A stretch of 62,022 nt of DNA, filler included, from Sphacelaria rigidula (lineage: Eukaryota), in NCBI GenBank assembly GCA_964200075.2. It is 11 parts of 11 records of this genome, joined end to end, with 100 filler letters (N's around TTAATTAATTAA, not from the genome) between each part and the next. Parts side by side here need not be neighbours in the genome. Positions count along the whole stretch, not along the records: positions 56,476 to 62,022 come from CAXNAA020026448.1; 10 more parts are not named here. One strand, written 5' to 3'. The position numbers and the translations under genes were made by a program. Below, one piece after another: positions 1-62,022 of this stretch (the stretch's first letter is position 1; every line of letters starts with the position of its first letter). The notes beneath the pieces are model-generated. The model did no database searches. It was given only the letters and a program-made list of their open reading frames with translations, and was not told the DNA's origin.

Positions 1-82
1 TTTAATACCCGGTTTCTGTTGGCAACAACCGACCGAAAAACCGACCGAAAACCGATTTTTCGGTTTTCGGTTCACAACACTG
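1..82. mobile_element. Probable hAT-type DNA transposon terminus (single end)
   Basis: Clustered AACCG/CGGTT subterminal motifs end in GGTTCACAACACTG (reverse complement CAGTGTTGTGAACC, a hAT-like TIR start). The other end is not in the contig. Confidence 0.5.
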
Positions 83-1286
83 ATTCTCGGGTATCTGCAA
101 AGTGAAATAAAGTGTAACGGTCACGTGGAGACGGTAATTCCGCCGCATCTGGACTCAGCTGACCCGCGGAGACGTGACATCGCTCACGCAGCACTTGATT
201 CACACACCCCTCACGGAGGGAGACGACATCATTGCTTCTACAACGACTTCTAGAGATCATGGCTTCAACCGTTGCACCATCGCGTGGTTCTACGCCGGCA
301 GCAGAATCCCCGCCCATCAACGCAAGAGGCTTCAAAGTCGTCAGTTTCATGCGGCACTCAATCGCGGTATGTACAGTACCAGGAAGTGTCTGCACTCCGT
401 TTTGTTTTGTGATGTAGACGCAGTTATATCAGCTTTTCGACCTCCAGTTCCTCGAGATGGAAAAATCTTGTATGCGATATGAGCCTCTTGAGAGATTGTT
501 CCTGACGAGAGCTGTTCGATAATGAAAGGTTCGGCATCATGAGCTCGGTGAAAACTGTCATTACAGGGGGGTGTTAAGCCCATTTTCATCGACACATTTT
601 TTTTCGGAGATTTCCGATATTTTCAGGGCTGGCAGGGTACCTGATGACTCTCGAACGCTTGCGAGGACCACGGCGTACACACACGGTAGCTCTCCCAAGT
701 GCAGCGATGCAGTCCGATTTTTCGCACTTCTCCAAAATGGAAGCTACGGAGAAAAAATGAAAAATGAAGCCGCTTCGTCTTCGGAAAAGTCTGAACGCGG
801 AGTCCGAAACTGCGAAAATCTTGGACACGTCTGAAAATATATTGTCGATACAGTGTTGAGCCTAGAAGAAAAAAAAATCTACTTCAATACACACCCAAAA
901 TGGTCGTTGAACAGGATTTGAGGTAGGACCAGCTGCGAAGGGCACGCAGTTCACACTTCACACGAGGCGCGTGCCCCAGATAAAGGTTCACCGGTCCAAC
1001 TGGGGGCATCATTGGGAATTTGTGTTCAAGGCGGGGCCGTGGATGCTATTTTGTCGCTCCAAAAATGTCAGTTCATCGCGTTCGGTGGTATCGATGCTGT
1101 TGCTCTATATTGGTTCCTTACGGCCGATGGTATGCCGATGGTGGCGGCCACGCTGTACGATCAGCACCCCCCACGGAGACCAAACAGGACGGGGATAAGA
1201 TATGAAAAATGTTCTTGTGTAACGTATGGAAGAAACGTAATGGGCACCGAGATGTTTGAGGTGTCTCTATTCGGAGTAGGAGCGGT

Positions 1287-1355
1287 GCCTCGTCTCGAAA
1301 GGAATGCGTGGTCAATGGTCAAACGACTACTGTGAAGAAGGGAACAAATGAGTAC
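1287..1355 (+). mobile_element. Degenerate copy of the poly(C)-tailed mini-element, family A
   Basis: GCCTCGTCTCGAAAGGAATGCGTGGTCAATGGTCAAACGACTAC...AACAAATGAGTAC matches the family A consensus with substitutions and indels; the C-tail is eroded. Confidence 0.75.
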
Positions 1356-2794
1356 TGTACGCCCGCCACGGTGCGCACGGGGTAGCACATAATGTATACT
1401 TTACACATGAAAAAGAATAGTCTCAATTGCTGCCCCTCGCAAAATAAGCGACATGATTGTCTGCAAGCATACATGGTGGCATAGTTGGACTGCATGGAAA
1501 TTGAAAACTGCACTCCGGTCTTCATCAGATACAGTATGAAAAACGGTGATGCACGACATGGTTACTGACTGCCGTGTGATACTCTGTACGGCAAGTGTAC
1601 GGTACTGTATTGTACAGCAACCCATGCTGTATTTCGCGAACGCCCAGAGCTGCCGTTTGCGGTGATTTTACAACAACTTTGACTGTGCAAATTTTTACCC
1701 TGTCTCCGCGATCAGACATGAAAGTTGGCACACTGGTTCGACATAACACAAGAAGCAAGTGTGCCAAGTGGCGCTGCGTCCCGAGCTAATCGCAAAAACA
1801 GAACTGTGATTGCCGAATTGCTGGTGAAGCGATCGAAACGCGGTCAAACAACACGCGTCGCGGACGAAATCTCGTTCACCTTAAGTTGAAGGTTATGATC
1901 ACATAGTGCTGCAAGAGTGTCCACATTATATGCAGTAGAGCATCTCCTACGCTGGCGAACAATATCGATCTGTACTGGGGTACTCTCTGGATGATGGCTT
2001 TGTACCGAAGTCTCCATCAGAGTATCGCCTGTACAGGTCCTGCTTCTACTCGGTACCACCGTACGCGGAACTGTGGACACTGGAACTTTGCACGCGTATG
2101 TCTTTTGAAGCTCAGTCAACAACCTCATGCCCATGTATATCGAGTTACGTGCTACAGCAGCGCGCGACAGGGCCAAAACAGATCAGACTTTGTTTCGGAA
2201 AGAAAAAAAAGCATCCTTCGCCAAATCTTTTTCCTTCCCCAGTTTTGGAGTTACGACATGAAAAGGCACACAAATGTTGTGTTGGTGCGGATGGCAGGAT
2301 CGACAGGACTAGGTAAAGGCCTTCCTGTAGTTTTGCCTCCGGGGCCGAGATCATCCGGTATGTGGTGATTTCGTGTACGTGCGTGTACCTACTGGTGCTC
2401 ATCTCTACTGAGGCGACTTCCAACAGGAATGACCGAAAAAATCATTTGGATGCTTGAGTTTTGGGGACTGTGACACCGATTTCAGCCCGGAATCAAAGAA
2501 TATCATCACCAACAACGGCGCCCCGCCAGTACTCTTGCATGTGGGGAGGGATCTTGCCGAGTATGGCACAACGAGAGGTATCTGCGATCGCGTCTCGGAT
2601 GGCAGAACGCACAAAGACTTCCGTGCTTGTACAAAAATACCGATATCTGGTGTTGGTGCTTTCGAAGAAACGTATATCGGCAATTCGTTGGCTGTAGTGG
2701 TGTTGCTGTACAGGCGCAAGACGCCTCATTTTGGATTTTGTGCCATAAACATGTTTTTTTCTGTCTCCTCTTCAAATTGACGAAGGCAAAAAAC

Positions 2795-4154
2795 TAGGGC
2801 TGTGAACTGGACCAGTTTGTACTGGCAGTTAAACTGGAACTGGAGTTTAACTGGAACTGGTGATGAGGACTCCAGTTTATCCAGTTTATTTAAAGTTTGC
2901 CGTTATCGGGTATGTTTATACCGTTTATAGTATCGTGATATTATAACAAAGATGCTAACATGATGACGAACGAGATGACAGTAGGATTGGGGTTTGCACC
3001 TTACAACAGTACAGGTACAGACAGTACAGTACAGTACTCGTGGTCACTACATCTCGAAGTGATACTGCGGATATATGCCAGGTTTGTCGTTTCATAGGAC
3101 GACATCTGGGATAAAAAGTAGAAAATAAACGTTGATCCACGACCACAAAATACAAAGTCCACAATAGCTTATAATTCAACTGCATGCGTGCTTGTGGGTA
3201 CCGACGTCAATCATTTTGCGCTCTTATCCCCGCGTGCTGCCAGCCTTGGCTTGTTTGCATCCTCCTCTGCTAACGGAGAGTCTGCTGCTACATAATACAG
3301 GTGAACGGTTTTCGAATCGCTCACCGCTTTGAATGGGATTTGAATGTCATCCGAGAGTTCCCAAAAAACAATCCGAGACCCTATGCCCCTTTTTGGAATA
3401 ATGATCTTTTTCGGGGGTGGGTGGGGGAGGGCTGGGGCTACTAAATCCCACACACAAAAAATTAAGAAATAAAAAACAAAGAAATAAACCAAAGAGTATA
3501 TACAAAACTAAAATTCGTGTTAATAAAGCTTTAATTCTTCGCATACCGTCGGAGCCAAGATAGGCCAAGTTATATTTACGGGTTTCGGCAATGTATTGCA
3601 CATCACACTTTCACAAGAACAAGACCAGACAAATACCACAATACTCTGCAATGCTTGCTCAATCAAGCTGAACGCATTTACTGCACCGTCAGATGCGTCT
3701 AATGTGCGTCGTATCTTGTAGTGGCAGATAGAGCCAACAATCACGGGCGCTATCTCACCCAAGTCGCCCCCAAATGGCTGTTTATTGAGTGTTTCTTAAT
3801 GTGAAGAAAAAAACAAAATCCTACGACCGCTGGAGGGGGGAGGGGGGGATACATAGGGTCTCGGAGGTTTCTTTTTTGCACTCCTGTGTTATCCAAGACT
3901 TTTAGCTGCTCAATGTGAGGGGTCACATTTTCTACAATTTTTCACATGTTCTAAAGAAAAACAAGCCAATTGACGCATTTTTTTTCGCGGCGCTCCCGCG
4001 GGGCCCCCTCACCAGCCGGGAGGGGGGGGGGGCATTGGCGGCTCGCGGCCTCCGATTGTTTTCCAAGCCGATTTACTGGAAAACAACCGATGTACTGGCT
4101 GCGCCAGCGGCCAGTTTAGACTTAACTGGCCGGCGCAGCCAGTTCACAGCCCTA
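2795..4154. mobile_element. Non-autonomous hAT-like element (MITE), 1360 bp
   Basis: Perfect 16-bp TIRs TAGGGCTGTGAACTGG (2795-2810) and CCAGTTCACAGCCCTA (4139-4154); ACTGG/CCAGT subterminal repeats at both ends; 8-bp flanks CAAAAAAC and AAAAAAAT (6/8, eroded TSD). Confidence 0.8.
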
Positions 4155-5491
4155 AAAAAAATCCGGTCATAATCGGTTGTACTTTTTATTTAAAATTCGT
4201 CTCGTAGAGATGTTCTTATCGCAGGTGTCACGTCATTCGTGTACTTGTTTCGGGTGTACATTATTTTGACCAGGCTTTCATTCGCGTTTAAAAGGCAGCG
4301 CAACACAGTGCAGAGCCAGTGCTGGATACCGGCCGCGTACTCAAGCTAAGCCAAGTCAGCTCTGGCGTGCCGATCTTTGTGAGGTTGTTCAACTCCGGTC
4401 GCCTTGCGTAATTCACGGCAAACATGAAATCCAAAATCCATGCATTTCTCATGCTCTGTAGATCACTTGCATATATTTGTTGACCCAATAGACGCCCTCG
4501 CGCAGGAGATGCCTGCGCTTGATGTCCGTACAGTAGTATCCACAACTGGACCGCCTAGGCGCAGGCAGTACCAAAATGAGAAGAGTCAAGCGACATTTTG
4601 AGCCAATGTTATTCGACTTCTCGGACTTCAACCAAGGTGTTCAGTTGGCGAGATTCATGTAAACTTGTCAAACCTCGTGCAACAGGGTAGAACGCTCATG
4701 ATCTCAAGGTTATGCACGTCGCTTTGTAGACGTAGGAAGCGATTTATCACGAGAGTAGCAGTATCTCGCAACGCCATAGAGCTGGTCCCCGCGGGGGGGC
4801 TGATGAACACCAAAGCAGGGACACAATCTGTCTTTCCCTATCTCGCGCCACCTATTTTTTTCTCTAAAGGGTCGGTTCTAATCATTTTCACAGTCGGCCA
4901 TACTCGCTGCGTGCTCTGTTTGACCCTGAAGAAATGAGGATCAAGCGTGTAGCGTCCGGGTCAAAAAGCCGCGATATTCGTCATTATTGTACGAAAATAC
5001 AGAGGCGTTGAAATCGGCATTTATAATAAAAATGGCCAGTACAACACGGGATAATCCGGGGACCCCCCTCCCCCCCCTCCCCCCCACGCACTTTCTGGTA
5101 TGTTTTCAACGCGTAAATCCACGAAATTATTCTTGTATTATGTACTTTAGGGTGAGGAGGCGGTATTTCGAGAAAATGAAAAGAGGTGCTAACCGTACTG
5201 GCTGTATGGTACTGTATTGTCTGTACTGTGATTCGACTCGGGGTTAGAACTCGACAGCTACGCGACAAAGACCATCGCTTGATCAAGCTTGACGTTGCTG
5301 GAAAGGCTCACTGTTCTCTGATAGTCTTCGAACGCTGGTGTGGGAGCTACGCCTTGTTGGGCTGTGTCATGCTGGGTCGGAGCAACAAATATTGTATCGA
5401 AATATATCGACGGTACATCCAAAATGGGGGTGTTGGCTCTGCGTGCGGCGCTCCCTAAAATCCCCTAGGAGGGGGGGGGGAAGGGGGGGTC

Positions 5492-5548
5492 GTACTCATT
5501 TGTTGCTTGCCTTAGTCGTTCGACCATTGACCACGCATCCCTTTCGAG
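5492..5548 (-). mobile_element. Mini-element family A copy, cut by contig end
   Basis: G-run followed by GTACTCATTTGTTGCTTGCCTTAGTCGTTCGACCATTGACCACGCATCCCTTTCGAG. Confidence 0.85.
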
Positions 5549-5648
5549 NNNNNNNNNNNNNNNNNNNNNNNNNNNNNNNNNNNNNNNNNNNNTTAATTAA
5601 TTAANNNNNNNNNNNNNNNNNNNNNNNNNNNNNNNNNNNNNNNNNNNN
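5549..5648. other. Artificial contig spacer (N44-TTAATTAATTAA-N44). Same spacer at 11197-11296, 16845-16944, 22493-22592, 28141-28240, 33788-33887, 39435-39534, 45082-45181, 50729-50828, 56376-56475
   Basis: Ten 100-nt N blocks, each containing the six-frame stop linker, separate segments of exactly 5548 bp (first five) or 5547 bp (last six). Confidence 0.98.
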
Positions 5649-6099
5649 ATAGGATGATCGGAAGGGTTTGAATGCGCAAACCCTCAAACGTCCATAAGTG
5701 CCCAGACTTATGTCTCAGGAACGGGGTCCGCCAGTGACATACATGAGCGGACTCGAAACGACCTGTAAAACTGGATCTACGGCAACCTAGGCAACGGGAT
5801 CTCCGGTAGAAAGAGCTTGAAATAACAGAGCCACCGCGTGAACTCTGTTTAATAGTCCGCGGTACCGCCGTACCGACTCGGTCAGTTGTTCTTCTTGCCT
5901 ATCATCGGCGGCCACGACCAAATCCTTGCCGTAACGACAAGAGAGAGAATTACGCCTCGATTTGGATATCCTTCGGCAGCAGGGCACGACAACGTTTCTT
6001 CTTCGGAATCCGTAACTCTCCTGCCTCCACTCTAGCGAAGCCTAGTTCACATTTAGCAGAGATCTAGGGCACGGAAGCTGAATACATCTTGTGTGAAGG

Positions 6100-8259
6100 G
6101 ATGTAGTTGATCAAAGCTAAAAGCCGCCAGGGCTACCGCATCAGCGGCAGCAGTTCAGCTGGACGATACAGCTTCGTTGGATGTACGTGTGCAGGATTGA
6201 GCTTTGCTCCAGGAAGTGATAGCGCTGTGGTTCGACCTTGATCGCCACCGCTTCCACTCACACAAATCTACCCACCTTTCCTCCAGGTCTCTGCGTGCAA
6301 AAGGTACTGTTTGATCCTGTTTTGACCGAAAAGCGCTACCGAGAACCATCCGACTTTTCTTTTTCTTCGCGGCACGTCGCAAGTGAGATTCACAGCCAGG
6401 GTGCAACCTCTGCCAGCCTATCCAGTGAAACAGCTCTACACGAGCCTATGCTCCTAACTGAAATGTTGGTGGCATCACTATCGAAGTTTTCGAATCAACC
6501 CTTGAAAGTTTTGGGGAAATGTCACTACTGCGGCGAATGAGGCCATCAAATGCGTGACTGTTCGCACAGAACGTAGTCCAGTAGTAGGAGGAAAGCTGTG
6601 AAATGATGCAGCTTCCATCACGCAGACAAACAGGACGACTGCGAGTGCAGAGATGAGCCGAGCAACGGGAACATGAGCAGCAACACCGCAAACAACAATA
6701 ACTGTCTCTGTTGCAGCAACCCCCGGCATCGCAACTACAACCGCAACAACAGCAACAACAACAGCATCAGCAACGGCAACAACAACAACGGCAACGGCAA
6801 CAACAACAAGATCAGCAACAACAACTTCGACGAACATCAACGCCAAGCTAGCACTGCCACCACCGATCCAGCACCTACGGCCGTACCATCGAACAACCAT
6901 GGTCAAGAGATTTCAACGCCTTCAGCTTCAACAGTGACCGATACATGTCCACCACCACCACCAAACAGCATGAGATTTACCTTCCTTTCCGGTTTCAGAT
7001 GTCACGGACAGCCGTTGTACACTCGAGAAAACCCCCTCTGAGTCGGTGGTGAATAGTGGGTGAAGTGGGCATTTCATCGACAACCACTTGTTGCCTACCA
7101 TCGAACAAGAAATGGTCGAGCATGTGAAGTTTATTCCTCTCATAAGCATCCTTGCCGCTAGAGGTTATCTACTATATGGTGCGACAAGAGGCGATATCGA
7201 CACCATCGTCACTAATTCTGAGGGGAACCAGCGCTCTGTTCGGCTTCCTGCCGTGATTGTCCAAGGTCTGGGGGAACATTCATTGTTGCCTGTAGAAGCA
7301 CTGACGAAGGGTGCTTCAAGTATTTTTTCCGTTGACTCCCACGTAGACGTTGGGGCCTTCAAAGTGCCAATCAGCAGTGATTGCAACGGAGCGCTCAACT
7401 ATATTAGTATGAAGATTTTCAGAAATCGGACATCCTCAGCAACAGCTCGGCAGCAACAGCAACGGTTGTGTCAGGGGAACTTATGGGCATCGGTAGAAAC
7501 ACTTCAAGACATGACTGAAGATTCGACAGCTTTTTCTAGCACGGTGGGAGCAGACGTCTGGCATGAGCGACTCAATGTCCCATTGAACAGGTCATGCCCC
7601 GTCTTATATTGCCGGGTCAGGTACAAATTTTGAAGGTCTGCGGTTACCTTGTGAAACCTGCAAGATTAACAAGAGTGCACAGCAGAATCATCCGAGGACT
7701 GTGGGCTCCACCAAGACTTCAGGGCGACTGAAACTGGTCAGCACTGACCTGCCAGGCCCTTTATCACCCACTACATTGTGAGGCTACCGTCATAAGGCAA
7801 AGTTTACGGATTACTACGCCCGATTCAAGGTAGTCGACCTCATCAAAAATAAGAAACGCAACGTTAACTACGCTCTTCCGGTTCATCCAAGATTTAGCTA
7901 TTCCTCTTAGACTCCGCGCACATCGTCTACGGTCAGACCGTGGGGGTGACTAGATGGCGGACTACTTAATAAGATACTGCAAAACAACGGGCGTTCTCCA
8001 AGAACTTACACTTCCCTATACACCTCAACAAAATGATATTTCCGAGCGTTACGGCTGAACTATTCTGAACATCAAACAAACGCTGTCTTCTCAATGAAGC
8101 AAGCCCACCGAATATTAGTTGGAGCGAAATTCCGGCAACTACGGTCTTTTTTATGAACCGCCTACCGCACTCAAGCATCAACGGAGAAACTTCAGTATAA
8201 TCCCCCCAATCGGGATGTGGAAGACTGTTGTCCTTATTATGCAGACATTGGGAGGAATC
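6100..8259 (+). mobile_element. Decayed Ty1/Copia retrotransposon (gag knuckle, protease, GAG-pre-integrase, integrase), with stops and frameshifts
   Basis: KCHYCGE*GHQMRDC CCHC knuckle (~6517-6560); N-rich linker; VVNSG*SGHF protease-like site (~7045); DVWHERL (~7553); LVSTDLPGP, RLRSDRGG, PQQN and FMNRLP integrase motifs (7730-8170) in Copia order. Left boundary approximate. Confidence 0.85.
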
Positions 8260-8521
8260 TGTGACGCCAGCCAGTGGAAGGAAGCACTGCTGGATCACTG
8301 CTGTTGAGGGATTCCCCAGTCTTACTGGCCTCAGTTCCAGTTGCCATCCTTTACAACATTCTCATTATTCAGGAGTGCCCTTTCAGGGCACCAGCTTTCT
8401 AGACCTGCAGATACCATCTCCGTGTTCTTGATCATTATCCAGAACCCTCCAGAATATCCTTGCCTCTGGTCGTTATCCATATCATCACTACCAACTCAAC
8501 GCACGGCGTATTTTCGTCACA
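8260..8521 (-). repeat. 3' LTR (262 bp) of the minus-strand Gypsy element
   Basis: Bounded by the TGTGACG...CGTCACA inverted termini; preceded on the minus strand by a short purine tract (AGGGG); clearly homologous to the LTR at 13521-13747. Confidence 0.85.
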
Positions 8522-8595
8522 GCACCCCTAAAACGCGTTAGACGAAAATCGATCAACAAGCTCGAAACATACAAAACGCCAAAACGATGAGTAAG

Positions 8596-11060
8596 TCACA
8601 ATTGAATACCAAACTCACTCGTAATGCGAGCAGCAACGGCACGAGTCACGCGCAATTTACGCAACTCCTTCGTGAGAAATTCCGGAGCTGCCTCAAAAAT
8701 ATTATTGAAAGGCTCCCACGCACGCTCCTCAACTTCGAAACCAACCCAGTCGACCAACATGATCAACGAACGATCATCTGCTTCTGCCACTCGGACAATA
8801 TCAGTCATCTGAAATTGCCCCTGATTGAAAGCGCGCTGGAACACGTCCTTAACGTCAGCCGTAACATTAAGCTCGGAGTCTGCATAAAACCGCAAGCTGC
8901 ATGGGCGGTCTGAATACCACCCGAAACAATGATCTGGATCTCAAACACGTGCGGCTGGTAAGCTCCAACCACTCTTCACGGACCAGTTCACGTCGCCATC
9001 AACTTGGGCGTAACACCCGGACGACGCACGCGTGTATACAAGACATAGTTGGCTACCTCAACATTCGGCAGTTCCAACCCCGACGAGGACCCCTCACGTC
9101 TACGCGCACGTTCAGCGGCAACACATTCCTGCACTTGAACGTGGAAAGGTTCTTACAAATCCAAGACTCCTTGCAATACACTCTTAATTTGAATATCGCC
9201 CAAAACATTACACTTCCATTCCCCCGCCGACAAAGACGCCGGCGCCGAGAAAGACGTCCGAGGGGCACGACCAAACATCACGTGGTACGGCGTACTATCG
9301 TAACGACGACGATACGTCGTACTAAGTGCCCATTGCACCGCCGGCAGCACGTCCACCCACTCGGAACCCGCTCTACGCTGCTCGAGAAGAATACAGCGAA
9401 GAGCACAAACTACTTCCTTCACCATGCGTTCGCACGTGCCGTTAGACCACGGAGAATACGCTGCCGCAAACTGGTGATCAACGCGCAAAGTCTCTCGCAA
9501 TCGGGCCAAGATCGCATTTTCGAAATGCGTGGCGGTAACACTCACCCACAAACGCAGCACCCCCAAAGGTTTGCACCAATTCAGCAAAGATGCAGTGATC
9601 GATTCAGCAGCAAAACACACTTCTACTGGTTCCAGAGCCACAAAGTTGATCAAATCATCCATAATTACCTAAATGTATCGAAACCCAGCATCCTCCCACA
9701 AACCTTGGGAAGCTAGCGGGCTACTCTCGCCCACGTACAAGAAGTCAAGATGAACGACCTCATTCGGCGTGGTCCCATGGACCGTTCCGCTGAGCGGGCG
9801 GGTAACAACATCGTCCGCCCTCGAGTCAGCACAGTGAAGACACTGGCGGACAAATTTGCGCACATGAGTTTCTATCCCCTGCTAGACACAAACCTCTTGC
9901 AAGCGCACTAGCGTCGCAGCGACACCACGATGCCCGGCGTCGCGCATGTGCGCGCAAATCATCAGACGTACCTGCAACTGCTTGTCAGAACTCGGAATGC
10001 ACAAAACGTTTCGGCCACGCACATGCACACGAAACAGACCTCCATTGTCCCAGACAGCAGTACCAACGTCCGACTCGAAAGATCGCACATCCGCATCTTC
10101 GGTCCCAAGGTATTTTCGTTGCGCTTGGGGGACGAGAGATTTGGACGGCATCGAGTCATCAGGTTCACACGGACCACACACAGCCACAGCGCGCGCAGGC
10201 AAAGCCGGAGTATTCACCCAACGCGAAAGCAAGTCACCCCCACACGTTACGGTCACCCGAAATATGGCAAATCGAGTAATGGTACTGGCCAAGAACAGCT
10301 TTCCAACCTCCCAAACGTTGTTTCAATGCTTTAGACACAGACGCAACGCACGCTTCCAGGTTGAAAATATACCCGAGATTTCGGTGATCCGTGAAAATGT
10401 GCACGCCATCCCACAAAAGATTCTCCAAACGACGAAAAGTGCTTACAACAGCAAAACCTTCCTTATCAATTGTGGCCCCACGCAGCTGCGAATGCTTGAA
10501 ATTACCACTGAGGAAAGCCAGCGGTTCATGCGTCATGTCCTCAACTGGCAGGTGTCTTAGCATTCCCGCTTTAGGCACCTGCGTAATGAAACTAACCCAA
10601 TGACACTCAGATGCATCCGGAAACATTAGCACCTGACGATCAGGACGAGGATGGAACAGCGTCACGACGTGAGCCACCAGATCCTTCGCTGCCGCCCACG
10701 CTTGCAACCTACCCTCCGTTCACGATGCAGGCGGAATGGCGCGGTTTTTTGCAACACGCTTCGTCCGTTTCGCAGCACTCGCCATGAGTTCTTCGAGGAA
10801 AAAACACAAGGGAGCTACGGTTTCTGCCATACGTGGCAACGAGGTACGCAGCCAATTCACTGCCTGTAGGAATTGCATGAGTTCTGCGGCCGTCTCCGGG
10901 CGCCGCATGTCAGACAAGCCTTGAAATTTGACAGGGTCATGAGATACGCGTCCGTGTCAGTACACTTTCCCACACCATACGAGTTCACTTGCGAAGAAAG
11001 TGCATTTATGCGCCGCCGCAAACAAACCAACATTCTCTGAACGGGCCAAGACAGCATCAA
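8596..11060 (-). pseudogene. pol: Ty3/Gypsy chromovirus pol, 3' half (RT C-terminus, RNase H, integrase, chromodomain), frameshifted
   Basis: GLFAAAHKCTFF (RT); FLQAVNWLR; FPDASE, DKEGFAVV and IFTDHRNL (RNase H); H-GH-C-C zinc motif, VHLDFL and SPWSNGTCERM (integrase); LVDWVGFEVEERAWEP (chromodomain, ORF 8596-8895). Confidence 0.92.
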
Positions 11061-11947
11061 GCATGTTTAAAATTTCGTCTTCCGTATCCGCGAAAAAAAT
11101 ACATATCCCACCCATATCTTGCATTTAACAGAGGATTCTACAAAATGAGGTTCATCAATGAAATGAGGTTCGAGCCCAAAACAGTATTTTCTCCACNNNN
11201 NNNNNNNNNNNNNNNNNNNNNNNNNNNNNNNNNNNNNNNNTTAATTAATTAANNNNNNNNNNNNNNNNNNNNNNNNNNNNNNNNNNNNNNNNNNNNATAT
11301 AGAGTTTTTCCCGCCAGGTGCCTTAAGCGTATCTTAATTGGTACATTTCCCTCTAGAACTTTTTGCCACGGTTGGGTACATGTTCCATATATAATGCAGG
11401 GGCAACATCTGGGCGAACTGCAGGTGAGGCAATCGCTGAAGTATTCACCTGCAAGCTCTGCTCCAGTGCACTGTAAGTTGATATCGCGAAAAGGACACTA
11501 CCATAACCACCTTGCCGGCTTCCAGACTGTCACAGACTGTCAGGACGTATAATCCACTAGCATTGCTACTGTCTGTACGGAGGTGTTGCCCCCTTGTCAG
11601 GTACGTTTTGGAGCATGATACTCGATGTAGATCATCATTGTACATGGGCACCAAACTCTGGAGGTTCTTACTCAAGATTTCGATTTGGAGGATGATACTA
11701 GGTGGGCAGCGGCAACTGCTGTTTGTCCAGGTCCCCCTGGGAGCAGGATGCGTTTGGTGTCCGTTTGACGAAGTTACCCCCAAAGAAACGAAATCGATCG
11801 GGGCTTTAGAGTGGAAAAATCTAGCAAAAAAACTATCGCAAGAATCAGGTCGCAAGAATCCTGACGCAAAAACGGAGTCGTAAAAAAAGAGTTAGTCGAA
11901 TTTCACCTGCAGCAGAAGCCAACTTCACTTCGTGAAATTGGAACTAG

Positions 11948-12008
<61 letters not shown>

Positions 12009-12034
12009 CCTGCTGCTGCTTCTGCTGCTGCTGC
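11948..12034. repeat. (TTG)n/(CTG)n microsatellite
   Basis: Directly visible tandem trinucleotides. Confidence 0.95.
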
Positions 12035-12718
12035 TTCTCTGCGCAGTATCTCTCACCTGCCGCATTGGGCATCTGATGCAGGTACTTTCCGTAGTCACAG
12101 GCTATCTACCCAAAATAAGGTATAAGGAAATCAAAGGGAAAACTAAATAAGACCCAAAAAAATCAACACAGACGCGATGCAGTGCACGTCTAGGAAAATA
12201 TACGTCCCGCCCGAGTACACCGACACCGCGCTCATCACCTCCTGTAAACACACATACCACGCCCGGTGTAAAAACATGAAGATCAAACCCTCCCTACACT
12301 ACTTCACCATTCAACATCACTCAAACCACAAGTCCTTAATGTTTTCTCACCATCTTTGTCAAGGTTGGAAAATAACGAAAATAAGCACGATTCTCACCCT
12401 CGAGGCCATGAGGACAAGAAGAGCCCTTGGTTGCCTCTTTTGAGGGGGTGGTAAACAACATCATGTTCCTCCGCTAGGAGATCGCCCCCTCTCCCAAGAT
12501 TGTACAATGAAACATCCCAGCAACTAGATAACAGTAACACTTCTAGCATAGGCTTCCACACGATCACGGCCAACGGGAACTCGATAGATACTGTAGCACC
12601 TCAGCCGAGCAGCCACCTAGCCGACAAAACGTCCTAGCTGCAGCACGGTAGGCCACACACGTCTGCACGCTCCAGCTTCGCCCTACACGTGAAAAAAACA
12701 GACCCAGCACCCTTTACC

Positions 12719-12904
12719 CTATCCTAGCTCCTGTCGGTCCAAGAAAGATTTAGCCAATCGCAACGTTTCCACGGGGTTGTCGGCGTGCACCCAGTGACCT
12801 GCTCCCTTGATGGTGCTCAACACGAAGGAGGGGAACAGCTTGCCTATTTCGCCCAAGTGCTGGGATCGAATGTACCTCGAATTTCCCCCGGCGACGAACA
12901 GCGC
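12719..12904 (-). CDS. Terminal exon of an alpha/beta-hydrolase (ABHD11/YbfF-like esterase)
   Basis: Pyrimidine tract and CAG acceptor, then ALFVAGGNSRYIRSQHLGEIGKLFPSFVLSTIKGAGHWVHADNPVETLRLAKSFLDRQELG*. GAGHWVHADNP is the catalytic-His motif of this family. This frame is not in the ORF track. Confidence 0.85.
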   Translation of the reverse strand, partial: ALFVAGGNSRYIRSQHLGEIGKLFPSFVLSTIKGAGHWVHADNPVETLRLAKSFLDRQELG

Positions 12905-13520
12905 CTGGACATGTCAAACGGAGAGCAAGAGTAAAAGAAACAATCATACATGTTTTTGAGTATCGACGTATCATACGAATTTGCAGTAAGCCGGCCACGC
13001 AAAGATTTGGACTAGAAATGCTTCGAGCATCCTCTCAAGATGTTGGCACCAACATGACCGCATGATGGGGACTAGGGATACGTGAAGGTCAACACATAGC
13101 TGTACACATTCTCAAGAGTAAACGATGTTTCCACGCAGTGCGTGAGGGTATAGCAAAAACTATGAAGAAAGGTGACTACAGTTGTGCTCGAGTCTACGGG
13201 AGAGTCTAGGCTCGCAGATGCACCATGGATAGCGCACATCACAGTTTCATCGTAGCACGGAGGTGCGTTACTTCGTCCAAAGGCTCCGAAAGCCCGCCTC
13301 CAGTCTCTGCGCTTTTACCAAATGCGACACCCTCACCAACGCATGAGCACGGCGAGTATCCGACGCCCGCGTGAGCAGACGACGATGCTGGCGAGGGCAC
13401 CGTCAGCATGTGCACCGCCGGAGGCGTGGGGGGCTGGCACGGACGCGCACGCTTCAGGAAATCCATCAGCGACGGAAAGCCACGGTGGTCACGATGCAGC
13501 GACGGCTATTGGCGGAGACC

Positions 13521-13747
13521 TGTGACGAAATCACGCCGTCACGTTGAGTATATAGTGATGATATGGATGATGACATGGACACAAGGGTGATATCCTGATG
13601 TGGGTTATGAAGCATATGTGCCTGGGTGGCACTCCAGGATAAAAAAAGGTGTTGTGAAGGCTAACAACTGAAACCTGAGGCCAGTGGAACTGGGGAGTCC
13701 CTCAACAGCATTACACGCTGCAGTACTCGCAACCTGCTGGCGTCACA
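13521..13747 (+). repeat. 5' LTR (227 bp) of the plus-strand Gypsy element
   Basis: TGTGACG...CGTCACA termini; shares blocks such as AGTGATGATATGGAT, CTGAGGCCAGT and TCCCTCAACAGCA with the reverse complement of 8260-8521; followed by gag. Confidence 0.85.
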
Positions 13748-14045
13748 ATATCGATATTAGTGCTAGTCGTGCCAGTAGTGCTATCGCTAGTGACTGCTGG
13801 AAAATTTTCAGTAGAGAGGGGTCTGGACAGCTTCGGACATATTGCTTCACGGACGCATGAGGAGGGTTCAAGCTGAGGTAGCTGCAAAGGCGGCTGGCCC
13901 GTGCTTGATCCAGACTGGAGACTTGCTGGAGCTTCGTGCAGCGGGAGTTTATAGGATCCCACGGCTGTGTGGTGCGGCGACGAAGGGAGGTGTGAACCGT
14001 GGAGTTCGAGAAGGTTCAGAAGCCTTCGATTAGGTCCGCTCGGAA

Positions 14046-14913
14046 ATGTCGAGTACAGAGGTCCCGACCGAAGAGCCAGCGGAGACGACCGTAACCCCAG
14101 TTGTTCTAAGAGAAGAGTTGCGGCCTCCCAGTTACGGGAATTTGTATTCTGAGTGTGCTTCTCGGTTCGTTTTATACGAAATATGTAAAATACAAGAAGC
14201 GGGTGGAGCATGCGAATGCGGGGGGTGCGGTAAGGCATCAGGTGGTATCCATGGCGCAACTCGTGCCTACCCCCCTCCAACGCGTTTTTGCGAGAAGATT
14301 CCACGAGAAGAACACAATAACCCTGCTGCAATTGGCTGCAGCGATCAAGAAGCATGCAGGGCATACGGCGGGCGCTGAGGTAGAGCTAACCCAGGCGTCT
14401 GCGGCCGTGGCGAAGGCTGTCGCCATAAATCACAAGGGAAAGACCATGCATGAGGAGGTGGAGCCAATCATGGGAAAGTCGGAGACATACTTTTCCGAAA
14501 ATCCCAACGTCGAGATGGTTTATCGTTCCTCCGATGGGAAATTCCGTTCAGGGCCCGCTGCGGTGATCACCAATGCGATGGTGGAGGGTCTGGCACCGGC
14601 GGAATTCAATTAGGCCGTGCTTCCGCAAATACAGCACGAAACCAATTGGAAGTCAGACCCGTACTTAGTTATGGATCTCGTGGTGACTGAGGCTCAGGCA
14701 TGGCGGAAGATCGAAGTATTCGGGAAATCATCCACTTCGTCGCCGCAGTCTTCGAGCTCGCGTAACCGCGGATCAAAATCCGCAGGCAGTGCCGCCGCCA
14801 ACATCACTTGCTTTCAGTGTGGCCAGGTAGGCCACTACGCACGCAAGTGCCCAACGCCTTCCGAAGGGGAGTCTGGCCAGACAAGTGCCGCGCGCCCTCG
14901 AAGTCACATCTGA
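14046..14913 (+). pseudogene. gag: Gypsy gag, with a frameshift near 14150 and an in-frame stop at 14611-14613
   Basis: Consecutive ORF pieces 14046.., 14155-14613 and 14617-14913, ending with the CCHC knuckle CFQCGQVGHYARKC. Confidence 0.85.
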
Positions 14914-15359
14914 GGAAAGGTAATCGGGGTGGTAGCGGAGGCGGATCCTCCAGCAGTGGAGGTGTGCAGTCGAGTTCCCAGCAGCAGCAGCAGCAGCAGC
15001 AGCAGGGGCAGCGGCGTCAGCAGGGGTCCGATTCTGGGTCCGGCTCAGCCGCAAGGGCTGCTGCTCCGCAACGGGCGGTGCAGGTGGGACCGACCACTCA
15101 AGTGTCGGGCTCAGTGCCGGCGCCGCCGGCAGCAGAGCAAGGCGAAACGCCTGCTGCTGAGCCGGCCGGATTTCAGCTGAAATTTGGATCCGCTGCTGCG
15201 TCGGCCGGAGTACCGCTGCAATTTGGTTCTGCGGGAAGATTCGTACATGCCGGGGGTGCCGGTTACCCCAGCGGGGACGTCTATGCCTGCGCCGCACGCG
15301 CAGCCGTGGCGCCAAGTGGGGATCACGAATAATCAGTCGGCGGAGCAGGTGCCGGTCCA

Positions 15360-16700
15360 GTATCACGAAAAATATATTCCGGCAGAGTTATATCTCCCAA
15401 ATCAACGGGCGCGGGGAGCCATATCGGTCAACGCTGTGTTGGATTCAGGCGCCCATTTCACGAGCGTGTCGGTGCTGATTGTGGAGTTTCTGGAGAGTCT
15501 ACTCCCTTGTAACAAATCCGCGTCCCGTTCTCGCTCGGGGCGCGGCAGGCCATCACCGCATTGGGGCAACGTGTAAATGCCACGGAGCGTACGATTCCCC
15601 TACAGTTGGCGTTCAGGACGACCTGGGGGCCAGCGAAATTACCCCCGATATCGTTTGCGATCATGCCGGGGACGGATGGTGTTGTTCTGTTCGGTTTACC
15701 GACGCTTCGGGAACTCGGAGTCGACCCGTATGATCGGTTGTTAGAGTCCCTGAAAACAAAAATGCCGGCGCCCGGTTCGAGTGTCGAGACGCCTGCTTTT
15801 TTGGCCAGTCGCAGAGTGAGCTTGTCCGTTGATGCTCTCCAGGAGGCGGAGGGGCAGGTGTCCGAGAAGCTTGATGAGGCGGTGGAACGCTTGATGAAGC
15901 GTGGCGCCGAAATGTTCATGGAGCCGGCAGAAGAGGAGTCCGCGCGAATGGCTGCGCTGGAGGAAAGCGTGACGGATGCTGTGGAAAATGGCCTCAACGT
16001 CTCAAAAGCAGAGCGCTTGCGTGGCATACTGTATCGCCACGTTAACGCGTTTCGTCGTGCGCTGAGGGGTGATCCCCCTGCGCGCGTGGAACCCATGAGA
16101 GTTACACTGAAGCCAGGGGCGGCCGCGGTGAAGGCAAAACCGAGGGGTTATGATCGGGTAGAGTCCAGTTGGTTAGCTTCTTGCATGGGAGCTCTTGTGG
16201 TGTTTGGGTTGGTATTGAGGAATCTACAGGCGGTGTGGTTCAGTCCAGCGACGGAGGTGCCGAAGAAGGACTCTTTCCGTCTTGTCAGCGATTACGGAGC
16301 CATCGATGATCAGGTGGAGAAGTCGCCGGGTGTCATGCTCAATCAGGAATCCGACATGATAGACCTGTTGAGTGCGCGATGTTTCGGTAAGTTGGACCTC
16401 CTACAGGGGTACTGGCAAATGCCGTTGGCCGAAGAGGCGCAAGAAATATTCACCATCACGACTCCGTTTGGCATGTTTACCCCGCAACGAGTACCGCAAG
16501 GCGTGTTGAATGCTACTTTCTACTTTCAAGGTGTCATGGTAGACCTTTTAGATGGCTTGAAATGCAAGATCTGGGTGGATGATGTCTTTTTCTTCGCGGA
16601 TACGGAAGACGAACTGTTGGATACGCTTGATGTAATCTTGGCTCGCTTAGAGAGTGTTGGTCTGTTTGCAGCTGCCCACAAATGTACCTTTTTTGCTACG
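15360..16700 (+). pseudogene. pol: Gypsy pol, 5' half (aspartic protease and reverse transcriptase), frameshifted and truncated
   Basis: AVLDSGAHF protease site; FRLVSDY, KLDLLQGYWQ, VPQGVLNA, IWVDD and AAHKCTFF RT motifs. Homology stops near 16700. Confidence 0.93.
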
Positions 16701-17020
16701 AGCTGGGCCAGCCCAAAAACGGATTTAAGCTCTAAAAGCAATATCTCATCGACACACACGAGTTGGGCCGTGATCCGCATATCGTGTTAATCGTCCAATC
16801 AAGGGGAAGGTGCACATCTGCTCAAAAGTTTGGGCCCATATTTTNNNNNNNNNNNNNNNNNNNNNNNNNNNNNNNNNNNNNNNNNNNNTTAATTAATTAA
16901 NNNNNNNNNNNNNNNNNNNNNNNNNNNNNNNNNNNNNNNNNNNNGGGTCTTCCGTGCAAGAGAGAAATGCCACTTCAGCCCCATATTTTGTATGAACCCC
17001 AAAATATAAAATCGGCTGCT

Positions 17021-17354
17021 TATAGGCGATTTCTTCCCGTGGATTGATTTTCCGGACCCCAGTCCGTTGGGCAATGTTTTTCGGCTAGCTTTGAGCAAAC
17101 CAGATCAATTCTTCGATTTTCTGGACGTTGACTTTCGATACGTCACCGTTCTGCTGAAATCGGGACACTCCCGCATCTCCGAAGAATCGGGGGAGATGCG
17201 GAAGTGTCCCGATTTGGGCATAATAGATGTGATAAACCAAAAGTCTACGTCCATATAATCGGAGAATTGATCTCATTTGCTCACAGCTAGCCGAAAAATA
17301 TTGTTAAACGGACTGGGGACCGAAAAATCAATCCACGGGAGAAACTCGCCTGTA
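17021..17354. repeat. Long imperfect palindrome (foldback)
   Basis: Outer arms ~17021-17136 and ~17240-17354 are reverse complements; inner 24-bp arms 17157-17180 and 17192-17215 differ at one position. Confidence 0.9.
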
Positions 17355-17699
17355 GATGGGCCGAAATCCTCCTATTTGTAAAAATCGGGACTCGTTGCCA
17401 TAAAAGTGGATCTTAGGCCCGGAGCCATCATGGTGACAGAGAAACTACTCGCAGAATCCACATTTCTGGATTCAATCGCGGGCATGGATGATCCGGGCGA
17501 GGGAAAGACAGCAAATCAAGGCGGTACGACTATTATGGCGTTTACTGCTACGCATGTTAGTCACGTACTAATGCCCCCCACGACCACGAAGAGTGCCCCC
17601 ATGACTACTCAAAAGGAAAACAAAAAATGAACATCGCGACGCTCGGGCGAGCGCCATGTTCTCAGGTTTGCAGGGGCACCACAGTGCAGGGACGTCTTC

Positions 17700-20654
17700 G
17701 AAGGGTAAAGTATCAGAAAGGTGCCAGCATAATCACGGCAAAAAATGGTATTTGGCTTGAGGACTGACGATCCGCCACCAAGATCAGAGCTTGGTTTTGG
17801 GTGATATGTCGCCATCCACTACTCGTAGCTTGAAACATTTGCAGCGACCCCGTTGATGTGCTTCTTCAAACTGTTGATGGTTGTTACAGGAAAAGAATGA
17901 TGCCGTTGTGTTGTTTTGATGGGAACGGATTTGTACACGGAAAGAATCGAACAAATAGACATGGGAAGATGACTGACGAAATAGTAAAAAACTCGCTTCT
18001 CACGTAGGCGGGTCGGCAATGACCACGTCGGTTTTGCCAGGTTTCCCATACTCATATGTGTACTGTGCTCGCGCTCCGCGGAGGTGGGTGTGTGGGAGCA
18101 AATCAAGTTAGATTGGGTATTTGACCCCTCCACCGCCAGGGTTGGCCGTCTGTTGAGTATGCATTATTTTTTTCAACTGAAGAATAAGTATGAGGTCAAC
18201 ATTGCCGACCATGGCGGTCAAAAGACTCGAAGCATATTTCGGTTCTTCAAAATATGTCTCTGCTGCCGTCACACGTTTCTGTCCAAGGGCATTGTCCAAG
18301 CCGCCTTTGCACGGCACATGCACGGCACATTCTTACATCCATCAGCCATACAAAGATACGTGCAGAAGAGTAGCGCCTCAGGATCTGATTGGCCAAATCT
18401 GCTTGCATGTGAATGGCCCAGTGGGCCATTTCAACATACACACACACATATGTGAATGTGTGTGTGAAAAGGTGATTCCTCGACAGACACTTGTGGAATT
18501 TGTCCCTTTCATGTGGCAGTTCCCACATATACATATATCTATACATATATACCCTCCGTGCTACCAATTGGTTTCTCACACCCCGATACCCAGGTTTCAG
18601 ACACCGGGAGTGCAACGCGACGGGCCGGCCGACTGAACGATGCGCTCAGAATTTAGCTCGCAATACTGCACAATGAGCCAAACGTCAATTCATTTGTTCC
18701 TCTACCGTCATTTTTCAACCTACTGCATATCACCTGTACAACACCAGCGTCTTGCTCAAATACACGGATATTGTACACCGAGGAATAGCACAGAAAATAC
18801 CCCCAAGCAGACAAAACTAGAGCACCCCTTCAGCTGGTGCGGGATTCATTCCATGTCATTGTCTTCTTGTTCCCTACGTTCGCTTGAATTCTGGTGCTTC
18901 AGTTGATTACACTGCAATCGAGCAATAATGCATTCAACCATTTCAGAGGTCGGCTTTCGGGGCAGTATAACTGGCCCACCTCAAACGCTGGTAACCCTCA
19001 CACAAAAGCGAAGTAGTTTATCTCTGCTTGCGAGCATCACCCCTAACTGCATCAACATAACCTCTTACTGAGTCCGGTGATGCTAATTTTGAGCAAAGTC
19101 GAAATTTTTCACGAATTTCCGGCTGTCTTTGCCCTGTCAGTCTGCAGCATCGCGCCTTTAAGCGGTTGAATAGGGATCTCCTTGATCCCAGGTATTCTAA
19201 ACAGAGCACAGTCGTGCAGCAGTAGGTTTCTCCACGATAGTACTGCTGTGCCACACGGGTCCCGAATCGATTGCTTTAATCTAAATATTCTTGTGTATGA
19301 AAATATTGTTCTATCATAAGAGGGCCTCGACGTATAGGCCAAAGCGCAAGAAGCCACATGCAACACAGCTCCGCAACTCCACCGACGAAAATGCACAAAA
19401 AAAAAAAGTAGAATGTTGCACCCCACCTCCTCCCGATCCTCCCGTCACCCTCAAAACTCTGATCAATCCAATTGCGCGCTTGTGGTCACACTCGCCGTGA
19501 GTGTACCTTTTTTCTCTACATTCACCACTTGCTGGCGAAAGTGTCGGAGAGTCATTTTCCGTCACGAAATGAAAAAATATTTGCCACGACCAAACCACCT
19601 ACAGAGCAAGCCAAATCATTCCCTCTGCATCGGACTCGTTTTCTCCAGAACCAACACATACATGGGCCCATCTTGCCCGCGAAGACCTAGTGAACGACCA
19701 TGCACTCCGCAAGGTGCCCTTCCGATACCCTACCTAGCAAGCAAACTTCCCACCCGCCGGACAGCTCATGGGACTACCTGAGTGTTGCTTCCAACTGGTG
19801 TACCGATATCCGGGTCATGAGCTAGCTCATTCGGCCTCTATTTTCCAGAGTTGCGCCCTATAGCGCTGGACGCCGAGCACGCGAAGCAGCGTTAAGGTAG
19901 CGCTCTCGCTTCTCCAACTCCGCTGTCACGCATTTTGTGTTCTCGGACAACGCATCTGAGAGTCCGCTTGTATTACTCAATTCTAGTAGCTCGTAAGCTG
20001 TCCGATGTGTGAAACTTTCGCCATTTCGATTGGTAACCAAACCACGTGTGTAACCGAAGATGTTTTGGTTTCCCTGTAACACCCCACAGTATGGTCCGGA
20101 CACTCTGTTCACCCGCGTCCACGGTTGGCCGTGATCTCGACACTCAATTCAATACTCTTCTGTGTTTCAGCTTTTGCTCTATATTTTTTTCTTCATTTTT
20201 GGAGCTCGCAGAGGGGACAGCAACGTATTTTCTCGCTGTGTGCCGCACAACCCTAACGAGTTTTTTGCGCGCTACGATCGTGCGCGAAGCCACGGTCAGA
20301 AAAAAATCGGATCGCATGCCAACATGCCGCCTTGCAAAACTGTGTACCTGAAACTTTGTTGCTTCTATCGCTACCAGCATCGTCCTCTGCGGTAAGACAC
20401 CGCCTCCTTTATCGATTAATGAATCACACGCATGACCGAATGGGATTCTCGCGACTGAGACTAAGTGAGACTGACTGACGCCGCCCGCAACCACACACGC
20501 GAAATGCGAATAATGTCTCATGTGGTGCTACAGCAGCGTAAAAGACTTGGGAAAAAAACCGACACGCCTTCATAGAGAACAATCGAAAGTCAATCATATG
20601 CTGCACAACAAAATCAGCCAGCATCTCCTTCTTTGCATGCATCTTTATCGTCAT
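17700..20654 (-). pseudogene. Possible highly decayed hAT-family transposase, interrupted
   Basis: Fragments in hAT order on the minus strand: LADFVVQHMIDFRLF (like the Hermes-type DNA-binding region), GLVTNRNGESF...LSENTKCVTAELEK (like the DxWT catalytic segment), VHVPC (CxxH-like), PTWS (TRW-like). Resemblance by eye only. Confidence 0.35.
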
Positions 20655-22470
20655 ACGACTTCGACTTCACCCATCAAGGGCTGGTATTGTCATCACCCTC
20701 CTCCTCCGTTCGAGTCCTCTCCCGATTAAACCTCGTGATGAAGGGCAGCAACTCGGGCTGAACGCCCAACGCCGAAGACCCTACCGAGTACAGAACCGCC
20801 AAGATCACAGTGACGAAGATCACATCAGATCCCACTTCGGCCAGTGCAGCCAACTTCACCGAGTCCTTACCCAAAGACAGCTGCGCCAAGAAGGACAGCA
20901 GCGACGGCAAAAACATTGCAATGTCGATATTCACCGCCTGTCGACAGTTGAATCGCACAAGCTTGTTCACCTGATGTGTGTAATGTTTCATGCGCGCGGG
21001 AGGAGGAGAGAGAGAGAGAGGGGGGGGGGGGGGGGGGGGGTTTTTGAAGGTTGATATATTTTTATTGGGGGGGGTGAAAAGGAACAAAAAACGAAAAAAC
21101 AGAAAAAAAAAAGNNNNNNNNNNGTGGTGTGGGTGGGGCGGGGAGCAGGGGGGGTCGGGGGGTGGGGGGGGTGGGGTGCGTTGTGTGTTGGGTGATTTTT
21201 AATGGTTCAACATTATTCGATCGTGGGCTAGTAACGCAAGAACAAACGAGTAATAATGAAAAAAACGGTACGGAGAATCGAGAACGCGCTACAAACCCCA
21301 CACTGGCTCCAGACAACACCAAAGGATGCATGCAAACACGCCAGTTTCCTGTTTAAATACCCGCAGTTGCACTTGAGTCCGAACTGATTCATTCAACCTG
21401 GACCTCTTAAATATGGTGCGATGGGTGAAAAAAGAGTGAGAACAAGGTGTGGGAACAAGGCGAATCGAGTAGAGGTACTGGAGCGAGTACATTTCGAAGG
21501 ATTGGTGACATGGAGCTTATCCAGCACTTGTTGCTGGCTTCACCTCATGATTTGATTGCCCGGCCTATTGTTTGATTGATTGATTGTCGCACTCTAACTG
21601 ATCCCCCACGGGTCCAGCCGCGGTCTCATGTGAGCTCATTACTCCCTTCGTGCATACGACGATTCATCTGTGACTCATACCCATGCTATTTCTCACCACT
21701 CCTTCACCATCTCAAAGGTGAAGAATGTGCAGAGGTACTTGTTTACGTTGGGCATGATGTGAGGTGTCGTACCTAGCGCACAGTGTATACCAAATATAGC
21801 ACGGAAGCGCGTGGGACGATCCAGTATTTTCCGGACCGGTTTTGCCAAACGTACAACGGCAAGAACGGTCCAAAACCAAACTGGCGAGTCCCATTCAGAT
21901 AACGGTGGAAAAGCTCTTCAGAAGTAGTGTAGTAAATGCCAGTGGTGCCATTTCAGAGCGGACCGGACACGAAGGTTGGGCGGCGTGTAATACTGACTTG
22001 TAGATAAATGTATGGGATGATGTGCCCCATGCGGATCAGACTTCTCTACAGCCAGAATCATGGAATGTATGAAAACTCCCGCTCGCTGCCGGTGGTCTCA
22101 TGAGAGATGCAGACAGCCCTGTTTACATATCAGACCCGTCTGCTGGAGGAACATCGATTCGAAGCGTACTACACGGAAATAGGTTGTTGTCCTAGAGTAG
22201 ACGACGTGTACTACGTGCCATGCGTCGAGTATACAGCTGCCTCTCAATGCTTGATCATGCGCTGAGCTAGTGACGTACAGGAAAAGGGGACGGACGCCGT
22301 GGCCGCAGTGTCTACACAGTTACAGAGTAACGTATGGGTGACGCTTCACAATTTTGGCGTGGTGTATATGGGGTGGCTGCTCTCTCAGGTCTTGCACACC
22401 TCCCTCTCTCCCCCCCCCCCCTCTAAGAGATAGCCTGCATAGATAGCCTGGTCCGGCGAGAACCCGGCGT

Positions 22471-22492
22471 GCTCCGTCCCGGCTTTGTAGGG
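22471..22492 (+). mobile_element. Mini-element family B, 5' part, cut by contig end
   Basis: GCTCCGTCCCGGCTTTGTAGGG matches the copies at 45182 and 42393-42462 (reverse complement). Confidence 0.7.
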
Positions 22493-23239
22493 NNNNNNNN
22501 NNNNNNNNNNNNNNNNNNNNNNNNNNNNNNNNNNNNTTAATTAATTAANNNNNNNNNNNNNNNNNNNNNNNNNNNNNNNNNNNNNNNNNNNNGCACTGTT
22601 TTAGGCTTGAGCCTCATCTCGAAGTTAAACCTCAATTCTCACAATTTGTTGTTAAATGCTCATTTTCCCCCCTACATGATTGGTGGTCGGGATATATAAC
22701 GATGACACTGAAATCGTGTACGGTGGGAACATGCTTGCACGGCATGCCAAAACAAGAGTGTGGTGCGCAAAATTGGATATTTCCCCACATTTTCACTGTG
22801 TCATATCGAGCCTCAATTCTCGGTGAGGCTCGATTTTTGAAATTGTTCCGCGATAGGTGCGAGCTGAAGTTGGATGGCGCAGCGAACCGGCAACGAGCAC
22901 AACCCCCCGCTGCATGGACCTCTCGGTGGGCATTGGTGGAAAGAGGAAATAATGCTCCACGATGCCGACGCCCCGTCATAGCCGTAGTCCGAAACGAGGG
23001 GGGCAGGAGAGAGACGCAGACCGTTTGAAAGCAAAACGATGAGAGGGGGGGACGCAGGACGTGTTGTCATGTTGTGCTTTGATTGCGCGTGTTGAAAACA
23101 GTTGGGCAAAAAGTTTCGCTCTGCCGGTTCGCTGTTCGCTAAGTAGAATTCTGGTTGATTGACAGTAGTGTCGAGAATAATTCCTACGCCGGATCGGGAT
23201 GTAATAGTTGTATGATGTTTGACTGAAATACATTCCCTG

Positions 23240-23440
23240 TTTTTCTGTTCGGAAGATTCATGTTTCGAAGATTTGAAAATGAGGCATGTGCACCTGATGA
23301 TGCGCACGCTGTACTTCGAAAGATGAGCGTGAGGGTTTCTCTGTTTTTCTGTTTGAAAGGTTGATATCTCGGAGTTTGAAAATAGGGCATGTGCACTCGA
23401 TGATGCGCACGCTGTACTGAGAGATATGCGTGAGGGTCTT
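23240..23440. repeat. Two diverged tandem copies of a ~110-bp unit
   Basis: TTTGAAAAT..GGCATGTGCAC...GATGATGCGCACGCTGTACT...GCGTGAGGGT occurs twice. Confidence 0.85.
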
Positions 23441-23738
23441 GATTTTGTACTGTGCTGCAGGTCTGGATACATGTCTGATCCGAGAGAGCTTTGTTTTGGA
23501 TCTTGGAACGGTGGTCGGGATCTTTGAGCGCTAGAATTCGAATGAGGTACAGAGAGTTCTGAAGTTCTGTAACTTTTCGAAAGAAGGGGCGCACATGTGA
23601 TTCTGGTACATATTGTCTATGGGGGGGCAGGTGCGAGTTTCTCCGAAAGTAACTATCCAGAGACATACCCGCTCACAGGACGACTTGTTTAGATTGGTTT
23701 GCCGTGAGCCTACTACTGAAATGACTGCCCAAGGGGGG

Positions 23739-23997
23739 TGTTGAGGTGAACAGACTCTTCAGTGTAGTCTGCAGTACTGACAAACCACGGTACAAAGGTA
23801 CCCGTCTTTACTTGACATTGTCAGTTACATGCGGTAGGATTTGCTAACATAGTAGGCGTATGTTTTGTACCTACGTACGAAATATTTGCTTGACATGGTG
23901 TTGGGGTAGCCACACCCAGTCACTTTGTTCTCTTCGTTCTCTTTCCTCCCTTGACTTGCTTAGTCAAGTTATGTAATACTACTCTTCTACAACAACA
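23739..23997 (+). repeat. Candidate Copia-type LTR preceded by a polypurine tract
   Basis: AAGGGGGG (23731-23738) directly before TGTTG; ends CAACA at 23994 or 23997. No second LTR in the contig to confirm. Confidence 0.5.
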
Positions 23998-25313
23998 TGA
24001 TCGGCTCAGCCGTGTCCTTTGATCGACTTCATCAGTCGTGTCCAGCTGCCCCTGTTCATGGATCACGTATCAAGGAACATAATGTTGATCGCCGACAAGA
24101 CAATCGATATCCTAACCCGGAACAGCGTGCCCCGCATCACGGAGGAAACCACCCCTCCACGTAACCACTACTCCAACACATATACTCAGGCCAACAACTC
24201 CCATCACACCAACAACCCTCACCGCTTCAATGCCTCCCGCCATTCGAGGGACTCTCACCCGCGTGCAAACCTTGTACAATGAAGTGAGCCCCCGACTACT
24301 AACGAAGACTTCATCCCACCGGGCAGGGACAGTTTCGACGATACTGGATATGCCCATTGCGTGCAGAGTCATGAGCCATCGTCACACCAAGCACTGCCCC
24401 AATATCAGCAGCACCACTAGCCTACTGCATATCACGCACCACCATATCCTCACCATCCCCCACAAAACACCTAGAAACCTTCCCCACCAACAGACAACTA
24501 CCTACAGCAACCTACCCAACAATATCAACATTCCCCACCAACAGACCACTACCCACAGCAAAATTCCCAACAGTATCACCCACCGGGCCAGTAGCATCAC
24601 TCTTACTACTATCCTAACCCGGGGAACAGTCCTCATTAACAACAATACCAAACCGCAGCCCCCCCTAACAACCAACAGCAGCAGCATCAGCAGCTGGCAG
24701 CCCCCCAGCTACATCTGCTCCGCCTGCCGATACATCCACCTCGGAGCATCCACGACTATATATGGCATTTTCGATGTCAAAAGGCGAGTCTCGGTTTCGG
24801 CTTGGTAATGTTGCTTTGCAGGGATATGCTATGATGCATCGTGGGGAGGTGTTGGGGAGAAGTGATGATTTGGAAGAGTAGATACCTGACACTGGGGCCT
24901 CGCACCATACTACCGGAAGTATGGAGGGGCTCTTTGATGTGCGAGTTCCCCCTCATGGTAACGAGAATGTGGTTCTAGGAGATGGTACTGTACTCCCAAT
25001 AAGAGCGGTAGGTAGCCTCAACCTCAGATTTTACATGGGACTTACTGACGGGGCTGAGCGCATTAGTTTTTGTGTGGAGCTTACTAACGTGTATTTGCTT
25101 GATGGTATTAAGTTCAACATCTCCTCTTTACATCAGGCACAGTACAAACAGGAAATTACTTTGACTAGAGCAGGCATATCGTTGTTTAATGGGCAACTAC
25201 GACTCGACCGTAATTCGCGTTCATCTTTTCAATTCGCGAAACGTTTACCGCCCGCATCAGATGATGCTTCGATTGCAGTCCCCGCCATAGGGGAACATTC
25301 TAAAGATACTCTA

Positions 25314-25647
25314 TCCTCGTGTGCTACTATCAGTCCCCCTCCGACTGCTGTGCCTTCTTGTGCTACTGTCAGTGCCCCCCCGACTACTGTGTCTTCGTGT
25401 GCTTCTGTCAGTGAAACCCCGACTACTGTAGCGCAATCTGCTGCGACGGTGTCTTCGTGTGCTACTTTCAGTGCCCCCCCGACTACTGTATCTTCGCGTG
25501 ATCCTGTCAGTAACCCCCCGAGTACTATGTCTCCGCACGATGCTGTCAGTGCCTCCCCGACTACTGCGTCTTGGTGTGCTTCTGTCGGTGCAGCCCCGAC
25601 TACTGTAGCACAATCTAGTGCGACGGCGTCTTCGCGTGCTACTGTCG
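25314..25647 (+). repeat. In-frame 39-bp minisatellite (SSCATVSAPPTTV) inside Copia pol
   Basis: Seven units plus a partial one; two carry a 21-bp extension (AQSAATV, AQSSATA). Confidence 0.9.
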
Positions 25648-26838
25648 ACTCATCCAATAGTCTTCCCACAGGATTGACTGCTGTTCCAGGTTTACACTTA
25701 CCGGACCTACTGCTGTCCGAGGAGGATGAGATTGCTACGTGTAGTCACCCAGCGTTTTTCCCTCGAGTTCTAAGCCGTCACGAATTGAGTGAGGAGGAAA
25801 TTTTGGATCTGGCGCTTACAGCTATAACCCCCGGCCGTCGACCATCCACTGTCGGCAAACCCCAACAAACGTTGGACATCAACTACTTTTTCGTTTCCCT
25901 CTACCGTGCTCACAAGACCATTCTCCGAGCAACCGCCGCCCGATGGGACATTACTCTCACAGGACAGCTGGCGCCATGCGCAGGATGTGTGGAGTCAAAA
26001 GGGCGACGCGCCGCGATCCCACATTTAACTACTCACCCACGGTACTCGGCATTGTCCACCTCGACCTCGCGGGACCGCATGTGCGGACACTAGGCGGGTC
26101 ACTATACATGCTCGCCTGTGTGGATAGTAAGTCTCGTTCCATCATGCTTTGCGGCTTGGCAAGGAAGGCACACGCTTTGGCGAAGGTGAAGGGATACATG
26201 GCCGCCGTCAATCAGTTCGGTGTTCCTTGCTGCTTCCGCATCGACAACAGGGGTGAATTTCGTTCGCAAGACTTCATTTGTTTCTGCGACGAGGTACGAA
26301 TTTACCGCGAGTACACAGCGCCCGATACCCCGAAGCACAACGCTGTGGCCGAGAGCGCAATCTGGCGCATGATGAAGGCTGGCCAGGCGGCGCGATGTGA
26401 AGCTTCGCGCCTCTTCCCCGCTGAGGCCTTCACGGACATCCCCGGACTCGGTGGCACCTTGGATAGACTCCGGTTGGAGTCCGTGGCGTGGGCCGCGGAT
26501 GGCTTCAACCGCTCCACCACGATGGCCAACCCTGGGAAGGTCCCGCCATACCAGGTTTTCACCGGCCGTGCCTCTCCTCTTCAGATCGTTACCTTTCTTC
26601 AGCCTGGAATGATGAAGGTCACACGACGCTCCAAGATGGATCCGTAAGCTGCCAAGTGCTACTATCTCAACAACGGCTGCAACCATTCCTCGTCAACCGT
26701 GAAGGTCATCAAAGCCTCGACCGGCTCCGTCTGTATTACCAACAACGTGGTCGGGAAAGTGCCTCGTCTACCACTCCAACCATCAGCGCCGCCCGACGGA
26801 AGGGGGGGGGAACAAGGCAACACCGAGACTTCAGCTTC

Positions 26839-51174: not shown

Positions 51175-54100
51175 TGTAAACCAGCATTCATTGTACTGTT
51201 TTCTTATATGTGGAACAGGTGAGGGAGCTGAGTACTGTTTTCTTTCATACTAGATTCGGATTCCACAGGTAAGGGGTAGCGTTTGGTGTACGTGAGATTT
51301 GAATCGCACGGGTCGACGATAAGCTACTGCGCTTGCCTGATCCGAGTGATATTTTCTTTATTATTATTATATCCGCACATGAGTCCGATCTCGCGAACCC
51401 GTGGTCACAGACGTAGGCTCGCCTTTCCAATACCGTTTCCTGCTATTCCTTACAAGACACATTACCAAAAATAAACATAAGAAGAGGGACACCACGAAAA
51501 CCGGTGAGAAGTAGCTCCCCCGAATTCAACGGGGAGAGAAAAGAAAGAAAGAAGAACAAAAACACAAACAACAAACGCCAGATCTGTCGAAAATATACAC
51601 CGAAAGAAAAGAGGAGAGGAAATAATAAAAGACAAAACAGGGAAAGACAGGTGACACAAGGAGATTATTAATGACAACTATGCGATGTTTTACAGATGAC
51701 AGATCTGCAGATCAGTTGTACACGAAAGTATGTGTGTGAACCGGGTCGTACAGCTCGTCGCTCGGCAAACATGTACTGGTCAAGCGGGTCCTACGGATCG
51801 CAACATAGGGAAAACGTGCACTGGTGACAGCTCACATCCGACGGATCATGTCCTATGCCCCAAATGAGCTGACCCGGATCCGACACGAGCTGATTCGTCC
51901 GACGTGTGGATGAATTGGAATGGAGCACGGAGATGGAGTCGACGCTCATGGCCAGAGGAGAAACGTAGAGACCGGGATAGAATTTGGAGAATCGTATACT
52001 CCGAATGTGGCTATTTCAAGTGCTTGTTTATTGACAGCTGCTGCTTGTCAGTTGGATCATGCTTTACGTCATTTTGATTCTGAATAGGACTTTCGTGTTG
52101 TAAATATTTTGTGGCTCGTGGCGTTTGGTACTGTTCTCGAAATAGACCGAATACCGTCGTAGAGGCAATAGTATAGCAGAGGTTGCACAGTGGTAGTCAA
52201 ACCACTTGCTTCTGCAGCAGACAGAAAGTCCATAGACAAAAATGGTGTTCCGGGCTCTTCACTTCGGCCGAACAAAACCAAGCAGCCTCTTTTGCAAGCA
52301 GAGTGCTGACGAAATGAAGAGAAGCTGGGTAAGCTTGGTACTCTTGGGAGAGTGATCGTAAAGGCGGTAGGAACCACCGATTACAAACATGCTCAACCCT
52401 GGAAGAAAAACCAAACACTCTACACGTACGTAGGGTCTAATCGTAATATTCAATTCAACCTCACTATTGCTGACGCGGTAGCCTTGCCAGCTTAGATTAA
52501 CTGCAAAGTTGCACACAAGATATCCTATAGCTTACATAACATACACTCTGCTGGAGTATCTTTCATGGACAAATCGCGACACGCCTACCACTACTTGAAA
52601 CGTCATCCAAACAGTTGGACTATGAATCAACACAAAAGAGATACTTTCCGTGAAATGGATACTAATGAAACGGTCTTACATGGTTCGTTGTTCCGTTGAA
52701 TTGTAATAGATTGTACCGCTATCTATTGTTGCAAGGTCTTCATTCAAACACGATGAAAATAGAGCGCATCGTCTAGATTTTTGCAACATTTCGACCCATC
52801 GGTTTCGAATAAGAACGCATTTATGTGACGACTACTTGGCTGCAGCGATTAATTTGATGAAGTATTGTGGGCTTCCAACCGTTTGTAGTCTTCGTGCTTT
52901 ACTAGGTATCGTAGGAAACGTCAAGTGAGCGAATTTGCGAGGGATCATTTTTCGTAGAAGTTGTTGACGCGGGTAAAAGACGCTTGGGTATTCAGACTTG
53001 TGGTTTCTGATATCACCGAGACTCCAGCACAGGTTCAAATATTTCTTTTTCTGAGTTTAGTTTTTGGCGTGATTGCAACTGTTTCTAACCAAGGGCTGTG
53101 GTCACGAAGAGAATCAGGGAGGCGATCTTCTCGCGGGGAAAAAATCGAAAATAGTGCAACTTGTCGTTGTTTTGTTTCACAACGTAAAAACACCTGCGGC
53201 AAGCTTTGGCCAAACAAAATGGCACCCTTACTGTAGCGCGACTCAGCTGCTAGATGTCGAAGCCGTACGTTGGGAGGACAACTGGATATATATTTTCTCA
53301 CAGGCTACTGATGGTTGTACGACCGACACCATGTTTCCTGCCAGCCTGTCGCCGCTGTAGCCTGTCGCTTGTTGCGTGGGCCCAAAATCGGATGAGAAAT
53401 ATCGGATCCTCCATGCTTTCCCGGTTGAAGGCACCGCGTTTTGTCCCACGAAACTCTGAAACATTTATTCTTAATTCCATGTTTCTTTACACGACTGATT
53501 CCACCCGTACGTAACAGTACTTTTGTCTACGTTTGTGGAATGGGCCTCGATATTTGGCGGCAATACATCGGGTTCCACACTTCTTTCGCAAACAATTCAA
53601 CTACGTGATGAGATGACGAGCGGTTTCGTCTGTCACCGCTCATTATCGGCATGTTTGGCTACACCTAGCAGCGGGTCAGTTCCCTGCTCATATTTTTTTA
53701 CATGCACCTCGATATGTGGGAAGGAAACGAGCGTTTTAGACCGGTCGGCTACCAAGCGGTTTGCCTCTCACAGGAATTTAGGTTTGAGTCTTGCGCTGCG
53801 AGGTCTACCACGGGGTAGGCACCTCTCCAAATCACCGCACCTGGGGTGTGCCGAACCTATAACACACTTTACAGGGATCTCCAGGGCACGACCAGCGAGA
53901 GTAGGGTGCATAGAGACCGTCACGAGTTTTCTCGCACGTGCATCCGTCCCTGCCGCAGTCGTTTGCGTCGTAGTCGCTGCAGACTGAAACACGTACGTCA
54001 GTCTTCTCTCCGGCGTCCACTTGGGCTGACGAGATCAGGGGCACGGATTGCGGATACGACCGTTATTCAATAGGGTGAAGCACAGTTGAATTGCGTCGTG

Positions 54101-54599
54101 AAGGCGCCCGTGGTGGTTCATGTCACGGGGAAATGTGCATCGCTAGTACAGAGCCATACATTGGTACAACCCCCCCCTCCCTCCTCCCCTCCCCGAAAAA
54201 CAAGCCAAAAATCGTCACAAAGAAAATGGTCATACAGCGCCTGATGTTTGGTTTCAGGCTCCATGCACCCGTGGACAGATAGCACCCTGTGGGGCGCACT
54301 GTGCAGGGTCCGTACGGGGTCCTCCACAGTCTTCGTGAAAAAACCCTGACAGTGAAAAGCCAAATCTGTACCCCTCGTAGCGTTTTGGTCGGGTTTTTCC
54401 CAGGGTTGGATTTGCAGCCCTGTGTAGGCACATCGGCAAAGCCCTGCACAGTCCTGTGGTAGTGTTTTGGTGTCAAACCCTGATGATTTCTTTTTTTAAT
54501 TCCAAATATTTTGGTACAAAATCTGCAAATTCATATATTTTCAATAAATAGCTTGTCCTCCTGTCCAAGGTATATTCCTGTTCACCCGATTTCAATCGA

Positions 54600-54910
54600 G
54601 CGAAAAGGAATTTATTTTGGACAGCAGGACAAGCCATTCAAAACATATCCTTTTTTCGCCCAATTTATTTCGGCAAAAAAAAGGATTTATTTCGAACAGC
54701 AGAAGAAGCTGTTCAAGATCGATCCTTTTTCCGCCCATTTTTGAAATGAGCGAAAAAAGGATCTATTTCGAACAGCTTCTTCTGCTACGCAAATCCCATG
54801 CACACTGGCAGATTCGGAATTTAAACAGTACAAGAAGCTCGACATAAATATTTTCTTTTTCCTCCAATTCATCCAGAGATTGGGGGAAAAGAGATTTATT
54901 GCGAACAGCG
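54600..54910. repeat. Degenerate tandem repeat, roughly 80-bp period
   Basis: An AAAAGGATTTATTTCGAACAGC-like block recurs four times. Confidence 0.65.
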
Positions 54911-56868
54911 TCAGCTGCTGGGCAAATCCCGCATACTGCATCGTCACCAGCGCATGGGATCCGACATGCAGAAAAGGTTGCTGGAAGGCATTCATCCTTT
55001 CGCCCCCAGTCCGCATATACATGAGCTCAAGGATGAGTAGCTCTCTACAGCTTTCGCTGAATAGAAATCCCACACGTTGGATACGTGTGTATGTCCACAC
55101 CTGTGCTTAGTCTGAAACCCCCGGGAGGCCGTGGAGAGATGCTGGACGGTCGGGTATACCTCGTCCATGTAGCCACATTTTTTACAAAGCCCCGTATTGC
55201 GTCGTCTACCAACACGAACCATGTTTAGAAAATATCACTTCATCAATCGTATATTAATAGTATATGTAGACCATCATCACCCCAAGATATATATATATAT
55301 ATATATACTCCATATATATACCACCGTACACAAATCGAACATCAATGAACGCACCCGCCCGCACAACAGTATTATTCCGCCCGGCTATACCACCACAACC
55401 CCGCAGCAAAGAGCGCGGGTTGGGCACAGGGATATAGACACATACACACTGTCGTGCGGGTGGATATGATGTATTTCTCGTTGGTGGAAACTCGAGCACC
55501 TTCTTTCATGGTCGCGACATCGCGCGGCGACGACATATACGCGGGGTGCGTATATAGGCGCGGGTGCGAGGAACAATCATCAACCGGCCGCCTATGTTAT
55601 GCATATACACACTCACCATCATATGCATGCTGCGGACGCACCGCGATATAACATAGTGAAGCATACAGGCCGCGTACGATATGCTGCACGTTGTTCAAGT
55701 CCTTTTCACGTCGCACTGTAGGTAGAGAACATACATATACATTGCCCTGCGCTGTCTGTACTGTACTTTCCTCCTTTCCTCTCACGCCCTACTTACTGTG
55801 CTGCAGCAACTGTGCGCGCAAATATGATGTGGAGCGCGCGCGTGAGAAACTGGAGTTCGTGACGGTATATAACACCCGCCCCATATATCAAAATAAGCTG
55901 CAGGCACCTACATTGTATTTATAGCCAGCCATCTGCAGTACATGGCCCCGCACGTATAAGCACGGCGGTATAGCGCACTGTCCCGCATGCAATGGTATTG
56001 TACAGTCCAGTCAGTACAGTTTATTGGTGTGAATATATATCCCGAGTACGCAGTATCAACCGCGCGATGAGATGTTTTATTATCCCGTGTATATTGTTCT
56101 AGTTTCGTCGACGCGGGACTACGCGGTTTTCATCAGGCAGATGCATCTATCACCGAGGTCAAATGCGATCCGCTACCATGATCTCAGCTGCAACAAAAGC
56201 TTGCGTGCAGTATGTGGGACTTGAACAGCTGAAGCTGCTCGCGACCAAGTCCTTTCTCCACCCAATTTCAGGTATTCTTGGCGGTATACAAATTCCCTCT
56301 GCTACATACAGTGTATCACAGGGTTGCCAGAAAAATGAGAACGTATTTTGAAATGAGAATCCTTATGTTTTTTAANNNNNNNNNNNNNNNNNNNNNNNNN
56401 NNNNNNNNNNNNNNNNNNNTTAATTAATTAANNNNNNNNNNNNNNNNNNNNNNNNNNNNNNNNNNNNNNNNNNNNGGCCCGAAGCCTACTGATGATCTTG
56501 CATTTGGATGACAGCCTACAGTGAGTTGCTTTACAATCTGGTATCGCCACTTCCAGAGACAGTCACTGCTTATACACTGCCTCATGGGTGTTTTACCATG
56601 GGGGAAGGAGAGGGGGGTGGTGAAAACTATTTCGAGCACCAAAGTAGACGTGGTCATTGAATAAGATGTTAAGCGAAAAATCCCCAGAACAATGAGAAGG
56701 ATAGTCGGTGCTCGGCGTGGAGGCGCGAAGGGCAGAAGCGTCGTGCGGTAGGGACTAAGACCTTACTATGCTTCGAGGAGCCTTCAGTAGTGTATATGTA
56801 TTTGTTTCTTGGATTCGCGATCGTCTCCATCGATGGCAGGAAACCGACGTATTTTTTATTAGAATAAA

Positions 56869-56918
56869 AGAGAGAGAGAGGCAGAGAGAGAGAGACAGAG
56901 AGAAAGAGAGAGAGAGAG
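56869..56918. repeat. (GA)n microsatellite
   Basis: Directly visible. Confidence 0.9.
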
Positions 56919-57150
56919 TAGGTGTGGATCAGCAGCCTAGGATTTCCGCTTCCGGTTATCTTGTGTCCATCTTTGTCGTGCATTTGTAGGTTGGAATATG
57001 TGACACCACCAACATGAGCAACACGGCCCGTCGCCGTATAGATGAATCCACCCATAAACCACTCATAAACCACTCATGTATTCACTTTTGGAATCAACTG
57101 ACCAGCACCCTATTGTTGAGCGAAATATACAAAAAAGACACTAAACGCTA

Positions 57151-57260
57151 CACGCGTAGCCACTGGGGTGCCTGTAACCTCAAGTTTGGACGTTACAGAC
57201 CTTGTGCAACGTCTGTAACGTCCAAAGTTGAGATTGCAGGCACCCCAGTGGCCACCCGTG
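57151..57260. mobile_element. 110-bp fully palindromic Tc1/mariner-like MITE with TA TSD
   Basis: TA|CACGCGTAGCCACTGGGGTGCC...GGCACCCCAGTGGCCACCCGTG|TA; arms pair almost to the centre; second copy at 38272. Confidence 0.85.
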
Positions 57261-57680
57261 TAGAAATGAAATGCTAACACGTTTCGGAAGTCAATCGCGG
57301 CCGGATGAGACGCCGCTCTCTCACCCTGTGACTTTCTTCTCGAGATCTCTTCGTTGAAAGTGGCGAGCTGTTCCCGTTATGCTACCGATGCTCTGGACAT
57401 AGACATCGCTGAAAGCATGTACCCACGTACGTCTATCTGGTTGTAGCAACGGCTGGAGTCATACATCGCAGATCGACCACTCACCTGTCTGACGGCGGCC
57501 TTCGTACAGTCGTCATTTTGAGTCCATGTACACGTACGAAATGGGACCGTGTTGGAAGATGACTACGTATATTTTCCTCCTTGAATACTCCCTTACTAAA
57601 AATACCAATATCTTCAACGTGAGACAACCAATCAACCAATCAACCAACCAACCGACTGATAGACCAATCCTTGTACCCAC

Positions 57681-59870
57681 CGTCTTTTCCGAAGGTCCTC
57701 CCGAACCGTCGAGCCGCAATCCTTTTGCGATTTCGTCGCCCCCAGGCTTCGGCCATCCTGCACCTTCGCCTGTCCTCGAAAGAAAGCGAATCGCCCCAGC
57801 CGCCCAGCGCGATCGGGAGTGGCCGGTCGTTCTCCCACGCGATGTGTGTGTTGTATGCATCGAGCACCCTTTCAAATGTTGCGCCGCTGGCGCCGCCGCT
57901 ATCGATGCCGTCGAAATCCTGCGGCAACTACCAAAATGACAGACGCGGGGGGTGGGTGGGTGGGGCAGGGGGGTGCAGTCACGTTGTGAGAAGGTATTGA
58001 GTTAAAGATCCTTGGATCGGACGCGGAAGTAGTTATTTTCCTGCAAAATGTTGACTGCCTTGATTGGAACAATCTCACGGGAGGAGCTCGGGGGCGGGTG
58101 GGGTTGAGGTGGGGGCGTACTCATTTGTTGCTTGCCTCAGTCGTTTGACCATTGACCACGCATCCCTTTCGAGACGGAGCATTGTGTAGGTTGAGGTGGG
58201 GGGGGTACTCATTTGTTGCTTGCCTTAGTAGTGTAGGTTGAGGTGGGGGGGGGGGGAGACGACAGCCTGTGCCTGAGAAACTTTGCCTCATCTAGAAACC
58301 ATCAGAGGGTATGTATGTCCACCCACGTTTTGCCCAATGATTGCCGCGCACGTGAAGAACATGGCTAGCGACAGGAGCGTATTCCGCGTACGCTCACGGT
58401 AGTTACTGACAACCGCTCGCTGCACGAGTAGATGGTCGCCACGTCGCCGACTGCTTACGGTCGGGCCGCCGGCTGCTCCGGGTAGGTGGGTGGGCTAGAT
58501 ACATCCAATGCCATGTCAAACGCTTTTCGTGTACTCGTCGAACCCTTCCTGGGGTTGGTATGCGCCCTGCTTTGGTTGCGCTGTGCGTTTGTTTGCGGGT
58601 TGACTTGCCTCCACCTACGACCCGAGTGTGGGGTCGCGCATTTGACGGAGCCGCTCTGTTCCGAGGAGCGAAATGATTTAACCCAGAAATTATGCCTCAC
58701 TAGCATCTAGTGTGCTCTCATCATGCCCAGTAACGTACAACAGTGTGCATGGCCGTTTCTTTTCACTAATTGGGACTTATTCCTGGCTGTTCATACTTAG
58801 CGTATGAACGCGGCCGGCTCGCTCGGGGATGAGCTACTGCGATATGCAAACACTCAATCGATTTATTGATCAAGCTTGGTCTGTACGGTCTCTGCCTACG
58901 CGGTTGGTTCATTCGCCGCGAATCATAAGTATAAAACGAATTCCCAATCCTGTCCTGCATGTACGGTTGTTCACGCACTCGTTGCTAGTGGGTTGAACGA
59001 GCATACCTGATCCCCAACACCTCCGCCGTATATCGTCTGAAACTCCAGCGCTCGTTCCGTCGTCGCCTCTTCCCTCGCCCGCTCCATGGCACCCCAGTTT
59101 CTCCTCGAAAAGGCCTTCATCATGGGAGCCTGCTCCGCACAAGCTTGCTCGGGGTACGCTTCCAAGAACGCTACTCGTCGCGCCGCCGTCATGATTACCG
59201 CTGCCACATCGCCGTCAACCCCGTCACCCCTCCCGCCATTTCCCGAGTCCACTTCAGCTGTCGCTGTCTGCACAGCTCGGCCACCGGGCAAGTCGGACGC
59301 CAGAGAAGCCCCGCTTGTTCGGCACGCGCCCGTCAACCGTCGACCCCAGAGCGCCGTCCACGCATCGGCCAATCTCTCCTCCTCCCCGAGCGTCGTCGAT
59401 CGGAGCTGATCTTGCCTGGTAGGGATACCGGACAGCCACGCCTCTACGTGCTCGCGCATGCTCAGACATCCGAACACAGCTGTCGAGCTGGCAACCCGGC
59501 CCTGGCTCCGATCGCCGCGTACGCATTCGTCCTCCTCTGGGGGCCATAGGCCGGGGAGAAAGTAGCGCGGCCGTTGCTGTGGCGGAGATGTAAAGTTATT
59601 CGGCGGTGGCTGTGAGATATCGACGTTTTGGAACAGAGGACCGTCTCGACTGTCCGCTCTCGCGTCGCTCAGAACTTCGCGGGTGCGCTCCGCCGCTACG
59701 AACAATATTGCGCTGTTGTTGTCACCATTTTCGGCGCTGGCGGGGGAGGGGGAGAGGGAACTACGTTCAGACGGCGACGGGAGGGGGGGGGGGGGGGCAG
59801 ACGATACATACTACAGGTCATTTGGGGGGCTCCTATTGTGTATNNNNNNNNNNGGGGGTGGGTGGTCTCT

Positions 59871-59902
<32 letters not shown>

Positions 59903-60315
59903 ATGCGGGGGGGGGGGGGGGTGGGGGGGGGGGGGGGGGGGTCAGACGATACATACTACAGGTCCATTGCGTGGCTACTATGTTGCATGTGATCTCCGCC
60001 CGACGGCAGTTGAGTCGGTGGTGTAATTATGTGATCATGCAAGATGAAATGGCGAGAAGAGCAAAATATACAATGCAGTGGTTACAAATTACGCATCGGG
60101 AAAAGCCAAATAGAAAAGACATGACTCTGCACGTTGTCAGTCTATGGTCGGTTACCTGCCGTACAGAGCCTCGACGAGGTGAGCGCGGGCAGCCGCAGTG
60201 CGCCGTTGTATCGCTTCCGCCTCCCCTCTGTTCCAGTCCAGCCAAGCGCGGGCCGCCGTGCTAATCCACGTCCGCTCGTTATATACTTGCCTCAGAGCTG
60301 CCGCCGTCACTTGCA
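57681..60315 (-). CDS. Multi-exon gene of unknown function, partial (exons 60315-60156, 59760-59007, 58706-58459, 57927-57681)
   Basis: AG/GT boundaries (donors GTAACC, GTATGC, GTAAGC, GTGGGT) with intron phases 2, 0, 2 giving one open frame that includes the 244-aa ORF 58971-59705. No recognisable domain. Confidence 0.6.
58117..58229 (-). mobile_element. Full family A mini-element (58117-58181) and a 5'-truncated copy (58205-58229) in an intron
   Basis: Three copies of the target GGTTGAGGTGGGGG separate the two inserts. Confidence 0.9.
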
Positions 60316-61033
60316 CTGCAGCGGCAAACATGCATGACATAGCGGCGAGAGAGGCTTGGTTGTTGTGCGTGCATTACTCAGACGTTTGAACAAAACTGTA
60401 TCATGTGTGGTGTAGCATATATCTTCGGCGAGATGAGCACACCGGACGGGAGAATCTTCGAGGGTTTCGCTTTTGCCGTCCGGCTCCAACATGATCGTGT
60501 AGGTGACACTTGTGCCTGGTTGAGGGCATGGGTCATGCGAGAGCTTTTGCACGGCACATGGAAAGCCTTGATGTATGTTTCAGTGGCAACGTCCCAACTC
60601 CCGACGGACCCAGATCTCCATATTGCTATGGTGGGGTTGTGCCTTTCAACAGAATAATTATTCCGAACTCTCCGAAGATTCCACACCCTAGACAAAATAA
60701 GATGATCAATAGATGTAATAGGCTTATATTTTACCCGGGACATGCGCTGCTTATCGCATCTATTGACCATACCTTGTTCAGAATGTCCAAAATTCCCAAG
60801 CCAACAAAAGACATTTGAGCAACTGAGCGCTACAACGGTTTAACGTTGCTGCGGGACCTGACGAATGTATCGTCCCCTACCGTTTTGGCGATTCGTTCTT
60901 GCTATGTAGGGGGTCGGGCAAGCGTACCTGAAAAATGTACCGAGTACTGTAGATTGTTCCGAATGGACCACAGCAACGCAGCCGCATTATTCAATAGCGA
61001 TTTCTGCTAAATATGTAGTGAACTCTACCTCAC

Positions 61034-61633
61034 CGTGCAGCCGTTCACGACACGGTCATCATCCAACTCACATGAGGGGTCCGTGATGCTCCTCGTCACT
61101 ATCTCTAGCCCCAAATCACGTCGTTCGACCGCAAACACGGCTTGCTCGGCCGTATAGTGCGGGTTATCCTCGGCGAAAAGTGTGGCCCGCGCGGACTGAA
61201 CTTCATCGTAGAACACCACGGCGAAGGTTTCAGCACGGTTGATATCATGTTCGGCCTCCCATCGCATCGGAACCCCTGTTGTCGCTGCACCTACGCCGTC
61301 CCACCCGAGAACCGGTTCGTGAAGGATGTTGGGATTCGGTTCCTGAACCTCGTCGAGCGGTTCCGGAACCTGAGAAACCTGTTGTCCGTCGAGAACTGGT
61401 TCGGGAACGGGTCCTTGTCCCACACCTGGTTGGCCGTTGTCGAGAACCGGTTCCTGGAATCCCCCAGTAATCACTTCTTCAATCATGTCGGGCCCTGGTC
61501 TATCAACCGCGTCACCTGGTTCCTGGTCCTCGAAAGTCGGTTCTCCTGCGACAGCTGGTGCGGCAGCCGGTGGTTGGAGCTGTTCGACCCTCTCTGCAGA
61601 GATGCCGACTTGGTCCGGCTGCTCCGCCAATTC
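61034..61633 (-). CDS. Probable 600-nt exon encoding an acidic, Pro-rich segment with EPVL(D/G) repeats
   Basis: TAG acceptor and GTGAGG donor bound an open frame (ORF 61025-61630). Linkage to the downstream exons is not established. Confidence 0.55.
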
Positions 61634-62022
61634 CTATGGTGCCATACGCACAATATGTGTACAAATATTAGCGAGACCGTGAAACACGGGTAAGGGCCGT
61701 TTTCAAAGGGACGGTTCCGTACCGGTGTAAAAGATGCGACGGGATTTGGCGTGTGGTCGTTCGACAGTGGTGGGACTTTCATGCGAGACAGCACAAATTC
61801 TGACCTTTTACGAATTTCCTCGATTGTTCTTCGAAAGTTCGATCGTGTTTATGGGTCACATCGTTAATACGCCAGGAATACTCAGGATGTGTTTGACATG
61901 GATACGTTTCGATGACTGCTCGTCACTTCACTACCCCCCCCCCGCCCCCCCCCTCGGGTGACCCCCCCCCCCCCCCCCCCCCGCCGCCCCCCCCGCACCC
62001 GCCCCCCCGCGGTCACGGCGCG

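Follow-up and report, generated by a model that had tools for sequence, protein, structure and literature searches.

Target-primed reverse transcription (TPRT) of L1 and Alu brings a poly(A) tail to a T-rich nick site, where the tail pairs with the complementary homopolymer. The resulting target site duplications (TSDs) start with the tail base, 5' truncation is common, and new copies land in older tails or TSDs, building head-to-tail clusters. Other LINEs carry simple-repeat tails, and the microsatellite-specific elements of the R1/R4 clade are aimed at the microsatellite that matches their tail.

C-tailed elements appear in the entries of an Ectocarpus catalogue, which give RTEX-1_Ec32 and RTEX-2_Ec32 a 'single EN-RT ORF; (C)n 3'' and TSDs that are 'C-rich' (PMC12477816). 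The entries for RTEX-N1_Ec32 (604-607 bp) and RTEX-N2_Ec32 (188 bp) describe non-autonomous elements that share 60-100 bp of LINE 3' end, 'can be present in tandem', number thousands of copies and are often 5'-truncated; the same catalogue holds RTE-1/2_Ec32 with (CAA)n tails and CRE-1_Ec32 with a (CA)n tail (PMC12477816). The most abundant unclassified Ectocarpus repeat, 'Sower', is mentioned without sequence in the text that names it (PMC3145265). A literature search for a poly-C tail together with a retrotransposon found no paper.

The locus described here lies in a 62,022-nt stretch of Sphacelaria rigidula DNA (GCA_964200075.2), made of 11 parts joined with filler and referred to below as the window. 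It probably records two successive TPRT events, in which 3'-terminal pieces of one LINE family entered the same G/C tract.

Anatomy of the nested locus

Direct inspection of 58102-58256 agreed base for base with the original prediction, which had placed a target, a 65-nt copy, a second target, a 25-nt copy and a third target in this order. The upstream TSD copy of the first insertion (58102-58115, plus strand) is the 14-nt sequence GGTTGAGGTGGGGG, and the G-run at its 3' end is the likely primer for reverse transcription. The first insertion occupies 58116-58181, the sense strand of the element being the minus strand of the window. Its 65-nt copy, GTACTC...GGAGCA, spans 58117-58181 and is preceded at 58116 by a C, the complement of the terminal G present in most copies (sense ...GAGTACG). 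Matches to a LINE on another contig (blastn, 96% identity over LINE positions 4528-4601; tblastn, residues 1362-1382 of its protein), together with alignment, identify 58116-58181 as encoding the end of the LINE ORF, its final 20 residues with the stop codon.

The 5' junction of this copy carries a 7-nt filler, TTGTGTA (58182-58188, plus strand), which resembles neither the LINE, where CCGTTCC stands, nor the sequence 5' of 58102. Its TT takes up 58182-58183, and the remaining five nucleotides, GTGTA, were duplicated afterwards by the second insertion. From 58184 runs the upstream TSD copy of that insertion (58184-58204, plus strand), 21 nt made of GTGTAGGTTGAGGT and 7 G, which encloses the downstream TSD copy of the first insertion (58189-58202) and is 100% identical to its own downstream partner. 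The second insertion, GTACTCATTTGTTGCTTGCCTTAGT (58205-58229, minus strand), is a 5'-truncated 25-nt copy that corresponds to LINE positions 4568-4602; it keeps the GTACTC (3') end but not the terminal G, and has a T at 58226. At its 5' junction stands a single A (58230, plus strand), either filler or a mismatch to the family C. The structure closes with GTGTAGGTTGAGGT and 12 G (58231-58256, plus strand), comprising the downstream TSD copy (58231-58251) and five leftover Gs of the original G-run (G12 at 58245-58256). The flank 3' of 58256 was examined for a second G-run family beginning there and shows no real similarity.

There are three copies of the target, as predicted, but the first (58102-58115) matches the other two over 14 nt only, not over 20. 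The 14-mer GGTTGAGGTGGGGG occurs three times in the window (58102, 58189 and 58236; 0.05 expected), the 18-mer GTGTAGGTTGAGGTGGGG twice (0.08 expected) and the 21-nt element start seven times (0.00 expected), counts so far above expectation that the arrangement of repeats is more than chance. A repeat search recovered the same layout, with 58184-58205 and 58231-58252 identical over 22 nt (100%) and 58111-58144 and 58199-58232 91% identical.

The two copies are not identical. They differ at 58116/58204 and 58138/58226: the 65-nt copy has a C at 58138 and a C ahead of GTACTC, whereas the 25-nt copy has a T and no C. T at this position is the family majority, with 88-93% of summed depth in Logan contigs of four sequencing runs, and the C variant recurs in a copy at 42477. 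These differences support an independent origin of the two copies, although two differences over 26 positions are not statistically strong.

The parent LINE and its polarity

In all four contigs examined from other assemblies, the 65 nt extend into a common longer sequence. Contig L006, from another assembly and outside the window, holds a 1382-aa frame that encodes both endonuclease and reverse transcriptase, with Exo_endo_phos (residues 193-415, E 8.1e-11) followed downstream by RVT_1 (residues 763-1012, E 6.7e-32). This arrangement, an AP-endonuclease (EEP) domain upstream of the reverse-transcriptase domain, is that of a non-LTR LINE. The element is at least 4.15 kb long with a single EN-RT reading frame, and its 5' end is undefined; no further sense-strand frame of at least 100 aa that could be a separate ORF1 lies upstream within the L006 contig. 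Comparison of its 3' flank with the upstream region revealed no common k-mer of 8 nt or more that could mark a TSD.

The reading frame terminates ...KASNK-stop, 4 nt short of the element end, and a C-run then follows. The position of the stop codon and the C-run after it fix the polarity apart from any evidence from truncation: the C-tail is the 3' end of the element, as had been proposed, and all 12 window copies with an uncut 3' side keep that end. G-runs precede the element in window copies and in contigs L001-L004, and C/G runs adjoin the 3' end. MAG G001, the source of L001, contains one copy only, which marks the L001 contig as a stray.

The idea of retrotransposition is supported, as the 65 nt form the 3'-terminal stretch of a LINE whose reading frame contains endonuclease and reverse-transcriptase domains. 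The description of the 65-nt copy as a 'full-length' mini-element does not survive: wholly LINE coding sequence, it is only the tail of the LINE, or else a tail-only derivative.

The closest named protein relatives are Ectocarpus proteins (48-71% identity), which have the C-terminal motif NAPS..G.VVNG in common with the LINE, and the host of the family is probably a brown alga. Two DNA patterns and one protein query gave no match in viral contigs. A reverse-transcriptase frame in the window (15561-16790+) was tried as a partner and rejected; it has the look of an LTR-type element, and nothing in it resembles the LINE protein (best E 0.64). Pfam searches of 106 reading frames for host genes returned LTR-element domains and one kinesin exon only, which leaves the relatives of the LINE as the guide to its host.

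Other copies in the window

Thirteen LINE-derived pieces were found in about 61 kb, every one of them 3'-terminal; 11 were detected by blastn and checked by tblastn, the subfamily-B copies and a cut copy were placed by alignment, and one more diverged candidate is excluded from the count. The GTACTC end is present in each of the 12 copies with an uncut 3' side, a small sample. Piece lengths are 25 nt, 65-73 nt (six copies) and about 186 nt, five pieces being cut by piece ends or a gap. Among the eight copies with a visible 5' junction, the six of 65-73 nt have 5' ends within 9 nt of each other. TSDs around individual copies vary in length, as in LINEs: 10 nt (36218/36301), 14 nt (58102/58189) and 21 nt (58184/58231). 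The copies at 42393 and 42638 have no clear TSD.

An example of a single insertion, useful as a reference, lies at 36218-36310 (minus strand), where TCCTGGGGGG (36218-36227), five more G and a C precede a 65-nt copy (36234-36298) and TCCTGGGGGG returns at 36301-36310; the extra Gs between TSD and element suggest a templated C-tail. A second cluster, at 42393-42708 (minus strand), contains three copies in the same orientation with 80%, 91% and 88% identity to the LINE. Here G7AGGC alone separates a diverged subfamily-B copy (42393-42465) from a younger one (42477-42541), and the third (42638-42705/8) comes after a 31-G compound run. The longest fragment in the window, an older 3'-terminal piece of about 186 nt at 1170-1355 (plus strand), matches LINE positions 4424-4592 at 80% identity by blastn and residues 1325-1377 by tblastn.

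Four copies are cut by piece ends: 5492-5548 (minus strand), with G7 and then TC ahead of GTACTC; 39535-39588 (plus strand), with a 14-C run after the 3' end on the plus strand; 45182-45249 (plus strand), a subfamily-B copy; and 50670-50728 (plus strand), which has lost its 3' end. The 5' end of the last, CCG-GTG and then a G-run, is the same CCG-GTG end as that of the 42638 copy. In all, the window contains 43 G-runs, against about 5.6 expected.

Evidence from sequencing runs

Logan contigs from four runs (X1-X4) in two studies, with 18,845-47,198 contigs placed per run, cover the flanks to 58115 and from 58245 on. Contigs of X2 (study P2) match the left flank to 58115, and contigs of all four runs in both studies match the right flank, 58245-58261. 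Among the contigs listed for the four runs none bridges 58116-58244. The repeat breaks short-read assemblies: in each of the four runs the Logan contigs stop there.

Joints within these contigs speak to the family at large; they derive from repeats in a metagenome-type assembly, where joints can mislead. Six of the 15 joints listed, out of 47, are head-to-tail units that go back 65-72, and the joint 58181->58111 was found in 43, 32, 33 and 16 contigs of X1 to X4, respectively. In another seven, a copy is cut at 18, 23, 33, 36, 40, 42 or 56 nt, counted from its GTACTC end, before a G-run leads into the next copy. Neither an empty-site joint nor a unit without the GTACTC end is among the 15 listed.

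Order of events and alternative explanations

GTGTA stands before the second and third target copies and not before the first, and since only one order of events fits this distribution, the 65-nt copy came first and the 25-nt copy second. That two insertions struck the same G-tract, as first proposed, is borne out by nested duplications that fit a single order and by copies that differ at two positions.

A mechanism that would produce this arrangement is TPRT by a LINE family with endonuclease and reverse transcriptase in one frame, hardly any 3' UTR and a (C)n tail. The endonuclease would nick the G-rich strand inside or after the G-run, and the exposed Gs would base-pair with the C-tail of the RNA and serve as primer for the cDNA. 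The plus strand of the window would then correspond to this cDNA, with the primer Gs first, a C in some cases and then GTACTC.... A second nick, staggered from the first, would give the target duplication. Tail Gs and target Gs are indistinguishable, so priming by the G-run is inferred, as are the positions of the nicks. The original target, before either insertion, would have been a single GGTTGAGGT and a G-run. In this account the first event copied 65 nt, gave a 14-nt TSD, GGTTGAGGTGGGGG, with 7 filler nucleotides at the 5' junction, and doubled the G-run as well. The second event then struck the downstream copy of the G-run; its cDNA had reached only 25 nt when the 5' junction closed, and 21 nt were duplicated, five of the filler nucleotides among them.

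Could the second copy have been longer at first? Two insertions might have occurred with the second originally about 65 nt and shortened later to 25 nt by internal deletion. The predominance of 65-73-nt copies among those with visible 5' junctions (6/8) gives a 65-nt insertion the higher prior, and a deletion that began after ...TTAGT and ended just short of the final A of ...GGAGCA would yield exactly TTAGT-A-GTGTAGG. However, microhomology is absent at the supposed deletion ends, variable 5' truncation occurs elsewhere (the 18-56-nt cuts in the listed joints, each then meeting a G-run), and the 21-nt flanking repeats are still identical, the sign of a young event that has had little time for a second mutation. 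A later deletion is improbable on these grounds, and the 25-nt length most likely arose at insertion. Nor would a second retrotransposition be needed at all if template switching or slippage at the DNA level had duplicated the G-run together with the opening 25 nt of the adjacent element and the target. The region is G-rich and dense in repeats, a period-47 unit is present 1.5 times, and the Ectocarpus catalogue entries note that related elements can be tandem. The pieces to be copied are not adjacent in the template, though, being separated by 42 nt of element and TT, so two switches would be required; the short copy has the family-majority base at 58226 where its supposed template at 58138 does not, and the C before GTACTC is missing; and the order of repeat, insert and repeat, with the insert at a G-run, matches the single insertion at 36218-36310. 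We regard such a local duplication as very unlikely.

The remaining alternative is that the assembly is at fault, an abundant repeat having been misthreaded or alleles merged, so that the true locus would have one copy or another order. The element is repeated to an extreme degree (contig depths sum to 4-21 million in element bins and to about 12-130 in the flanks, figures that are not a copy number), a 10-N scaffold gap lies in the same piece at 59844-59853, and two haplotype-like contig versions exist over the flanks, with no bridging contig among those listed. Yet the junctions ...GGAGCATTGTGTAGG... and ...CCTTAGTAGTGTAGG... are unique and must exist in reads, since an assembler cannot invent them, and these unique junctions together with the flank junctions would fit essentially one path. 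The whole structure, at 149 nt, is within the reach of a single read, and both flanks are reproduced in Logan contigs, the left in X2 and the right in all four runs. There is accordingly only a slim chance that misassembly produced the arrangement, and two successive TPRT events stay the preferred account.

Relation to known LINEs

Single EN-RT frame (L006), (C)n 3' end and TSDs ending in a G-run make the family RTE-X-like; these shared features and the unnamed Ectocarpus proteins place it provisionally beside RTEX. The likeness to the Ectocarpus RTE-X entries lies in the single EN-RT frame, the (C)n 3' end and the C-rich TSDs, and extends to 5' truncation and to short derivatives, capable of tandem arrangement, that share the LINE 3' end. 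The host and the family are different, with protein identity to Ectocarpus of at most 71%. Whereas the RTEX-N2 entry gives 188 bp, the dominant unit here is 65-73 nt long and made purely of coding sequence from the LINE 3' end, without a foreign head on its 5' side, and its abundance looks far higher than that given in the entries for the Ectocarpus derivatives, a rough indication only.

Insertion at this locus resembles that of L1 and Alu in homopolymer pairing at the nick, TSDs marked by the tail base, 5' truncation and head-to-tail clusters. Unlike these, it involves a C/G rather than an A/T homopolymer and a LINE of another clade with one reading frame. Since polyadenylation cannot make a C-tail, the tail would be either templated from the source copy or generated by reverse-transcriptase slippage. 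With simple-repeat-tailed LINEs the family shares a match between the RNA 3' repeat and the target repeat, by which each insertion regenerates and duplicates its own target; the repeat unit here, however, is one base long, and insertions also occur outside long pre-existing arrays, at targets of as few as 5-6 G. A classical SINE was considered and rejected: in the window, ARAGORN found no tRNA-like gene that could supply a pol III promoter and Rfam no family at the gathering threshold, leaving no tRNA- or RNA-family-derived head.

A possible tail-only unit

Is the 65-73-nt unit anything more than debris of random 5' truncation? A self-propagating 'tail-only' retroposon is a tentative reading, and a rather doubtful one. 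Such a unit would possibly be shorter than any described SINE, without promoter or foreign head, and might consist of just the last ~20 codons, stop codon and C-tail of the LINE; it may be delimited by C-runs on both sides. Its cDNA would finish with a G-run templated by the upstream C-run of the source copy, and this end would pair with the C-run at the target. In this way a discrete unit could be regenerated, head-to-tail arrays built and poly-G/C tracts seeded across the genome, on a scale of roughly 10^5 copies.

Several features point in this direction: the clustering of six of eight visible 5' ends within 9 nt, the non-LINE 5' end CCG-GTG shared by two copies, which is the plurality continuation in X1, the enrichment of G-runs, and the summed depth, which is not a copy number. 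Folding of the sense 3' end as RNA (106 nt) gave -29.7 kcal/mol and was no more stable than its shuffled versions (z -0.55). A 6-bp hairpin can be drawn in which the 5' end of the unit (TGCTCC) forms the 3' arm; it is recorded here as an idea only.

Implications

The locus is a clean natural record of a C-tailed LINE at work: nested duplications put two events in order, and the primer G-run and the tail sit where TPRT predicts. No new principle is involved, as C-tailed RTE-X LINEs with C-rich TSDs are already present in the Ectocarpus catalogue entries and the family described here adds to that kind. The abundant and apparently discrete 65-73-nt tail-only unit is the part possibly worth pursuing. 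With every insertion, the G-run that draws the following one is doubled, a cycle that would account for the clusters as well as for the surplus of G/C homopolymers in this genome.

Two probable insertions at one G-run target

Reading 57700-58700 base by base bears out all the coordinates of the original prediction for the locus at 58102-58256. The first target copy, GGTTGAGGTGGGGG (58102-58115), is followed by a C at 58116, the 65-nt unit GTACTC...GGAGCA (58117-58181) and TT; the second, GTGTAGGTTGAGGT plus 7 G (58184-58204), leads into a 25-nt copy consisting of the first 25 nt of that unit (58205-58229) and an A; the third, GTGTAGGTTGAGGT plus 12 G, occupies 58231-58256. Three copies of the target are thus present, as had been proposed, although the first has just 14 nt in common with the other two. 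A repeat search finds perfect identity over 22 nt between 58184-58205 and 58231-58252, and the target 14-mer and 18-mer occur three times and twice in the window (0.05 and 0.08 expected).

The 65-nt copy has a 14-nt duplication (58102-58115 and 58189-58202) with 7 filler nucleotides, TTGTGTA, at its 5' junction, and the 25-nt copy has the target-site duplication (TSD) of its own that had been claimed for it, here 21 nt, taking in GTGTA of the filler. Since GTGTA stands ahead of the second and third target copies and is absent ahead of the first one, the events fit a single order, in which the 65-nt insertion preceded that of the 25-nt copy, which entered the duplicated G-run on the downstream side. 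The single copy at 36234 has TCCTGGGGGG on either side (36218-36227 and 36301-36310), and the 5 additional G and a C between its upstream repeat and the element suggest a templated C-tail that reached beyond the target. Along the window plus strand, primer-like Gs, an optional C and GTACTC... follow one another in each copy, and under the standard model of target-primed reverse transcription a nicked G-run would prime on the C-tail of the RNA to give the layout Gs-(C)-GTACTC.

Identity of the mini-element

What, then, is being inserted? The 21-nt start of the unit has 7 matches in the window against 0.00 expected; the unit recurs beside G-runs, and a G-run plus GTACTCAT has 8 matches. Exact search of public collections returned four contigs, three from metagenomes and one from a MAG that bears a bacterial label, all of them running on beyond ...GGAGCACCG into longer sequence common to them. 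The MAG contig, L006 (5259 nt in its entirety), carries on the opposite strand a single frame of 1382 aa that includes Exo_endo_phos and RVT_1 domains. As this frame ends in ...KASNK and a TGA stop 4 nt ahead of the element's last base, the mini-element is the protein-coding 3' end of a LINE that is 4.15 kb long or longer. After the LINE element end on L006 come a G and 13 C. At the study locus the LINE sense strand is the window minus strand, with the C-run at its 3' end; the reading frame thus gives the direction and fixes the proposed polarity independently of the truncation argument. The 65-nt copy taken for a full-length element is the LINE tail only, and the proposed retrotransposition is supported, the tail belonging to an EN-RT LINE and the copies being 3'-terminal, three of them with TSDs. 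Upstream of the LINE frame, at L006 4740-4790 (reverse complement about 470-520, sense), lies a diverged antisense tail-like fragment (…ATTGACCGACCACACGACCAAAGAGACGGAGCACC).

The LINE protein finds its best named relatives in Ectocarpus sp. CCAP 1310/34, in proteins that are themselves unnamed (48-71% identity) and with which it has the C-terminal motif NAPS..G.VVNG in common. These relatives indicate that the host is probably a brown alga or closely related to one. The available part of an Ectocarpus repeat catalogue (PMC12477816) describes the RTE-X LINEs RTEX-1 and RTEX-2 as 'single EN-RT ORF; (C)n 3'' with 'C-rich' TSDs, and their short non-autonomous derivatives RTEX-N1 (604-607 bp, which 'can be present in tandem') and RTEX-N2 (188 bp) as having their 3' 60-100 bp in common; the remaining Ectocarpus LINE clades have tails of (CAA)n or (CA)n. 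The (C)n 3' end is found in this LINE too, a likeness to the catalogue's description rather than to RTEX sequences, and given those entries the C-tailed LINE with short tail copies is an already-described type of element. A literature search combining poly C tail and retrotransposon found no paper. An older Ectocarpus repeat, 'Sower', is named without sequence in the available part of PMC3145265.

Origin of the 25-nt copy

The two copies differ at 2 of 26 compared positions: C at 58138 of the long copy corresponds to T at 58226 of the short one, and the C that stands ahead of GTACTC in the long copy is missing from the short one. T at 58138 makes up 88-93% of summed depth across four sequencing runs, and the C variant recurs in the copy at 42477. 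The short copy therefore has the family-majority base that its neighbour is missing, which favours a separate RNA template, two differences being weak statistics. Local duplication of the neighbouring unit is very improbable, since the short copy bears the majority T and the long copy C. It is also improbable that the second insertion was originally a 65-nt copy, shortened afterwards by internal deletion. Separate insertion of the 25-nt copy agrees with the idea of two insertions at one G-tract, supported by the nested duplications together with the two differing positions.

One search returned 12 runs in which part of the stretch is present, each in the form of Logan contigs and none recorded as RNA; the runs compared with the window were X1-X4, from 2 studies. 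The left flank is matched up to 58115 by contigs of X2 (study P2), and the right flank from 58245-58261 in all four runs and both studies, the flank contigs coming in two haplotype-like versions. None of the contigs listed for X1-X4 crosses 58116-58244, and the arrangement there is that of the assembly. Summed depth, which is not a copy number, is about 1.9-21 million in element bins and about 12-130 in the flanks. Per run, 18,845-47,198 contigs align, and the element is shown to be a very abundant repeat. Among the 15 contig joints listed, of at least 47 (repeat-derived, and so possibly misleading), six join units head to tail, for example 58181->58111 in 43, 32, 33 and 16 contigs of X1-X4; seven have copies that break off 18-56 nt away from their GTACTC end, then a G-run and the next copy; two have a unit, then a G-run; and none of the 15 is without the GTACTC end.

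LINE copies across the window

The window's 11 pieces (each 5547-5548 nt) are separated by 100-nt linkers, N44-TTAATTAATTAA-N44, at 5549-5648, 11197-11296 and then every 5648 nt, and the study locus sits in the last piece (56476-62022). The window looks like eukaryotic DNA, is rich in microsatellites and has three 10-N scaffold gaps (21114, 42545 and 59844). Its sole clear host-gene exon found is a kinesin motor-domain match (E 2.4e-13) in a plus-strand reading frame at 47503-48090. Long reading frames contain or adjoin tandem repeats with periods of 39/138 and 103 (25317-25607 and 23233-23437). The LTR-retroelement-type domains (RVT_1, RT_RNaseH, rve) at 15561-16790 (+), 10237-10719 (-) and 25793-26644 (+) bear no relation to the LINE.

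Every LINE piece found by blastn and tblastn in the window is 3'-terminal. These matches, with copy alignment and flank inspection, give a count of 13: one of about 186 nt (1170-1355, from blastn/tblastn), six of 65-73 nt (36234, 42393, 42477, 42638, 50728 and 58117), the 25-nt piece at 58205, and those interrupted where a piece ends (5492, 39588, 45249 and, on its 3' side, 50728). In four LINE-tail copies the cut coincides exactly with the end of a piece (5548, 39535, 45182 and 50728). Truncated copies keep the GTACTC end as anticipated, in 12 of the 12 window copies with an uncut 3' side. Eight 5' junctions are visible, and six of them lie no more than 9 nt apart, closer together than truncation at random points of a 4-kb template would be expected to leave them. 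A diverged subfamily of the tail, GTACTCATGATC.TGCATGCC..., is found at 42393-42465 and 45182-45249. The second cluster (42393-42708) holds a subfamily-B copy that is 80% identical to the LINE, directly followed by G7AGGC and a younger copy (91%), and a third copy preceded by a 31-G compound run. A possible third tail form, GTACTTAGGATTTTGCATGCC, is a diverged candidate at 45012-45057, after the G19 run at 44994-45012 and outside the count of 13.

A tail-only family?

G or C runs of at least 7 occur 43 times in the window, where base composition predicts about 5.6, and six adjoin GTACTCAT; long homopolymer runs lie at 21020-21040, 42607-42638, 44994-45012, 59871-59941 and 61934-62008. Another repeat beside G-runs, G15 or G19 and then (T)CAGACGATACATACTACAGGTC, occupies 59783-59843 and 59923-59990, on both sides of the 10-N gap at 59844, its two occurrences being separated by a G-rich run of 71 nt. 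This repeat either belongs to a further C-tailed family or was duplicated at the gap.

The copies at 42638-42708 and 50670-50728 have a common non-LINE 5' departure, GGAGCACCG-GTG (CCG-GTG), then G-rich sequence, and among 735 loose contig ends after 58181 in X1 the plurality continuation, CCGGTGGG, is the same as in these two. The common CCG-GTG 5' end may be the signature of a subfamily, about 71 nt long, that propagates itself. Its occurrence in two copies and in the plurality of X1 contig ends hints at a discrete family made of the 65-73-nt tail alone and able to propagate itself.
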